Of a DNA stretch of 64,000 bases, positions 1 through 64,000 are shown piece after piece. The stretch lies in the NCBI GenBank assembly GCA_041649295.1, contig JBAZNI010000001.1:288115-352114 (forward strand), in the 5' to 3' direction. Each line of letters begins with the position of its first letter. Within the stretch, counting starts at the first letter, position 1. This DNA is from Candidatus Pacearchaeota archaeon (lineage in GTDB: Archaea; Nanobdellota; Nanobdellia; Pacearchaeales; GW2011-AR1). The notes beneath the pieces are model-generated. The model did not search any database and was not told where the DNA came from. It saw nothing but the letters and a program-made list of their open reading frames with translations. The translations under genes were made by a program, and so were the position numbers.

Positions 1-231
1 AAAACAGTTGATAATCTAAAAAGAAATATATTCTGCGGACAGCAGATACCAAAAGATAGAATTCCAAGGGAATATATTCAAAAATATAAGATTAGTAATC
101 TTTGGTGGCATCCATTAGCTGGTAATTGGAGATTAGTTTATTCTGCTGTTACTCCAGTAAGTTTTGAAATTCTTGCAGTAATAATTGAGTATTTTGACCA
201 TAAGCATTATGAAAGACGTTTTAATTACTAA
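1..231 (+). CDS. RelE/ParE-like toxin, C-terminal part (5' end lies outside the window)
   Basis: Frame 1 is open from the window edge to TAA at 229-231. The translation ..NIFCGQQIPKDRIPREYIQKYKISNLWWHPLAGNWRLVYS..DHKHYERRFNY aligns with ORF 39254-39559 (NPFCGIQTPKKQILKIYLQKHQIKNLWKYNLPNAWKLLYS). Confidence 0.5.
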   Translation, partial: KTVDNLKRNIFCGQQIPKDRIPREYIQKYKISNLWWHPLAGNWRLVYSAVTPVSFEILAVIIEYFDHKHYERRFNY

Positions 232-362
232 AAATTGATGTTTATACACTTCGAAATTACCTCTGGATAAATTTCTCCGTTAATAATTTAGTTAAGATAA
301 GTAAAATCAAATTAATTTATTGGTGGCAGTAATCAAAGTAGAAAGTGAGTATATCATAGAAC

Positions 363-448
363 AGCTGTCTATTGTAATATCAGAGCGAAGCGAATTTTTA
401 TTTAATAGAACATAACTTTCCCTAGTTTTATGCGAATTGAGTGGTAAG
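363..448. repeat. Mosaic intergenic repeat copy (Y module AGCTGTCTATTGTAATATCAGAGCGAAGCGA, then X module CTTTCCCTAGTTTTATGCGAATTGAGTGGTAAG)
   Basis: Matches 63872-63978, 4805-4850 and 5460-5507 by eye. Confidence 0.7.
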
Positions 449-544
449 CATCAGTATTCTTAACAGATGATTATAATTAGATATCACCTCTGATAAGTAT
501 AAAAAATAAATCAAAAATAAAAAAATAAATAGATTGATTGTTCT

Positions 545-850
545 TTAGAATCTTCTTCTATTGAAATTTCCACCGCCGCCTCTCATTGGTGGTCTTCTTG
601 GTCTATCTGGATCCATTGGCTTTGCTTCAGATATCTTAAGCTCACGGCCTTCAACATCTTTGCCGTTCATTTCTTCGATTGCTTTCTTTGCTTCGTCATC
701 GTCAGAAATTGTTACAAAACCAAATCCTTTTGATCTTCCTGAAAACTTGTCCTTTATTAATGTTGCTTCTTCTACATTATATGCTTCAAAAAGTTTTTTC
801 AACTTTGATTCATCAACACTAAAAGGCAAATTACCTACATATAGCTTCAT
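545..850 (-). CDS. RRM-type glycine/arginine-rich RNA-binding protein
   Basis: RNP-2 LYVGNL and RNP-1 KGFGFV motifs are present, with a C-terminal RRPPMRGGGGNFNRRRF tail. A GGAGG lies upstream of the ATG. Confidence 0.85.
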   Translation of the reverse strand: MKLYVGNLPFSVDESKLKKLFEAYNVEEATLIKDKFSGRSKGFGFVTISDDDEAKKAIEEMNGKDVEGRELKISEAKPMDPDRPRRPPMRGGGGNFNRRRF

Positions 851-1028
851 ATTTTTTCCTCCTTACACTCGTATCTATTAAGAACTAGTCCTAATAATTA
901 TAAAATGTCTTTCCTCCGAACATAACAATCATTAACAAAGAGGGTTTTTAAAGGTTTTGGAGGTTATTCTCTGTTAACTAAAAGGGACTTTTAGATAGGT
1001 TTTTAAGTTTCTAAATCGTGGCTTTTTT

Positions 1029-1598
1029 ATGGCAGAAAAGGAGTATAGTGGAATTAAAGATAGGCAAAGTTATGTATCTACGAGCGGTAAAGATTGGGAA
1101 TTAGTAGTGATGGATTTTGTTAATGCTTATTTTTTAAAAAATAAAATACCATTAAAAGTTATTCGTGGAAAAGGATTAAAAAATAAATCCCCAAAATTAT
1201 GGGATAATTTAGCTATTCCAGTTAATAATGGAAAGGTTGAGGGAGATGTTGATTTAGTAGTAATTAATATTTCTAATCCTGATATTCCTCTTGCTGTGAT
1301 TAGCTGTAAAACCAGTCTTCATGGTAGATTTTCTGAAACTTTGTTTTATGCAGTTGTTTGGAAAGAGATTATACAGAATTTTGTGGTAATGTTTGCTACA
1401 CCTGATAAAGGAAGGCAAGCCGGAGATGGAAAATGGGCTTCTGAATGGGGAACTGAAAAGCAACCTACAAAGGATAGACAATTAGGAGAAAAATATTTAG
1501 ATGGAATCTATATTAAAAATAATGAAACCTCTTTTGGTGGAAAAGTAAAAAAACTTGATGAACTGCCAATAGATTTAAAGAAATTACTTATTGGCTAA
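1029..1598 (+). CDS. Putative type II restriction endonuclease (PD-(D/E)XK-like)
   Basis: Converges on and overlaps the methyltransferase gene by 15 nt. The segment GDVDLVVIN..ISCKTSL resembles a D..(D/E/S)xK core. Confidence 0.45.
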   Translation: MAEKEYSGIKDRQSYVSTSGKDWELVVMDFVNAYFLKNKIPLKVIRGKGLKNKSPKLWDNLAIPVNNGKVEGDVDLVVINISNPDIPLAVISCKTSLHGRFSETLFYAVVWKEIIQNFVVMFATPDKGRQAGDGKWASEWGTEKQPTKDRQLGEKYLDGIYIKNNETSFGGKVKKLDELPIDLKKLLIG

Positions 1599-2396
1599 TT
1601 TTTGTTGAGACATCTCTTCTTTTGTTTTTCTTAATCTTTCTTTTGCAGTTTTGCAATATTCTTCTGAAATGTCTATATGGATAAAATTTCTATCATTTTT
1701 GTTAGAAACAATAGCAACCGTTCCGGTTCCTCCGAACATATCTAAAATATTATTTCCCTTATAAGAATAAAATTTTATTAGTCTATAAACCAATTCATCT
1801 GGAAAAGGAGCAGGATGTCCATTTCTTTTAGTTTCTGGAGAAATATACCACATACCGTCTGAAAATTTCATGAATTCTTCTTTTGTAATATCTATATCTT
1901 TTTGAGAACCTTCTAACCTTACTCCATCTTTTTGAAAAATTAAGACATATTCCCAAGAAGGAACTATATGGGGATTGGCAGGACTCTTAAAACTTCCCCA
2001 TGCTGTTCTCTTAAGCATAGTTTGTTTATACCAAACTATTTCTGTTCTGAATTTCATACCTAATTTTCTTAATTGATTTGCAAAATCATGATGAATTGGA
2101 ACAAAATCTCTTATGCCTGTTGGAGCAATATTTAAGCAAAATCTCCCTCCATTAACAAGAACTCTTTGAGTCTCTTTCCAAACTTCATTTAGCCAATTAA
2201 GATATTCTTGATAATCCATTTTATCATTATGATTATCATAATCTTTGCCCACATTATATGGGGGGGAAGTTATTGCTAAATGAACACTATTAGAAGGCAT
2301 TTTTTTCATAATTTCTAATACATCTCCACAAATAATTTTATTTTGAAAACTGCTTATTTCATTCTCTTTTTCCATAATCTTAATTAGTTCTTTCAT
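1584..2396 (-). CDS. DNA methyltransferase, N4-C/N6-A type (beta class)
   Basis: Motif IV ITSPPYNVG precedes motif I DMFGGTGTVAIV. The ATG at 2396 (MKELIK) is preferred because the longer ORF to 2438 overlaps the transposase stop. Confidence 0.85.
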   Translation of the reverse strand: MKELIKIMEKENEISSFQNKIICGDVLEIMKKMPSNSVHLAITSPPYNVGKDYDNHNDKMDYQEYLNWLNEVWKETQRVLVNGGRFCLNIAPTGIRDFVPIHHDFANQLRKLGMKFRTEIVWYKQTMLKRTAWGSFKSPANPHIVPSWEYVLIFQKDGVRLEGSQKDIDITKEEFMKFSDGMWYISPETKRNGHPAPFPDELVYRLIKFYSYKGNNILDMFGGTGTVAIVSNKNDRNFIHIDISEEYCKTAKERLRKTKEEMSQQKLANK

Positions 2397-2398
2397 TT

Positions 2399-3337
2399 TT
2401 AAATACTTTTGTTTGCTAAATTTATTAGTTCTAACCATCTGTTTGTAGTCTGAAATTTTAAAGAAGGGATAGCCAATTCAGAAGGAGTTTTTCCCTTTAA
2501 TGCCTCATGCTTTTTTACAAAATTATAATAAATTTCAATTCCTTTCATTAAGGCATAAGCACTTTCTACTGAGCCATGTAGCCCCCTAAAATTCTGTGTT
2601 CTTTGCCTTATTGTGTTATGTAATCTCTCAACCCAAATATTAAAGCCCTCCCCTTTTCTTTGGGTAACCACATTATGTTTAACATTATATTTTCCTAAAT
2701 GGTTATCATATCCAAAAGTCCTTTTAACTGCCTTTTCATAAGCAGTATAACCATCAGTTGTAACTATTTTAATCTGATTACCAGTTTTATTCTTAACCTT
2801 AGATAAAACCTCTTTTATATTATTCTGGCTTCGGTATTTAAAATAAGAAGAACTTATCAAAAATCTTGTCTTGACATCAATTCCATTAATTAGCCAGTTT
2901 TTATCAACTCCTAATTTTTTCTTATGCGACTTTCTTCTGTGATATTCCATCTCATCAACTTCTATGTAACTGCCCGTATTAATTTTTAGATTGTCCGTAT
3001 AATTTGCTATTTTCAAGATATATTTTTTAATCCACTTATAAATTGAAACATTAGAGCTATTATGAGGATAAAATGCCTGTAAATGAGATTGTATTTCTCT
3101 TGTTGATAACCCTCTATAAAATAAATCTAAGCAAAGAGATATTTTTCTATCATTGTTTCTCATTCTGTAAAAGCTATTATTATCTACAAATCTATGATGA
3201 CAATAGTTACAGGAAAATCTTTGAATTTTCCCTCTATTATCAGTATATCTAAAACCTCTCTTTATAATCTCTTCAGAATCACAATTAGGACACGAAAGGT
3301 TTTTATATTTGTTTTGCTTGTTATTTTTGTATTTCAT
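2399..3337 (-). mobile_element. IS-element DDE transposase with N-terminal zinc finger (IS6/IS1-like)
   Basis: CPNCDS..C..CHHRF zinc finger is followed by DEMEY, TTDGYTAYEKA and a HNTIRQRTQNFRGLHG..A tail typical of IS6-type DDE enzymes. Terminal inverted repeats could not be defined. Confidence 0.7.
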
Positions 3338-3351
3338 TAGTCGTGGAATAC

Positions 3352-3502
3352 CTGCTCCTTCGGGAGCAGTTAATTTAATATTATTGAAGCATTCAGTGTC
3401 CCATAATCACTGAATGCCTCTTTCCCCTCGTTATATAACGAGTTGATATTTCTAATACAACCTACTATTTAAATCTTTCTATTTCACGAATAATCGTGAA
3501 AT
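3352..3502. other. Cluster of four perfect hairpins/palindromes upstream of the transposase gene
   Basis: The four are CTGCTCC-TTCG-GGAGCAG (3352-3369), GCATTCAGTG-9nt-CACTGAATGC (3389-3417), palindrome CTCGTTATATAACGAG (3427-3442) and ATTTCACGA-ATAA-TCGTGAAAT (3481-3502). Confidence 0.6.
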
Positions 3503-3624
3503 TAAACTTTAAGTTAAATATCTAATTTATTGTTAAGATTTAACCCCCGCATTCAACCTCACGAAGAGGATTACCATGTGTTTTTAAAAACACAAAAGTT
3601 TATAAAGTCCTTTTTATTACATAA

Positions 3625-4467
3625 TTGATGGAAAAAACTATTAATAACAAAACTGATAATAAGAAAAAAGCTGGAAGACCTAAGGGAGCTAAAAGTAAAC
3701 TTAATCTTCCAATAAGAAATATAGCCGACGCCATAGACTGGGCTCGGAAAGTGGATAATGAAGCCAATGGAAATGAATTTCATCCAGAGGATTTAGTAGA
3801 GTATATAGGTATAAACAAGGGATTTGTTAGCCCTGCATTATCAGTATTGCAAAAATTTGGGTTTATTGAAAAGGGCAGTTTTGGGTGGAAAATTAGTGAT
3901 TTAGGGATGAGGGTTATAAGCAATGAAAGAGAAGCAGTCAGAGAGGCTTTAGAAAGGGTTGATTTATATAGAGATTTGTTAAGAAGTTTTGGAGATAAGA
4001 ATGTAACCAAAACTATCATACTTAACTATCTAAAAACTAAATATAAAAAGGGGGAGAATACAGAGATAATTGCAGAAAAATATGCCGAAGCAGTTAGTTA
4101 TCTAAACTCCCTTGAAAAAGGAATAGGAAAACCGGCTACTAAAGAAGTAAATAAAATAATTGATAATAAGATTATAACTTTATTAAAATTAAAATATACT
4201 TTTTATCCAGATAAAAATTCAAAAAAAGAAATTTTAAATGAATTAATAACTGAATTTAATGATGATGAAGATGTTACTATAAAATCTTTAATATCTCAAA
4301 TTAAAGAGAATGAAGATAATGAAAGCATATTAAAAGTGCTTATAGACACCTTAATGAATAGTTTTTCTCAAAAATATCCAATTCTTAATATTGAAAAGAA
4401 AGTTAAAAAAGAGCAAAAGAAAGAAATAACTGAAAAATCACAAGAACATCATAGTCAATCTGATTGA
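3625..4467 (+). CDS. Hypothetical protein, basic N-terminus (KKKAGRPKGAKSK), possible winged-helix DNA binder
   Basis: Long ORF with coding-like composition; no family recognised. Confidence 0.5.
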   Translation: MMEKTINNKTDNKKKAGRPKGAKSKLNLPIRNIADAIDWARKVDNEANGNEFHPEDLVEYIGINKGFVSPALSVLQKFGFIEKGSFGWKISDLGMRVISNEREAVREALERVDLYRDLLRSFGDKNVTKTIILNYLKTKYKKGENTEIIAEKYAEAVSYLNSLEKGIGKPATKEVNKIIDNKIITLLKLKYTFYPDKNSKKEILNELITEFNDDEDVTIKSLISQIKENEDNESILKVLIDTLMNSFSQKYPILNIEKKVKKEQKKEITEKSQEHHSQSD

Positions 4468-4675
4468 TAAAACGGGAGAACATTTAGGGGTTGCTTGTTT
4501 TGTATTCAAGTTAATCCCTAAATGCGTTTTTTAAATATTATATTATCTTTAAGAATTACTACTTTTTAAATGTTTTTCATATTTTTTTAACCATAAAAAG
4601 TCCCTCTAACTTAACAATGTATGGAGGTTAAAAACCCTGGATGATGTTGAGAAAATCTGGCAATATCAACTCCAA

Positions 4676-4850
4676 GGGTTAATGTTAGAGACAATATGTT
4701 ATGTTGCGGGTATATTAGTTATCAGCACACATCACTTTCTTGCATTAAATAATTGTTTAAAGCGAAAAACATGCCGGAGGCTGTTTTGAGCTGTTCTTCT
4801 CTTTGGGTTAATAGTCCATATCTTCCCTAGGGTTTATGGGGGTTGGGGGT
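4676..4850. repeat. Mosaic repeat copy (left-TIR-like GGGTTAATGTTAGAGACAAT at 4676-4695, X module at 4805-4850)
   Basis: The TIR-like 18-mer is identical, in reverse complement, to 40442-40459. The X module aligns with 63872-63920. Confidence 0.65.
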
Positions 4851-4928
4851 TTGGTTTACACAAGAAACCAAAAAGCTTAAATATTAGTATTTATTATGAA
4901 TTATAATAAAACATTATAAATAGATAAA

Positions 4929-5165
4929 ATGGTTCAAAGCATTATTAATATTAATGAGCAAGAAGATAGGGTGCTGAATATAGTCAAAGCTAAATTCGGG
5001 CTTAAAAATAAAAGCGAGGCTGTTGCTTTAATAACCAAAATATATGAAGAAAGTTTCCTAGAGCCTGAATTAAGGCCAGAGTACCTAGAGAAATTAGAGA
5101 AAATAAGAAAGGGAAAATATATTAAGTTTAGTTCTATTAGTGAGTTAAGAAAGATAACAAGTTAA
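4929..5165 (+). CDS. Small antitoxin-like protein (RHH/DUF2683-like)
   Basis: 78 aa, 17 nt upstream of a RelE-like ORF; the pair is arranged like a type II TA module. Confidence 0.5.
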   Translation: MVQSIININEQEDRVLNIVKAKFGLKNKSEAVALITKIYEESFLEPELRPEYLEKLEKIRKGKYIKFSSISELRKITS

Positions 5166-5181
5166 TATTAAAGAGGTTGAA

Positions 5182-5448
5182 ATGTACAGCTATAAAATAA
5201 GTGAGGAGCTTAAAGAGATTATGCTAAAGCTCTCAAAAAAAGATAAACCTCTTTATGAGCAATTATTAAAGAAAATTGAAGAGGTAATTAATTATTATGA
5301 TATTGAACATTATAAAAATCTAAGATATAATATGAAAAACTCAAAAAGAGTCCATATCGGGCATTTTGTTCTTGTTTTTCAGTTCGATAAACAAACCAAT
5401 GAAATAAGTTTTGATGATTTCGACCACCACGATAAGATTTATGGATGA
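5182..5448 (+). CDS. RelE/ParE-family toxin
   Basis: 88 aa. The KRVHIGHFVLVFQFD..ISFDDFDHHDKIY C-terminus is typical of archaeal RelE-like toxins. Confidence 0.6.
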   Translation: MYSYKISEELKEIMLKLSKKDKPLYEQLLKKIEEVINYYDIEHYKNLRYNMKNSKRVHIGHFVLVFQFDKQTNEISFDDFDHHDKIYG

Positions 5449-5459
5449 GTTAGGAATTT

Positions 5460-5507
5460 GGGTTAATAATCCCTATCTTTCCCTTGCTTAAATTGAGTTG
5501 AGCGGGG
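5460..5507. repeat. Mosaic repeat X module (GGGTTAATAATCCCTATCTTTCCCTTGCTTAAATTGAGTTGAGCGGGG)
   Basis: Aligns with 4805-4850, 63872-63920 and 416-448. Confidence 0.7.
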
Positions 5508-5859
5508 TTTTGGGATGGGTGTTGTTGATTCTTGATTCTGTTAGTTTTGTTTTCCTGCTCTTTACCACACATAGTTTTTGGAAAATCACCCGAAAACTAT
5601 ATATACTAGAGCTCCCTCCACTATATGTTATTAGAATCATATTGAATAGCTTGTAAAAGATGACTAAAAGATACTAAGCAGGGTACACAGGAAATTACAT
5701 TCACAATAACATTTCATGATCACTTTCAGGTTTGTTTTAGTGAGTTAATCATAAGGGTGAGAAAAAATCTTTTACACATCTTAATTAGTTAAGTATGAGC
5801 AATCCAATAATTCTAGTAATACAATAAATACATAAATAAATCATAGGAGGAAAATAAAA

Positions 5860-6996
5860 ATGGCAAAAATAAGCCCTGTATCAATAAAATATATGATACA
5901 TGCAAGGTTTGAAGCTGTTGGCTCAGTAGAAAAGCCAGATGTAATTGGAGCTTTATTTGGGCAGACAGAAGGGTTACTTGGAAGAGAACTTGAAATAAGA
6001 GATCTTCAAAAAGAAGGTAAAATCGGCAGGATTGAAGTAGATTTAGAGCCTGAAAATGGAAAAACTATTGGAAAAATTCAAATTCCCACTGCTATTGACC
6101 AGTCAGAAACTAGTTTAATTGCCGCTGCAATTGAAACAATTGACAGAATTGGACCTACAGAAGCTAAAATAACTGTAGAAAAAATTGAAGATGTCCGTGG
6201 AAACAAGAGAGATTACATTTTAGAAAGGGCAAAAAAATTATTAGAAGGAATTCAGGGCAACCAAACTTCTAAAGAAATTTCAAGTAATCTTAAAATTGCT
6301 ACAAGAACATCAAGAATTCAGGAATATGGAGATGAAAAGCTCCCATGTGGAAACATTGAAGTGCCTGAAATAATTGTTGTTGAAGGCAGAGCTGATGTTG
6401 TTAATTTGCTTGAAAACAGGATTGAAAATGTAATTGGAATGAACGGAACAAAACTTCCAAGAGCAGTTATCGAGCTTAGCAAGAAAAAAGAAATAACTCT
6501 TTTTGTTGATGGCGATAGGGGAGGAAAGCTTATAGCAAAGAATGTAATTGAAAATGCAGAAATTGACTATATTGCATTTGCTCCTGACGGCAAAGAAGTT
6601 GAAGAACTCTCTGGAAAAGAGATCCTTGCAAGTTTAAGAAAGAAAATTCCTGCAAAGGAATTTTCTTCCTCTAAGGAGGAAAAGCAGGATTATAACCAAA
6701 AATATTCCAATGAAAATTCAAAGATAGATATTGAAAAATTAAGGAAAATACTTCCAGAAATTGAAGGAAGTGAAAAAGCATATTTATTTGACAAAAACTT
6801 GAACATAATAAAAAAAGTTTCAAAGTCAGGGATTCAGAATGCACTTTCAAAAGAGGGAAATGTTGAAATTATTGCAATTGACGGGAAAGTGACACTTCAG
6901 ATAATTGAAATTGCTGAGCAGGCAGGAGTTAAGTATCTTGCAGCAAAAACATTCGCAACTTCTAGCTCAGACAAAATTAAGTTTATTGGGTTTTAG
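5860..6996 (+). CDS. dnaG: Archaeal DnaG primase-like protein (Toprim)
   Basis: The N-terminus IKYMIHARFEAVGSVEKPDVIGALFGQTEGLLG is characteristic of archaeal DnaG. Toprim motifs VVEGRADV and FVDGDRGG are present, and AGGAGG lies upstream. Confidence 0.9.
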   Translation: MAKISPVSIKYMIHARFEAVGSVEKPDVIGALFGQTEGLLGRELEIRDLQKEGKIGRIEVDLEPENGKTIGKIQIPTAIDQSETSLIAAAIETIDRIGPTEAKITVEKIEDVRGNKRDYILERAKKLLEGIQGNQTSKEISSNLKIATRTSRIQEYGDEKLPCGNIEVPEIIVVEGRADVVNLLENRIENVIGMNGTKLPRAVIELSKKKEITLFVDGDRGGKLIAKNVIENAEIDYIAFAPDGKEVEELSGKEILASLRKKIPAKEFSSSKEEKQDYNQKYSNENSKIDIEKLRKILPEIEGSEKAYLFDKNLNIIKKVSKSGIQNALSKEGNVEIIAIDGKVTLQIIEIAEQAGVKYLAAKTFATSSSDKIKFIGF

Positions 6997-7000
6997 ATTA

Positions 7001-7128
7001 ATATATGCGCTCCGAAACCAGCTTCGCTAGGTTTCTTCGCTAAGAAATTACCTTAATGAAAAACTAATACACGCTAAAGATACGTTTCTAACATTAACAA
7101 GAGCGAGCGGTGTTTTCTTGAATTGAAT
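7001..7128. repeat. About 130-bp intergenic repeat, copy 1 (ATATATGCGCTCCGAAACC..GGTTTCTTCGCTAAGAAA ... TCTAACATTAAC..AGCGAGCGG..GTTTTCTTGAATTGAAT)
   Basis: Paralogous to 8591-8752. The internal 6-bp stem differs by a compensatory pair. Confidence 0.7.
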
Positions 7129-7253
7129 CAGTTAGAATTCTTATATGGGCACAAATTTTCAAACACTTTAGATTGTGCCCACATAGATTACTATGGTTTA
7201 TTATGGAGTAAAAATCTTAATGATTTTAAGATTATATAACTTAAACTTTTTGG

Positions 7254-7679
7254 TTATTTCCAGCCAATTAAAATAATTCCGATTGTTGCAAGAACTACTC
7301 CTGCAACTTTTATATAAGAGAATTCTGATTTAAAGAGGAGTACAGAACCTATAAATACCACAATAGCACTAGCTGATATTACTGCCGAACTATATCCCGC
7401 ATTTGGAGTTTGTTTCAAGGAATAGGTAGACATTAGTAATCCCACCATTCCAAGAACTGCCGCCAATATAAGAAATACCAGCCATAGCGAAGGTATTTTC
7501 AAATCTTGTTTTGTTGCAACCGAAGCTATTAATAATAATAAAAATATTATCCCTTCAATATACATTGCAAAAATAATTGGGCGAATTCCTAAATTAAGCA
7601 AATGTTTTTGGGTTAAAGTCATTAAACCAAAAAATACCATTGCGATTAGTGCAAGTATAAACCAACTCATTTTCATCAT
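7254..7679 (-). CDS. Small EamA/DMT-like membrane protein
   Basis: 141 aa with four to five hydrophobic helices and an EamA-like pattern. Confidence 0.55.
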   Translation of the reverse strand: MMKMSWFILALIAMVFFGLMTLTQKHLLNLGIRPIIFAMYIEGIIFLLLLIASVATKQDLKIPSLWLVFLILAAVLGMVGLLMSTYSLKQTPNAGYSSAVISASAIVVFIGSVLLFKSEFSYIKVAGVVLATIGIILIGWK

Positions 7680-7727
7680 AAAAGCTAGTATAACAAATTA
7701 TATAAAGTTAACTTTTTGAAATATATT

Positions 7728-8588
7728 ATGGCAAGAGTAATTAGAGCAGATTTGCACAATCACTTAGCAACACATTCGCCAGAGTTCACTCTTCGAGAAG
7801 TTGCAGATATAGTTCGTAAAAAATTAGGCGCTGGCGGGATGATTGCAGTTGTTAATTTTAAAACAGAGCAGGGAAATGATGAAAATGCGTGGAATTACGA
7901 AAATCTAATAAAAAGAAATGGGCTATATGCAATAAAATCTACTGGCGATGCTGTTTATGATTCAAATAGAGATGTAACTATTGTTAAGGCGCAGGAAATT
8001 CCAGTAGATAGAGGAGATCATAGTTTTGCTCACTTGTTAGCTATTGGCATATCAAAAGGAGATAGTGTTAAACCCTGGCAGTCTGTTGAAGATACACTTG
8101 CAGATATTAAAGAAAATTATCATGCAATTGTCGTTGTTCCTCATCCATTTGCATCAAATGGATTAGGAGATTATCTTGATGAGCATCCAGATTTGTTAGG
8201 TTATATTGATGCAATTGAAACTCATAGTAGCGGAGCGGCTTTATTTTTCGGAGCAAATCTAAAAGCAAGAGTGTTGCATGATTCAGTAAAAAGAGATTTT
8301 CCAATTGCTAGTATTAAATCTTCTGATGGACATTCACTAAGTGAAATTGGAAGAAGTTATATAGAAATACCAGAACCAGAAATTGAAGAGGGCCTTGGAT
8401 TAACAGATGAATTATCAAAAAATTTAATGGATCAAATAGGTTGTGGAAAATCTGGAAATTCATACTGGCCTACTATTAAACATCTTGCAACTCTTGCTCC
8501 TATTGAAGTTAAAGAATTATTAACAGGAAAATACGACCAGACATTTACAAAAGAATTTGTTGATAAGTTAAGAGGAAAAAAGAAATAA
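7728..8588 (+). CDS. PHP-domain-like metal-dependent phosphoesterase
   Basis: N-terminal RADLHNHL motif with later H/D residues. The ATG at 7728 is preferred to the TTG at 7716. Confidence 0.5.
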   Translation: MARVIRADLHNHLATHSPEFTLREVADIVRKKLGAGGMIAVVNFKTEQGNDENAWNYENLIKRNGLYAIKSTGDAVYDSNRDVTIVKAQEIPVDRGDHSFAHLLAIGISKGDSVKPWQSVEDTLADIKENYHAIVVVPHPFASNGLGDYLDEHPDLLGYIDAIETHSSGAALFFGANLKARVLHDSVKRDFPIASIKSSDGHSLSEIGRSYIEIPEPEIEEGLGLTDELSKNLMDQIGCGKSGNSYWPTIKHLATLAPIEVKELLTGKYDQTFTKEFVDKLRGKKK

Positions 8589-8590
8589 GA

Positions 8591-8752
8591 ATATATGGGC
8601 TCCGAAATCGCCTTTGGCAGATTTCTTCGCTAAGAAAATTATTTAATAGGGGTAAAATCACTTTATTTACATTGTCAGTAGTCGTAACATTCCAGTATTA
8701 TTACATTAACCCAGGCGTTGTTTTCTTGAATTGAATAAAAGCATTTTTAAAT
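8591..8752. repeat. About 130-bp intergenic repeat, copy 2
   Basis: ATATATGGGCTCCGAAATC..GATTTCTTCGCTAAGAAAA ... ACATTAACCC..GTTTTCTTGAATTGAATAAAAGCATTTTTAAAT. The tail is shared with 11391-11411. Confidence 0.7.
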
Positions 8753-8772
8753 TGAGCAAACTATGATTAGAT

Positions 8773-9270
8773 ATGAAAAAAGGTGTTAAAATAATATTAA
8801 TCGTATTAATCATTTTTATTGCAATTTCTGTTTATCTTACATTTATCTACAAGTTTAGATGTGACAATATTGTGTGCTGGGAGCAAAAATTTGAAAGATG
8901 TTCGAGGGCAAGTTTTGTAAATGATGCTGGAGAAGTTGTTTGGAAATATACAATTCTTGGCAAGAATAGGGACGGAAAATGCGAAGTCGAAGTAACTGCT
9001 ATAAGGCTTAAAAGTGGATTAAAAAAATCAATTGAAATGGAAGGGCAATCGATGGTATGCCTTACTGACTTAGGAACAATAAATAATCCAGAAACAACAC
9101 CTGCAAACTGCCACGGAAGATTAAAAGAAACACTTCAAGAGCTGATGATTGAAAAACTATACCAGTATATTCTTGATAATGTCGGCAAGGTCAGCCAGGA
9201 AATTATGGATATTGAAAGCATAACTTCTGGGAATTCAACACAAATTATTGTTGGAAACTCTACAAGTTAA
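8773..9270 (+). CDS. Membrane-anchored Cys-containing hypothetical protein
   Basis: N-terminal TM helix; ORF of 165 aa. Confidence 0.5.
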   Translation: MKKGVKIILIVLIIFIAISVYLTFIYKFRCDNIVCWEQKFERCSRASFVNDAGEVVWKYTILGKNRDGKCEVEVTAIRLKSGLKKSIEMEGQSMVCLTDLGTINNPETTPANCHGRLKETLQELMIEKLYQYILDNVGKVSQEIMDIESITSGNSTQIIVGNSTS

Positions 9271-9301
9271 AGTATTTAAATAAAAAATTTGTTAGTTATT
9301 T

Positions 9302-9505
9302 ATGAATCCGGTGTTAAAAAATATAATAATAACTATTATAATTTTAGTGATTATTCTTTGTGCAACAATGCTTATAAGAGTTTTAGTTGGAGGCGATGAA
9401 GACACATGGATATGTTCTGCTGGTGAGTGGGTTAAGCACGGGAATCCAAGTGTCGCTATGCCTTCAGAAACATGCTATGCTCCTAGAATGAATAGTTTTT
9501 TATAG
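9302..9505 (+). CDS. Small membrane protein
   Basis: 67 aa with one TM helix, in the same orientation as its neighbours. Confidence 0.4.
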   Translation: MNPVLKNIIITIIILVIILCATMLIRVLVGGDEDTWICSAGEWVKHGNPSVAMPSETCYAPRMNSFL

Positions 9506-9541
9506 TATATTATCTTGAAAAAGATGTAAAGGAGGGTAAAA

Positions 9542-10174
9542 ATGTATAAGAAAATTTTTAGTGTTTTTGTGTTTATAATAGTCTTTTCTATGAGTTTTGT
9601 ATTTGCTGCTCAAGGAAATGGACAGAGTAATGGGGTTGGTAATGAAGGTGGAACTCAAAATCCAGATGCTGTATATCAACAAACACAAGAACAGAATAGG
9701 GTTCAGATTCAAGACGGGACACATACTAGTGAAAGTGGACAAATGCTTGAAATACAAACTCAAGAAAACAATAGAGTAAGACTTAAAGTTGGAGGTGTTT
9801 CTACAGAATGTGCCTGCGAGATGAAACAAGAAAAAGTTCAGAATATGACAAAATTGTATGTAGGGCTTTCAAATGGAAAAAATGCAGAAATTAAAGTAAT
9901 GCCAGATGTTGCTGCTGAAAGAGCTTTAGAAAGATTGAGATTAAAAGTGTGTTCTGAAGAAAATAATTGCACTATTGAACTTAAGGAAGTGGGAAATATC
10001 GACGAAGAAAAACAGCTTGCCTATGAAATTCAAATGCAAAGGCATTCAAAAATACTTGGTATTTTTCAAAAGAAGATGCAAGTAAGAGCAGAAGTTAGTG
10101 CCGAAAATGGCGAAGTTATAAATGTTAAGAAACCATGGTGGGCATTTATCGCGAGCGAACCAGCTGAAGAGTAG
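9542..10174 (+). CDS. Secreted hypothetical protein
   Basis: Signal-peptide-like N-terminus (FSVFVFIIVFSMSFVFA). GGAGGG lies upstream. Confidence 0.55.
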   Translation: MYKKIFSVFVFIIVFSMSFVFAAQGNGQSNGVGNEGGTQNPDAVYQQTQEQNRVQIQDGTHTSESGQMLEIQTQENNRVRLKVGGVSTECACEMKQEKVQNMTKLYVGLSNGKNAEIKVMPDVAAERALERLRLKVCSEENNCTIELKEVGNIDEEKQLAYEIQMQRHSKILGIFQKKMQVRAEVSAENGEVINVKKPWWAFIASEPAEE

Positions 10175-10244
10175 TTTTATTTGTTTTTATTCTTTTGTTC
10201 TTTTTTAGTTCTTTTTTGTTAATAGCAAGGTTTAAAAAGTACTG

Positions 10245-10472
10245 ATGACGAGTAGTAAAACAATGATAACTGAAACATTAGATAGGGCAGGGAGTATAGT
10301 AGATAATGATAATCTCTTGCATGTATGTGCTTGGTGTGATTCAATAATATATGAAGATGTAGTTGTTGCTAAGTTAACTAAAAACGAGCATGAGATATTA
10401 CATAACGACTCTCTTAGTGGTTATCAAATAGGCCATACAATGTGTAAAGATTGCAGAAATGATTTTAAATAG
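10245..10472 (+). CDS. Small Cys-rich protein (possible zinc binder)
   Basis: Contains CAWCDS ... CKDC pairs; 75 aa. Confidence 0.4.
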   Translation: MTSSKTMITETLDRAGSIVDNDNLLHVCAWCDSIIYEDVVVAKLTKNEHEILHNDSLSGYQIGHTMCKDCRNDFK

Positions 10473-10507
10473 TTAATTTATTAAGTTAAAGGTTTGTTCT
10501 TATATTC

Positions 10508-11296
10508 ATGAAAGAGATAAAAATAGGGTGTTCTGGAATAGGCAATGTTAGTGATGTTGAGGACACTTTTTTCAAGTTTAAAGAAGCAGGAATTTCTGCT
10601 GCTGAAATTCCATTTACTTATGGGATATTTATTAAGAAGAAAGAGGATATTGAGAAAGTGAGAAAAGCTAGTGAGAAATTTGGTGTAGCATTATCAATTC
10701 ACGCTCCTTATTGGATAAATCTTAATTCTGCTGAAAAGATAAAAATAGAGGGCAGTAAGAAAAGGATTTTAGACTGCTGTGAAATTGGAGAAAAATTAGG
10801 TGTAAAATTTGTTGTTTTTCATGCGGGGTTTTACGGTAAAATTAGTAAAGAAGAAACCTATGAAAACATTAAAAATCAAATAATAGAGATGCAGGGAGTT
10901 ATTAAGAAAAATAACTGGAAAGTTAAACTTGCTCCTGAAACAATGGGAAAGATTAATGTTTTTGGAAGTGTTAGCGAGATACTTAAATTAGTTAAAGATA
11001 CTAAATGCTCTTTCACTCTTGACTTTGCACATTTATACGCACGTTCACTCGGAACTCTTTCATATAAAGAAATGCTAAGTGAGTTTAATGAAATAGATAA
11101 ATTCCATTGCCATTTTTCTGGGATTGAGTTTGGGGACAAAGGAGAGAAAAATCACAAACTAACTTCTGAGCAAGAATGGACAAAACTCCTTAAAGTATTA
11201 AAAGAATCTGGCAAAGAGTTTACAATAATTAATGAATCTCCTTCTCCAGTAGAAGATGCTTTGTTAGGTGTGGAAGTGTTGAGGGGGCTGGGATAA
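10508..11296 (+). CDS. Endonuclease IV-like / xylose-isomerase-like TIM-barrel protein
   Basis: Motifs HAPYWINL, VVFHAG, APETMG and LDFAHLYA follow the Nfo-like metal-ligand order. Confidence 0.6.
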   Translation: MKEIKIGCSGIGNVSDVEDTFFKFKEAGISAAEIPFTYGIFIKKKEDIEKVRKASEKFGVALSIHAPYWINLNSAEKIKIEGSKKRILDCCEIGEKLGVKFVVFHAGFYGKISKEETYENIKNQIIEMQGVIKKNNWKVKLAPETMGKINVFGSVSEILKLVKDTKCSFTLDFAHLYARSLGTLSYKEMLSEFNEIDKFHCHFSGIEFGDKGEKNHKLTSEQEWTKLLKVLKESGKEFTIINESPSPVEDALLGVEVLRGLG

Positions 11297-11340
11297 TGTG
11301 AAGAAAAGCTTATATTTGTATTAATTAACAGATATATTGT

Positions 11341-11411
11341 AGAAAAGTATGCTTCTAATATTAACTAAGAGCGGAGTGTATTCTTTATATTAAATAAAAG
11401 CATTTTTAAAT
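11341..11411. repeat. Mosaic repeat fragment (AGAAAAGTATGCTTCTAATATTAACTAAGAGCGGAGTG ... AATAAAAGCATTTTTAAAT)
   Basis: The head matches 25869-25894. The Y-like core matches 7087-7110 and the tail matches 8734-8752. Confidence 0.6.
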
Positions 11412-11451
11412 AACGTGTCAAAAGAATTAAATAAAGATTTATTTAGGGTTT

Positions 11452-12216
11452 TTAGTATTTTCTTTCTTTTCGATTTCTTCTTATCTCTTTTGTTTGAGGA
11501 TCTCTTACCATCTCATCTTCAAATCCTCTAGCTAAAAGTTCTTCATAAGCTTCCCAAATTCCGTGTGAAAATAAATCAGGTTGAAAAACCATATCTCCTT
11601 TTTCACCATAAATTCCGCATCTTTGATAATTTGCAACAAGAGTTGTTACAATATCTCTTTGATCAAAACATTTTGAAAAACCTGTTTTATGATAAGTTCT
11701 CATTGGAACTCTTGGGGAAGTGACTGTTATATTAACTTCGGGCCATGCAGCTAGACAAGAATATTTGTCTCTTCTTTCTGCACTAGGCATGTGAACAGAT
11801 ATTATTGAGTTAACATCAAGTCCAAGTTTTTGAACCATTCTTTTAGAATGTTCATAATTTGCTTTTGTATGTGTTGAGTTAGGTTCAATTAAAATTTTTT
11901 CTCTTGGGACACCCATTTTAACTGCAACATCTGCGAGCATTTCAGATTCATTAGCATATTGTGTTGAACCATCTATTCTATCCCAGAATCTTCCCCCCTT
12001 TCCTCCGCCAGTAAACATTAAGTATGGCAGTCTGCTCCATCCATTTAAAAAAAGTCTAGCTCCTTCTTCTGCAGGCAAAGTATCAATAGAACCAAGAACC
12101 AAAATCAAATCAGCGGGTTTTAATCTTTCATTTAACTGAAAATAATCCCATAATCCTTGTGCAATATCTAAATCATCTTCTGTTGGTTGCACTCTAATCC
12201 CGCTTTGATTTATCAT
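11452..12216 (-). CDS. DUF218/YdcF-like protein
   Basis: ADLILVLGS..LPAEEGARL..FTGGGKGG..ESEMLADVAVKMGVP..ILIEPNSTHT. Paralog of 56776-57534. Confidence 0.65.
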   Translation of the reverse strand: MINQSGIRVQPTEDDLDIAQGLWDYFQLNERLKPADLILVLGSIDTLPAEEGARLFLNGWSRLPYLMFTGGGKGGRFWDRIDGSTQYANESEMLADVAVKMGVPREKILIEPNSTHTKANYEHSKRMVQKLGLDVNSIISVHMPSAERRDKYSCLAAWPEVNITVTSPRVPMRTYHKTGFSKCFDQRDIVTTLVANYQRCGIYGEKGDMVFQPDLFSHGIWEAYEELLARGFEDEMVRDPQTKEIRRNRKERKY

Positions 12217-12346
12217 TATACTCTCTCATTAAAATTATTTATAAAGATTTATGCATAGTTATATATAATATTATATTATGATAAAATGCCTGTTCTTATA
12301 ATGAATAAGAAGCATGTTTTTACCTTAACTAAGATATATCTCGGAA

Positions 12347-12763
12347 TTAACTCTTTATCCCTTTCTTCAAACTAATTAATAAATGCTGATTTAAGATTGG
12401 CTGGGCGTTTTTTATTTTGTCCTGAATTGGTTTTTTATTTTTTAGCGATTTTTCAAGAAGTTTTATCGGAACAATACTAATTTTGTATCTGCCTTTTTCA
12501 ATTAAACTTTCAGTAGATGATGAAACTGCCAAAACTTCAACTTTTTTGTTTCCAGATGTTATTAAATAAACACCAATTATATCTTCTATTGCAGGTTCAA
12601 GCATTAAAAGAACATCTTTTTTTATATTAAATGGGCGATTTATAACTGTTACAATAACATCAGAACCTAACAATGTTTTTGGAAGTAAAACACCGGAGCT
12701 GTTCCCGACTTTAATTGTCTTTCTAAAGAATCTTTGTTTTATAGGTTTTTTTAGCTGTTCCAT
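12347..12763 (-). CDS. AbrB/SpoVT-like domain protein
   Basis: The IKVGNSSGVLLPKTLLG motif lies near the N-terminus. Confidence 0.4.
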   Translation of the reverse strand: MEQLKKPIKQRFFRKTIKVGNSSGVLLPKTLLGSDVIVTVINRPFNIKKDVLLMLEPAIEDIIGVYLITSGNKKVEVLAVSSSTESLIEKGRYKISIVPIKLLEKSLKNKKPIQDKIKNAQPILNQHLLISLKKGIKS

Positions 12764-12894
12764 AATGTTATAACAATGTTATAACCATTTATAAGTTTTT
12801 GTGTATTAGTTACTTAATAGAAGTATCAAATTTGTTGTTACCACAAAGTTTATAAAGTGGAAAAAGCTCGGAAAGTTAATCTAAATTTAATAAA

Positions 12895-14115
12895 ATGAGA
12901 CACAAAAAAATGAAATCAAATTTTGTTTTGATTTCTTTGATAGCACTTTTAGCAGTGGTTGCTTTAGCAAGTTCTGTTAGCGCTTCAACTCTCGATATTT
13001 TGGGAGTATCAGTTTGGGCTAATGGATTAAATGCTGGAGCAGGAGATGTTGCTGTTGAAGCTGATACAAAAGTTCCAATATCAATAAGTTTTCAAGCACT
13101 CGAAGACGCTAGTGATGTGCAAGTTTCAGCTTGGTTCCTTGGTGAAAGAAGCGATGCTGTAGAAAAAGACTTCTCAGACCTAATTGCCTGGAATGTATAT
13201 AAGGTTAAAGGATTGAGCGTTCTTGTTCCTGCAGACATTGAACCTGAAGAAGAATTAACACTTTATGTGAGAATTGAATCTGACGCTGGAAATTGGGAAG
13301 AATCTTACACATTACAAGGGCAGAGACAACCTGACAACCTAGATGTATTGCTTGTAGATTTTGATAACAGCGTAAATGCTGGTACAACTCTAGCAGTAGA
13401 TGTAGTTGTTAGAAACCTTGGAAGACAAGATGCTGAGAATACTTTTGTAACAGTTGAAATACCTGAATTAGGTGTTTCAAAAACAGTTTACCTTGAAGAT
13501 TTGTATCCAACAGATGACTGTGATGACGATTGTGAAAAAGAAGATACTAAAGAAGGAAAGCTTTTTGTTACAATCCCATCAGATGCAGAAGCTGGTGTTT
13601 ACGAAGTTCAAGTAACAGCTAAGACTGAAGACACAAAAACTACAGTCACAAAGAACCTTGTTGTAAAAACTGCTGAAGCAGAAGCAAGTGTAGTTTCAAA
13701 CCCTGTAAGCAAAACTTTCTCAGTTGGAGAAACAGTTACATACGACCTTATTTTGGTCAATACAGGAAGCGAAATTGCATTATACAACATAGCTCCTACA
13801 AGTGCTTCAGACGCTCTGACAATTAGTCTAAGCGACTCTGTTGTAGCAGTTCCTGCTGGCTCAAGCAAAACTGTCAAAGTTAGTGTAAAAGCTAACAGAG
13901 AAGGAACATATGGTTTTGAAATCGGCGTTACTTCTGATGGTTTATCGCAAACAGCTAGATACACAGCAACAGTTGAAGGAAGATCTTTAGAAAACAATGT
14001 AGTTGTATTGACAATTGTTCTTGCAATTATATTTGTTATTTTAGTGATAATCCTGATTGTACTGCTTACAAGAAAATCAGAGAAATCTGAAGAATTCACA
14101 GAAAGTTATTATTGA
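12895..14115 (+). CDS. Acidic cell-surface protein with signal peptide and C-terminal TM anchor (S-layer/CARDB-like repeats)
   Basis: Signal peptide ..LASSVSAS, a T/V/E-rich beta-type sequence, and a C-terminal VVVLTIVLAIIFVILVIILIVLL anchor. Confidence 0.6.
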   Translation: MRHKKMKSNFVLISLIALLAVVALASSVSASTLDILGVSVWANGLNAGAGDVAVEADTKVPISISFQALEDASDVQVSAWFLGERSDAVEKDFSDLIAWNVYKVKGLSVLVPADIEPEEELTLYVRIESDAGNWEESYTLQGQRQPDNLDVLLVDFDNSVNAGTTLAVDVVVRNLGRQDAENTFVTVEIPELGVSKTVYLEDLYPTDDCDDDCEKEDTKEGKLFVTIPSDAEAGVYEVQVTAKTEDTKTTVTKNLVVKTAEAEASVVSNPVSKTFSVGETVTYDLILVNTGSEIALYNIAPTSASDALTISLSDSVVAVPAGSSKTVKVSVKANREGTYGFEIGVTSDGLSQTARYTATVEGRSLENNVVVLTIVLAIIFVILVIILIVLLTRKSEKSEEFTESYY

Positions 14116-14240
14116 TTTTTTAATTAACTTTTTTTTCTTTTTCTTTTTTATTTTTTTATTTTATCTTACTCAAGAGAGGTATGCTAAATAACCCAAATCA
14201 AGGTTATTATAACCATAGTAATGGTTATCTTTTAATGTCT

Positions 14241-14777
14241 CTATATTAGATTAAATCTCTTTTTTACTTTCCACTTTCCTTTTGGTTTATATAATAAAGT
14301 AAGGTTATCTAAGCTTAAAGAATATTTTGGTTTTTTCTGTGTTCTTAAATAATTCCAGATAATGTCAAATGTTTCTTTAGTATTACCATAACAAATAGTT
14401 GCATGGGGTTTATGTTTAACATCAAATTCGTGAGGTTTAATCTCTAATTCAGTTTCTAAATCTCTAACAAGTTCTCTTTGTGTTTTTTTAGCTTCTTTGG
14501 AAAAATCAGTTTTCATAAAAGAAACAAATCTCCTAAAATTGCCAAAACCATTAACATCAATCTTTGCTTTTATTCTGTTAGCAGTAAAACCTTTTAAAAA
14601 AGATTCTAATTTCTTATAACTGCTAAATTCAAATGGACTTTTAATAGTTACATGTGAAGGCAACTGACTAACATCAACAACATGCCTTTCGCCAGATATA
14701 TCTGCAGTTTCTTTCATCAACCTTTCATTATATTTTTTAGCTTCTCCACTTAACAAATACACAAGAACGTATTTCAT
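14241..14777 (-). CDS. 2H phosphoesterase (LigT-like)
   Basis: Two HxT/S motifs are present: PSHVTIKSPF and KPHATICYG. Confidence 0.65.
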   Translation of the reverse strand: MKYVLVYLLSGEAKKYNERLMKETADISGERHVVDVSQLPSHVTIKSPFEFSSYKKLESFLKGFTANRIKAKIDVNGFGNFRRFVSFMKTDFSKEAKKTQRELVRDLETELEIKPHEFDVKHKPHATICYGNTKETFDIIWNYLRTQKKPKYSLSLDNLTLLYKPKGKWKVKKRFNLI

Positions 14778-15439
14778 TTTAGCCTCTTCTTCCTCTTAAT
14801 ATCATTTTGTTTCTTTAGCAATTTCCAAAGATTGTCTAGAATTGCTTTTGGAATCTTAACCTTAAACTTAACTTCAAGCTCTTCTAAAAAATATCCTAAA
14901 TCAAGGATGGCTGTCTCTCTTTTAAGCTCTTTTTGAACTTTTGCTTCATTTATTATTAAATCCCAGTTTATTTTTGTATTAGTTATAATACTATTGGCGT
15001 CAATCATATCTTTTGGCCTATTTGTTGCGCATTTCATAACAAAAATATCATGGAAGTCTGCAATTTTAAGCAGAAAGTTGTCTCCAAATTGATGCAGCTG
15101 TTTGGCTCTTTTTCTTATGTTTTCTGAGAAAACAAAGTCTACAACTTCATCAACAAACAAATCAAATCTCTCATCTCCTAATGTCAACATCTCAGGCGTG
15201 TTTTTTCGCTCTCCATACACAACAAAGGAATTCATTTCTTCATAACCAAGAGATTTAAGAACTTCTTTAAAATCTGCCCTGTCTTTCTGAGTTTCAAAAA
15301 CTAAATCTATATCAAATGTAGACTCTTTTAAACCTAAAAATATCATAGCGGTCCCGCCTATAGCATAAACATTTATTTTTCTTTTAAGCCTCTTTCCTAT
15401 TGCAATAAAAAGATTCCTTTGTCTTTCTACCCCTATCAT
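14774..15439 (-). CDS. Nucleotidyltransferase-fold protein (AbiEii/MNT-like minimal NTase)
   Basis: YAIGGTAMIFLGLKESTFDIDLVF (G[GS]..DxD). Overlaps both neighbours by 4 nt. Confidence 0.55.
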   Translation of the reverse strand: MIGVERQRNLFIAIGKRLKRKINVYAIGGTAMIFLGLKESTFDIDLVFETQKDRADFKEVLKSLGYEEMNSFVVYGERKNTPEMLTLGDERFDLFVDEVVDFVFSENIRKRAKQLHQFGDNFLLKIADFHDIFVMKCATNRPKDMIDANSIITNTKINWDLIINEAKVQKELKRETAILDLGYFLEELEVKFKVKIPKAILDNLWKLLKKQNDIKRKKRLK

Positions 15440-16062
15440 TTATGGTCCTCCAAATCTGCATAATTAAACGGAATATGCACCATCCATTTCTTTTCTATTT
15501 CTTTAAAATCTCTTGAGTTAAGTCCTTCAATTATATAAATATATCCTGCGCCTTTCTTCGGCAAAGTTAAATTATTAAATCTCTGGCTCATTTTTCTTGT
15601 TCGCATAATTTTTCTTGATACATCATATAAAGCTCCAACCTGCCTTTGGAGATTTTCTGCTTTTGACAATCTGTACAAAAGAGGCCAGTCATTTATTTTT
15701 TTAAACAAAGCCAAAGATGCTAATATCTTCCTAAAACTTCTGCTCTTTAGCGCAAAAACAAGAACTTCTTCAAGACTAATTTCTTTTCCATATATTCTAT
15801 GTGATTCAGTTTCTCGTATTTTAACAGGAGAGTTTTTATTTAAAATATCTATATAGCTCATACCTCCCAGCCTATTTTCAAATGATATTTCATAAACTCG
15901 TTTATTACTGCTCAGCCTTTTTGTTTTAACATAGCCCTTTTTTCTTAATAAAGATAATAGTTTTACAGCTTTTATTCTATCAATATCTAATAAAGTTATC
16001 ACTGATTCAATTGTCTGCACGCCTTCGATTTTCTCAAGCTTAGATTTTACATCCTTTCTCAT
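15436..16062 (-). CDS. Winged-helix protein, putative cognate regulator/antitoxin of the NTase
   Basis: The segment LLSLLRKKGYVKTKR..RVYEISF is wHTH-like. It is the first gene of a 3-gene overlapping cassette. Confidence 0.4.
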   Translation of the reverse strand: MRKDVKSKLEKIEGVQTIESVITLLDIDRIKAVKLLSLLRKKGYVKTKRLSSNKRVYEISFENRLGGMSYIDILNKNSPVKIRETESHRIYGKEISLEEVLVFALKSRSFRKILASLALFKKINDWPLLYRLSKAENLQRQVGALYDVSRKIMRTRKMSQRFNNLTLPKKGAGYIYIIEGLNSRDFKEIEKKWMVHIPFNYADLEDHK

Positions 16063-16088
16063 AGTGGTATGTAGCTATATGTAATATA

Positions 16089-16158
16089 TAAACCTTTCTA
16101 TTATTTCATTATTTAAGAACATTATTAAATGTACAGCAGGAGATATATAAAGTTAGTT
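16089..16158. repeat. 70-bp direct repeat, left copy
   Basis: TAAACCTTTCTATTATTTCATTATTTAAGAACATTATTAAATGTACAGCAGGAGATATATAAAGTTAGTT. Matches 17679-17748 at 69 of 70 positions. Confidence 0.9.
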
Positions 16159-16911
16159 TAGCCTCTTTTTATTCATTGCTTTTAAATTATTCAAAACATC
16201 TCCTTTAACTTGTTCATATGGCGGAACAACACTAACTAAATTCTTTAAACCCTGCTCGTATTCGGTTTTTTGAGGAATCCTAAGATTTGACAATTTTGAT
16301 TTTTCTTCTTTCAATTTCTCAAGCAAAAGAGGTTTATCGACTTTTACTCCTTTGCTAAAAAGCATCCAAACATCATATAAATCTCTTGGCTCCGCCCGAT
16401 TTATTAGCGCCCTTATTTTTTCAGCCAAAATTTCTTTTTCATCTAATACAAATAAAGTAAATAAAGGGACATCTGAAAATAGTCTTGGGACAACCTTTGC
16501 AATTTTATGTTTAACTCTCCTTTTATTAAAATCTAATTTTAAGGTGTTTGTTGAAGATTGGTTTCCGCTAAAAAGCGGGCCCTTAAATCTAACTTCGATT
16601 CTTAAATTGCCCTTAAACTCTTTTTCTGAATATACTTGAAAATCAATGTTAAGCAGTCTAAAATCTTCGAGGCATTTGTTTACAACTTGTTTTACCCCAA
16701 AAATGGATAAATTTGTGCTGAAATCCAAGTCTTCAGATGCTCTTTCTAATCCAAAACAAATTCTTAAGCATGTTCCTCCTTTAAAGATAAAGTTTTTATA
16801 ATACTTTGACAAAGCATTAAGGAAAATATATTGAATGTATTCTTTTTCTTCATAATATAAATTGGTTTTTCTTATTTCTTTTACTTCACTTAGTTCATCT
16901 AAAGAAATCAT
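16153..16911 (-). CDS. AbiEii/AbiGii-family nucleotidyltransferase toxin
   Basis: FKGGTCLRICFGLERASEDLDFS motif. The start at 16911 gives an ATGA overlap with the upstream gene. Confidence 0.75.
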   Translation of the reverse strand: MISLDELSEVKEIRKTNLYYEEKEYIQYIFLNALSKYYKNFIFKGGTCLRICFGLERASEDLDFSTNLSIFGVKQVVNKCLEDFRLLNIDFQVYSEKEFKGNLRIEVRFKGPLFSGNQSSTNTLKLDFNKRRVKHKIAKVVPRLFSDVPLFTLFVLDEKEILAEKIRALINRAEPRDLYDVWMLFSKGVKVDKPLLLEKLKEEKSKLSNLRIPQKTEYEQGLKNLVSVVPPYEQVKGDVLNNLKAMNKKRLN

Positions 16912-17627
16912 TTTTTCACCTCTATATTTACATCTAAAAGCCATTTATTATTTAAATTATTCCTTCTTCCAAGACTTGGGTCAAGCAACTCATAACCATT
17001 CCCAATATGCTCTTGAATTTTTTTTAAATTTTTATTCTTAAAATCAATACTTTCAAGAATAAATCCCAGCCTTCTCAAAACAGATTTGCTCTCAACTTTA
17101 AATGCATAATCAATCAGTTTTTTAATATCTAATTCACTCCAGCCATTTCTAATTGAAGCAGTTATTTCTTTTATGCCCCCAGAATATTTTGGGAATAAAA
17201 GAGAATCAATAATTGCTTTTTCCCTTTCTGCAATAATAATATTGCCAATTTTTTGATAACCAAAAAACCTTTTTTTAGAGAGGGTTATATACTTAAACTC
17301 TCCAACATCTTTGGTATATTTCGCTGCCGCAAAAAATATTTTTTTAGGGGTCTGGTCGCTAAACCCGTAATAATTTAGGGCAGACCAAAAAGAAACATAA
17401 GATGGCCAGTTAATCCCAGAGCCAACAGCAAAATCGTCTGCATCTTTAAAAAAAAGAAAACCCTTGACCGATTTTATTATATTCTTTTTCTTTAAAGCTT
17501 TGATTAAATTATAAGAATTGATTTTATTAATGCCTAAAATAACCTCCAGATCTTTAGCTTTAAACATCCAAATTTGGTTTTTTCTAAGTGAGGTATATGC
17601 TTTTTCTTCAAGTTTGCTTAATTGCAT
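16908..17627 (-). CDS. AbiEi-like antitoxin/transcriptional regulator
   Basis: N-terminal wHTH, lying immediately upstream of and overlapping the AbiEii gene. Confidence 0.6.
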   Translation of the reverse strand: MQLSKLEEKAYTSLRKNQIWMFKAKDLEVILGINKINSYNLIKALKKKNIIKSVKGFLFFKDADDFAVGSGINWPSYVSFWSALNYYGFSDQTPKKIFFAAAKYTKDVGEFKYITLSKKRFFGYQKIGNIIIAEREKAIIDSLLFPKYSGGIKEITASIRNGWSELDIKKLIDYAFKVESKSVLRRLGFILESIDFKNKNLKKIQEHIGNGYELLDPSLGRRNNLNNKWLLDVNIEVKK

Positions 17628-17678
17628 TTTTCTAAGTTATTAGTAAATTTAATACTAATATTATAGAAAATTACTATT

Positions 17679-17748
17679 TAAACCTTTCTATTATTTCATT
17701 ATTTAAGAACATTATTAAATGTACGGCAGGAGATATATAAAGTTAGTT
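17679..17748. repeat. 70-bp direct repeat, right copy
   Basis: See 16089-16158. The single difference is A16135 versus G17725. Confidence 0.9.
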
Positions 17749-17780
17749 AAAATTAAAAACCCCTGCCTCTTATTTAGATT

Positions 17781-18200
17781 ATGAAAAAGTGGGCTAGGGT
17801 AATTATATCAAATGTTTTTATATTACTTGGTTTGATATTTGTTATATTGTCTCAGAAAGTTGTTATCGGAGCCGTTATTGGACTTGAAAGATTTCACACA
17901 AATATTCTTGGGTTTATTGGCATTGTTTTTATTGGTGTTGGTGTTGGGATGATGTTTGCGAGGAGAAGAGAGGTAAAAACAAAAGACAGGTTAAAAGAGA
18001 TTATTGATAATCGTTCAGTGTTAAGTTATAATGATTTAAAGAAAATTGTTGAAAAGTTAGATTTTGAATTAAAAGAAGGAAGCAGGCATACAGAAGTTTA
18101 CAAAGGAACTCAAAGAGTTACAAGCATACCAAGACATAAAAGAGATCAATCAACTCATACTTACTGGACAATTGTAAAGGAATTATATGCAGCTGCTTAA
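17781..18200 (+). CDS. Membrane-anchored HicA-like protein
   Basis: Two N-terminal TM helices. The C-terminus LSYNDLKKIVEKLDFELKEGSRHTEVYKGTQRVTSIPRHKRDQS..TIVKEL fits the HicA pattern (GSH..vP.H). Confidence 0.55.
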   Translation: MKKWARVIISNVFILLGLIFVILSQKVVIGAVIGLERFHTNILGFIGIVFIGVGVGMMFARRREVKTKDRLKEIIDNRSVLSYNDLKKIVEKLDFELKEGSRHTEVYKGTQRVTSIPRHKRDQSTHTYWTIVKELYAAA

Positions 18201-18475
18201 AGATTGTTAGTATGCTCTCTAAAAAGTTCAGAATATAGTCTATCATGCTTTTCCAAACCTTGTTCATATCTTCTGCATAAAGCAGGGTATTCTGTTCTTA
18301 TTAAATTAACAAATCTAGAGCAATCAACATTTTCTTTATCATCTACATTAATTCCTATTCCTCTTTCTTTTGCACTAGTTAATGCTTCTCTTACAATAAA
18401 CTTTGCATACCTATGCAAACGATTGTGTAATGTCCAAAATTCATCTATTCTATTGCCTATTTCTATTGGGTTCAT
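18197..18475 (-). CDS. Hypothetical protein P6 (92 aa), last gene of the tyrA-linked operon
   Basis: The ATG at 18475 lies 1 nt after the upstream stop (TAAaATG). No family recognised. Confidence 0.5.
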   Translation of the reverse strand: MNPIEIGNRIDEFWTLHNRLHRYAKFIVREALTSAKERGIGINVDDKENVDCSRFVNLIRTEYPALCRRYEQGLEKHDRLYSELFREHTNNL

Positions 18476-18476
18476 T

Positions 18477-19859
18477 TTAATCCTCTGTTTTTGTTGGTTT
18501 GCCAAGATAGTCTAAAACATTCTGTTTATTAATTACTGCTACCCGATCTCCTCTGTTTTGGAGTATTGACTGCAAGTCCTCGTCTATTTCATAAGCTACA
18601 AGATAGCCTAAAACGTCTTTAGGAATTCTCTGATTTTCTGGAAGTGACCTATTTAGTTTTTGAATATTAAACTCCACTGCTGCCTTATATATAGATAACT
18701 GTTGTCCTGCCCTATCTGCATTCTGGTCTCCAGGTGTTCCATCTGTGTTTATCTTGTTTGTTGCTAATTGTTTTACTTCTGAAACAGTGTAAACGCCATT
18801 TTCTTTTCTAAAAAACAAGTCTAATCTTAATCTATTATCTATAAAATGAATTGCTTCTCTATCTCCATCAGACATCTGAAGTTTTTCAACTAAATGTTTG
18901 TATTTATTATAAAACTCTTCAGACGTATTTTCATCTAATTTAAAATCAGCGCATAATAAAGTAAAATCTGGGCCAAAAATTCTATGATAATTTTCAGGAT
19001 CTAACAAATACACGAGCAATTGCTGATGCCCTTTTCCTGCAAATCGCAAATTATCCATTCTTTTTTTTGCACCATAATCGGGGGTAATTACATCTTTTAA
19101 AACTTTTTTTATTTCAGGTATTTTTTCTATCTCTTCTTCTATTCTCCTGTCTGTGTCAGTTAAATGCTGTTCTAATGATTCTTCTAATGTTGCAGGTATT
19201 CTTGTCTGGTGAAGTACCCTACTTGGAAGATGACCATTTACATATCCATCTCTTGAGCTCCATATCTCTCTTATACGGCCTCTTATTGAGCCTATTGATC
19301 TAATAAATCCAGCAGTTTTTAACCTTGTCTCTATTTCTTTTGCTATTCCCCTTGGAAGACCTTTCCCATTATACCCATTATCAATCTTCTCTAATAAACT
19401 TTCTTCAAGAAGTCTATCTTCTTCTGCAGAAAAAATTCTTTTACCATTTCTAGGGATTACTACTGGAGCAAATTTTAAATGAGAGTATTTTGTGTCTATT
19501 TCATGCAATTGTTCCACAATCTGTTCAACTGCCTGATTATTTGCAAAAGTCGTATAACCTAGCCCTGAAACCAAAGTTGTTCTAACTACATCAAATCTTT
19601 TTGAAATTGCTGTATCTCCGATTTCCCTTAATTGTTCTTCAGTTAGATTTCTTTTTTTTCTTCCGCTTAAGGTTTTCCTTTTTTTCTTTTCAACTGGCGT
19701 TTGTTCCTTAGATTTCCTTATATTTGAAACAAGAGAATAAAGTGCATTTAAACTTTGAAACCCAAATTGTTCTGCAATCTGATTAGGATCAGCATCTTCT
19801 CTGTTATATGCTTCAAGTATTTGCTGTTTCTCTTCATCTGTTCTTCTTAATCTTTTCAT
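18477..19859 (-). CDS. Hypothetical protein P5: HTH + Myb/SANT-like segment + C-terminal PD-(D/E)XK-like nuclease core
   Basis: TDEEKQQILEAY..QIAEQFG (HTH), FSAEEDRLLEE..GRIREIW (Myb-like), and RLDLFFRKENGVYTVSEVKQ (D..ExK). Confidence 0.5.
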   Translation of the reverse strand: MKRLRRTDEEKQQILEAYNREDADPNQIAEQFGFQSLNALYSLVSNIRKSKEQTPVEKKKRKTLSGRKKRNLTEEQLREIGDTAISKRFDVVRTTLVSGLGYTTFANNQAVEQIVEQLHEIDTKYSHLKFAPVVIPRNGKRIFSAEEDRLLEESLLEKIDNGYNGKGLPRGIAKEIETRLKTAGFIRSIGSIRGRIREIWSSRDGYVNGHLPSRVLHQTRIPATLEESLEQHLTDTDRRIEEEIEKIPEIKKVLKDVITPDYGAKKRMDNLRFAGKGHQQLLVYLLDPENYHRIFGPDFTLLCADFKLDENTSEEFYNKYKHLVEKLQMSDGDREAIHFIDNRLRLDLFFRKENGVYTVSEVKQLATNKINTDGTPGDQNADRAGQQLSIYKAAVEFNIQKLNRSLPENQRIPKDVLGYLVAYEIDEDLQSILQNRGDRVAVINKQNVLDYLGKPTKTED

Positions 19860-19860
19860 T

Positions 19861-21087
19861 TTAAGCAGCCTCCGCCTTAGGTTTGACTTTAAACCCTTTT
19901 ACATATTTTACTTTCTGGCTAAATTCTCTTCTAAAGTCGTCAAAGTCAGGCATAGAATCTGAATATTTAGAAATAAAATCATATAATCCTTTAACATCTG
20001 TTGCTAAAGCTACTTCTGAACCAGCATAACCAGAGTTATCTACTGATTGCTGTCTGCCAGCAAGATAATTTAATGCCAAAACTTTTTTGTATTCTTCTTG
20101 GAATTGATGTTTTTCTTCATCTGATAAATTATCTAAAATATTTTTATAACTTTTTGCTTCTTCTTTTGAAGGGATGTCTCCTCTTCTTCCATGATATAGT
20201 GTAACTGGATGCCATTCTAAAAATTCTCCTTCAGCTAAAAAGTCTAATCCTCCGTTATTTATGCCTCTGTTTCTTACTTGGAATGTCTCTCCTTCAATAG
20301 TTCTGTATTCTGGAAGATACTTTTCTAACATTAAAGCAACTGCTCCTTCTTGCTGAGATGAAGCATGGAATCTATCTTCAATAAAATAAGAGTTTTTTCT
20401 GTGATTATCTAGATTTTCAATTGCTGTTTTTCTTCTTTGTTCTAGTGTTAAAGCAACTAGTCCAACACCATTTTCCCAATTTCTTTTCCCAATTTCGCTT
20501 AATTGCTCTGGTGTTAAAGCAGCTAGTCCAACACCATTTTCCCAATTTCTTTTTCCCATAACCCTTCCCATTTCTGTTCTTTGCTCGGATGTAAAACTTT
20601 TAAAGGGGTCTCCATGAATCTTTATTCTTTCTAAGGCAATAGCTCTTCTTTGTTCATAAGGGATAGTTGTCCAAAGGTTGCCTCCCCTAACTTGCATACT
20701 TTTTCTCCCATTATTAACACAGTCTTCTCTACTTAAAAGTCGAGATACTGGTCCGTGAAGTTCGTATGATCTGGGTCCTCCTATACTGCCTCCCTTTTTT
20801 CCAGATTTACTTAGATCTTCCTTAGTTAGATTTGCAAGGCCAGCAACATAAGCTTTTTTTCCTCTTTCTGTTGCTATAGCTAATTTCCTATAATCTATTT
20901 CATCTACACTAAGAGATTCATTAATAAAACGATTTATAGTAGTAGTTCCTATTCCTGAAATATCTGCAAGTTGTCCGAATGATGAAAAAGTTTTTATCTT
21001 TCCTTTTCTGTGCGCTTCTATTTCTTCTCTGATTATGTCTATTAGTACTTGCTTATCTTCTTGTCTTGGCTTTATTCCTCTTGGCAT
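19861..21087 (-). CDS. Hypothetical protein P4: short DNA-binding-type repeats + Vsr/DUF559-like endonuclease core
   Basis: Repeats are LTKEDLSKSGKKGG, LSREDCVNNGRK, FTSEQRTEMGRVMGKRNWENG and LTPEQLSEIGKRNWENG. The C-terminus reads SSQQEGAVALML..GGLDFLAEGEFLEWH. The ATG at 21087 lies 1 nt after the upstream stop. Confidence 0.5.
   Translation of the reverse strand: MPRGIKPRQEDKQVLIDIIREEIEAHRKGKIKTFSSFGQLADISGIGTTTINRFINESLSVDEIDYRKLAIATERGKKAYVAGLANLTKEDLSKSGKKGGSIGGPRSYELHGPVSRLLSREDCVNNGRKSMQVRGGNLWTTIPYEQRRAIALERIKIHGDPFKSFTSEQRTEMGRVMGKRNWENGVGLAALTPEQLSEIGKRNWENGVGLVALTLEQRRKTAIENLDNHRKNSYFIEDRFHASSQQEGAVALMLEKYLPEYRTIEGETFQVRNRGINNGGLDFLAEGEFLEWHPVTLYHGRRGDIPSKEEAKSYKNILDNLSDEEKHQFQEEYKKVLALNYLAGRQQSVDNSGYAGSEVALATDVKGLYDFISKYSDSMPDFDDFRREFSQKVKYVKGFKVKPKAEAA
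20445..20558. repeat. Tandem 66-nt (22-codon) near-identical duplication inside P4
   Basis: GTGTTAAAGCA(A/G)CTAGTCCAACACCATTTTCCCAATTTCTTTT.. occurs at 20445 and 20511. It encodes GKRNWENGVGL(A/V)ALT. Confidence 0.85.
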
Positions 21088-21088
21088 C

Positions 21089-22156
21089 TTACTTAACACT
21101 CCAGTCATATTGCTTTAAATCTTGAGTTGCGAAAAAGGTTTTGTCGTGCCCGTTTATTGCTACATATCCCCAAAGGAATGCTTCTTGTTCTGCCTGATTT
21201 AAATGGCGAGTTGCTAAAACTCCTGCTTTTGTTTTATATTCAATTAAAACATTGTTTAGTAATTTCTTGTAAAAGTCAACTGTTTCCTGTGTTGGAAGCG
21301 CAAATGGATTTGCTGCTAAAGGAACTATATTTTTATCCTGATTCCATAAAGTATCAGCTAATTCTAAATATGGTGCAACATCATGCGGACAGAATTGAAT
21401 AACTTTTGATTTTTCAGCTCTGTCTCTTCCTCTGTTTGGAAGATACTTGAATCTTAATTCTCTGTTAAATCTTTTTTCTGGGCAAGTGTGGTCACTATCA
21501 ATATTCTGTGCAATAACATATTTCCAATCATTATCTTCAACTGCAACAGATTCTAAACCAACATCCCATCTTGAGTGTTTTGGTGTTCTTGAAGGAACTT
21601 GGAAAACAAATCTCCCGCCTTCTATTGTTGAGATTTTAGAATCATCATAATCTTTTAGTTTTATTTCTACACCTGGAACCTGATGTGCATATCCAAATAT
21701 TTCCGCTCCATCTAAACAGCTTACTAAAGCGATTTTTCTTGGAATCTGATCTACTGCTCCTTCTGGAGGTCTAGTAATATATCCTGATAAAAATGGTATA
21801 TGCCCTGTTTCTTGATATTGGTTATGCAAGCTATCAAATGCTTCTTGCCTTTGTTTAACTGGAAGTATTTTTTGTTTTCTTAACTGCTCAATTGTTTTTG
21901 CTCTCCTTAGTTTTAACTCTGGAGCATGTTTTTTAAATTTAGAAGGGGTTAGATACTCTTCGGGCAGTATTAAACGAGCAACAACTAAATGAGAATCATA
22001 AGGCATATCTGTAATTCGTGAAACAAGCTTATTAGTCGCCCTAATTTCATTACCTAAATCTCGTATTTCTGCTTCTGTTCTTCTCTTAAAAAAGTCCTTT
22101 TTTTCCATATTTTTACGTATAAAATAGCCTTTATAAGCCTTTCTATATGTTGTCAC
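21089..22156 (-). CDS. Hypothetical protein P3 (355 aa)
   Basis: Long ORF with no recognised motif. An alternative start lies at 22108 (MEKKDFF). Confidence 0.5.
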   Translation of the reverse strand: MTTYRKAYKGYFIRKNMEKKDFFKRRTEAEIRDLGNEIRATNKLVSRITDMPYDSHLVVARLILPEEYLTPSKFKKHAPELKLRRAKTIEQLRKQKILPVKQRQEAFDSLHNQYQETGHIPFLSGYITRPPEGAVDQIPRKIALVSCLDGAEIFGYAHQVPGVEIKLKDYDDSKISTIEGGRFVFQVPSRTPKHSRWDVGLESVAVEDNDWKYVIAQNIDSDHTCPEKRFNRELRFKYLPNRGRDRAEKSKVIQFCPHDVAPYLELADTLWNQDKNIVPLAANPFALPTQETVDFYKKLLNNVLIEYKTKAGVLATRHLNQAEQEAFLWGYVAINGHDKTFFATQDLKQYDWSVK

Positions 22157-22601
22157 TAAGAAGTAAGGGCAAAGAAGAAAAATTTAATTCTTCCTGCTCT
22201 CCAGCAAGTCTAGCAGATCTATACAATTCATAAATGGCATCGGGAAAGTAATAACATTTTTCAGGATTAATGCCATTATCCCTTAATTCTTTCTCTATTT
22301 TCTCTAAGTGCATATTAATTATTCTTAAGCCAACTTCACTATCTGATGTTACATAATAATTTCCACTACACTTAAATAATTCCAAATCATATAATCCGCC
22401 ACTTCTTGTCTCTGATTCATCTCTAAATCTTTCAACTAATTCTAAAGTTTCTCTATGGGCTCTTATTTTATCATATACTTCTACAGCAGTTATTTCTGGG
22501 CTAAAATCTCTTTGAATTCTCGGAAGAGTTTCTTCACAAGCTTTTCCCAATTGTTCTGCTCTATCTTGAGTAATTAAAAAGTGTACATAATGTCCATTCA
22601 T
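22143..22601 (-). CDS. Hypothetical protein P2 (152 aa)
   Basis: GGAGG lies upstream of the ATG at 22601, which is 1 nt after the upstream stop (TAAcATG). Confidence 0.5.
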   Translation of the reverse strand: MNGHYVHFLITQDRAEQLGKACEETLPRIQRDFSPEITAVEVYDKIRAHRETLELVERFRDESETRSGGLYDLELFKCSGNYYVTSDSEVGLRIINMHLEKIEKELRDNGINPEKCYYFPDAIYELYRSARLAGEQEELNFSSLPLLLSDNI

Positions 22602-22602
22602 G

Positions 22603-23037
22603 TTATTTCCTCCTCTCTGATAAATCATGTATTGTAGGATATATTCCAGTGGTTTTGTACAAACAGATAATCTCTGGGTGAGGTATAATTCCAAGTAGAT
22701 TGGCAAAGTCTAGTTCAGCAAAATTTTGGACTCTTCCTCTAGTTCCTTCAGGATGATTTAATCTAGACAAATCAATAATCAATCCGCAATCTTTTCTAGA
22801 AAGTATTTCATCTAATTCTGCAAAATGGATATAAGACTTCAAAAGATAATCTGGAAGTCGCGGACATAATCCAAATCTCAATTTTTTGAGATCCTGGTCA
22901 TGCAAATCATCAGTTACAAATTCTACATTTATTGGATCACAACAAAAAAAGTCTTGTTCAGGAGTTTCCCAAATAGACTTTTCAATTATATGTTTCCCAA
23001 TCTCAGTTCTTGTATCGCAATAAACCAGTGTTTTCAT
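22603..23037 (-). CDS. Hypothetical protein P1 (144 aa)
   Basis: Its ATG overlaps the tyrA TGA (ATGA at 23034-23037). Confidence 0.5.
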   Translation of the reverse strand: MKTLVYCDTRTEIGKHIIEKSIWETPEQDFFCCDPINVEFVTDDLHDQDLKKLRFGLCPRLPDYLLKSYIHFAELDEILSRKDCGLIIDLSRLNHPEGTRGRVQNFAELDFANLLGIIPHPEIICLYKTTGIYPTIHDLSERRK

Positions 23038-24032
23038 TTTAACTCCCCCTCGAGATTATTTAATCCATTTATGAATATCTGCCTTGCTTCTTTAGCAAAA
23101 GGATTCATAATCTGCATATTATTAAATAATGCTGGAGTATCATTCGCAATTATTTCTACAATATCCATTAATTTATCAAAAGTTTTTGTGCTTAATTCAA
23201 CTCTCTTTATACCTGCCTTGTTTAGAGCCTGGCCAATAAAATGAGTTAGTGCTTGAGAAAGGGCCATTTGTTTATCATGTTCTTCAGGAGTTGTTATAGT
23301 TGTTTGAAGTCCGATAAATTCGCAAAATTCTTTTATCATATCAAAGGTTTTATTAGTTGCTCTAACATTACAAAGAGCAATTCTCATTCCATTAATTGAG
23401 TCAGGTGCACTTTGCGGTCCAAATAATGGATGAGTTCCAATTATTTCAATATCCTTTGGTAAAATCTGGTTCATTAATTTACAAGAAAACACCTTTAGAG
23501 AACAAACATCCAACACAATAGTCTCATCTTCTATTTTGTCTTTTATTTTTAGTAATATTTGCTCAAGATTTTCCATAGGAACAGCTAAAATAATAAATCT
23601 ACTTGTCAATATCTCATTTAATGAAACAAATTTAACTCCAAGTTCACCTGCTTGTTCACTTTCATTATTAATATCTGTTACAAATAACTCAATATTATCT
23701 AATTTTGAAAGATGTTTTGCAGCAAGCTTTCCAAAATTTCCAAAACCAATTATTCCTATGCTTATGGTCTTTTTTTGAATATCCTTAGACTCCTTAAGAA
23801 TAGTGTTAAAAATGTTCTTTACATTAAAACTATTTCTGGCATTTTTAGTTTTATCCAAAACTTCTTGTTCTCTAGAGCCATCTAAAACAGGCATATTCGT
23901 TTTTGCTTTAATATCTCCGATAGTTCTTACCATCTCAAGCCTTTGGTCAAGAAGACTAACGAGATTTCCATCTATCTCATCAATCTTTTTTCTTAGCATT
24001 CCAATTTCTTGTGGCAGTGTTATTTGTTTCAT
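23034..24032 (-). CDS. tyrA: Chorismate mutase / prephenate dehydrogenase fusion
   Basis: N-terminal CM-II pattern LRKKIDEIDGNLVSLLDQRLEMVRTIGDIK..GSREQEVL, Rossmann IGIIGFGNFGKLAA, and IGTHPLFGP. Confidence 0.75.
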   Translation of the reverse strand: MKQITLPQEIGMLRKKIDEIDGNLVSLLDQRLEMVRTIGDIKAKTNMPVLDGSREQEVLDKTKNARNSFNVKNIFNTILKESKDIQKKTISIGIIGFGNFGKLAAKHLSKLDNIELFVTDINNESEQAGELGVKFVSLNEILTSRFIILAVPMENLEQILLKIKDKIEDETIVLDVCSLKVFSCKLMNQILPKDIEIIGTHPLFGPQSAPDSINGMRIALCNVRATNKTFDMIKEFCEFIGLQTTITTPEEHDKQMALSQALTHFIGQALNKAGIKRVELSTKTFDKLMDIVEIIANDTPALFNNMQIMNPFAKEARQIFINGLNNLEGELK

Positions 24033-24161
24033 AATTAGTGAAAATAAGCCTCCTATATATATTTAGTTGTAGTTTATTCAGATATTAACCGAAAAGTATA
24101 TAAATAGTTGAATATTATACAATTTATTGTAAAAACTGATAGCGAGGGAGGTAAATTTATA

Positions 24162-24201
24162 TATACCAAAAAAGGTATAATGTTATACCAAAAAAGGTAT
24201 A
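24162..24201. promoter_or_regulatory. Two tandem palindromic sites TATACC-A6-GGTATA (period 22) in the tyrA / MNT divergent intergenic region
   Basis: Located at 24162-24179 and 24184-24201, 26 nt upstream of the MNT-family gene start. Confidence 0.5.
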
Positions 24202-24226
24202 ATACAATAAAATAGGCGTAAAGAAA

Positions 24227-24829
24227 ATGTTAACAAAAAATCAAACAGAAATGCTGGACATGTTTAGGAAAAACATATTCTTAAATGAAAGTATAAGAAA
24301 AATAGCTTTAGTTCTAAATAAACCATACCCCAAAGTCTACGAAGCATTAAAAAAATTTGAAAAAGAAAAAATAGTTCAAATTAAAAAAGTTGGAAGCTCA
24401 AATATTTGTAGTTTAATGCTAAATAAAGAGAGTATTGCTATCTTTTCTATGCTTGACAAACAAGAAGCATTTTCAAAAAAAATTCCCAACATAGATAAGA
24501 TACTTTCATTTAATGAATTCCTTGATGACATTTTAATTGTAAGTGGAAGCTATGCAAAAGGATGTCAAACTAAAAAATCAGATATTGATATAGTTATAAT
24601 CACTAAAGAAGATGCCTATAAAAAACAAGAGTTAATGGAGAATATGGCAATGACCTTCCTGCCAGAATTCCATATCACAGCATTTTCCTATAAGAATTTT
24701 ATCAACATGTTGTTAAATAATGAATTTAATCTCGGGAAAGAAACTTTCAGATTCCACCTTATATTTAGAAATCCTGAAAGATATTATGAATTAATTAAGG
24801 AGGCAATTAAAAATGGTTTCAAAGGTTGA
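24227..24829 (+). CDS. wHTH-fused minimal nucleotidyltransferase (MNT-like)
   Basis: VSGSYAKGCQTKKSDIDIVII motif. Overlaps the HEPN gene. Confidence 0.7.
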   Translation: MLTKNQTEMLDMFRKNIFLNESIRKIALVLNKPYPKVYEALKKFEKEKIVQIKKVGSSNICSLMLNKESIAIFSMLDKQEAFSKKIPNIDKILSFNEFLDDILIVSGSYAKGCQTKKSDIDIVIITKEDAYKKQELMENMAMTFLPEFHITAFSYKNFINMLLNNEFNLGKETFRFHLIFRNPERYYELIKEAIKNGFKG

Positions 24830-25292
24830 ATTATACTTAAAAAGAGCAGACGATGAACTTTTGCTATCAAAGGTAAATTTTAATATGTCTGTAAAACCAG
24901 AAATAAAGCAGTTTTTAAGATTAAATTTAAATCAGACATTTTTTAATGATGTTATTTCCGAAGCATACTATTCTATTTTTTATGCAGCAAAGGCATACCT
25001 TTTAACAAAAGGAATAGAAACTTCTGCTCCAGAAGAGCACAAAAAAACATATAACTATTTTAAAAAATTTGTGAACAAAGGAGTTTTAGATAAAGAACTT
25101 CTTGAGATTTATGATACAGAAGCAGACAAAGCAGAATTTTTATTAAAAATATTTTTTAAAGAAAAGAGCAAGAGAGGCAAATTTGTTTACAATATTAACT
25201 CAGATGCAAATATCCCTGTTGCCTTAAACTCTATCGGCAATGCGAAGAAGTTTGTCGCAAATATAAAATCAGTTATTGAAAAAGAAAAATGA
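24813..25292 (+). CDS. HEPN-domain protein
   Basis: 159 aa helical protein following and overlapping the MNT gene. Contains AYYSIFYAAKAYLL..EEHKKT. Confidence 0.6.
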   Translation: MVSKVELYLKRADDELLLSKVNFNMSVKPEIKQFLRLNLNQTFFNDVISEAYYSIFYAAKAYLLTKGIETSAPEEHKKTYNYFKKFVNKGVLDKELLEIYDTEADKAEFLLKIFFKEKSKRGKFVYNINSDANIPVALNSIGNAKKFVANIKSVIEKEK

Positions 25293-25741
25293 AAGACATA
25301 AAACCAAAGTTAATTGAGTTATTTAAGCAAGGCTACTGCACACCGCAGATTTCAGTAATTGCTAAAAAAATTAAAGAGCCTTCTACAACAATACATTATA
25401 ATATAAAAAGATTAGAGCAAGAAGGAGCGATAAAATCTTACAAAGCTGTTTTTAATTATAAAAAAATAAATGAGGGGCATTGCACTTATATTTTTGTCAA
25501 TTTATCTCCAGAAAATTATGGAAATCCAGAAAAAATAGCAAAAGAAATAGCTAAAGATTCAAGAATTGAAAGTGTGGATGTAGTTACAGGGGGCTATGAG
25601 TTAATAATCAAGTTAAGGACTAAGGATGTAGATGAATATTATGAGGCAATAAAAAATATGGTATCGAAATTTAAATTCACAAAAACAACTTCAGTTACTT
25701 CTTTAAAACAAATTAAAAGCGAGTTTGTTGAGTTAGAATAA
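25289..25741 (+). CDS. Lrp/AsnC-family transcriptional regulator
   Basis: HTH IAKKIKEPSTTIHYNIKRLEQEGAIKSY followed by a RAM-like C-terminal half. Confidence 0.7.
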   Translation: MKDIKPKLIELFKQGYCTPQISVIAKKIKEPSTTIHYNIKRLEQEGAIKSYKAVFNYKKINEGHCTYIFVNLSPENYGNPEKIAKEIAKDSRIESVDVVTGGYELIIKLRTKDVDEYYEAIKNMVSKFKFTKTTSVTSLKQIKSEFVELE

Positions 25742-25868
25742 AAATTAAAATCTAAATGCTTCCATCTGTTTGATCGTAACCCCTGGCTATCTCAGATATT
25801 TGATATTCCTAAATTGTTTATTATCTTATTGTAAAATACCTTATTTAATTTAAAATAAGTTAAGCTGT

Positions 25869-25894
25869 AGAAAAGTATGCTTTCACATTAACCC
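25869..25894. repeat. Mosaic repeat fragment (AGAAAAGTATGCTTTCACATTAACCC)
   Basis: Matches 11341-11366. Confidence 0.5.
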
Positions 25895-25908
25895 AAAAAT
25901 AATCATTT

Positions 25909-28900
25909 TTAACTGCCCTCTTCCAGCTTCAAACTCACAATCTTGCTAATACCGCTGTTCATGCTGATTCCATAAATAACATTAGCCCCGCTAATAATGC
26001 TGTCGTTGTGGCTTATTACAATATACTGCCCGGATTTCATGTATTTGTGAAGAAGATTAGCTAAAAGTTCTGAGTTTCTTTTATCAAGTGCTGCATCAAT
26101 TTCATCAAGAATATAGAAACAGTAAGGATGATATTCCTGAATTGCAAAAATCAATGAAAGTGCAATAAGTGTTTTTTCTCCGCCTGATAAAGAATTAATG
26201 TCAAAGTATTTTCCTTTTGCAATTCTTATTATAATATCTATTCCCCCTTCAAAAATATCTTCAGGATTCTGGATTTCAAGGAATGCTTTTCCTTTTGTGC
26301 TTAACTGGCTGAAATTCCTCGTGAATAGCTCATTAATTGCAGTAAATGTTTTCATAAAAGTCTTTTTCTTTTTAACATCAATTTCATGTATGATTTTAAG
26401 TATCTCTTCTCTTTCATCTTCCAGCTGTTTGACTTTTTCAGACACCTTCTCATATTCTTCTTTTACAAATTCGTATGTTTCCAAAGCTCTCATGTTTACA
26501 CTGCCTATTCTCATTAAGTCCTGCTCTGATTTCTGAAGTTTTTCTTTAAGAAACTGAATACTTCCAGAAATAAATTCAATTCCTGAAAATTCCCTTAACT
26601 CAAATTCGAAAGATTCTTTTTCAGCACCGACTTTTGCAATTTCAACTTTAAGATTATTTATAACTTCTGTAAATCTCGAAAGAGTGTTTTGCTGGTTTAC
26701 AAGCAACAGATTTTTCTGATTTATTTTTTCCTGTATTTCTGTTCTTTCCTTAAACAGCTTTTCAAATTTTTCAATCATATCATCCAAAGCAGACTGCCTG
26801 TCTCCTAATTTATGCTCGTTTAGTTTCAGATTAGAGTTTAAATTTGACAAATCTTTTTTTATCTCTATTTTGTCTTTGTCGATTCCCTTTATAACAATTC
26901 TTATCCTTTCAATTTCCTGCTCTTTGAACAAAATAGTCCTGTCAATATTTTCATCTGTTCTTGATGATATTTCCTGCAGTTCAAACAGAAGTGTTTTTGA
27001 TTTCTCCTCTATCTTTGAAATATCTTGAAGATTCTTTGCAAGTGATTCCTGTCTTGTTTTTAAGTTTTGGATTTCTATTTTAAAATTCTTTTCTTTAGCC
27101 ATAAGTTTTTTCATAGATTCTCTTTTTTCATTAATAGATTCTATTTTAACAAGCTCAACTTCTCTTTCTGACAATTCGTTTTTTAGGGAATCATCTTTGC
27201 TACCAAGATTTTTTATATTAATTTCAAAATCTTCAATTTCTTTTTTAACTGAATTTAACAGCTCCAAACTTTTTTTGATTTTGTCTTCTGTCGATTTTAA
27301 AACATGAGTTACATGCTCGCTTGTTAATTTGCTCTGGCATAGAGGGCAGATATCAGAAGAAGGTATTTTTGATTTTAGTTTCTGATTTCTTTCTATATCT
27401 GCTTCAATTACAGAAAAAGATTTCTCAGCATTTTTTCTTTCTTCATATAATTTTTCAAGTTGTTTTTTATTTTCTCCAATATCTTTATTTAGCTCTTTTA
27501 TTTTTGCTGTGCATTCTTCTGTTGTCTGGAAAGTAAGTTCTTCTGCCAAAGATTTTATCTGGTTAAAAAGATATCTTGATTCTGTTTCAGCAGAAGTTAA
27601 TTCTCTTTCCTTATCTCTTATCCTGTCTTTAATGAGATTAAATTCTGTCTGCAGAGAATAAACTTTTTCTTTTTTAGATTCAATTTCATCAAGTTCCTGC
27701 TTTTTAGCTTTGATTTCATTCTGTCTTTTAGAAAGTAATGGAGATTCTTTTTTTAATCTATTAAGTTCTTCTTCAGATTCTTTTAAGCTGTGCTCTAATT
27801 CATTTCTTCTAACTTCATTTTCAGCTAGTTTTTTGTCAAAGTTATCTATTCTTGTTCTGTCTTCTGTAACCCTTATATTCAGCATTGTAATTTCATCATT
27901 CAAAGACTCTCTTTCAAAACCTGAAGATTTCTGAACATGCTCATTTATTTCATCTGCTCTTTGTGAAAGAGATTTAATTTCCTGCTCCAATCTTGATATT
28001 TCTGATTTTACTTTTTCCTTGAATTTGGTGTTTTTATCAACTTCTTCTTTTATTTTTTCAATTTCTTTATCTTTTTCATCAAGGTTCTTTTTTATTATTG
28101 ATACTTTGCACTGCTTGACACTTTTTTCAAGTTCTTTAAACCTCAAAGCCTGCTTCCTTTCTTCTTCAAGATTTTTCATATATGCTGTTCTCTCTCTTAA
28201 AACTGCAGAAACTTCTTTTAGTTTTTGGTTTGTTTTTTCAATTTCATGGAGAGATTTCTGTTTTCTCATTTCGTAAATTGAAATTCCTGCAACTTCTTCA
28301 ATAATCTCTCTTCTTTCAATAGGGTGCATTTTAACAAGATGGGCAATTTCTCCCTGAAGAACAATATTAAATCCATTTGGGTCAATTCCTGCATGAGATA
28401 AAAGTTCTAAAATTTCCTGGCGTGTTTTTGTCTCGCCATTTAGCTTGTAAATGCTCGTTCCTTTTCTCCTTACAATTCTTTTAATAGAAACGTCTTTTGA
28501 ATCGATGTTAAACATTTTGTCAGAATTATCAAAAACAATTTCAACACTTGCCTCTTTAGACGGTTTTCTTTCTTTTGTTCCCTGAAAAATAAGATGTGAT
28601 GATTTTTCAGCTCTCAAACTTTTGCTTGACAAACGCCCTAAAACAAAACACAAAGCATCGCTTATATTTGAATTATGCGCGAATATATTATTAGCTACAA
28701 AATTATGATGTTCTTCAACGCACAAATCATAAACCCATTCCCCCCCAGCTATTTCTTGAATATCTATAAGTTCATCCCAAAAGATGTCTGATTGAATTAG
28801 CAGATTTAACCTATTTATATTTTCAGAATTTCCTATAAATAATTGATTAGTCAATAAAGAAAGTCCATTTCTTGAAGGAGTGCATTGATTATAATAATAT

Positions 28901-30381
28901 GAATCTAAACTTGGAAAATCCTGTTTATTTTTCTTAACTGAGATGCCTAACTCGTTTGTGATTATTTTTACTAAATCATTTGCTTCGATTAAATCAACAT
29001 TAGTATTAGATTTTTTATGCAAGTGGGATAATATCCTGTCTTTTTTTCTTTTATGGATTAATTGAATATATTGATTAAATAATGCTAAATTTAAAACTCC
29101 TGAGATAGTTATTGATTTATATTTGCCTTTAAAGTCTTTATATCCTTTTATAATGTCTTTAGTATTAAAAAGAATGCCTAACCTTAGCAAGCAAGTTTCA
29201 ATACTATGACAAAGCAGTTCACTCTTTGTTGTTATTTCAATTACTGGAGATTTTTTTGAGACATATCCATCTCCACAATATAGTCCATTTAATAAGTTTG
29301 ATATTTCTTCCTTAGAAGAGTGTTTTAAAATAATGTTTGAAATCTTTTTATTTTCTGTTTTTGAAGCCATCCCTAATTCCCTTAAAATCTTTTTTAATGG
29401 CTCTGAAAAAATTATTACATCCCAGCAATTTTGTTTATACTCCCGGACTAATGGTTCTTTATGGAAAAGTTTTCTTACAAGATAAACATAATCTTCTACA
29501 ATTTCTCTATCTCCATTTGTAAACCAGATATGGCTTGAATCTCCAAGCCTTCCTTCTGCCAAAAGATATCCAAAAAATCTGGCAAAGTCTGGAGAATTTT
29601 TAAATTCAAATCTTGTATCCTTGCCATTAGCACAAATAGTATTTATATTATTGACTATTTCTATATCTGAAAAACCTGCATACCTAAATATTTTTATAAG
29701 GTTGCAGAAGTGAATTGATTGTTTATCAAGCATCCCTTTAATAATATAATAATTAACTCCTATTTTCTGCGCTAATTCCCTCCAGCTATTTTTTTCTTTT
29801 AATGATTTTAAAATATTAACATATTCTTCTTTATAAGGAATATAAAAATTATCTTCAAGACTAAATTTATCAAGAAGTTCTATAAAATATTTATTTTCAG
29901 GCTCAAAGTTTATTTTTCTCGTAACAGCTATTCTAACCCCTTTTTTTAATTCTTCTGCTTTTGCAGGAACAATTTTATTATTTTTTAATATAAAGAAAGG
30001 ATGATATTTAGTAGATGTAATTTCTCTGCCCGAACGAGTTTTTATTTTTAGCAGTTTTTCTGGAGAAGTTCTCTTTACAAATGCTTTAATGGGTTTTTTT
30101 ACAACTTTTAAAGTATTAAAATCAAGGCATAATACTTCTGTGCCATCGCCTTGAATTAAAAATCCATCTTCAGTTTTTATAGCATTGATTAAACGAGAAT
30201 TAACAATATTTCCAATCTTTTCTATTGTTCCGTCTGATAGCTGGACTAGTGAATTTTCAGTCAGGCACTTACCACTTCCATTTGGGCCAATAATGACATT
30301 AATTCCTGTATCAAATGGGAGCTGTGCTTTTCCTGCAAAACTCTTAAACCCATTTATTGTCAGCTCTTTTACATAACCCAT
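25909..30381 (-). CDS. SMC-headed coiled-coil ATPase with central CxxC hook, interrupted by an intein
   Basis: Head motifs are INGFKSF, GPNGSGK[intein]SNISDALCFVLG, QGEIAHLV..ERREIIEEVAGIS, LSGGEKTLIALSLIFAIQ and ILDEIDAALD. CPLC lies at 27337-27348, the extein midpoint. Confidence 0.85.
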   Translation of the reverse strand: MGYVKELTINGFKSFAGKAQLPFDTGINVIIGPNGSGKCLTENSLVQLSDGTIEKIGNIVNSRLINAIKTEDGFLIQGDGTEVLCLDFNTLKVVKKPIKAFVKRTSPEKLLKIKTRSGREITSTKYHPFFILKNNKIVPAKAEELKKGVRIAVTRKINFEPENKYFIELLDKFSLEDNFYIPYKEEYVNILKSLKEKNSWRELAQKIGVNYYIIKGMLDKQSIHFCNLIKIFRYAGFSDIEIVNNINTICANGKDTRFEFKNSPDFARFFGYLLAEGRLGDSSHIWFTNGDREIVEDYVYLVRKLFHKEPLVREYKQNCWDVIIFSEPLKKILRELGMASKTENKKISNIILKHSSKEEISNLLNGLYCGDGYVSKKSPVIEITTKSELLCHSIETCLLRLGILFNTKDIIKGYKDFKGKYKSITISGVLNLALFNQYIQLIHKRKKDRILSHLHKKSNTNVDLIEANDLVKIITNELGISVKKNKQDFPSLDSYYYNQCTPSRNGLSLLTNQLFIGNSENINRLNLLIQSDIFWDELIDIQEIAGGEWVYDLCVEEHHNFVANNIFAHNSNISDALCFVLGRLSSKSLRAEKSSHLIFQGTKERKPSKEASVEIVFDNSDKMFNIDSKDVSIKRIVRRKGTSIYKLNGETKTRQEILELLSHAGIDPNGFNIVLQGEIAHLVKMHPIERREIIEEVAGISIYEMRKQKSLHEIEKTNQKLKEVSAVLRERTAYMKNLEEERKQALRFKELEKSVKQCKVSIIKKNLDEKDKEIEKIKEEVDKNTKFKEKVKSEISRLEQEIKSLSQRADEINEHVQKSSGFERESLNDEITMLNIRVTEDRTRIDNFDKKLAENEVRRNELEHSLKESEEELNRLKKESPLLSKRQNEIKAKKQELDEIESKKEKVYSLQTEFNLIKDRIRDKERELTSAETESRYLFNQIKSLAEELTFQTTEECTAKIKELNKDIGENKKQLEKLYEERKNAEKSFSVIEADIERNQKLKSKIPSSDICPLCQSKLTSEHVTHVLKSTEDKIKKSLELLNSVKKEIEDFEINIKNLGSKDDSLKNELSEREVELVKIESINEKRESMKKLMAKEKNFKIEIQNLKTRQESLAKNLQDISKIEEKSKTLLFELQEISSRTDENIDRTILFKEQEIERIRIVIKGIDKDKIEIKKDLSNLNSNLKLNEHKLGDRQSALDDMIEKFEKLFKERTEIQEKINQKNLLLVNQQNTLSRFTEVINNLKVEIAKVGAEKESFEFELREFSGIEFISGSIQFLKEKLQKSEQDLMRIGSVNMRALETYEFVKEEYEKVSEKVKQLEDEREEILKIIHEIDVKKKKTFMKTFTAINELFTRNFSQLSTKGKAFLEIQNPEDIFEGGIDIIIRIAKGKYFDINSLSGGEKTLIALSLIFAIQEYHPYCFYILDEIDAALDKRNSELLANLLHKYMKSGQYIVISHNDSIISGANVIYGISMNSGISKIVSLKLEEGS
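28672..30267 (-). mobile_element. 532-aa intein with LAGLIDADG homing-endonuclease domain in the Walker A loop
   Basis: Starts at Cys39 (GSGK|CLTENSLV) and ends ..NIFAHN|S. The LAGLIDADG-like blocks are FFGYLLAEGRL and LLNGLYCGDGYV. Confidence 0.85.
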
Positions 30382-30417
30382 AAATTACAAAGGATTTGAA
30401 TATTTTTAAAGGTTGAG

Positions 30418-30657
30418 ATGATAAAAGGCAAGGTTTTTAAGTTAATAACTTTATGGTTTATAATGCTAAGAATAAGTTATAACTATCCTAATATGATTAT
30501 CCTCATTGTTTACTCTAGCGAGCTAGCTGTCAGAAAAGCAGAAGAGAGAGCTAATGTAGAGCCCTGCGACAGCAAAGTAGAGCCAGTAAGAGCAATATAT
30601 CCAGATACTGCAGGATTAGATTATAGAGTTGGAAGATATTTGGATGTTAAGGCATAA
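30418..30657 (+). CDS. Doubtful small ORF in the SMC/Lrp intergenic region
   Basis: The distal half is locally GC-richer (..AEERANVEPCDSKVEPVRAIYPDTAGLDYRVGRYLDVKA). No RBS or family was recognised. Confidence 0.2.
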   Translation: MIKGKVFKLITLWFIMLRISYNYPNMIILIVYSSELAVRKAEERANVEPCDSKVEPVRAIYPDTAGLDYRVGRYLDVKA

Positions 30658-31609
30658 ACAAGAATTTGTGTTCTTTAAACCAGAGAAGATGATGATATTT
30701 TTTAATTGATTTTCCGAAAAGATTTCTAATATCATTTAATATTTTCCTAAATTCTTCATAACTTTCAACTTCCATTTCAAATTCTAAATCATTATCGCTT
30801 ATTGTTTCATAGGCATAAATAATATTTGGATGCCGGTGAAAATAGTCCAGCATTTTTTCCTTAATAGTTAAATCCTCGAGTTGTATTTCAATTTTATACC
30901 AGTAATAACCAATTTTTTCTAAATCCAAAATAACTCTAAAATCTTTGATAATTCCTTTTTCAATCATCTTTTTTATCCGATAAGTTACATTAGTTATGCT
31001 AATTTTAGTTTTTTTAGAAATATCAACCGAACTCATTCTGGCATTTGCACTAATAAGTCTTAAGATTTCCAAGTCTATTGAATCAAAATCTGATTTTTCA
31101 GGAAAAAACATAACTTTAACTTCTGGCAGAATTTTTGATTTTTTATCATTTAAATAATCTCTTTTGTAAATATAAAACTTGCAATAAATAGACATATCTA
31201 ATTCAAAGATATAATCTCCAAATCGCTTCATTAAATCTTCTCTTAATTCATAAAATTCATATATATTTTTAACCCAGCAAGCGAGCCCTAAATCTCTGAA
31301 TCCATCTATACTATCGACCCACCAAAATTTTGGGTGTTTTTTGTAATACCCTATGATTTTATTTTCCTGCTCTGGTGTGTCTTTTTGAAGTTTAATAAAA
31401 AATCTGCAGTTAATATATCCTAATTTAGTTACATCAATCATTGTTTGATAACCTTTAATCACACTATTTTTCTCAAGTTGTTTTGTTCTGTACTGAACAA
31501 CTTCCCTGCTAAGTCCGACTTTTTTTGCAATTTGCTTAAAACTCTGTCTGCTGTCTAAATCTAACTGATACAAGATAGCTCTGTCTTTCTTGTCTAGTTT
31601 ATATACCAT
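30647..31609 (-). CDS. Tandem (double) Lrp/AsnC-type regulator
   Basis: Two HTH_AsnC modules: DRAILYQL..FKQIAKKVGLSREVVQYRTKQLEKNSVI and DLEILRLIS..DISKKTKISITNVTYRIKKMIEKGII. Confidence 0.75.
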   Translation of the reverse strand: MVYKLDKKDRAILYQLDLDSRQSFKQIAKKVGLSREVVQYRTKQLEKNSVIKGYQTMIDVTKLGYINCRFFIKLQKDTPEQENKIIGYYKKHPKFWWVDSIDGFRDLGLACWVKNIYEFYELREDLMKRFGDYIFELDMSIYCKFYIYKRDYLNDKKSKILPEVKVMFFPEKSDFDSIDLEILRLISANARMSSVDISKKTKISITNVTYRIKKMIEKGIIKDFRVILDLEKIGYYWYKIEIQLEDLTIKEKMLDYFHRHPNIIYAYETISDNDLEFEMEVESYEEFRKILNDIRNLFGKSIKKYHHLLWFKEHKFLFMP

Positions 31610-31703
31610 ATTTTTACTATAATTATTATATTTATATACTTTTTGGTTAAAAGGTAAAAAAAATAGTAAATAGTTTTATATATCTTCTTTTTAAAGAAAT
31701 TTA

Positions 31704-32840
31704 ATGGTAAAACCAAAACTAATTGAGGTTCTAGTTAAAACCCCAGAAAAAGGGCTCTCATTTAGCGCTAGCCATTTAATTCCAAAAATTCCATTACCAA
31801 AAAAACCGATACCCCAACTAAGATGGTATACTAATGATATTGACTCATTTACTGAACACAACAAAAGATGGGTAAATAGTGAGGAAGAAAAACCCATATT
31901 CAAAATGGTATATTTTGATCTTGAAACAAGATGCAATCAAAACTGCCGGGGATGTTTTACAGGAATTGGAACAACAAACCCTCTAGAATCAAATCAACCA
32001 GTAACAGATTACAAAAGACTCGCCAAGACTATAGATTTCTTAAAAAGCCATGGAGGAGAATCGATAGTCTATGCGGGCAAGGGGGAACTCTGGACAAAAC
32101 CAAAAGAAGCAAGAGAATTCATAGAATATACAACAGACAGAGGTTTAGGTATGATGATATTTACAAATGGGACTCTTTTAGAGGAAGCAGATATTCGGTG
32201 GCTAAAAGAAAAAGATGTTTCTTTAACTATTTCATTAAGGGGGACAAATGAAAGAGCTCACAATGAATTAGTAAGGGGAAGGGGATTTAGAAAAAGTATT
32301 CGTGCGATAAAATACGCCTTAAAATATGGTTTTCAAGATGAAAATCGGCTAGCAGTTGAAATACCTGCAATTAATTCAAATTACCAAGAAGTTTTAAATG
32401 ATTTTTTGCCTGCAATGAGATATTTAGGCATAGTGCCTTTTGCAGAGCAGTTTATTCTCACACATTGCCCAGAACAAGACAAAAAACTCTCGTTAAATTT
32501 CAAACAAGCAAGAAAGTTTTTTGAAGAAGCTGCGAGAATTGACAGGTTATTTGGATACGAATATGAACCAGTTAATCAGCAAAGAATGACTGCTCAAGAA
32601 CCGTGCCGAAGACCAACATATTCGTTTGTTGTTAGAACTAATGGTGATGTTGAAGATTGTCCTGGAACTTTTTATTGTCATGGCAATATAGATATACAAA
32701 CATTAAAAGAAATATTTGAATCTCAAACATTCAAAGGATTTCTAAATCATTATTCTGGCTGCCCTTGTTCAACTTGTTATACTAAAACTGATAAGGATTT
32801 ACCAAAAGATTTACCTTTTGGGCTGGAGGATTTAAAATGA
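31704..32840 (+). CDS. Radical SAM enzyme with C-terminal Cys-rich (SPASM/twitch-like) region, paralog 1
   Basis: CNQNCRGC (CxxxCxxC), the GKGELW glycine motif, and C-terminal CRRP..CPG..C..CPCSTC. Confidence 0.75.
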   Translation: MVKPKLIEVLVKTPEKGLSFSASHLIPKIPLPKKPIPQLRWYTNDIDSFTEHNKRWVNSEEEKPIFKMVYFDLETRCNQNCRGCFTGIGTTNPLESNQPVTDYKRLAKTIDFLKSHGGESIVYAGKGELWTKPKEAREFIEYTTDRGLGMMIFTNGTLLEEADIRWLKEKDVSLTISLRGTNERAHNELVRGRGFRKSIRAIKYALKYGFQDENRLAVEIPAINSNYQEVLNDFLPAMRYLGIVPFAEQFILTHCPEQDKKLSLNFKQARKFFEEAARIDRLFGYEYEPVNQQRMTAQEPCRRPTYSFVVRTNGDVEDCPGTFYCHGNIDIQTLKEIFESQTFKGFLNHYSGCPCSTCYTKTDKDLPKDLPFGLEDLK

Positions 32841-33976
32841 AAATAATTCCCGAAGTTGCAAGGAAATTTGGAGGAAAATTTCCAGCAGATTATCAGAACA
32901 AACTTCCTTATTGGGGATTTTTCTCAAAAGAAGAAATGGGGTCTAATGAAGGAAGGCTCTTAATGATGGATATAGATTTTGGGAGATATTGTTCTCTTGA
33001 TTGTCCAACTTGCTTTAGAAAAAGCAATGTAGTGGATAAAGGTTTTGAAGGGGATTTAAAATACGATGAACTTCTAAGGGTTATTGATGATGCAAGAAAA
33101 CTTGGATTACAAAGTGTTAAAACTTGTGGAGCAGGAGAACCAACACAAGATATAAGATTCTTGCAGTTTATTAAAGACATGAGTAAAAGAGACCTAGGAA
33201 CAGCGATTTTTACAAAGGGACAAGTTTTAGGTGATGATAAAGAAGCAAAAAGGTTTAATAGAAATTATGGAATAACTTCTGCTCAACAATTATGTGATGA
33301 GTTAGCAAAGTATAAAGTTAGTTTTATGTTAAGTTTCCAATCATTTGATACAGAGATACAAGATAAATTAGTTGGAAAAGAGGGGTATAGTCTTGTTAGA
33401 AATAAAGCATTGGACAATTTAGTAGAAGCAGATTTTAATGGAAGTAATCCTACAAGATTGGCTTTAGTTAATGCTCCTATAACCCAAACAAACTATAATG
33501 AAGCATTTGAGATTTATGTTTATGCAAGAGAAAGAAATCTATATCCTGTTTTTGCTTTATCAATGGTTAGTGGAAAACAATTTGATGGAGGATTTTTACG
33601 AAGTGTTGATATTAGTTATGAACAAAAACTAGACTTATATGTAAACATTTATTCTTGGAATATTGAACATGGAGTTCAAACATTAAGACAGATTCAAGAG
33701 GAGGGAGTTTCTGCAATGCCTGGAGTTCATCCTTGTAATCAAATAGCTTGCGGGCTTTATTTAACTGCTAATGGGAATGTTGTCGGATGTCCTGGGTTTA
33801 CTAATGTAGAAGGGAATGTGCGAGAAGAAAGTATAAAAAATATCTGGGAAAAAAGTCAAAATAGAAAATTAAGAGCAGAAGTTTTTAATTGTAAATGTCC
33901 TCCGAAAGATGGGATCACTATCCCTCATAACATTTATGAGAAAGTTCTAAAGAGGCTAACAGAAAAATATAGGTAA
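32837..33976 (+). CDS. Radical SAM enzyme with C-terminal Cys-rich (SPASM/twitch-like) region, paralog 2
   Basis: CSLDCPTC, GAGEPT, and C-terminal HPCNQIACG..GCPG..CKCPP. An ATGA overlap joins it to paralog 1. Confidence 0.75.
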   Translation: MKIIPEVARKFGGKFPADYQNKLPYWGFFSKEEMGSNEGRLLMMDIDFGRYCSLDCPTCFRKSNVVDKGFEGDLKYDELLRVIDDARKLGLQSVKTCGAGEPTQDIRFLQFIKDMSKRDLGTAIFTKGQVLGDDKEAKRFNRNYGITSAQQLCDELAKYKVSFMLSFQSFDTEIQDKLVGKEGYSLVRNKALDNLVEADFNGSNPTRLALVNAPITQTNYNEAFEIYVYARERNLYPVFALSMVSGKQFDGGFLRSVDISYEQKLDLYVNIYSWNIEHGVQTLRQIQEEGVSAMPGVHPCNQIACGLYLTANGNVVGCPGFTNVEGNVREESIKNIWEKSQNRKLRAEVFNCKCPPKDGITIPHNIYEKVLKRLTEKYR

Positions 33977-33980
33977 AAAA

Positions 33981-34658
33981 TCAGAACAGCTTTTTCTGAG
34001 CGCCGTGCAACTTGTATTTTTTTATTGTGTCCCAGGATTCTCTAAATATGCCTTTGTCCTTGAATTTATCATAGTTGTCGTAAATGAATTTTCTCGTAAC
34101 TGGGTCGCTTGAATATCCAGAACCAAAATTAATTCCTATTTGTTTTTTTATTTTTTCTATTTCTGCATCTCGTGTTGTTTTTGCAACTATACTTGCAGCA
34201 GAGACAACAACATGATTTACATCAGCCTTGTGTTCGCAAACAAGCTCAATATTCCCGCGGGCCATTAAAAATTTCTCAACATAATCTTTCCAAGCAGGAA
34301 TATTAACAGAAGGGCAGTCAATTATCACCCCAATTTTTTCTTTTTTATCTTTTAATCTTTTAGCTATTTGATTAATTATTTGTGCAGACGCAACTGCTTC
34401 CCTTTGATTAAGATTTAACCTGTCTCCAGATTTATTGTCAATTTCATCAACAGAGATTTTTACACAGAAACTATCAATTACCCTTTCTTTTATTATTTTA
34501 GCAAGTTCTTCTCTTTTTTTAGGAAGAAGTGTTTTTGAATCTCTTATCCCAAGTTTTACAAATTGCTTTTCTGTTTCTTTATCAATTAAAACACCTGCCA
34601 AAACCATTGGGCCGATAACTGGCCCTCTGCCAGCATCATCAATTCCAAGGATTAACAT
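33981..34658 (-). CDS. rnhB: Ribonuclease HII
   Basis: LGIDDAGRGPVIGPMV at the N-terminus, DSK, and a SAASIVAK-type motif. Confidence 0.9.
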   Translation of the reverse strand: MLILGIDDAGRGPVIGPMVLAGVLIDKETEKQFVKLGIRDSKTLLPKKREELAKIIKERVIDSFCVKISVDEIDNKSGDRLNLNQREAVASAQIINQIAKRLKDKKEKIGVIIDCPSVNIPAWKDYVEKFLMARGNIELVCEHKADVNHVVVSAASIVAKTTRDAEIEKIKKQIGINFGSGYSSDPVTRKFIYDNYDKFKDKGIFRESWDTIKKYKLHGAQKKLF

Positions 34659-34692
34659 GCCAAGTTAAACTAAATCAGGTATAAAAATGTTT

Positions 34693-35790
34693 TTAAAAAA
34701 TACTTTCTTGCGGTTTTCCGTCATCAACTTGCTCTTCATGCTCCCAAGGAAAGCAATCATCTTCATCCAACATTTTTTCTTTTTCTTTTTTTTGAGTTAT
34801 TCTTGAAGTATTGTCTGGAAGATAATTTCTATCCCCTACAGGAAGGTCTGATTTAGAAAAGAGAGGAAGCAATTCATCTTGCACTTCTAATCCTTCAATC
34901 AATTTTTCTTCAAGCAGTTCTCTATGTTTTTCAACCCAATCGCAATAGTTTCTATGAGAAATAAACCATAATGGAAAAGAATGAACTCGCTGGTTATTTA
35001 CCACCAATCCTCGAACCTTTCGTCTTTCAAAGTTGTAATCATCTGGGCAAAGACCAATACTTTCAACAGTTGCTTTTGGGTCTACCATTAAATCATTTAA
35101 AAATGTCCCTGAAATACTTCTTACATGTCTTCTTGCATAGCCCCCAGAATTAGGATCTCTCCTTATTTCTGAATAACAGTATTCATTAAGCAAATACTTA
35201 TTTGTTGCAGTTGGATTAATGTAAAATTGCAACATAATTGAAAAAGGAGCATGAATCGCATATAGTACTCCTTTTCTTGCTTCATGTAAAAATTGATTTT
35301 GAGTAATCCCCCTATTTTTCATTTTTGTAACTTTATGCCTAAAAAGAACAAAGTAAATTTTAGGAAATGGCCGCTTGTTATCATAAATCTGCCACTGCCT
35401 CATTTTTTCCATTTGCTCCCTTATTAATTTTAATTGATCTCTTTGTACACATGATTTTGTTTCATAGTAAATTCTCTTTCTATGGTCTGAGACATCTGGT
35501 TGAAGTGAACTTCTGCCCCCCTTTAACTTAAACATTCTACCCTGATGAAGATATCCTCCAAAGATAGCTGCAGTAAGATATTCGAAAAATGAACCGCTAT
35601 AACTAGAAATATCTGGTTTTGGCTCTTTTAATGGAAATAAAAATTCTAATTGAGAATCCCCCTCAAATGGGATATTAATGCACTTCTTTGCAATAGGCTG
35701 ATATATGGTGCCATTAAATTCATTTCTTAACCATTTGCTAAATTCATCATACCCCCTCCAACTTAAATTAAGATTCAACCTGCTTTTCAT
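34693..35790 (-). CDS. Hypothetical protein with possible PD-(D/E)XK core
   Basis: LQPDVSD..KRIYYETKS resembles PD..ExK; nothing else was recognised. Confidence 0.35.
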   Translation of the reverse strand: MKSRLNLNLSWRGYDEFSKWLRNEFNGTIYQPIAKKCINIPFEGDSQLEFLFPLKEPKPDISSYSGSFFEYLTAAIFGGYLHQGRMFKLKGGRSSLQPDVSDHRKRIYYETKSCVQRDQLKLIREQMEKMRQWQIYDNKRPFPKIYFVLFRHKVTKMKNRGITQNQFLHEARKGVLYAIHAPFSIMLQFYINPTATNKYLLNEYCYSEIRRDPNSGGYARRHVRSISGTFLNDLMVDPKATVESIGLCPDDYNFERRKVRGLVVNNQRVHSFPLWFISHRNYCDWVEKHRELLEEKLIEGLEVQDELLPLFSKSDLPVGDRNYLPDNTSRITQKKEKEKMLDEDDCFPWEHEEQVDDGKPQESIF

Positions 35791-35883
35791 AAGCTAAGAT
35801 AAATTAAATGCTTTATAAAAATTATATAGATAAGAAGTATATTTTAGAAGACTTTAAAAACAGAATAATCTTCGAATTTCCAT

Positions 35884-35959
35884 AGCAGAGTGGAGGAGCC
35901 TGGAGTCCTCGCAGGGCCCATAACCCTGAGATCGCGCGGTTCAAATCCCGCCTCTGCTA
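35884..35959 (+). tRNA. tRNA-Met (CAU), initiator-like, with irregular T stem
   Basis: Has an A1:U72 pair, GGG/CCC closing the anticodon stem, and loop CCCAUAA. The T stem pairs (GCG[C]GG / CCCGC) only if one C is bulged. Confidence 0.6.
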
Positions 35960-36142
35960 TTTACTTAATCTGCGGGATTTTCAAATAGTTAATTTCGCAA
36001 GAAAATAACTTGCCAAAATTGCCTGCAATTTTTAGCACCCGCCTCTGCTATTTACTTAATCTGCGGGATTTTCAAATAGTTAATTTCGCAAGAAAATAAC
36101 TTGCCAAAATTGCCTGCAATTTTTAGCACCCGCCTCTGCTAT
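35947..36142. repeat. 91-bp tandem repeat (2 full units plus 14 nt), each unit starting with the tRNA-Met 3' end CCCGCCTCTGCTAT
   Basis: Units start at 35947, 36038 and 36129 and are identical by eye. Confidence 0.9.
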
Positions 36143-36166
36143 TTTTTATTTTTAGGGTTAAGAAAA

Positions 36167-36313
36167 TTAAATTTTTATTCCAGAATCTTTGACGTCTTTT
36201 GAAGCTTGGTCAAATTCTCCATTTTGAAGACAATCAAAGCAAGTATGGATAGAACCATCTTTATCTTTAACAATTCCAGAGCCTTTACATTTTGGACAAT
36301 TTTTGTTAGCCAT
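36167..36313 (-). CDS. 48-aa zinc-ribbon protein (CPKCKGSG ... CFDC)
   Basis: Not in the ORF track because it is under 60 aa. Hand translation gives MANKNCPKCKGSGIVKDKDGSIHTCFDCLQNGEFDQASKDVKDSGIKI. Confidence 0.45.
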   Translation of the reverse strand: MANKNCPKCKGSGIVKDKDGSIHTCFDCLQNGEFDQASKDVKDSGIKI

Positions 36314-36385
36314 TTTATCAAACTTATTAAGAATATAAGATTATTTGGTATTTATAGATTTATGGGGGGTATTAACTAAAGAAGG

Positions 36386-36874
36386 TTATACGCCCAGAAT
36401 TATATTTGTAAGTTGAGAAGGATTATACTCCCCTCTCACCCCTATTGGAAAGGAATCATAAGATTCTGCAACTTTTGAATCTAAAAATGAATTAAGAATT
36501 TGAGCATGTGTTTGGCATGGTAATTTTCTAACTAATTTGCCTCTTGAATCAGAATGGTATATCCATCTAACAGGGGGCTCTAGTTTTTTTCCACTTTCAA
36601 AATAAGTTGACTTTAGATGGTATATTCCAGGAGGAATTGGATTTTTAACTGTATCTTCATCATCAGATAATCTCTTTGCAACTTCTGTATCAATTAAGAA
36701 AGGCACTTCAGACAGAATTTTTCTTCTATGAGGATCATCCATAAAATACCATGCTTTTTCTTTAACATTAAAAACTAAATTTTGTGGCAACCCGCAAATA
36801 TGGAGTTCATGCATATTAGGATTATTTTCTTCAATTTGTTTTTTTAACCATTTTTTAGATTTTCTTATTGAAAC
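36386..36874 (-). CDS. Hypothetical protein
   Basis: The ORF runs to 36910. The internal ATG (MVSIRKSKK) is preferred. No family recognised. Confidence 0.45.
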   Translation of the reverse strand, partial: VSIRKSKKWLKKQIEENNPNMHELHICGLPQNLVFNVKEKAWYFMDDPHRRKILSEVPFLIDTEVAKRLSDDEDTVKNPIPPGIYHLKSTYFESGKKLEPPVRWIYHSDSRGKLVRKLPCQTHAQILNSFLDSKVAESYDSFPIGVRGEYNPSQLTNIILGV

Positions 36875-37044
36875 CATACTTAAAATATACAATAAACTGT
36901 ATAAAAACAAATGTATAATAAATAATATAAAAGGTTTAACTTAGAGGGAGTAGTGATTTTATTGTTTAACAGATGCCTGACGGCGACACTGAAACCCAAT
37001 AAAAAGTTATACAATCAGAAGAATTACAATTAACATAGAGAAAA

Positions 37045-37503
37045 TTAACTTGTTCGCCAACCCTTATCATCTCTTTGCCAAATAAAAGGATTTTTATTTT
37101 CACCTTTAAATTCAAAAACTTTTATTAAAACCGAACCTGGAATAAATCCATCATTGCAACAATCTGGAAGTGCAAGTTGAACTGTTTCACAAGCTCCAAA
37201 GTCTTCGCTATTTTCTATAAATGGATGTTCCATATATTCCCTAACATACCATAAACTTGAGTTAAGGACCTCTCTTTTAACCAAATTAGCTACAACATTA
37301 GGGAAGATATCTGAACCAGCCAAGGCATAATATTCTGCATTAATATCATCTGATGCAGTATAGGCATATCTTCTAGCAGAATCAATTTTTCTTAAAGTTA
37401 AATATTTGAGCTCTTTGTCCAACCTTGCAAGTGAGGGGACATTTTCTTTTAATAACAAGTCAGTTGCCTCTAAAACCTTCTTTACTAATAGTTCGTTTTT
37501 CAT
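37045..37503 (-). CDS. Hypothetical protein
   Basis: 152-aa ORF; no family recognised. Confidence 0.45.
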   Translation of the reverse strand: MKNELLVKKVLEATDLLLKENVPSLARLDKELKYLTLRKIDSARRYAYTASDDINAEYYALAGSDIFPNVVANLVKREVLNSSLWYVREYMEHPFIENSEDFGACETVQLALPDCCNDGFIPGSVLIKVFEFKGENKNPFIWQRDDKGWRTS

Positions 37504-37574
37504 AGTCGGGTAATAGTATTTGTATTTTTAAACTTTCCTATTAATATGTAACTTAGAAGTAATTACAAAAATAT

Positions 37575-37714
37575 CGCCGACACTGGGAATCGAACCCAGG
37601 AACCCCGAAGGGCCGAGATGTTTGTGTTATATCCTCTTAAAGGAAATGTCGTAAGAAGAACCATAGGTTCTTTTTACTTAGCAATCTCGTGCTCTACCAC
37701 TGAGCGATGTCGGC
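37575..37714 (-). tRNA. tRNA-Ser (GCU) with 59-nt intron at 37/38
   Basis: Acceptor GCCGACA/TGTCGGC, D arm GCTC-AGTGGTA-GAGC, anticodon stem CGAGA/TCTCG with loop UUGCUA|A. It has a long variable arm (CCC-TTCG-GGG) and T arm CTGGG-TTCGATT-CCCAG. Confidence 0.85.
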
Positions 37715-37728
37715 TTGTTGGTTATGTT

Positions 37729-37809
37729 CGACATCGCGAAGGAACTGCCTTCAAAATGCAAATTTTGAATGGGACAGAAATTTCCTGAATTTCTGTAAGC
37801 GATGTCGGC
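37729..37809. ncRNA. Structured element: 9-bp closing stem around two perfect hairpins, ending in a 12-nt copy of the tRNA-Ser 5' end
   Basis: CGACATCGC (37729-37737) pairs with GCGATGTCG (37799-37807). The hairpins are TTCAAAAT-GCAA-ATTTTGAA (37750-37769) and ACAGAAATT-TCCTG-AATTTCTGT (37774-37796). The strand is undetermined. Confidence 0.4.
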
Positions 37810-37940
37810 ATATAAAAATAACAGAAATTAACAGAATTTAAAGGTTTGTGTTTTTGTTTTTGTAAGTGGGTTAAAAACACTATAATATTTTTTTTACCTA
37901 TGGCTAATTTTATATACAAATTTTAAGGCTATTTTAATTA

Positions 37941-38043
37941 TGGCCCTGAAGAGAATCGAACTCCTGACTACTCGGCTTTTAGTATTTATGATTTTATTCG
38001 CTATACTTGTAAACGAGTCGTTTTGCCACTAGACTACAGGGCC
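37941..38043 (-). tRNA. tRNA-Val (UAC) with 32-nt intron at 37/38
   Basis: Acceptor GGCCCTG/CAGGGCC, D loop AGT-GGCA, anticodon stem ACTCG/CGAGT with loop UUUACA|C. The intron forms hBHBh' (GTAT/ATAC, bulge CA|A, TTTA/TAAA, bulge AG|C). There is one C12-A23 mismatch. Confidence 0.8.
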
Positions 38044-38130
38044 GTATAAAAAGCAGTTAACCCTATCTTAAAAATGTTTTGCTATAACAACCTTTTTAAA
38101 ATCTATGGTTTTTAAAATACAGACTAAAAT

Positions 38131-38268
38131 GCGCTGCTAGTTTATCGGTAGAATACATCCTTGCCAATGTGGAAGAACCAAGGTTTTCCTAACACTACCT
38201 CTCCTTATGAAGGAAAAATGAGAGAAAGCAAAAAGGATGTGAGCCGGGTTCAATTCCCGGGTGGCGCA
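38131..38268 (+). tRNA. tRNA-Gly (GCC) with about 66-nt intron at 37/38
   Basis: Acceptor GCGCTGC/GTGGCGC (two G-U pairs), anticodon stem CATCC/GGATG with loop UUGCCA|A, and T arm CCGGG-TTCAATT-CCCGG. Confidence 0.8.
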
Positions 38269-38296
38269 TATAATCATTAGATTAAGTGAAATCTTA

Positions 38297-38349
38297 GCGA
38301 CGCACGGCACTAAGAATTTTTCCTGAATTCTTTCAGCCGGGTGGCGCAT
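38297..38349. other. Long imperfect hairpin ending in a 13-nt copy of the tRNA-Gly 3' end
   Basis: GCGACGCACGGC (38297-38308) pairs with GCCGGGTGGCGC (38336-47) at 10 of 12 positions. The inner hairpin is AAGAATT-TTTCCTG-AATTCTT (38312-32). CCGGGTGGCGCAT at 38337-49 is identical to 38257-69. Confidence 0.6.
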
Positions 38350-38379
38350 TTATTTTATCAAAATTAATCTGTCTAATAG

Positions 38380-38766
38380 ATGATTTTTAAGTTGCTGAAT
38401 GGAATAAGCAATACTGAAAACAACTTAAGGGAAGCAATTGCAGGAGAACATCACGAGTGCGCAAGAATGTACCCTGAAATGGAAAAAGAAGCTGAAGCAG
38501 AAGGAAATAAATATGCTGCAAAATTATTCAAAGAAATTTCTGAAGTAGAAGAACAGCATAGAAATAGATATAAAAAACTTCTTGAGATGCTAAAAAATGG
38601 AACACTTTACAAAAGAGATAAACCAATAAGATGGAAATGTTCAAAATGCGGTTATATACATGTTGGAACTGAACCTCCATTAATATGCCCTTGCTGTAAG
38701 CATGAAAGAAAATACTATGAACCGGAATGCATGTGCTTTGAAGAAGGATATGAATGCTGTAATTAA
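38380..38766 (+). pseudogene. Rubrerythrin, C-terminal half only (second ferritin-like helix pair plus rubredoxin domain)
   Basis: KLLNG..NLREAIAGEHHE..EAEGNKYAAKLFKEISEVEEQH plus CSKCGY..CPCC. The first E..ExxH half is absent and in-frame stops lie directly upstream. It may still be expressed as a short form. Confidence 0.55.
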
Positions 38767-38768
38767 AA

Positions 38769-38897
38769 ATGACAAAAAAACAAATTTATAAATGTAAAAT
38801 TTGTGGAAACATAGTCGAAGTTCTGCACGAAGGCATAGGAGCATTAGTGTGCTGCGGGCAACCAATAAAACTCCAAGTTGAAAAAAACAAAAGATGA
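38769..38897 (+). CDS. Desulforedoxin-like domain protein (42 aa)
   Basis: Hand translation gives [42 protein letters not shown], which matches the Dx / N-terminal desulfoferrodoxin pattern. No SOR domain follows. Confidence 0.6.
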
Positions 38898-38972
38898 GGG
38901 GAAAAGAAAAATAAATTCTTTACTTTGAGTTTACCAAAAACTTTAAATACTTGTTATATCATAAGATATAAC

Positions 38973-39266
38973 ATGGAATCGTTGTTTATATTAAGAAAAA
39001 AAGAAAATATTTTGCGTTATCCGAGATTAGATACTATCCTAATGGTTGAAGAATTTATTAAAGAACATGATGGGGAATTTAAAAAACGAGCACTATGGGA
39101 ATCGCTCCCTAAAAAAACAATGTATCAAACTTTCTCTCTAATCATTGACTATCTGCTTGTTTCTGGAAAAATATCTGTAGATTCGGAAGGTAAAATCGGA
39201 TGGATTTTTTATCCAAAAGAATCTGAGAATAGGCTAAAAAAAGCCCATTTATTTTGGAAACCTTAA
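38973..39266 (+). CDS. Putative antitoxin/partner of the RelE-like ORF
   Basis: Overlaps the downstream RelE-like ORF by 13 nt. The ATG at 38973 (MESLFIL) is preferred. Confidence 0.4.
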   Translation: MESLFILRKKENILRYPRLDTILMVEEFIKEHDGEFKKRALWESLPKKTMYQTFSLIIDYLLVSGKISVDSEGKIGWIFYPKESENRLKKAHLFWKP

Positions 39267-39559
39267 AAATGAAATCAGAAATTCAATTTATTAATGAAAA
39301 ATTATTAAACTCATTTGAAAAACTTTCTAATAGCAATTATGAAGACAAAGAACTTGTAAAATTTATAAAGCGTGCATTTGAAGACATTAAAGAAAATCCT
39401 TTTTGTGGCATACAGACTCCTAAAAAACAAATTCTTAAAATATACCTTCAAAAACATCAGATAAAAAACTTATGGAAATATAATCTGCCAAATGCATGGA
39501 AACTACTCTACTCTATAAAAAGTGGAAAAATTTTTATCACCCAAATTACTATTAAATAA
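39254..39559 (+). CDS. RelE/ParE-like toxin paralog (C-terminus shorter than the copy at 1-231)
   Basis: NPFCGIQTPKKQILKIYLQKHQIKNLWKYNLPNAWKLLYS aligns with the window-start fragment. It lacks the ..DHKHYERRF end. Confidence 0.5.
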   Translation: METLKMKSEIQFINEKLLNSFEKLSNSNYEDKELVKFIKRAFEDIKENPFCGIQTPKKQILKIYLQKHQIKNLWKYNLPNAWKLLYSIKSGKIFITQITIK

Positions 39560-39583
39560 ATCAAAAAGAGACTTAAATATTAA

Positions 39584-40252
39584 ATGAAACTCGCAATACT
39601 TTTTAGCGGTGGAAAAGATTCAACCTATGCAGGTTATCTTGCAAAGAAACAGGGAAACAAATTAGTGTGTTTAATATCAGTTTATTCAAAAAATAAAGAT
39701 AGCTTTATGTTTCACACTCCGAGTATTGAAAAAACTAAAAAACAATCAATTGTTATGAATATTCCTTTAATCATAAAAAAAACAAAAGGAAAAAAAGAAG
39801 AAGAATTAAAAGATTTGGAAAAAGCAATTAAAAATGCAATAAAAAAATACCGTATTGATGGGATTATAACCGGAGCTGTTGAATCTGTTTATCAGGCATC
39901 ACGAATACAAAAAATCTGCGACAAACTAAAAATAAAATGTTTTAACCCTTTATGGAAGAAAAACCAGATTGGATTATTAAATGAGATAGTTAAAAATAAA
40001 TTTAATGCAATTATCGTCGGTGTTGCAGCATATCCGCTAGGAAAAGAATGGCTAGGAAGAAAAATTGATAAGGAATTTATAACCGAAGTTAAATGGCTGC
40101 AGGAAAAATATAAAATTAATCCTGCAGGAGAAGGAGGGGAATTTGAAACTTTTGTTCTTAACTGCCCTTTATTCAAAAAGCCACTAAAATTAATTAATAA
40201 GAAAATTTCTGGAAGCGGAAATGCATGGAGATTGGATATTGAGGTAGAATAG
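39584..40252 (+). CDS. Diphthine-ammonia ligase (PP-loop ATPase, MJ0570/Dph6-like)
   Basis: AILFSGGKDS PP-loop and a ..GEGGEFETFV motif. Confidence 0.75.
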   Translation: MKLAILFSGGKDSTYAGYLAKKQGNKLVCLISVYSKNKDSFMFHTPSIEKTKKQSIVMNIPLIIKKTKGKKEEELKDLEKAIKNAIKKYRIDGIITGAVESVYQASRIQKICDKLKIKCFNPLWKKNQIGLLNEIVKNKFNAIIVGVAAYPLGKEWLGRKIDKEFITEVKWLQEKYKINPAGEGGEFETFVLNCPLFKKPLKLINKKISGSGNAWRLDIEVE

Positions 40253-40349
40253 AGTCAGAAAAAAGTTTAGATAACATGGGATTTGTCGTTGGTGGTTTAA
40301 TTGTATCAAAATTATCTAATTTTTATATATTAACTAATAAACATAAATT

Positions 40350-40459
40350 AATATTCCCTATTTCTCCCTAACTTTACGCTCTGACTACTGATCCTCTCGC
40401 TTAACTAACAACTAACTTAACTACTAAAATATCGATAAAAGATTGTCTCTAACATTAAC
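40350..40459. repeat. Mosaic repeat copy (X-like AATATTCCCTATTTCTCCCTAACTTTACGC..., right TIR ATTGTCTCTAACATTAAC)
   Basis: 40442-40459 is the exact reverse complement of 4678-4695. Confidence 0.65.
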
Positions 40460-40482
40460 AAAATTAAAATTTAATATTAAAC

Positions 40483-41415
40483 TTATCCATAAGTTGAGAC
40501 TTCTGCATTCTTGATATAATCATGTGCAGAATATGCTGCAATTGCCCCGTCTCCTGTTGCAATTATTGCTTGTTTTATAGGAATTTCTCTTATATCTCCA
40601 ATTGCAAAAAAACCTGCAATATTTGTTCTCATTAAACTGTCTGTTATTACTTCTGATTTATCATTTAATTTAACCCCTAAAATTTTTGCTAATTGTGTAA
40701 TTGGTTCTCTTCCTATATCAACAAAAACCCCGCTTACCTCAATAAAATCTTTTCCTTTGTAAGGTTTGTCTAATTTAACTGAAGAAACTTTTCTATCTCC
40801 AATAATCTCTTTGATTTGTGTATTTTCTATTAACTCGATATTTTTTTTCTTTTTTACTTTTGCAAGGTTTATTGGTTCAGGATGAAATGTTTTTCTTGAA
40901 ATTATATACACTTTTTCAACAATATCAGATAACATTAAAGCATCTTTTGCAGCGGAATTTCCTGCACCAACAAAAACAACCTTCTTGCCTTTGTAAAGTT
41001 GTGCATCACAAATTGCACAATAATTCACCCCTTTTCCAGAAAATTCATCTTCTCCTTTTACACCAAGTTTTTTCCACTTTGTTCCTGTTGCTAAAATAAC
41101 TGCTTTAGCTTCATATTCTTTTCCCCCTGCAGTTAATATAAACGATTTCCCTCTTTTTTCAATTTTATCAACTAAATAGCTAACAACTTTTGGGGAATAT
41201 GAAAGAGCATGCTCTTCTATTCTTTTTGCAAGTTCAAAGCCGTTTATTTCTTTAAATCCAGGATAATTTTCAATAATGTCTGTTTTCATTATAGTCCCGC
41301 CTAAATAAATATCAAAAATTATAACATCTAATTCGTATCTTCTGCAATATATCGCAGCTGCCAAACCACCTGGCCCCCCTCCTATAATTGCAACCTCTGT
41401 TTTTTCCATTTTCAA
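40483..41415 (-). CDS. trxB: Thioredoxin reductase
   Basis: VAIIGGGPGGLAAAIY, redox CAICDA, and a second GAGNSA dinucleotide motif. Confidence 0.85.
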   Translation of the reverse strand: MKMEKTEVAIIGGGPGGLAAAIYCRRYELDVIIFDIYLGGTIMKTDIIENYPGFKEINGFELAKRIEEHALSYSPKVVSYLVDKIEKRGKSFILTAGGKEYEAKAVILATGTKWKKLGVKGEDEFSGKGVNYCAICDAQLYKGKKVVFVGAGNSAAKDALMLSDIVEKVYIISRKTFHPEPINLAKVKKKKNIELIENTQIKEIIGDRKVSSVKLDKPYKGKDFIEVSGVFVDIGREPITQLAKILGVKLNDKSEVITDSLMRTNIAGFFAIGDIREIPIKQAIIATGDGAIAAYSAHDYIKNAEVSTYG

Positions 41416-41612
41416 CTAAACCAAATAATATATATAAAGTTAATGTTAAGAATAATTCTAATGTAAAAGAAAATCAGTTATAGGTATTGTTAACCTTATC
41501 TTACTCAATAGGTAAAAATATGGGTAATACTACACCTTTAGTGCCTTTTACAAACATTTCTTGAATTGCATAGTTAGTAATTATGCTCTTTTTAAACTTT
41601 TGTATATCTAAA

Positions 41613-43682
41613 CTATTTCCCAGCTCTGAAATCTCTTAACTGCTTGTATTCTTTATTTCTTTCAAGAAAACTACTTATAAACTTCTTATTTTCAGAGCTA
41701 TCAAGTATTTCTCCAACTATAAATGTTTTAATGCTTGATTTATCAGGATTAGGGGACATTTTAACAAGGTTCATAGAAGATTTTCTTGCCTGCTCTCCTA
41801 CAAGTATAGTGTTATCTGCTATGTCTGCAATTCTTTTAGTTGAAATAAGAACATTGCCAAGAGGGGTAAATATCAGCTTTCCACTTTGCTTTTTTGCAAC
41901 AATTTCCCCCTCATTTACACCTATTCCAAAATCAATCTTTTGGGCATATTTTGAATTGTGTATTCTTAATGATTCTGCAACTGCTCTTGCTGTTTTTATT
42001 GCACTAAAGCTGTTTTGTAAAGATCTTGTAGCAATTGGCGCAAATATTCCAACAACATATTCTCCAGTATCATATACTTTTCCATCATTTTCAGATATCT
42101 TATTTATGGCCTTTTTCAAATTTTCATTGGCATTTGTCTTGCTGTTTATAACTTCATGGTAATTCTTTATTTTAATTGCGATTATCCCTGAATTTTGCTT
42201 TTCTCCATCTACAACCGAAGAATGTTTTGCTTCGTTGCCAAGAGTTTCAAAAACAGGCTTAATTATTTTTTCTTCCTTAGGTGAAGCTAATTTAATTACC
42301 CCTCCCTTCTTATCTTCTGAAAAGGGGATATTGCCTCCAAATGCAGAAAACTTGCTAATCCCATAGGGGAATTTATGTTTAATCACTTTTCTTGATGTAA
42401 GCAGGATAAACATCCCAAATATAACAATAAGTATTAGCCATGCAAAAGAATTTCTGTTTACAACTTCTCCAAAACTGCCGGGCTTTCTGTTTTTGGAAAT
42501 AGAAATTGAATTTCCTGTAAGAGCAACAGTCCCATGATGGAATGTCTCACCATCCCCAACACTTATGTTATACTCTCCATCAGGTGCACTTAAAACATAT
42601 TTAATTGAATTGCCAACACTTAAATTCAATTCTTTAACTTCAGTATAATTCCCTATAGTTATTTCAACAAATTTATCATAAGGCACATTTCCAACATTTA
42701 AGAGGGTTATAGTATCATTGACTATTATAAAAGAAATTTTTTTGTTCTCGCTGACATAAAATTGGGTTTTAGTGGAAATACCTTCAGACTCTGCACTTAT
42801 ATTCCAGTATCCTAAAACTGCATTTTCTTCAAAAGATTGATAACTTGATTCCCCAGTGTTTCCAATTATATTAAATGTTTCCCTTCCATCTGCACTAGTT
42901 ATTATATAACTTGCAGTTTTTCCATTTATATTGTAATCTGCCTGATCATAAAGAATTGATGTAAACTCAAGATTTTCACCTGGTTTTATGCTTGAAGGAA
43001 CTGACAATTCAAGTTTTGTTGGCAGCGAGTTTATTGTTATAGTGCTGTTTGAAACTCCAAAATTAGTAACTTCTCCAAAACTATCTTTTTCATAAATGAA
43101 TATATTAAGCTGATATTCTCCTGAAGCTATATTTTCCGGAAGAGAAATATTCCCGCTGAATTTATTATCTGTTACAGGAACAATCATCTCTAATCCATTT
43201 GAAGAAAACTTGATTTCTGCAAATCCATTAATTTTTTGTTCATTTGTTTTTTTTGCTGTTCCTGTAAATATTAATGTTTCATTTGGATTAAAAGATTCTG
43301 CATTAAACTGAAGTGTGAAAAATATCTGTCCGGTAATTTCAAAATCAAGGCTGTTTTTCTCCCCATCATTTGCCACTATAAGAATATGGCAAGCTCCATC
43401 CATATCCCTTAAAAACTCTCTTGTAAGAGGAGCAGAAATATAATAAGCAGTTGTGTCTTTTGTCAAGTAATTATAATAAAGCAGTTTTGTGCTGTTTCCG
43501 CACACCATTTTTAAATCAACCCAGCCTTCTTCACCATCTGTCCCAAGAACAAGATTCATAACATCCCCTATGGAATATATTTCTTTTGGCTGTTCAATAA
43601 AAAATGTACTGGCATTTGCTAATGAAACCAGGAATAAACTTAAAACTAAAAATGACGCCAATCCACCTGCTTTTTTCACCAT
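41613..43682 (-). CDS. Receptor-like membrane protein: large extracellular domain, one TM helix, cytoplasmic degenerate class III cyclase-like domain
   Basis: Signal peptide and TM helix (FAWLILIVIFGMFILL). The C-terminus has IIAIKIKN.., KVYDTGEYVVGIF, FGIGVNEGEIV and TPLGNVLISTKRIADIA in the order of CHD motifs, but the metal-binding Asp residues are replaced. Confidence 0.45.
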   Translation of the reverse strand: MVKKAGGLASFLVLSLFLVSLANASTFFIEQPKEIYSIGDVMNLVLGTDGEEGWVDLKMVCGNSTKLLYYNYLTKDTTAYYISAPLTREFLRDMDGACHILIVANDGEKNSLDFEITGQIFFTLQFNAESFNPNETLIFTGTAKKTNEQKINGFAEIKFSSNGLEMIVPVTDNKFSGNISLPENIASGEYQLNIFIYEKDSFGEVTNFGVSNSTITINSLPTKLELSVPSSIKPGENLEFTSILYDQADYNINGKTASYIITSADGRETFNIIGNTGESSYQSFEENAVLGYWNISAESEGISTKTQFYVSENKKISFIIVNDTITLLNVGNVPYDKFVEITIGNYTEVKELNLSVGNSIKYVLSAPDGEYNISVGDGETFHHGTVALTGNSISISKNRKPGSFGEVVNRNSFAWLILIVIFGMFILLTSRKVIKHKFPYGISKFSAFGGNIPFSEDKKGGVIKLASPKEEKIIKPVFETLGNEAKHSSVVDGEKQNSGIIAIKIKNYHEVINSKTNANENLKKAINKISENDGKVYDTGEYVVGIFAPIATRSLQNSFSAIKTARAVAESLRIHNSKYAQKIDFGIGVNEGEIVAKKQSGKLIFTPLGNVLISTKRIADIADNTILVGEQARKSSMNLVKMSPNPDKSSIKTFIVGEILDSSENKKFISSFLERNKEYKQLRDFRAGK

Positions 43683-43794
43683 TATAAATTTAATCTATTC
43701 TAGTATTTAAACATTTTGTGGTTGTTATTATGTTAATAGTAAATTGCAGAGCAATCATATAAAAGTTTTTAAATATCTTACTGCAAGAATAATA

Positions 43795-44028
43795 ATGGTA
43801 TGCAAATATCAAAATGAATGTGAATTATATACCCCTCCTGATAAAATAATCCATCAAATAGGCCCAATCCTAATTGATCCATTTAAAGAAATTATTTGTT
43901 GTAGAGATACTAGTGAGTTTAGTTGCCCTCATGCAGATTTGCTGGACAAAGTAAAGAAATTGGAATCATGCAGGAGAAAACCAAATAATCCTGAAAATGG
44001 GCATCAAACTGAAGCATTATTTGGTTAA
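43795..44028 (+). CDS. Small Cys-containing hypothetical protein
   Basis: The ATG at 43795 (MVCKYQNECELY) is preferred to the TTG start of the ORF track. Confidence 0.35.
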   Translation: MVCKYQNECELYTPPDKIIHQIGPILIDPFKEIICCRDTSEFSCPHADLLDKVKKLESCRRKPNNPENGHQTEALFG

Positions 44029-44092
44029 TATGCTATTTTTACACTAATAATTGCTCTTCAAATTCTGTCAGGAGAACTTTTATAAATCCCTT

Positions 44093-45229
44093 ATGCTTTT
44101 AATGGGCATGACAGGAAATAAAGTGACTCCTTGGGAAGTTAGTGGCATAATAGATTACGAAAAACTAATAAGAGACTTTGGTGTCAGCAAAATTGATGAA
44201 AATATTTTAAGTTTAATTAAGAAAGGGGCAGGAGAAGTTCATTTTATGCTTCACAGAGGTGTGTTTTTTGCGCACAGGGATATGAAATTTATACTTGATG
44301 AATACAGCAAAGGAAATAAGTTTTTTTTATACACTGGAAGAGCGCCATCTGGGAAAATTCATTTAGGGCATTTGCTTCCGTGGATTTTTACAAAATGGCT
44401 GCAGGATAAATTTGATGTTGAACTTTGGTTTCAGTTTCCAGATGAGGAAAAATTTCTGTTTAAACAGAATCTAACCTTCAAAGAAATTGAAAAAAATCTT
44501 TATGAAAATATGCTGGATATAATTGCCCTGGGTTTTGATCCTAAAAAAACACACTTTATAATTGATACAAAACATGCAGGATTAATGTACAAGCCGGCAT
44601 GTGAGGTTGCTAAAAAAGTAACATTTTCAACTGTAAAAGCATCTTTTGGCATGACAAATGAAACAAATATTGGAAGTATTTTTTATACTGCAATGCAGGC
44701 AGTTCCTGCATTCTTGCCTTCAATAATTAAAGGAAGAAAAATTCCCTGTTTAATCCCCCACGCAATAGACCAAGACCCTCATTTTAGGATAACAAGGGAT
44801 ATAATACCAAAGTTAGGCTATTACAAGCCAGCTTCAATTCAGTGTTTATTTCTCCCGCCACTTTCAGGGATAAATGGAAAAATGTCTTCTTCTGAAAATG
44901 ATGCTATATTTACAACTGATACCCCTGATGAAGTAAAAAATAAAATAAATAAATATGCATTTTCAGGAGGCAAAGACACTCTGGAAGAGCATAGGAAATC
45001 AGGGGGAAATCCTGACATTGATGTTTGTTTCCAGTATTTAAGAATGCTATTGGAAGAAGATGATAAAAAACTTGAGCAGATTTACAAAGATTATAAATCT
45101 GGGAAAATGACTACAGGTGAATTAAAAAAATATACAATTGAAAAAATAAATTCTTTTTTGAAAAAACATCAGGAAGCAAGAAAAAAAGCAGAAAAAATTA
45201 TTGACAAATTTATTTATAAATACCAATAA
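44093..45229 (+). CDS. trpS: Tryptophanyl-tRNA synthetase (archaeal/eukaryotic type)
   Basis: VTPWEV.G.IDYEKLIRDFG, HIGH-type GKIHLGHLLPW, and KMSSS. The start among 44093/44102/44108 is uncertain. Confidence 0.8.
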   Translation: MLLMGMTGNKVTPWEVSGIIDYEKLIRDFGVSKIDENILSLIKKGAGEVHFMLHRGVFFAHRDMKFILDEYSKGNKFFLYTGRAPSGKIHLGHLLPWIFTKWLQDKFDVELWFQFPDEEKFLFKQNLTFKEIEKNLYENMLDIIALGFDPKKTHFIIDTKHAGLMYKPACEVAKKVTFSTVKASFGMTNETNIGSIFYTAMQAVPAFLPSIIKGRKIPCLIPHAIDQDPHFRITRDIIPKLGYYKPASIQCLFLPPLSGINGKMSSSENDAIFTTDTPDEVKNKINKYAFSGGKDTLEEHRKSGGNPDIDVCFQYLRMLLEEDDKKLEQIYKDYKSGKMTTGELKKYTIEKINSFLKKHQEARKKAEKIIDKFIYKYQ

Positions 45230-45259
45230 GTTTTTATACATGCAATTATAGATTCTAAA

Positions 45260-45799
45260 ATGTCGACAGAATTTTATGTTCATATTGATGAATTAGCAGA
45301 TTGGAACAGAAAATCCATCCCAAGAGGGTTAATTAAAATGAAGGACGGCAACAATCTTCTAATTGGAATTTGCAGAGGAAATCAAGACAGGCATATAGTA
45401 TTAAGTGATTTGTTGCATGAACAGTTAGGTGAATGGGAATTAGGCAGATTTTCGAAAAATTGTCCTGCTACTATTAAAGAGCTTCGTAGTTCAGACAAAC
45501 CATTTTATGCAAAGTGGTCAAAAGAAAGTCCAATTGAATTTTTTGATAAATCCCTTAGATTTTGCTGGTCTGTTAATCTTGCCGGTAAAAACAGGGAAAT
45601 TAACTGCCCTGATGAGTATCACCAGAGATTATTAGAACTATGGGGCTCGTTTTTAGATAATGAAACTTCTGTCTATCATGGCTCTTCTTACCCTATTTAT
45701 AATTGGGAAAATTTGAAAGAAGCTGTTTTTGGGGAAGAAAGAATCATGGAACCAAGCATGTTTGCACAAGGTTCTACAAGAATAATGCGGACAGATTGA
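45260..45799 (+). CDS. Hypothetical protein
   Basis: 179-aa ORF; no family recognised. Confidence 0.45.
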   Translation: MSTEFYVHIDELADWNRKSIPRGLIKMKDGNNLLIGICRGNQDRHIVLSDLLHEQLGEWELGRFSKNCPATIKELRSSDKPFYAKWSKESPIEFFDKSLRFCWSVNLAGKNREINCPDEYHQRLLELWGSFLDNETSVYHGSSYPIYNWENLKEAVFGEERIMEPSMFAQGSTRIMRTD

Positions 45800-45833
45800 T
45801 TTGCCTTTTAGTAAATTTATGCAAGCAAGAACA

Positions 45834-46052
45834 TTAATTTTTTTTATGTATTTTAAATTCTGTATATGCACACTTTCCGCAGTATAACCTATTATTTGTA
45901 TCCATTAAAAATATTCCTGGTCCGCACCTTGGGCAGGTTTTTGCCCTTTTTACAGTATTTCCTTCTATAGTGTATTTTGAATATTTCTTGCTTGTTGGCT
46001 TGTTTTTGTGAGGTTTCTTTCCTTTTTTTTCAACTTTTTTCTTTTTTCCCAT
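45834..46052 (-). CDS. rps27ae: Ribosomal protein S27ae (eS31)
   Basis: Basic N-terminus followed by the CPRCGPGIFL..YCGKC zinc ribbon. Confidence 0.85.
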   Translation of the reverse strand: MGKKKKVEKKGKKPHKNKPTSKKYSKYTIEGNTVKRAKTCPRCGPGIFLMDTNNRLYCGKCAYTEFKIHKKN

Positions 46053-46054
46053 TT

Positions 46055-46375
46055 TTATTTCCCTTCTTTATTTGCTTCGCTTGTTTTTTTAGATTCTTCA
46101 GCAAGAGCTTTTCTTTCTTTTTTTGTAGTTGTTTCGTATTTTTGTTTGTCTTTAATAGAATTATAGATTTTTGCATGAACTTCAAAATTTTTAATCCCAA
46201 ATTTGCTTTTTATTTTTTCAATGACTATATTCTCTTCTGGTTTTTTGAATTCTTCAGAAAGCATTTTAACCACGTCTTTTTTTGAAGGGGTTACATTGCT
46301 ACTGATTATTACAACTATTTCCTCTCTTTTTAATAAAAGATTATTTTTTTTACTTACAATATTTTTTTCAGCCAT
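46055..46375 (-). CDS. rps24e: Ribosomal protein S24e
   Basis: NNLLLKREEI.. TPSKKDV..LSEEF.. FGIKNFEVHAKIY pattern, adjacent to S27ae. Confidence 0.85.
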   Translation of the reverse strand: MAEKNIVSKKNNLLLKREEIVVIISSNVTPSKKDVVKMLSEEFKKPEENIVIEKIKSKFGIKNFEVHAKIYNSIKDKQKYETTTKKERKALAEESKKTSEANKEGK

Positions 46376-46385
46376 TTTATAACGA

Positions 46386-46538
46386 TTATTTTATTTTTTT
46401 AAAATAGTCTCCTTTTTTATTTAACCCCAATTTTTTAGCTAGTTCTGATTTTTCAGGATCAATTATTATTATACGCCCTCTGATTTTTTCCATGTTTATT
46501 TTTTCAAGTTCTGGTTTTTTTTCTTTGTTTTCTGCCAT
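46386..46538 (-). CDS. Spt4/RpoE''-like protein lacking the zinc ribbon
   Basis: IRGRIIIIDPEKSELAKKLGLNKKGDY matches the Spt4 C-terminal half (W.G..I...PEKSEIAKK.GI..KG.YA). No CxxC..CxxC is present. The ATG lies 1 nt after the ACP-like stop. Confidence 0.6.
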   Translation of the reverse strand: MAENKEKKPELEKINMEKIRGRIIIIDPEKSELAKKLGLNKKGDYFKKIK

Positions 46539-46539
46539 T

Positions 46540-46806
46540 TTAATAATTTTCCTTGTATAATTTAATAACCTCATCTAAAAATGTTCCTACTCTCTGGTTT
46601 TCTAGATGGGGTAACAGATTAAGATCAATAGGATGATCTTCTTCAATTCTAATTCCAAGTTCAAGTAAGTTTAGCGAATCTATTCCATAATCTTCAAGAG
46701 CTTTTGCTTCATCTAGTTCCTTAGGAGTTAATCCTTTTGCAAGTTCCTCATCGTTTATATAGTCACAAATTGTTTGTTTTAATTCAAATCGAATATCCCT
46801 TTTCAT
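46540..46806 (-). CDS. Acyl/peptidyl carrier protein-like (ACP) domain protein
   Basis: ALEDYGIDSLNLLELGIRIEEDHPIDL aligns with the ACP phosphopantetheine site (..[20 protein letters not shown]). An ATGA overlap joins it to the rpoE' stop. Confidence 0.65.
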   Translation of the reverse strand: MKRDIRFELKQTICDYINDEELAKGLTPKELDEAKALEDYGIDSLNLLELGIRIEEDHPIDLNLLPHLENQRVGTFLDEVIKLYKENY

Positions 46807-47405
46807 TTCTTTTTTGCTCCTTTCTTTTCTTTCTCAACTTTTTTTTCAGCTGATTTCAGTGTTTTTTTGCTCTTTTGTTTTTCAGATTCAATCCACTCTA
46901 TTTTTCCTAATCCTGGCTGCCTCATTGTAAGCCCTATTTTTGGTTCTCCTAATTTATAACTTATTGCAACAATTCTTGCAATGCAATTATCTCCTTTTTT
47001 GAGAGTATGTTTGTTTGCTTTTCCCACTAACACATTTGTTTTGCTGAAGCTTACATAATCATCCATTGTCTGGCTTATATGAATCATCCCCTGTATAGAG
47101 CCCAAATCAATAAATGCCCCAAAATTTGTAATTTCTGATATTGTTCCATAAACTAACTCCTGCATTTCAGGCTTCCATACAATTAATTTAAACTGTGATT
47201 TATAATATACTGCGCCGTCACCGGGGATAATTACCCCCTCATCAACATCTTTAACTCCTGCAACTGCTACAACTGAGCCAAGTTCTTTGTCAAAATAATT
47301 AAGGTAAGTTTCTTTTAACTGCTGCTCTACTGCTTTTTTTGTCGGCAGTCCAAACAATTTTGGCTCAACTCGTATATAATCTTCAACATCTATTAGATAG
47401 TACAT
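46803..47405 (-). CDS. rpoE1: DNA-directed RNA polymerase subunit E' (Rpo7)
   Basis: N-terminal MYYLIDVEDYIRVEPKLFG and S1 domain GTISEITNFGAFIDLGSIQGMIHISQ. Confidence 0.85.
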   Translation of the reverse strand: MYYLIDVEDYIRVEPKLFGLPTKKAVEQQLKETYLNYFDKELGSVVAVAGVKDVDEGVIIPGDGAVYYKSQFKLIVWKPEMQELVYGTISEITNFGAFIDLGSIQGMIHISQTMDDYVSFSKTNVLVGKANKHTLKKGDNCIARIVAISYKLGEPKIGLTMRQPGLGKIEWIESEKQKSKKTLKSAEKKVEKEKKGAKKK

Positions 47406-47538
47406 TTTGTCCCTGTAAATTTAATATAATAAGTGGTAAAAATAGGTTTATAAACGTTACTCTAGCATTTGGCAAATCTAAAGTATGATTATTTTAGAAC
47501 ACAATAATGTTTAAAAATGGTTATAATTATTCAATTAA

Positions 47539-47781
47539 ATGGAAGGACGTAAACAATATACTATTTATACATCAAAGCCAAAAGCAGAAGAAGCACTTAA
47601 AGAATTAAGGGACAATGTAGCTAAATTCTTATCTGAAAGGCGTTTAATTTTTGGTGGACAGGCACAAGTTTTACCTATAACATGTGCTGATGAAGGAAGT
47701 GTGATTAGATACCTTGCTTATCAGACAGTAACTTATGAATTGCCTAAAGAAAGAAGAATTTGCGGGCATGAGCCTTGGTAA
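47539..47781 (+). CDS. Hypothetical protein (80 aa)
   Basis: ORF only. Confidence 0.35.
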   Translation: MEGRKQYTIYTSKPKAEEALKELRDNVAKFLSERRLIFGGQAQVLPITCADEGSVIRYLAYQTVTYELPKERRICGHEPW

Positions 47782-47799
47782 TTTTTATAATTAATAATT

Positions 47800-48192
47800 T
47801 TAATTTTCAGCAATTTGATTCTTTTGCTTTATTGTTAAGAATCTTGCATGTTTATTTGCTCTTTTGATTTTGTTTTTTAGTTCTCTGTCAAGAGTTGCAA
47901 CATAAATGTCTTTTTTATTTTTAATATAACAAACAATCCCGGAATCAGCTTCTTTTTTTTCAAGATTAATTATTTTTACTTTATTTTTGCTTATAACCTC
48001 AAGCACAATTTCTGCAGCCTGCCTGTCAGTTAGTTTCTGCTTTGAATTTTTTATTTTTTCTAATTCTTGAATTACTAAATCTGGAATAAGCACTTCAAAA
48101 ACCCCATATTTTTCTTTTAGGCTTTCAAATAAATCAATTTTGTTTTTTACAGCGATTATTAAAAAATTGGTGTCTAATATTATTTGCTCCAT
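47800..48192 (-). CDS. PIN-domain nuclease (Fcf1/VapC-like)
   Basis: IILDTNFLI.. with acidic residues at PIN positions; 130 aa. Confidence 0.65.
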   Translation of the reverse strand: MEQIILDTNFLIIAVKNKIDLFESLKEKYGVFEVLIPDLVIQELEKIKNSKQKLTDRQAAEIVLEVISKNKVKIINLEKKEADSGIVCYIKNKKDIYVATLDRELKNKIKRANKHARFLTIKQKNQIAEN

Positions 48193-48242
48193 GATTAAAG
48201 TAAAATCCCAATCTTTAAATAACCTTTTGTATTAATTTTTAT

Positions 48243-48800
48243 ATGCAAGAAAGAGGGCATGTAATTTCGGTTTTAAGGAAAGTCAGGAAAGCTATCACAA
48301 AACATGACAGCGGAGAAATAAAACAGCTCAGTGATCAGACAATTCATTCTGCAACTATTTACAATGATGAGGATAATCTTCTTGTTGCTGTTGTAATTTA
48401 TGCACTTAGCAAGATTATTGAAAGGGGCGAGAAATATTACAAGGATAATTACCATAAATATCTTGGAGTTTACACAAAAGCTATTGATAAATCTATAATA
48501 GATTTGACAAATAATAATGATGAAGATTTTAGGAAACAGATGAAAATATTTACACAACAAAGCGAGATTTCGGGGGATTTGAAAAGGCATTTGCAGGATA
48601 TGTTTCAAAAAGCAAGGATCAATAAAGCGTCTAAAATTTATGAGCACGGAATTTCTATGGAAAGAACAGCAAATCTCCTAGGAATTTCTTTATGGGAATT
48701 GGCAGAATATGCCGGGCAGAGCAATGTAGCAGACATGTCCCGAGGAAAAACAATTGATATTAAAGATAGATTGAGAAAAGCAATGGAGATTTTTAGATGA
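48243..48800 (+). CDS. Hypothetical protein with C-terminal HTH
   Basis: ISMERTANLLGISLWELAEY. Confidence 0.4.
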   Translation: MQERGHVISVLRKVRKAITKHDSGEIKQLSDQTIHSATIYNDEDNLLVAVVIYALSKIIERGEKYYKDNYHKYLGVYTKAIDKSIIDLTNNNDEDFRKQMKIFTQQSEISGDLKRHLQDMFQKARINKASKIYEHGISMERTANLLGISLWELAEYAGQSNVADMSRGKTIDIKDRLRKAMEIFR

Positions 48801-49195
48801 AACAACAAATTTTATTTTTGTGCAAATATAATCGGTTTAGAAGCAAACTGGCAGAAGCTTTTTTTAATAAATATTACAGAGGAGATAAATACCGCGCTGA
48901 AAGTGCAGGCATTATTAAAGGATATCCTTCAAGTAAATATGTTGTTTTAGCTGGAAAAGAAAAAAAAGCGATTGTAAAAATTAAAACACAGCCTGTTTCA
49001 GAGTTATTATTATCTAAAACAAATATTTTAGTAATTGTTGCAAATGATGTTCCTAAAGAACTTTTTAAGGGCAGAGTGAAAAAAATAATTGTCTGGAAAA
49101 TTCCAGACACTCACCAAAGCGATTTAAAGAGAATCAAAATTATTGCGAAAATGATTGAGAACAAAGTGATTAAATTTGCAGGAGAGTTGAAATGA
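48797..49195 (+). CDS. Low-molecular-weight phosphotyrosine phosphatase / ArsC-like
   Basis: ILFLCKYNRFRSKLAEAFF (CX5R-S P-loop). Confidence 0.7.
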   Translation: MKQQILFLCKYNRFRSKLAEAFFNKYYRGDKYRAESAGIIKGYPSSKYVVLAGKEKKAIVKIKTQPVSELLLSKTNILVIVANDVPKELFKGRVKKIIVWKIPDTHQSDLKRIKIIAKMIENKVIKFAGELK

Positions 49196-49329
49196 AAATA
49201 ACAGCTTATGAAAAAAGAAAATATGTATTAAAGGATAAAAAAGATTTTATAATCTTAGAAAAGATAAAACAAATTGAAAAATTAAGGATAAATAATACAA
49301 ATAAACTATTAAAAAAGCACCAAAAATGA
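49192..49329 (+). CDS. 45-aa ORF translationally coupled on both sides (possible antitoxin of the downstream PIN-like protein)
   Basis: ATGA overlaps lie at 49192-49195 and 49326-49329. Hand translation begins MKITAYEKRKYVLKDKKDF... Confidence 0.35.
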   Translation: MKITAYEKRKYVLKDKKDFIILEKIKQIEKLRINNTNKLLKKHQK

Positions 49330-50003
49330 AAGCAATAATATTTGACTCTGGAACTTTAATAACTTTTTCAATGAGTGGTCTGCTAGATTTATTAAAAAAC
49401 TTGAAAAAATCATTTAATGGAAAGTTTTTGATTACTAAAGAGATTGAATATGAATGTATAAAACGCCCTATGCAGATTCCTAAGTATAAATTGGGTGCTA
49501 TGAGATTAAAAGAATTAATTGATGATAAGATTTTAGAATTTCCAGAGTCAATGGGCGTTGAAAATAATTTATTAGAATTAAGGGCAAAGGAGATCTTCAG
49601 AAAGGCAAATTCTGCTTTTGAAGCAAAAGGAAGAATGATACATATAATTGACAGAGGAGAATGTTCTTGTTTAGCTTTAAGCGAGATGCTTTCTGAAAAA
49701 GGTATTGAAAACGTGATTTGTATTGATGAGAGAACAACAAGAATGATGTGCGAGAAACCAAAGAATCTTCAGTTGCTATTAACTGAAAAACTTCATACTC
49801 CAATAAACATGCTTGCTAATTTTGGAGAGTGCAAATTTTCATTTATTCGTTCTTCTGAATTAGTTTATGTTGCGTTTAAGAAAGGATTGATAAAAGATAA
49901 ATCCAAAGAAATGCTTGATGCTATGCTTTACTCTGTGAAGTTTAAGGGTTGTGCTATTTCTAATGAAGAAATCAGAGAAATTGAAAAGTATATCTTGCTA
50001 TAA
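49326..50003 (+). CDS. PIN-like domain protein
   Basis: AIIFDSGTLI N-terminus, with later IDRGE and IDERT acidic motifs. Confidence 0.4.
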   Translation: MKAIIFDSGTLITFSMSGLLDLLKNLKKSFNGKFLITKEIEYECIKRPMQIPKYKLGAMRLKELIDDKILEFPESMGVENNLLELRAKEIFRKANSAFEAKGRMIHIIDRGECSCLALSEMLSEKGIENVICIDERTTRMMCEKPKNLQLLLTEKLHTPINMLANFGECKFSFIRSSELVYVAFKKGLIKDKSKEMLDAMLYSVKFKGCAISNEEIREIEKYILL

Positions 50004-50210
50004 ATAAAAATCTTGCAGATTAAAATTGAAATGATGGGCATATTCAATGGGTGCAATTTAATAGATTAGTTATATAGATATTATAATCTCTACCAGATGT
50101 AAGCTAATATTAGAATTTTCTTATAAATTTATAAACATTAAATTTCTTGATATTTTATGGGTCTATAGTTAAATGGTAAATTTTAAATATATCCGTATAT
50201 TTATTGTAAA

Positions 50211-51272
50211 ATGCAATATAAAGATATTGATGTAAGAAAAGAGATTCTTAGAAAGTTTTTAAAAAATAATCCTAATGCGACTTATAAGCAAATAAAAAGG
50301 GAAATTCATACCAAAGTTGAAAAAGTGTACACTGGCGGGATGAAAGATGCATTTAAAGATGCAGGTATTAAAAATCCAAGGAATTTTGAGAGAAAGAATA
50401 GAGAGGAAAGAGAAAAAATTATAATTAATTATATAAAGAAACATCCCGGAGTTGGGGCACATACAATTGCAAAGGATACAAAAATAAATCCATCTAGTAT
50501 TTTTAATAGTATAAGAGAGGCTTATGTGTTTGCAGGGATTACATACCCTCGGATAAGAATTAATAAATCAAAAACAGAAAAAAAGAAACAAATAATGTTT
50601 TTGGTTAAAAATAACCCTTTAATAACTGCTAGAGAAATAAAAGAATTAAGCGGAATAAATTTATATAAAGTATTTAAAAACTTTAATGAAGTTTACAAGG
50701 AGTTAGAAATAAAAGATATTTGCAATAAAAATAAAGAAAGAATTAAAAAGCAAAACCAAGTAATTGAATTTATTAAAAATAATCCTAGAGCAACACAAAG
50801 AGAGATAAATCGCACTTGTAAGACACATGTTCAAGAACTATTTAATGGTGGGATATTTGAAGCTTATAAAAATGCACAGATTCTTTTTCCATATGAGAGA
50901 TTAAAAATCTATGGTATTGGAATTAAATCTGTAAGGGAGGATTCAAAAAGATTTGAAGATGAAATTGCCTTAAAATTATCTGGCTATGGCAATGTTAATA
51001 GACTGGTAAGAATAAAGAAGGGTGTTGCAGATATAGTCTTCGAAAGAAAAGATAAAAAAGCAATTGTAGAGGTAAAAAATTATTTAAAAAAAGAGGTTTC
51101 TTTTTCACAGATTAACCAGTTAAACAGTTATTTAAATGATTTTAACTGCAATCTTGGGTTGCTTATATGCAATGTTAAGCCAAAGAAGGATAAGTTTATA
51201 ATTGGTAAAAATAGAATATTTGTGTTAGATAAAGACGAACTTGACAGAGTGCCTTATTTAATGGAACTGTAG
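50211..51272 (+). CDS. Four tandem HTH-like modules fused to a C-terminal PD-(D/E)XK (Mrr-cat-like) nuclease domain
   Basis: The modules begin LKNNPNATYKQIKREI.., IKKHPGVGAHTIAKDT.., VKNNPLITAREIKELS.. and IKNNPRATQREINRTC... The C-terminus is FEDEIALKL..GVADIVFERKDKKAIVEVKNY. Confidence 0.5.
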   Translation: MQYKDIDVRKEILRKFLKNNPNATYKQIKREIHTKVEKVYTGGMKDAFKDAGIKNPRNFERKNREEREKIIINYIKKHPGVGAHTIAKDTKINPSSIFNSIREAYVFAGITYPRIRINKSKTEKKKQIMFLVKNNPLITAREIKELSGINLYKVFKNFNEVYKELEIKDICNKNKERIKKQNQVIEFIKNNPRATQREINRTCKTHVQELFNGGIFEAYKNAQILFPYERLKIYGIGIKSVREDSKRFEDEIALKLSGYGNVNRLVRIKKGVADIVFERKDKKAIVEVKNYLKKEVSFSQINQLNSYLNDFNCNLGLLICNVKPKKDKFIIGKNRIFVLDKDELDRVPYLMEL

Positions 51273-51334
51273 TTTAATGGTTAGAATTTTGGTCTCCAGA
51301 ACCAACGATGGGGGTTCGATTCCCTCCAGTTCCA
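51263..51334 (+). tRNA. tRNA-Trp (CCA), no intron
   Basis: Acceptor GGAACTG/CAGTTCC, anticodon stem TTGGT/ACCAA with loop CUCCAGA, and T arm GGGGG-TTCGATT-CCCTC. The 5' 10 nt overlap the preceding CDS end. Confidence 0.85.
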
Positions 51335-51342
51335 TGTTCTAA

Positions 51343-51367
51343 AGGGGTTCGATTCCTCCTAGGCCCA
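51343..51367 (+). pseudogene. Orphan tRNA fragment (T arm plus 3' acceptor strand)
   Basis: AGGGG-TTCGATT-CCTCC-TAGGCCC-A lies 8 nt after tRNA-Trp. Its acceptor sequence differs from every tRNA in the window. Confidence 0.6.
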
Positions 51368-51524
51368 TTTAATCTTTATTTACTTAACCCCTACAGATAA
51401 AATTAAAAAGAGGGGAGATTATAGTTTTATATGAAAAATCATATTTTCAAAGTTCTAATCTGGAATCGTAGTGAGCGTTACAGATAATTTAAATATAAAC
51501 TTCTAATCTATTTAAGAGGTGCTT

Positions 51525-52940
51525 ATGGATGAAATTATTAATAACCAAATTGAAGAAAAAAAACAAAAGACTTTAAAATATTCTATTCAGGAAGGCAGTG
51601 CAACAGCAGTTATGTCTGGAGCAGGTGAAGCTTATATAACCCCTTTTGCCCTTGCCTTAAATGCTTCAAATGCTCAAGTTGGTTTTTTATCCAGTTTTGT
51701 AGGGTTATTTGGGGCATCTGCACAGATAATTGGAAGTAAATTAGTTTATCGATACAAGCGAAAAAAACTCATAGTTTTATTTGTTGCATTACAAGCAACA
51801 ATTTGGCTGTTACTTGCTTTGCTTGGAATTTTAGCATGGAAAGGGATTATTAACGGAGTTGCAGCTTCTATTCTTATTTTAATTTATAGTTTATATTCTA
51901 TCCTTGGCAATTTTGCAGGTCCTCCTTATTTCTCTTTGATGGGGGACTTAGTTCCTGAAAAAAAGCGTGGTGCTTATTTTTCAAGGAAAAGCAAGATAGT
52001 TGGGGCAGTTGCCCTTGTTGTGACTTTTTTTTCAGCACTTTTCCTTGACTATTCAAAACAAGCAGGATTGTTAATGCTGGGATTTATTACTTTATTTATT
52101 CTTTCTTCTGCAGGAAGATATATTTCTACTTTTTTATTTACAAAACATTATGAACCAGAATCAAAAATGGAAAAAGGATCTTACTTTAGCTTTTGGCAGT
52201 TTATTAAAAAAGCTCCACATAATAACTATGGCAAATTTGTGTTTTATATAGCCTTTATTAATTTTGCAGTTAATTTTTCAGGACCCTTTTTTGCAGTTTA
52301 TATGCTTAAAGATTTGAGTTTTAACTACCTTACTTTTACATTAGTTAATATTGCAGGAAGCTTGTTTACAATAATCTTCCTGCCTTTATGGGGCAAGATA
52401 GGGGATATTTATGGTAATAAAAAACTGTTGGCTGTATGCAGTGTTATAATTACTATAAATCCAATTTTATGGTTGCTTTCACCAAATCCACTATATCTTA
52501 TATTTTTTGTCCAATTAGTTTCTGGTTTGGGCTGGGCAGGATTTAATTTAGGGGCATCCAATTTTATCTATGATGCTGTTACTCCTCAAAGGAGGGCTAT
52601 TTGTGTTGCCTATCACACTTTTATAAGCGGAATCGGTGTTTTCTTAGGAGCATCTTTAGGAGGATTGTTTGCCCAGTATATAGGGTTAAAGTTTATAAAC
52701 ATTTTTTTGCTGATATTTCTTATTTCAGGAATATTAAGAGGAATTGCTTCTTTGATATTTATTCCTATGATTAAAGAAGTTAGGAAAACTCCGCCTCCAA
52801 GTGAAAAATTGAGTTTTATAACTTACCTTACACTTATAACTCCTCATGCATTTTATACTGCATTCAGAGGAATTAGAAATAATCTAAGCTTTATTTCAGA
52901 ATCAAAAGCAGGAAAGGAAAAAATACCAGAGTTAATGTGA
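51525..52940 (+). CDS. MFS transporter
   Basis: About 12 predicted TM helices and a G.L.DR.G+K-like loop (GDLVPEKKRG). Confidence 0.7.
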   Translation: MDEIINNQIEEKKQKTLKYSIQEGSATAVMSGAGEAYITPFALALNASNAQVGFLSSFVGLFGASAQIIGSKLVYRYKRKKLIVLFVALQATIWLLLALLGILAWKGIINGVAASILILIYSLYSILGNFAGPPYFSLMGDLVPEKKRGAYFSRKSKIVGAVALVVTFFSALFLDYSKQAGLLMLGFITLFILSSAGRYISTFLFTKHYEPESKMEKGSYFSFWQFIKKAPHNNYGKFVFYIAFINFAVNFSGPFFAVYMLKDLSFNYLTFTLVNIAGSLFTIIFLPLWGKIGDIYGNKKLLAVCSVIITINPILWLLSPNPLYLIFFVQLVSGLGWAGFNLGASNFIYDAVTPQRRAICVAYHTFISGIGVFLGASLGGLFAQYIGLKFINIFLLIFLISGILRGIASLIFIPMIKEVRKTPPPSEKLSFITYLTLITPHAFYTAFRGIRNNLSFISESKAGKEKIPELM

Positions 52941-52992
52941 AAAAACTTGTGTAAACAAATGTATCCTAAAGCATCCAAATAAAAAGAGCACT

Positions 52993-53994
52993 TTAAGATA
53001 GCTCGTTTGCAACGAATGGTTTCGAGCCCAATTTAATTATGTTAATTTTAACAAAAGAGTCTTTATTAGTCTTTTCTCTTTCTAAAGCTTCTTTATATCC
53101 TAATGAAATTTTTGTTAGATTAGTTATACCCTCCTCAGTTAATACCTCGGGATCAATATATCTAAATTTTTTCTTCAATTCTATTCCTTCTTTAGACTCT
53201 TCTATTTTAAATCCATTTTTTAACATATCTAATTGCTCTAAAATTTCTTGGTTTTTGCTGTTTTCTAATAAGTTTATAATAAATTGGTCTGTTTTCATTA
53301 AGTCCTCTTTTGAGATTAATTTAGAATCTATAGCCTTCCTTAAAATTTGAGCTAAAATATAATATCTGGCTCTTGCATCATTTCCTGCCCAATGCTCTTT
53401 TTGTAATCTTAAATATTCATTTGCAAAGGATTCAGCAGATTGTTTAGTCTCAAATACCATTTGTCCATTAATATTCTTTAAGTTAGTTACACATAATTTA
53501 ACTAAGTCGTCCTTTCCTAAATCCTTAAGTTCTCTAATTGTATAATCAAATCTATCTACACACAAACTCGGAGCATGTTTTTCTAAAAGAGAAAATGATT
53601 CTACATTAGCAACATCTTTGTAATTAAATCCATATTTTTTAAGTATATTAGGAACATCAGAATTTTCAATTATATTTAGATGATTATTATCTTGGTAATC
53701 CTCTTTTGTTGGGTCTCCTAAAACCCAATCAACTACATGAGAAAAAGCAGTGTGAGAAATATCATGTAAAAGTCCTGCTATTTGTTCTTCTATGTCCGCA
53801 TCTAATTTTCTTAATAATATCATCACTCCAATTGAATGTTCAAATCTTGAAAAAACAATTCTGTGATAGTAGTCTTGAGGTAATCCTTGTTGAGAAATAC
53901 CCTTTAATCTTTGTAATGTTTTTGAATTAATTAAATCTATTAACACAGGTTCATTAATTTCTTCTTCACCATAAACTTTATCTTTTATTAGCAT
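52993..53994 (-). CDS. HD-domain phosphohydrolase
   Basis: SRFEHSIGV ... GLLHDISHTAFSH. Confidence 0.7.
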   Translation of the reverse strand: MLIKDKVYGEEEINEPVLIDLINSKTLQRLKGISQQGLPQDYYHRIVFSRFEHSIGVMILLRKLDADIEEQIAGLLHDISHTAFSHVVDWVLGDPTKEDYQDNNHLNIIENSDVPNILKKYGFNYKDVANVESFSLLEKHAPSLCVDRFDYTIRELKDLGKDDLVKLCVTNLKNINGQMVFETKQSAESFANEYLRLQKEHWAGNDARARYYILAQILRKAIDSKLISKEDLMKTDQFIINLLENSKNQEILEQLDMLKNGFKIEESKEGIELKKKFRYIDPEVLTEEGITNLTKISLGYKEALEREKTNKDSFVKINIIKLGSKPFVANELS

Positions 53995-54036
53995 AACTAT
54001 TAGCTCTTTTCATATTATAAAAACTTAATTATAATA

Positions 54037-54077
54037 TGGTCCCACGAGGAGTTGAACCTCGGAATACTCGGTGTAAA
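54037..54077 (-). pseudogene. Orphan tRNA 3' half (anticodon loop to discriminator); split-tRNA half or integration scar
   Basis: On the minus strand it reads TTTACAC-CGAGT-ATTC-CGAGG-TTCAACT-CCTCG-TGGGACC-A. No matching 5' half is present in the window. Confidence 0.55.
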
Positions 54078-54156
54078 CACTAGGATATGTTTTTGGGTAA
54101 GAAAATTAAACACATTTACTTTTTGAGTACAAATTGATTTTAGAATCACAAAAAAT

Positions 54157-54483
54157 TTAATCCTGAATTGTTCTATCGTGTGGTCTAGGGAATCTTTCTT
54201 TTCTGCGTCTTAAAACTTCATATCCTAATATTCCTTCACTAACCTCTCCAAAATTAAGTAATAAATTAACTCCTTTTAAACTTTCTGGCCATACCCCCTC
54301 TCCATAAGAGCCCACTAATCTTCCGTTATATTTATTATTTCCGCTTCCTCTTTCTTGTACAAGAGTAAAGTATCCTACTGATTCATGTGAGGGATTATTT
54401 CCTAAAAGATTATGGACAATTCTTACTAAATCTCCTTCTCTAACATCTTCTTTAAATCCTGATACTGGCTTTAATTTTCCCAT
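54157..54483 (-). CDS. Hypothetical protein (108 aa)
   Basis: The ATG at 54483 (MGKLKPV) is preferred. The ORF-track start at 54591 is a TTG. Confidence 0.4.
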   Translation of the reverse strand: MGKLKPVSGFKEDVREGDLVRIVHNLLGNNPSHESVGYFTLVQERGSGNNKYNGRLVGSYGEGVWPESLKGVNLLLNFGEVSEGILGYEVLRRRKERFPRPHDRTIQD

Positions 54484-54677
54484 TTTAATACTACATTTTT
54501 CCAGTTTTTTAAATCTTTCTATTGTTGTAATTATATAGTAATTAATTACTCTAAATTTCATATGATAAAATGTGTTTAAAACTTTAGTCAAAAAACATAT
54601 CTACTTTGTGTAAACAAGTATAACATTATTGTTCTTTTTTCATTAAACAGTTTTTGTCATACGCGTTTTGACACCTT

Positions 54678-55319
54678 TTACAACTCTCCTTTCCATTCTT
54701 TTAGGAACCTTTCAACATACTCTTTTACATATTGGTATCTTTCTTTGGCAATTTTTTTAGCTTCTTTGGTATTAAAACTTTCAGGGGTTATTCTAAAAAT
54801 CTTCCTATAAAAACCATGAATTGTTGATGTATAAAAATTAACAGAACTATCATTTAAGGGTATATTTGGATTAAATAGCGGTCTTTGTATTTCTCCACTT
54901 GTGCAAAACATTCTTGCAATGGTTATTGCACCTAATGCATCAAGCCTATCTGCATCTTGAAGAATTTCAGCTTCAATAGTTTCAGCCTTCATATTTTTAC
55001 TATGACGATGAACTTTAATAGCATAAATAACTAATTTTATTTTGTCATCTGGAAAACCCATTTCTTTTAATATTTCTTCAGCCATTTTAGCGCCATGTCC
55101 TGCATGACACTCAATTTCTTTGTTATGTTCTTTTAATCTAGCTACATCATGAAGCAAACATGCGGTTTTTAACACATCTAAATCAACTTTCTTATTTTTT
55201 GATAATTTTAATGCTAAATTATAAACTCTTTCAGTATGGTCAAAGGCGTGACTTCCACCTTTAATAAAATAAGGCTGTATCTTTTCTTTTAATTTTATAT
55301 AAAAATTTTCATCAATCAT
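54678..55319 (-). CDS. HD-domain phosphohydrolase
   Basis: HAFDHTERV ... LLHDVAR ... HRH. Confidence 0.7.
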   Translation of the reverse strand: MIDENFYIKLKEKIQPYFIKGGSHAFDHTERVYNLALKLSKNKKVDLDVLKTACLLHDVARLKEHNKEIECHAGHGAKMAEEILKEMGFPDDKIKLVIYAIKVHRHSKNMKAETIEAEILQDADRLDALGAITIARMFCTSGEIQRPLFNPNIPLNDSSVNFYTSTIHGFYRKIFRITPESFNTKEAKKIAKERYQYVKEYVERFLKEWKGEL

Positions 55320-55351
55320 GTAATCAACATATACATTTCAATTTATAAACA

Positions 55352-55392
55352 TGAGCCCACGCGGGATCGAACCGCGGACCGGTCGGTGTAAA
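55352..55392 (-). pseudogene. Orphan tRNA 3' half (anticodon loop to discriminator); split-tRNA half or integration scar
   Basis: On the minus strand it reads TTTACAC-CGACC-GGTC-CGCGG-TTCGATC-CCGCG-TGGGCTC-A. No matching 5' half is present in the window. Confidence 0.55.
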
Positions 55393-55479
55393 CAAGTATA
55401 ACATCATTGCTATTTATCACTCTATCCCATATCATATTAATCGGATAAACTTTAATAAACATAAGGAGCAATTAGTTTT

Positions 55480-56043
55480 ATGCCCAGAAATCATTTTTTG
55501 TTCAGAAAAGAAAACCAGCTTAAAAAATCAGATAAAAGTATCAAACAAAACTGGGATGAAAAAATAATTTCCCTCTGCAGTTTAATAAACAAAAGAAAAG
55601 AGTATTATACTACATCATCCTGTTCAGGAAGAGTTTTACTGCTTAAACAAAGCAAGGAGAAAAGAGATGATTTATTTATTAAAGTTTGGCATGACAAAAT
55701 AAATTTTGATGAATTAAAAAATGAGTTAAATAAAATAAAAACAAAAGAACTAGTTTATTTTAAGCAGGAACCTTGTATCCTGCATGTTTCTTGTTCTAGT
55801 TTAGAAAAAGCTCAGGAAATTCATGATTTGGCAAAATTAGCTGGATGGAAAAGATGCGGGATAATAGCAACTAAAAAAAGGATTGTTGTTGAGTTAAACG
55901 CAACTGAAAAGCTTGAATTCCCAATTTTTTATAAAGGAAGGGTATTAGTTGATGATAATTTCCTGAAATTAGTTGTAAGTGAAGCAAATAAAAAATTAGG
56001 GAGTTCGTGGGGAAAAATTATAAATCTAGAAAAAGGATTATAA
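55480..56043 (+). CDS. taw3: tRNA wyosine-derivative methyltransferase Taw3/TYW3-like
   Basis: YYTTSSCSGRVLLL motif; length about 190 aa. Confidence 0.7.
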   Translation: MPRNHFLFRKENQLKKSDKSIKQNWDEKIISLCSLINKRKEYYTTSSCSGRVLLLKQSKEKRDDLFIKVWHDKINFDELKNELNKIKTKELVYFKQEPCILHVSCSSLEKAQEIHDLAKLAGWKRCGIIATKKRIVVELNATEKLEFPIFYKGRVLVDDNFLKLVVSEANKKLGSSWGKIINLEKGL

Positions 56044-56067
56044 ACTTAGCACCCATTTCTGCCATAT

Positions 56068-56727
56068 TTATGTTTTAACCCCATTACACCATTCGCAGCA
56101 TTGTTTTGGGCAGGTTGATTCAAGAAGAACCAGTGCATTGTTAAATAATTTTTCAGCATTGTCAATATCAACAGATATTTTTTTTAAAGTTGTATCAAAA
56201 ATCACTTCGCCAGTTTCCAAAACCTCTTTAGGAACATAAAACAGCAAAAAAGCATAATCTTCTGTTTCATAACCATTTTTTCTTAAAAGAAAATTGTAAA
56301 AATTAAGCTGGTCTCGATAGTGCTCATGGGTATCTTCTTTGCAAGGGTATCCGCGGGTTTTATAGTCAAGAACAATTAATTTATCATTAACACTATTAAC
56401 CAACATATTATCAATCCCGCCATGCAGGATGTTCCCATTATCGTCCTTAAACCATAAACCTTTTCTAGAGTTTCTCCATTCTTCCAAGAGTTCTTTATTA
56501 TCAAATAATTTAAGATTCTTACATTCTGAATTGCCACATATCTCTGGTGGGAGTTTGCCATTTTTCATGAATTTGTCAAAGTGTTTTTTTAGAATGCCAT
56601 CCATTCCAGATGGAAGCGAGGGGAATATCCCATTTGGTCTCTTCCAAACATCGTGTTCTGATAGCCAAAAACATCTCGGGCACTCCTTCATTAAACTAAT
56701 TGATGATGGAGATAATTTGTAACCCAT
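56068..56727 (-). CDS. Cas4/RecB-like PD-(D/E)XK nuclease with Cys cluster (stand-alone)
   Basis: N-terminal CPRC, GIDNML..LIVLDYKT, QLNFY, and C-terminal CPKQCCEWC. Confidence 0.6.
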   Translation of the reverse strand: MGYKLSPSSISLMKECPRCFWLSEHDVWKRPNGIFPSLPSGMDGILKKHFDKFMKNGKLPPEICGNSECKNLKLFDNKELLEEWRNSRKGLWFKDDNGNILHGGIDNMLVNSVNDKLIVLDYKTRGYPCKEDTHEHYRDQLNFYNFLLRKNGYETEDYAFLLFYVPKEVLETGEVIFDTTLKKISVDIDNAEKLFNNALVLLESTCPKQCCEWCNGVKT

Positions 56728-56775
56728 GTAATAATAAATTATTTAAGGTATAAAAAAGTAACTATCACAGCATAA

Positions 56776-57534
56776 TCATATCTTGAGTACCTCTCTGTCT
56801 TTTCTCACAAGATGTTCTTGATACTCTGGATTAAAATCCAATAATTCATGATATGCTTCTAAAACATATCCAGGAATATTGTCTGGCTGAGGGGCCATAT
56901 AATTAAACCCATATTTTTCTTCAGAATATACTATCATTCTTTGAAAATCTCCTAACATATCTGCAATTAGTTGAACCTGGCTCATCTGCCCCTGAAATCC
57001 TCTTTGATGATACTTTTCAAAAGCAACTTCTGGGCAAACCATTATTGGAGTTATTTCTGGCCATTGCTTTCTAACAGTTGCCAAATCTCTTCTTAATGAA
57101 GAGGGCATATGAGAAAAAATAACTAATTCAGGAGAGACTCCTCTTTCAAATAATTTTTCTTTTGCAGAACCTATATTTTCTCCTGTATTTTTTGATTCTT
57201 TTTCTAGTAGAATATGCTGGTCTTCTCTTGAAACCCCCATTTTTAATGCAACATCATACCCCATTTCTGCTTCTGTCACCGCATCAAGATCACGCCTTCT
57301 TTTATCAAAATTCCTTCCTCCCTGTCCTCCTGTAAACACTAAATAAGGCGCCCATTTATCTTTATACAATTCAACAGCTCTTTCAGCAGGCAACAAATCA
57401 ATAGATGCTAACCATACTATTGCATCTGCTTTTTGAAGTTTATTCCAAGACTGATCACCGATTTTTGAGTAATCCCAAATAATTTCAGCTAAATTTAATT
57501 CTCTTTCAGTTGGCTGATAAACTCTTTTTAGCAT
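56776..57534 (-). CDS. DUF218/YdcF-like protein (paralog of 11452-12216)
   Basis: ADAIVWLASIDLLPAERAVEL..FTGGQGG..EAEMGYDVALKMGVS..LLEKESKNTGEN. The ATG at 57534 is preferred. Confidence 0.65.
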   Translation of the reverse strand: MLKRVYQPTERELNLAEIIWDYSKIGDQSWNKLQKADAIVWLASIDLLPAERAVELYKDKWAPYLVFTGGQGGRNFDKRRRDLDAVTEAEMGYDVALKMGVSREDQHILLEKESKNTGENIGSAKEKLFERGVSPELVIFSHMPSSLRRDLATVRKQWPEITPIMVCPEVAFEKYHQRGFQGQMSQVQLIADMLGDFQRMIVYSEEKYGFNYMAPQPDNIPGYVLEAYHELLDFNPEYQEHLVRKDREVLKI

Positions 57535-57583
57535 TTTAAATAGTAAAATAAAAGAGAACAAACTCTATTTAAAGATTTGGGTT

Positions 57584-58615
57584 CTAAAATCTCCTTGTGC
57601 TGAATATCTGCTCTTTTGAGTGTTCTATTTCTTTTTTAACAAGTTCAGAGTCTCTGTTTTTAAGCAGTATTTTTAATTCAGAGTCCCTTGATTCTAAAAA
57701 TATATCAAGTGTTTTGAAATGATTTATCAGCTGTGAAACTTCTTTATCTGTTAATTTAAGAGAAGATGCAAATCTGTATCCTCTTGTAGGAATATTCTCC
57801 TCAAGAGAGCGGGCGAACATCAATTTTGCAATTATATCTAAATCAATAAGATTTTCAAAATTAAATGTAGATAATAATGTTTTTGATTTTTTCAAAGGTA
57901 AATCACTATAATCTCTTAGTATATTGTCTTCTATTTTTTCAACACCCCTTATCAATTCTTTGTATCTTAAACTTATGATTGTCCCAACATTTCCAAGCTC
58001 TGTAAAATATCTTTTAATCATTTCTGCTATTCTAAGAACGGTTTCCGCTCTTTGTATCACCTTACAGACATCTCCGACAGTTGCCCGGCCAGTTATTTCA
58101 AGATAATCTAACTCTTTTATCACTTTATCAAAAAGCTCTCTTTGTTTTTCCAGTAATTGTAAATTGCTTGTTACTTCATTTAAAAGAGTTGCTGTTGATT
58201 TAAGGAAATATTTTGTATTTGGAAGGTATAATGTTGTCTTATTTTTCCTTTCTGAAACTGTGATAACACAAGTATTTGCTTGTTTTGCTGTTCTTTCTCC
58301 TGCTTTATGCCTTGTTCCTGTTTCTGTTGTTTCTATTGTTGGGTCTGGTGTAAGCAAAACATTTGCATAAAGAATCTTTTTCAAATCTGGAGAGATGACT
58401 ACTGCTCCATCGAGTTTGCATAATTCAAACAATTTATTTGGTGAAAAAGGGCAGTTTACTTTGAATCCGCCGTCTATAAGACTTTCAAGTTCAATACTAT
58501 GAAAAACTATTAGTGCCCCCATATTAGAAGTTATTAAATCATCAATTGCGGTTCTTAGCGGATTTCCCGGAGATACTTTTTTTAAGTAGTCGGTAATTGT
58601 CTCTTTTTCAGCCAT
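57584..58615 (-). CDS. disA: DisA-type diadenylate cyclase (DAC domain + linker + C-terminal HhH-like region)
   Basis: GALIVF, DGAVVISPD, and TGTRHKAGERTAKQANTCVITVSERKNKTTLY. Confidence 0.75.
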   Translation of the reverse strand: MAEKETITDYLKKVSPGNPLRTAIDDLITSNMGALIVFHSIELESLIDGGFKVNCPFSPNKLFELCKLDGAVVISPDLKKILYANVLLTPDPTIETTETGTRHKAGERTAKQANTCVITVSERKNKTTLYLPNTKYFLKSTATLLNEVTSNLQLLEKQRELFDKVIKELDYLEITGRATVGDVCKVIQRAETVLRIAEMIKRYFTELGNVGTIISLRYKELIRGVEKIEDNILRDYSDLPLKKSKTLLSTFNFENLIDLDIIAKLMFARSLEENIPTRGYRFASSLKLTDKEVSQLINHFKTLDIFLESRDSELKILLKNRDSELVKKEIEHSKEQIFSTRRF

Positions 58616-58712
58616 TAATAAAATTTACATCTATACTTTAAATATTTTGTTAGAGTAGAGTTATTTTACAATTATAAGATACTTTTAACTTTTAAAATTT
58701 TAAAAACACTAA

Positions 58713-60089
58713 TCATTCATATGGATTATCATGTGAAAGCATTTTGTGGGCTTTTTTGTAAATATCATACATGTTAAAACACATTTCTTCTGCATTTTTT
58801 TTTGCAATTTCTCTTATTTGTTTTTCGACATAACTGTCTTTTTTTATATCGTCTTTGCTGTTTATCTTATTCTTCTCTTTATCCTTATCTTTGTTCTTGT
58901 CTTTTTTTGGAAATAAATTTCCAAAAAGAGCTTTGAATGGATTCATTTCTTTTGATTTTTCCTCTTCTTTCTTTTCATCTTTTTTAATAAAATGGTCTAT
59001 ATCTTCTTTTAACTGGTCGAGGCTTTCTGTTGTTGCCCCTTCAATTAATTTTAAAACATCATTCATATCGGATTTTTTAAGTTCGCTTTCAAAAAGCGCA
59101 AGTTGGTCGCTGTTTAAGGCATATCCTTTAAAAGACATTGTTGCTTTGCCTCCAAATACATAGTGCTGTCCGACTTTGTTTGGTATTCCTCTGAAATGGA
59201 ATTCAATTAATAAGCAGTTGTAGTAATCTCTTTTTGGTTTTTTTATTCCTTCTGGCAGATTAAAACTTTTGATTTCCTCTTCTACTTTAATATCTTTCTT
59301 TCCAAACAAAGCTAGTTCAAGAATTATTGTATTGAATGGGGTTACTAATTCTGGGTTTCTTTCATTACCTCTCATTTCTAACTGCTGTGCTGCTTTTAAA
59401 TAAGGTTTTACCCATCTAGAATATAACTGTAGAGTATTTACCTGAGATTTTAAGTATGTTACTTGAATCTGATATCTTTTTCTTAATTCTTTTTCACTTA
59501 ATTCTTTCCATTTTAGGAATTCTTCTAATCTTGGCTTTATTACTCTTATTACCCTTGTATTTAAATCCAATTTGTCAATTTCTTTTTCAGAATCTGCTGC
59601 TAAAAATGCGTCTCTTAGTGTTACAAAATTTAAATCCTGCGCCATTCCATGGATTGACCCTCTCCCTCTTTTTATATCTACATTATCAAGCCATATTTGC
59701 TTTAATGCAAGCATCCCTGTTGTTCTTTTTTCTTCATTTTTTGAATTTGCATCATCATAATTTGCCAGTCTTATTTCAAAATCTTTTAAGTCATATATTA
59801 AATTAATCACACTTTTTATAACTGTATTAACCATTGCAAGATTATCTGTTACATTTTTTTGCATAACTGCTTTTCTTTGCCCCATTTCTGCAAAATGCCC
59901 TCCTCCTGGTGAAGAGGTAAAATTGTCTGCAAGTTTCTCAACTTTTCCACTAAAAAAATCATTCATTAAATCAAGTGTCCAGAAATAAATAGGTTCGAGA
60001 GTTTCAGAACTGGAATTATAGATAAGTTCGTGTGTTTTGACTGCTTTTTCTCCAAGTTGTTTTTCAATAATATCTGCTATCTCTGCCAT
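58713..60089 (-). CDS. Hypothetical protein (458 aa) with K/E/D-rich C-terminal third
   Basis: Long ORF; no family recognised. Confidence 0.5.
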   Translation of the reverse strand: MAEIADIIEKQLGEKAVKTHELIYNSSSETLEPIYFWTLDLMNDFFSGKVEKLADNFTSSPGGGHFAEMGQRKAVMQKNVTDNLAMVNTVIKSVINLIYDLKDFEIRLANYDDANSKNEEKRTTGMLALKQIWLDNVDIKRGRGSIHGMAQDLNFVTLRDAFLAADSEKEIDKLDLNTRVIRVIKPRLEEFLKWKELSEKELRKRYQIQVTYLKSQVNTLQLYSRWVKPYLKAAQQLEMRGNERNPELVTPFNTIILELALFGKKDIKVEEEIKSFNLPEGIKKPKRDYYNCLLIEFHFRGIPNKVGQHYVFGGKATMSFKGYALNSDQLALFESELKKSDMNDVLKLIEGATTESLDQLKEDIDHFIKKDEKKEEEKSKEMNPFKALFGNLFPKKDKNKDKDKEKNKINSKDDIKKDSYVEKQIREIAKKNAEEMCFNMYDIYKKAHKMLSHDNPYE

Positions 60090-60168
60090 AATCAGCTGCT
60101 CCTTTTTATTACCTTACTTCGTTTCTGAATTATTTAAAGGTTATCCTCTTAAGCATATTTACAAGAAG

Positions 60169-61281
60169 TTATATTTTCCAGACACCATTTTCTTGCAGTA
60201 TTTTTCCGTCAACGATAATTTTTGCTCTTGACATATCCTTGACAATATCCCAATGTATTGATGAATCGTTGCCCCCGCCATTTTCTTTATAGGCCATTCC
60301 CAGCGCCAAATGTATTGTTCCATCTATTTTTTCATCAAAAAGAAGATTTTTTGTAAATTTAGTTATATTTGGATTAACCCCTATTCCAAATTCCCCAACA
60401 TAACTTGAATTTTCATCCGCATTTAACATTTCTTCTAAGAATTCCTTATTTTTATCTGCATTAAATTTTATAACCTTTCCATTTTTAAAAGTTAATTCAA
60501 TGCCAGCCACTTCTTTTCCAGAATTTACCGCAGGATATTCAAATTTAACATATCCATTTAAACTTTCTCTTACAGGAGCCATGAAAATTTCTCCTCCGGG
60601 CATATTTTCTTCCCCTTTGTCTGCAACTGATTTATCTCCGTGAACATTAAAAGTTAAGTTTATACCCTCTCCTATTAAATGTACCTTTGAGTTTTTTTTG
60701 AATTTAAAAAGGATTTTACCCATTTTATTCCCGAGCTTTTTCCAGTCAAGCAAACAAGCAGAATAAACAAAATTTTCATAATTAATTAAATCCATTTCAG
60801 CTTCCTGCGCTAAAGATTCAGAGGGAAACAAGGTTGTGCATCTTCTTATTTTATTTTTCTCATTCACAATATAATCTGATATTGCATGGGTTGCTTTGTT
60901 TCTTGCAGTTATTTTTTTAGAATCTGCTTCAGTTAGCTCCTTGGTATTTGAAGGGGAAATTATTCCAATATATTTTTGTGCATTTTTAACCATAAAATCA
61001 AATTCTGCAGGGAATCTTTCTATCTGATGTTTTTTGCCGTATTTATAAAAAAAAGAATTTAATCCAGGAAGATTAACTCTTATAACCGGATGAGCCCCAT
61101 TTAGTATTGTTTCTTTATATATCGCTTTAATTAATTCTTGGCCTGGAAGTTCCCCACTTATTATTACTACCTCGTTTGGTTTTACTGCAACAGAATAATT
61201 CACAAGCAATTTTGCTAATTTTTGTGTCCTTAAATCCATTAACTTTTTTATAAATTTCATTTTATAAGCTTTATTGTGCAA
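60169..61281 (-). CDS. M29-family aminopeptidase (AmpS/PepS-like)
   Basis: LAKLLVNYSVAVKPNEVVIISG.., GGEIFMAP, GEFGIGVNP, DEKIDGTIHLALG. The true start is probably an internal ATG (61260 or 61239). Confidence 0.8.
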   Translation of the reverse strand: MHNKAYKMKFIKKLMDLRTQKLAKLLVNYSVAVKPNEVVIISGELPGQELIKAIYKETILNGAHPVIRVNLPGLNSFFYKYGKKHQIERFPAEFDFMVKNAQKYIGIISPSNTKELTEADSKKITARNKATHAISDYIVNEKNKIRRCTTLFPSESLAQEAEMDLINYENFVYSACLLDWKKLGNKMGKILFKFKKNSKVHLIGEGINLTFNVHGDKSVADKGEENMPGGEIFMAPVRESLNGYVKFEYPAVNSGKEVAGIELTFKNGKVIKFNADKNKEFLEEMLNADENSSYVGEFGIGVNPNITKFTKNLLFDEKIDGTIHLALGMAYKENGGGNDSSIHWDIVKDMSRAKIIVDGKILQENGVWKI

Positions 61282-61315
61282 TCCAAATCTTTAAAAAAAG
61301 AGATTACATTAGTTA

Positions 61316-61681
61316 TTGATGGGATTATTTAGAAAAAAGAGAACAATTGATTTTACCAAACTTCCAGATTCAAGAGTAGCTGAGAGCAGGGAATTTAAAT
61401 TTACAAATGAGGGTTTAGTTGATTTAAGGGATTCTGAACCATTAAAAAAATCTGCATCTCCAGTATCATCTCTTCCATCTAATTCGGGATTTAATTTCTT
61501 AGAAAATAATTCTGGATTCTCTTCTGATTCTGGTTCAGCAGGTTCTTCTGATTCTGAAACAAATAAGATTTTGACAAACACTGCAAGAAGAGTTGAAGAA
61601 AATTCAAATGAACTTTACAGGCTTTTGCAAAGAATTGAACTTCTTGAAAGGAAAATAGAAAGGCTTGAAAACGGAAGATAA
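61316..61681 (+). CDS. Hypothetical protein with S-rich middle and C-terminal coiled coil
   Basis: ORF only; an antisense ORF at 61309-61581 overlaps it. Confidence 0.35.
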   Translation: MMGLFRKKRTIDFTKLPDSRVAESREFKFTNEGLVDLRDSEPLKKSASPVSSLPSNSGFNFLENNSGFSSDSGSAGSSDSETNKILTNTARRVEENSNELYRLLQRIELLERKIERLENGR

Positions 61682-61755
61682 TTTTTATTTGTATAGGATA
61701 AAAAAGAAAAATAGAAGAAGAATTTTAATAATTTAAGACAAAAATAAACAAATTT

Positions 61756-61950
61756 TTATTTTTTAGTAGATGTATATATCATATAAAGTCCTGCTAACCC
61801 TACTAATATATAAACTGCTTTTGCAAGCCATGCAACTGAGCCAAATACAATATCTACAAGATCCCAGTTTCCAATACCTACAAGACCCCAATTAACAGCT
61901 CCAATGATAACCAATACAATAGCTACCCAGTCAATCCAATTTTTAGCCAT
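61756..61950 (-). CDS. DUF378 small membrane protein
   Basis: WIDWVAIVLVIIGAVNWGLVG pattern. Confidence 0.7.
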   Translation of the reverse strand: MAKNWIDWVAIVLVIIGAVNWGLVGIGNWDLVDIVFGSVAWLAKAVYILVGLAGLYMIYTSTKK

Positions 61951-62069
61951 TTTATCAACCTCCTTTCAATAATATTCTATATATTTTGCCCTATATAAAT
62001 ATTTTGGATTTAACTGGCAGATTAATAAGATTTATTAATGTTTGTTGGTTGATTAATTTATACATCAAA

Positions 62070-63734
62070 ATGGCAAAAGATTTTAATGACGAGATTCATG
62101 CTTATGCACTTGAAAACGCTATTGTTTATGGAAAAGCAATAGAATCCGTTGTTCTTACTAAACTTTTTCAGCACGGGTTAAAAAAAGAAGGGATAAAAGA
62201 TGTAATGGTTAAGATAAAAGAAATTGTCAGTTTTGTTAATTCTCTCAAAAATGATGAAAAAATTTCCGAGTTTAAAAAGTATAAATCTTTCCTAAAAGAA
62301 AAACCTGCTGAAGAAAAGGGGCTTAAAGAGCTTCCAAAATCAGGGAAACATATGGTTTTTAGAATGGCTCCATTTCCATCAGGGGGTTTGCACATAGGAA
62401 ACACAAAAACTTACTTGCTTAATGCTTTATACTCTGAAAAATATAAGGGAAAGACATTTTTAGTAATTGATGACACAATTGGGAGCGAGGAAAAAAGAAT
62501 CATAGACGAAGCTTATAATTTAATTCCTCAGGCATTTAATTATCTTAAAGTTAAATATAATAAGCCAATAATATATAAGTCAGACAGGTTAAAAATTTAT
62601 TACAAATATGCAGAACAACTTATAAAAAAAGGAAAAGCTTATGTTTGTTCCTGCTCTCATGAACAATTAAGGGAAAACAGAGCTAACCAAAGAGAGTGTG
62701 CATGCCGGCATATGCCGATTGAAGAACAGATAAAAAGATGGAGGAAAATGTTTAAAGCAAAAGAAGGCGAATATACTCTAAGGATTAAAACATCTATGCA
62801 AAATCCAAACCCTGCTTTTAGAGATAGAGTTCTATGCAGAATTTCTGAAAGAGAGCATCCAAGGGTTGGAAAAAAATATCGGATATGGCCTATGCTTGAA
62901 TTTTCATGGGCAATTGATGATCACCTGCTTAAAGTAACCCATATCATTCGGGGTAAAGAATTAATGATTGAAGGAGAAATGCAAAAATATATATGGGATA
63001 TTTTTAAATGGAAACATCCAGAATTAATTTATGTCGGATTAGTTAAGTTAGAAGGAATTGGGGGAAAATTAAGCAAAAGCAAAGCTCAGAAAGAGGTTTT
63101 ATCTGGGGAATATTCTGGATGGGATGACCCAAGAACATGGAGTGTGCAAAGTTTGGAGAGGAGGGGGATTTTAGCAAATTCAATAAGGGAATTTATTGAA
63201 AAAATCGGGCTTAACCAAAATGAGATAACTGTTCCAATTGAAGAACTATATGCAATAAACAGAAAGAAAATAGATTCTACTTCGGGAAGGTATTTTTTTG
63301 TTGAAAATCCTGTAGAGATAAAAATCCCAGAAGAGATAAAAAAGAAAAGTTTAAAGGTTAAATTATATCCTGAAAAAAACGAATATAAAGTTATTATAAT
63401 TGATAAAAATATTTTTATTGCTTTGAAAGATTTTAATGATTTCAAGGATAAAGATGTCAGGCTTATGCATTTTTGTAATATTAATCTTAAAAAAATTCCC
63501 CAGTTTATTTCAGAGGAGAATAATCTGAAAATTCAAAAGATACATTGGGTTTCTAAAAGTGTTAAGGCAAGAATAATGATGCCTAATGGAATTTATACTA
63601 AAGGAATTGCAGAATCTTCTGTTTCAAAATTAAAACCCGGTGAAATGATTCAGTTTGAAAGATTTGGTTTTGCCAGATTTGACCATTTTGATAAAAAACT
63701 CGATGAGTATGAATTCTGGTTTAGCCATGATTAA
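62070..63734 (+). CDS. gltX: Glutamyl-tRNA synthetase (archaeal type)
   Basis: FRMAPFPSGGLHIGN (HIGH) and KLSKS. The ATG at 62070 (MAKDFNDEIHAYALENA) is preferred to the TTG-type start at 61986. Confidence 0.85.
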   Translation: MAKDFNDEIHAYALENAIVYGKAIESVVLTKLFQHGLKKEGIKDVMVKIKEIVSFVNSLKNDEKISEFKKYKSFLKEKPAEEKGLKELPKSGKHMVFRMAPFPSGGLHIGNTKTYLLNALYSEKYKGKTFLVIDDTIGSEEKRIIDEAYNLIPQAFNYLKVKYNKPIIYKSDRLKIYYKYAEQLIKKGKAYVCSCSHEQLRENRANQRECACRHMPIEEQIKRWRKMFKAKEGEYTLRIKTSMQNPNPAFRDRVLCRISEREHPRVGKKYRIWPMLEFSWAIDDHLLKVTHIIRGKELMIEGEMQKYIWDIFKWKHPELIYVGLVKLEGIGGKLSKSKAQKEVLSGEYSGWDDPRTWSVQSLERRGILANSIREFIEKIGLNQNEITVPIEELYAINRKKIDSTSGRYFFVENPVEIKIPEEIKKKSLKVKLYPEKNEYKVIIIDKNIFIALKDFNDFKDKDVRLMHFCNINLKKIPQFISEENNLKIQKIHWVSKSVKARIMMPNGIYTKGIAESSVSKLKPGEMIQFERFGFARFDHFDKKLDEYEFWFSHD

Positions 63735-63744
63735 TATAATTTTT

Positions 63745-63978
63745 GGGTTAGTGTTAGAGACAATCTTTTATTATGGTTTTGTTTGTTTTTAATTGTCAAG
63801 CATTAGTTATTAAACATAATAAGCAAGCCATATTATCGCTGTCTTACAGATTAAAGAAAATATTATTTATAGAGGTTAATAATCCATATCTTTCCCTAGC
63901 TTTATGCGAGTTGAGCGGTAGTTTTTGTAGAGTAGAATTGCTGTCTGTTACATTAACCTAAGCGAGCGAAGCGAGTAG
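63745..63978. repeat. MITE-like mosaic repeat, best-delimited copy (about 215 bp between inverted termini) plus flanking AGCGAGCGAAGCGAG
   Basis: The left end GGGTTAGTGTTAGAGACA (63745-62) faces the right end TGTCTGTTACATTAACC (63943-59), giving 14 of 17 as an inverted repeat. The X module is at 63872-63920. Confidence 0.65.
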
Positions 63979-64000
63979 CATATCTTATTTATTGTTTCTT

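Follow-up and report, generated by a model that had tools for sequence, protein, structure and literature searches.

Two orphan tRNA pieces in a 64-kb stretch of a Pacearchaeota (DPANN) chromosome (64,000 nt; hereafter the window) are displaced 3′ portions of tRNA-Val(UAC), and they are probably junction relics of site-specific recombination in the anticodon loop of that tRNA, bounding three cassettes designated by their cargo as HD2, ORF134 and HD1. This reading draws on the valine identity of the pieces, an intact tRNA-Val elsewhere in the window, matching units in relatives, and both homology breakpoints and presence/absence polymorphism at a short core sequence. Attachment-site (att) relics of integrative elements in tRNA genes are known; the variation here, judging from the sequence, appears to lie in arrays of tiny, integrase-less, leader-bearing cassettes.

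The two pieces lie on the minus strand at 55392-55352 (half 2) and 54077-54037 (half 1). Each is 41 nt long and spans positions 32-73 of tRNA-Val(UAC), and therefore holds the complete anticodon loop (positions 32-38). Half 2 reads TTTACAC-CGACC-GGTC-CGCGG-TTCGATC-CCGCG-TGGGCTC-A, with T arm CGCGG/CCGCG and acceptor strand TGGGCTC, and half 1 reads TTTACAC-CGAGT-ATTC-CGAGG-TTCAACT-CCTCG-TGGGACC-A, with T arm CGAGG/CCTCG and acceptor strand TGGGACC; on re-reading, both sequences and their extent from anticodon loop to discriminator agreed with the first-pass annotation. The anticodon read from the loop TTTACAC is UAC, with A as discriminator. Over 46 nt, half 1 shared 82.6% identity with the full tRNA-Val gene of a related locus (L005), and it shared 97.7% with positions 1-44 of another (L090), a unit of which matched half 2 at 87.5%. 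Metagenome contigs X3, X4 and X6 contain full tRNA-Val genes whose 3′ parts are nearly identical to the pieces and whose 5′ acceptor strands are compatible with them. The half-2-like part in X3 and X6 belongs to genes with the 5′ half GGGCCCATAGTCTAGTGGCAAAAC..., whilst the half-1-like sequence in X6 and X4 runs on upstream into tRNA-Val 5′ halves, and GGTCTCA, the acceptor strand in X6, can pair along its whole length with TGGGACC of half 1. Displaced fragments that are homologous to the tRNA-Val 3′ part and share its orientation (L005; X3, X4, X6) are the expected mark of an att relic. The core was invariant in 13/13 halves, with the remaining columns averaging 83% identity. In the T stem, 93.8% of cells were paired with 12 double changes, a level reached in 0/500 shuffles, and such compensatory pairing is expected if each half once worked in a functional tRNA. 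Folding of leader plus half revealed nothing beyond the T hairpin (z-scores of 0.22 and -1.33 against shuffled sequence). A mascRNA-like Rfam match to the region at a permissive threshold (19.9 bits against a gathering score of 42.5) was judged to be chance.

The plus-strand motif GTGTAAACA was found at 52949, 54071, 54608 and 55386, giving four co-oriented copies within 2.5 kb; all four had been recognized at first pass, two of them a few bases off (at 52953 and 54609). A fifth, unrelated copy is present on the minus strand at 26493. The expectation was 0.36 copies per window, and five matches were reached in 0/100 shuffles. Units follow the order conserved leader (~30-80 nt), 7-nt anticodon-loop sequence TTTACAC, tRNA-Val 3′ part, then promoter and gene. 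Along the minus strand the array reads leader D, core, half 2, HD2, leader C, core, ORF134 element, core, half 1, HD1, leader A, core and flank, so that its head in the window is a leader and not a tRNA 5′ half. Leader D with core D (55386..55415, minus; core TGTTTACAC at 55394-55386) forms the left array end. Leader C with core C (54608..54637, minus; core at 54616-54608) is followed by AAAGTAG, a vestige of the 3′ strand of the anticodon stem. Core B (TGTTTACAC; 54071..54079, minus) is the left homology breakpoint against L090 and L096. Leader A with core A (52949..52990, minus; core at 52957-52949) is both the right array end and the right breakpoint against L090; no tRNA part comes after it (AAGTTTT...) and its core lies 8 nt from the stop codon of a convergent MFS gene, whilst in contig X2 a type-1 half comes next after the counterpart of leader A and its core. 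Leaders C and D form a longer direct repeat (54608-54637 and 55386-55415; 30 nt, 90% identity), a 19-mer of which occurs at these two sites only, even at 3 mismatches, and the 75-nt module 54565-54639 has two copies in one X3 contig, one at 100% identity. The leaders are visible as a family only through multiple alignment and its subfamilies, as pairwise global identity (0.59 between leaders vs 0.54-0.57 for flanks) is uninformative in AT-rich DNA. A reading of the leader as a dif/XerA site, suggested by similarity alone, was dropped.

The 778-bp cassette at 55385-54608 carries HD2 (54678..55319, minus), a 213-aa HD-domain phosphohydrolase (Pfam PF01966, E = 7e-16) with 2190 homologues, many of them named Pacearchaeota or Nanoarchaeota. 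The 1122-bp cassette at 54070-52949 carries HD1 (52993..53994, minus), a 333-aa HD-superfamily phosphohydrolase (Pfam PF01966). Pfam thus bore out both HD genes of the first-pass annotation, and their start codons lie 42 nt (HD1) and 32 nt (HD2) past the halves. Between them is the ORF134 cassette (54080..54607, minus), whose ORF (54561-54157) had no Pfam or NCBIfam match and belongs to no known family. A profile search of genome contigs with the HD2 alignment yielded, among the matches listed, two nearby archaeal loci, neither with units; distant bacterial YpgQ-like proteins were also among the matches listed.

Comparable units were identified in relatives. In L005 an intact tRNA-Val (5084-5156) is followed by a ~750-bp insert with ORF117 and then by a leader-core-half unit (5912-5952), an attL/attR-like arrangement. 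L094 contains seven intact co-oriented units and a degenerate eighth site in 11 kb, preceding His_Phos_1, YcaO/nitroreductase, HD1, NYN, DUF202 and anonymous ORFs, and L090 contains three units within 1.5 kb. Cassettes ranged from 115 bp to 3 kb. Halves had decayed at L094_6 and upstream of HD1 in L091, and small hairpin insertions were present inside the halves L094_3 and L094_5. An intact tRNA was found at the other end of the insert in L005, and none at the visible array ends in the window, L091 and L094. Alignment of window positions 54079-52949 to L090 113-1245 gave 89.6% identity running exactly from core to core, with both flanks different; the homology that the window shares with a 93%-related contig spans precisely the stretch between one core and the next. 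The X6 contig joins 54070 to 54608, so that 537 bp (54607-54071, including one core copy) are absent and 7 letters fit both sides of the junction; in X2 and X3 other modules follow HD1. The L090 homology, the X6 gap and the invariant core place the crossover within the anticodon loop, as expected of att relics. HD1 is preceded by a type-1 half in the window but by a type-2 half in L090, pointing to exchange of halves at the 3′ end as well. Leader subtype tracks the subtype of the adjacent half in L094, a co-variation more easily explained if whole leader-core-half modules were duplicated than if integration was strictly serial. Pattern scans of IMG/VR with the half, the leader and the long leader recovered no units, the matches being intact phage tRNA-Val genes and one chance match inside a methyltransferase gene.

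The intact tRNA-Val(UAC) of the window lies at 38043-37941 on the minus strand (Rfam tRNA, 51.7 bits), ~16 kb from the halves and 15 kb downstream of the end of the array, not upstream of it. Its 32-nt canonical intron (37/38) splits the core sequence into TTTACA and C, and the spliced form folds as a cloverleaf. ARAGORN overlooked this intron-bearing gene, as did the first-pass annotation, whilst Rfam detected it. The intron inside the core contrasts with the intron-less L005 gene that holds an insert, a contrast drawn from two genomes only. Derivation of the leader from the resident intron was considered and rejected, as the two have just one 9-mer (ACAAGTATA) in common, on opposite strands, which is compatible with chance.

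We infer that a recombinase acted at these sites, with circular intermediates and the following order of events. Incoming DNA with leader-core-half as its attP-like site would recombine with the tRNA-Val anticodon loop or with an earlier junction; a tyrosine-type recombinase would bind the stem-like flanks as its arms, and the 7-nt loop would be the overlap region. The tRNA would be rebuilt with the incoming 3′ half and the older half pushed downstream, and repeated events followed by homologous exchange among the repeated modules would build and shuffle the array. The SSV1 integrase uses the anticodon loop as its overlap region, and tandem integration and module exchange between tandem elements are documented in archaea (PMC8371274); a displaced tRNA fragment is used as an island-end marker (PMC4383910). 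The window resembles archaeal tRNA att sites (SSV1-/pNOB8-type integrases, Islander logic) in its identity block from anticodon loop to tRNA 3′ end, its 7-nt loop as likely overlap region, the orientation of the fragments as in the tRNA, and the L005 insert flanked by intact tRNA and displaced half; tandem accretion and integrase loss are likewise documented in archaea (PMC8371274, PMC4383910). It differs in that no integrase lies in or near the window array and no intact tRNA heads it, in that inserts are 0.1-3 kb rather than 5-40 kb, and in the conserved 30-80-nt leader at every junction. The lineage also differs, being DPANN/Pacearchaeota, and PMC8371274 has 0 occurrences of 'DPANN' or 'Nanoarchaeota'. 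A further parallel is the disrupted tRNA of Caldiarchaeum subterraneum (PMC3293823), where a fragment is also parted by inserted DNA from an intact intron-bearing copy and fragment and gene can come to occupy distant genomic positions; the Caldiarchaeum fragment is a 5′ piece, with a recombinase gene in its 1.8-kb insert, whereas here 3′ pieces occur in arrays with no linked recombinase. The initial suggestion of att remnants of loop-targeting integrases is favoured by the L005 layout, the core breakpoints and the 537-bp gap, but not as regards an integrase or an intact tRNA at the head of the array. Counting against the recombination reading are the lack of a linked integrase, the leader-headed array, the downstream position of tRNA-Val, the tiny cassettes, the matched leader and half subtypes in L094, the 3′-end exchange of halves, the terminal inverted repeats of the ORF134 element and the absence of units from the IMG/VR scans.

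No integrase, transposase or other recombinase was called in 41 kb of the window (22.8-64 kb), tblastn of the L091 recombinase against the window gave no match, and none was linked to the L094 array. The L091 enzyme (272 aa) is the only recombinase adjoining an array; it scores as an XerA equivalog, i.e. a housekeeping protein, and falls below integron-integrase cut-offs. The recombinase would therefore have acted in trans or been lost, and integrase loss after integration is documented in archaea (PMC8371274).

The first of these options leads to a rival that we regard as possible though unlikely, namely that the array is an active cassette platform analogous to integrons or Xer-dependent dif modules, with leader-core-half as a structured site, the array as a store of accessory genes, and exchange by a host recombinase in trans, for example an XerA/pNOB8-family enzyme. 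Co-oriented sites do bound small, mostly single-gene cassettes, 'empty' cassettes consist of half and leader only (L090 1-113; X10), and leader and core are retained where the half is decayed or absent (window sites A and C; L094_6; L091_c). The HD1 cassette occurs in five different neighbourhoods, turnover is evident within the 93%-related contig pair, cassettes of L094 contain toxin-antitoxin-type genes (Zeta toxin, NYN, DUF2283, MazE, PIN), and the L091 array has the XerA-family recombinase beside it. Integron arrays and Acinetobacter pdif (Xer-dependent) modules share with these arrays the co-oriented sites, small single-gene and empty cassettes, a recombinase outside the cassettes and the recurrence of one cassette in different contexts. 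However, the window and L094 have no linked recombinase, and neither an IntI-type integrase nor attC-type hairpins with R/L boxes, nor alternating XerC/XerD orientation, are seen here; a tRNA-Val anticodon arm and 3′ half are the source of the sites, cassettes are equipped with promoters of their own, and some genes are reversed. Homologous recombination among repeated modules could give equal shuffling.

It is improbable that the TGTTTACAC repeats represent target-site duplications of MITE- or IS-like elements with terminal inverted repeats, for which the halves merely served as landing pad. In favour of this, the ORF134 element has 34-nt imperfect inverted repeats (54601-54568/54117-54084, 76% complementarity) adjoining the 9-bp direct repeats; this inverted repeat around an ORF between two units had been overlooked at first pass. 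Short forms joining both repeat arms (X5) are very abundant in groundwater metagenomes, with a summed depth of up to 1366 at 54534-54619 against single digits for adjacent coding sequence, and the 537-bp stretch is precisely missing from X6; the hairpin insertions within the L094_3 and L094_5 halves are also in keeping with such elements. Yet the inverted repeats begin 4-6 nt inside the direct repeats, the HD1 and HD2 cassettes lack terminal inverted repeats and are bounded by a tRNA half at one end and a leader at the opposite one, and the L005 insert sits between an intact tRNA and a displaced half. Given its terminal inverted repeats, the ORF134 element bears a transposon signature rather than that of an att-bounded cassette, and a transposon origin may well apply to this cassette alone, not to the array.

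We see very little prospect that the pieces are genuine 3′ halves of split (trans-spliced) tRNA-Val genes with 5′ halves elsewhere in the genome, as had been put forward at first pass. The 3′ half of a split tRNA starts at the split position, and its leader pairs with the trailer of the 5′ half to form a bulge-helix-bulge. As in Nanoarchaeum equitans and Caldivirga maquilingensis, a 3′ tRNA portion stands alone here and has an upstream leader, which contains a promoter-like A/T box; the organism belongs to the same phylum as N. equitans (Nanoarchaeota, GTDB sense), and T-arm pairing is maintained by compensatory changes. tRNA-Val was undetected in 15/54 complete Pacearchaeales genomes (bioRxiv 10.64898/2026.05.13.725050). 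The pieces, however, start at position 32 with a full anticodon loop and not at a splice position, and the leader is not GC-rich and complementary to a 5′-half trailer: compared by hand with the resident pre-tRNA, it gives no 4-bp helix and bulges with the Val 5′ exon, it ends ...ATACTTG without the TAAA required to pair with positions 32-35, and a search of the window for its complement returned the leaders themselves only. The only GGTCCCA in the 64-kb window is the complement of half 1, GAGCCCA is about as frequent as chance predicts, and a window scan for 5′ halves with G-U pairs allowed gave one candidate before a TTTACA loop, the 5′ exon of the intact tRNA-Val. The earlier statement that no matching 5′ acceptor strand exists in the window stands for a dedicated 5′ half, but the first pass missed the intact tRNA-Val gene. 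The window thus has an intact gene for this isoacceptor; the acceptor strands of the seven intact L094 units are incompatible with one another, which would demand many different 5′ halves; and some copies have decayed (L094_6; L091 upstream of HD1).

Scarcely any weight can be given to the other initial suggestion, a tRNA-like leader acting in cis, or an element for RNA processing or regulation, peculiar to HD phosphohydrolase genes: both window halves do lie 32-42 nt upstream of HD genes, all HD1 orthologues at >=77% identity have a Val half upstream and leader and core downstream, and the L005 HD2 orthologue has a displaced half 48 nt upstream, but HD1 and HD2 are unrelated outside the HD motif, most HD2 orthologues lack an upstream half (L003, L007 and L008 directly abut the upstream gene, and L009 has tRNA-Phe instead), more distant HD1 orthologues are likewise without one, units of this kind stand before at least six unrelated genes in L094, and the halves fold no better than shuffled sequence apart from the T hairpin. 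The HD genes are best explained as cargo or neighbours, without functional coupling to the tRNA pieces.

These results correct a tempting misreading, in which 'orphan tRNA halves' from a relative of Nanoarchaeum would be taken for split tRNA genes. They point to the tRNA-Val(UAC) loop as a recombination hot spot that bounds very small, integrase-less, leader-bearing cassettes in at least six Pacearchaeota genomes or contigs, whereas the customary view has a single large island at each tRNA. They also offer a concrete handle on the 'missing' tRNA-Val of many complete Pacearchaeales genomes, and are relevant to the long-standing proposal that tRNA genes gain introns and become split through the action of mobile elements. 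As a tentative extension, Pacearchaeota may possess a cassette-exchange platform on the tRNA-Val(UAC) anticodon arm, at which a trans-acting recombinase would insert, excise and shuffle cassettes at the TTTACAC loop. Each cassette would begin with a replacement tRNA-Val 3′ half and end in a conserved leader, and the traffic would repeatedly remodel the tRNA-Val gene, sometimes fragmenting it or forcing an intron into it. If true, this would explain why tRNA-Val escapes detection in those 15/54 genomes and would show, in living organisms, tRNA gene disruption brought about by mobile DNA. Little is known about mobile elements in DPANN archaea, and the cassettes, if actively exchanged, would offer these organisms a channel for gene flow.

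Both orphan pieces, on the minus strand at 55392-55352 (half 2) and 54077-54037 (half 1), run in the order anticodon loop, 3' anticodon stem, 4-nt variable loop, T arm, 3' acceptor strand and discriminator A. Because their TTTACAC loop gives the anticodon UAC and the 3' anticodon stem of half 1 (CGAGT) agrees with the resident tRNA-Val(UAC), both are, judged by sequence, tRNA-Val(UAC) positions 32-73. The surrounding core repeat, GTGTAAACA, was present in four co-oriented copies (sites A-D at 52949, 54071, 54608 and 55386) and one unrelated copy elsewhere in the window, where 0.36 would be expected; the longer repeat around the core spans 30 nt at 90 % identity. The ORFs 3' of the pieces, HD1 (52993-53994) and HD2 (54678-55319), both have HD domains, yet are not paralogues of each other. 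Sequence, motif count and Pfam therefore confirmed the two tRNA 3' pieces, four core copies and downstream HD genes of the first-pass annotation, although its positions were off by 1-4 nt.

The window, which lies on a 480-kb metagenome contig in ENA, has a G+C content of ~31 % and encodes TYW3, and the nearest HD homologues carry the names Pacearchaeota, Nanoarchaeota or Woesearchaeota. ARAGORN found two tRNAs against five with Rfam, three of which have long introns. Among those missed by ARAGORN were an intact tRNA-Val(UAC) at 37941-38043 (minus strand, Rfam 51.7 bits), consisting of GGCCCTGTAGTCTAGTGGCAAAACGACTCGTTTACA, a 32-nt intron at 37/38 and CCGAGTAGTCAGGAGTTCGATTCTCTTCAGGGCCA, and two long-intron genes assigned by eye to tRNA-Ser(GCU) (37575-37714, minus) and tRNA-Gly(GCC) (38131-38268, plus). 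A cloverleaf fold was obtained for the spliced tRNA-Val, and this gene already supplies the isoacceptor; its intron cuts the recombination core sequence (TTTACA / C). Short copies of tRNA ends were also observed close to their parent genes at 37715-37812 and 38269-38349. The tRNA-Ser 5' end GCCGACATCGC is repeated ~85 nt upstream, beyond a spacer that contains two perfect hairpins, and the tRNA-Gly 3' end CCGGGTGGCGCA 65 nt downstream, with a similar TTTCCTGAATT motif preceding both copies. A 25-nt copy of a T arm and 3' acceptor (GGGGTTCGATTCCTCCTAGGCCCA; 51344-51368, plus) lies 9 nt past tRNA-Trp (51262-51335), with 80 % identity to the 3' end of that gene. Elsewhere, a 1490-aa SMC protein (25909-30381, minus) is interrupted by an intein that carries a LAGLIDADG homing-endonuclease domain (precomputed Pfam).

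The window array comprises three cassettes between four cores, namely those of HD2 (778 bp), ORF134 (537 bp) and HD1 (1122 bp). The first-pass suggestion that the pieces are attachment-site remnants of anticodon-loop recombination is the reading we favour, given the layout of the related contig L005, breakpoints at the core and a 537-bp skip in a metagenome contig, although no recombinase linked to the array was found in window 22.8-64 kb. L005 (GCA_964467035.1) has the classical arrangement of regenerated tRNA, insert and displaced fragment: an intact tRNA-Val(TAC) at 5084-5156 is followed by a ~750-bp insert with ORF117 and then by the displaced unit AAAAAAATAACTTTTATGACCTATTAG-TTTACAC-CAAGT-AGTC-CCAGG-TTCGATT-CTTGG-TAGGGCT-A, with an HD2 orthologue 48 nt past the half. 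The L005 tRNA-Val with this insert lacks an intron, in contrast to the resident gene of the window. Two repeats upstream of it each open with its first ~20 nt, and ~95-nt tandem repeats downstream each close with its last 17 nt (GATTCTTGGTGGGGCCA); these repeats (4960-5440) are broken by a run of N.

Breakpoints coincided with the core in several comparisons. Window 54079-52949 aligned to 113-1245 of the related locus L090 with 89.6 % identity across 1135 nt; the aligned block opens on the initial base of one TGTTTACAC and closes on the final base of the following copy, and both flanks differed. A landfill contig (sample X6) joined 54070 straight to 54608, with seven letters fitting both sides, and so skipped 537 bp, exactly the ORF134 element plus one core copy; in the product, leader C-core-half 1, ACTTG and CGAGT form an anticodon-stem-like pairing. 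Contigs from other metagenome samples placed a type-1 half behind leader A-core (X2), HD1 before a leader-C module (X3), or a type-1 half 20 nt before leader C (X10). Half-like contigs parted from the window at the core edge or the tRNA 3' end, and several extended upstream into true 5' halves of tRNA-Val with acceptor strands that suit the orphan halves (GGTCTCA with TGGGACC of half 1, GGGCCCA with TGGGCCC of L090, and GGGCGTA with TACGCCC of locus L096). Across 13 orphan halves TTTACAC was invariant and T-stem pairing was kept via compensatory changes.

The leader is a diverged but recognizable family of up to ~80 nt (GGTCCAAAC…GCTATC…AAAA-GTAAC-TTTWKG…ATTWG), and leader and core persist where the half has decayed (L094_6, window sites A and C, and L091_c). 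Locus L094 contained seven co-oriented units and one degenerate site within 11 kb, followed by unrelated genes (His_Phos_1, YcaO/nitroreductase, NYN, DUF202 and small ORFs), and no intact tRNA was found there. L090 carried three units within 1.5 kb, one an 'empty' 113-bp cassette of half and leader alone. Two L094 Val halves (6470-6565 and 9885-9980) have a ~45-nt insertion behind the anticodon stem which, as it forms an 11-bp perfect hairpin (AAAAGCATTTT/AAAATGCTTTT), could be a miniature insertion or non-canonical intron. At locus L091, ~40 nt from the very end of a HerA-like ATPase gene recur in three repeats (3648-3687, 3768-3808 and 5470-5505), two of them right behind TTTACAC cores.

The simplest mechanism would be tyrosine-recombinase exchange inside the 7-nt loop, which has imperfect inverted arms on both sides. 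Segments with leader-core-half would act as attP-like partners, and tandem accretion and homologous exchange between repeated modules would complete the array. Exchange in the 7-nt anticodon loop is established for the SSV1 integrase and has been argued generally for tRNA targets (PMC8371274).

An active, integron-like cassette platform is unlikely, but is retained as the main rival because of the missing linked recombinase and four further observations: the window array opens with a leader and not a tRNA 5' half, leader subtype co-varies with half subtype in L094, halves are exchanged at the 3' end too, and the ORF134 element (54080-54607) carries 34-nt inverted repeats (54084-54117 and 54568-54601). 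The recombinase beside the L091 array scores as XerA. The ORF134 repeat arms belong to a very abundant MITE-like short element of groundwater metagenomes (summed contig depth up to 1366), whilst adjoining coding DNA has single-digit depth; given these repeats and abundant short forms, the element may have arrived by transposition.

A third proposal, tRNA-like leader elements tied to the HD genes, did not hold, since units also precede many other genes and the half lies upstream of HD2 in two of seven lineages examined. HD2 orthologues (70-79 % identity) in L003, L007 and L008 sit directly next to the upstream gene without a half, and that of L009 has a full tRNA-Phe at this position. All HD1 orthologues of at least 77 % identity have a Val half before (intact in L090, L096 and L094, decayed in L091) and leader and core after, but no Val half was found with those of 62 % or less. 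HD1, half and leader stay together as a single cassette inside a narrow clade, and the HD-half association is incidental. HD1 itself has 333 aa against 321-325 aa in orthologues, its ~10 extra C-terminal residues (52993-53025) starting where the window departs from L090, just before leader A.

Split (trans-spliced) tRNA genes are very unlikely, as the pieces include the entire anticodon loop where a splice position should mark their start, the leader (GTTATACTTG at its end) has no 4-nt segment to pair positions 32-35 in a bulge-helix-bulge, the 64-kb window holds no 5' half besides the resident tRNA-Val 5' exon, and tRNA-Val(UAC) is intact. The resident intron does have such pairing segments (TTTA/TAAA and GTAT/ATAC, read from sequence); no leader complement was found across the window, and leader plus half folded no better than shuffled sequence.

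Relics of integration in the form of tRNA fragments are well known, archaea included. This case is unusual for its DPANN host, its very small integrase-less cassettes, some of them empty, its long conserved leader and its density of sites. The attachment-site remnants may also be tied to the tRNA-Val genes that go undetected in Pacearchaeales (bioRxiv 10.64898/2026.05.13.725050).
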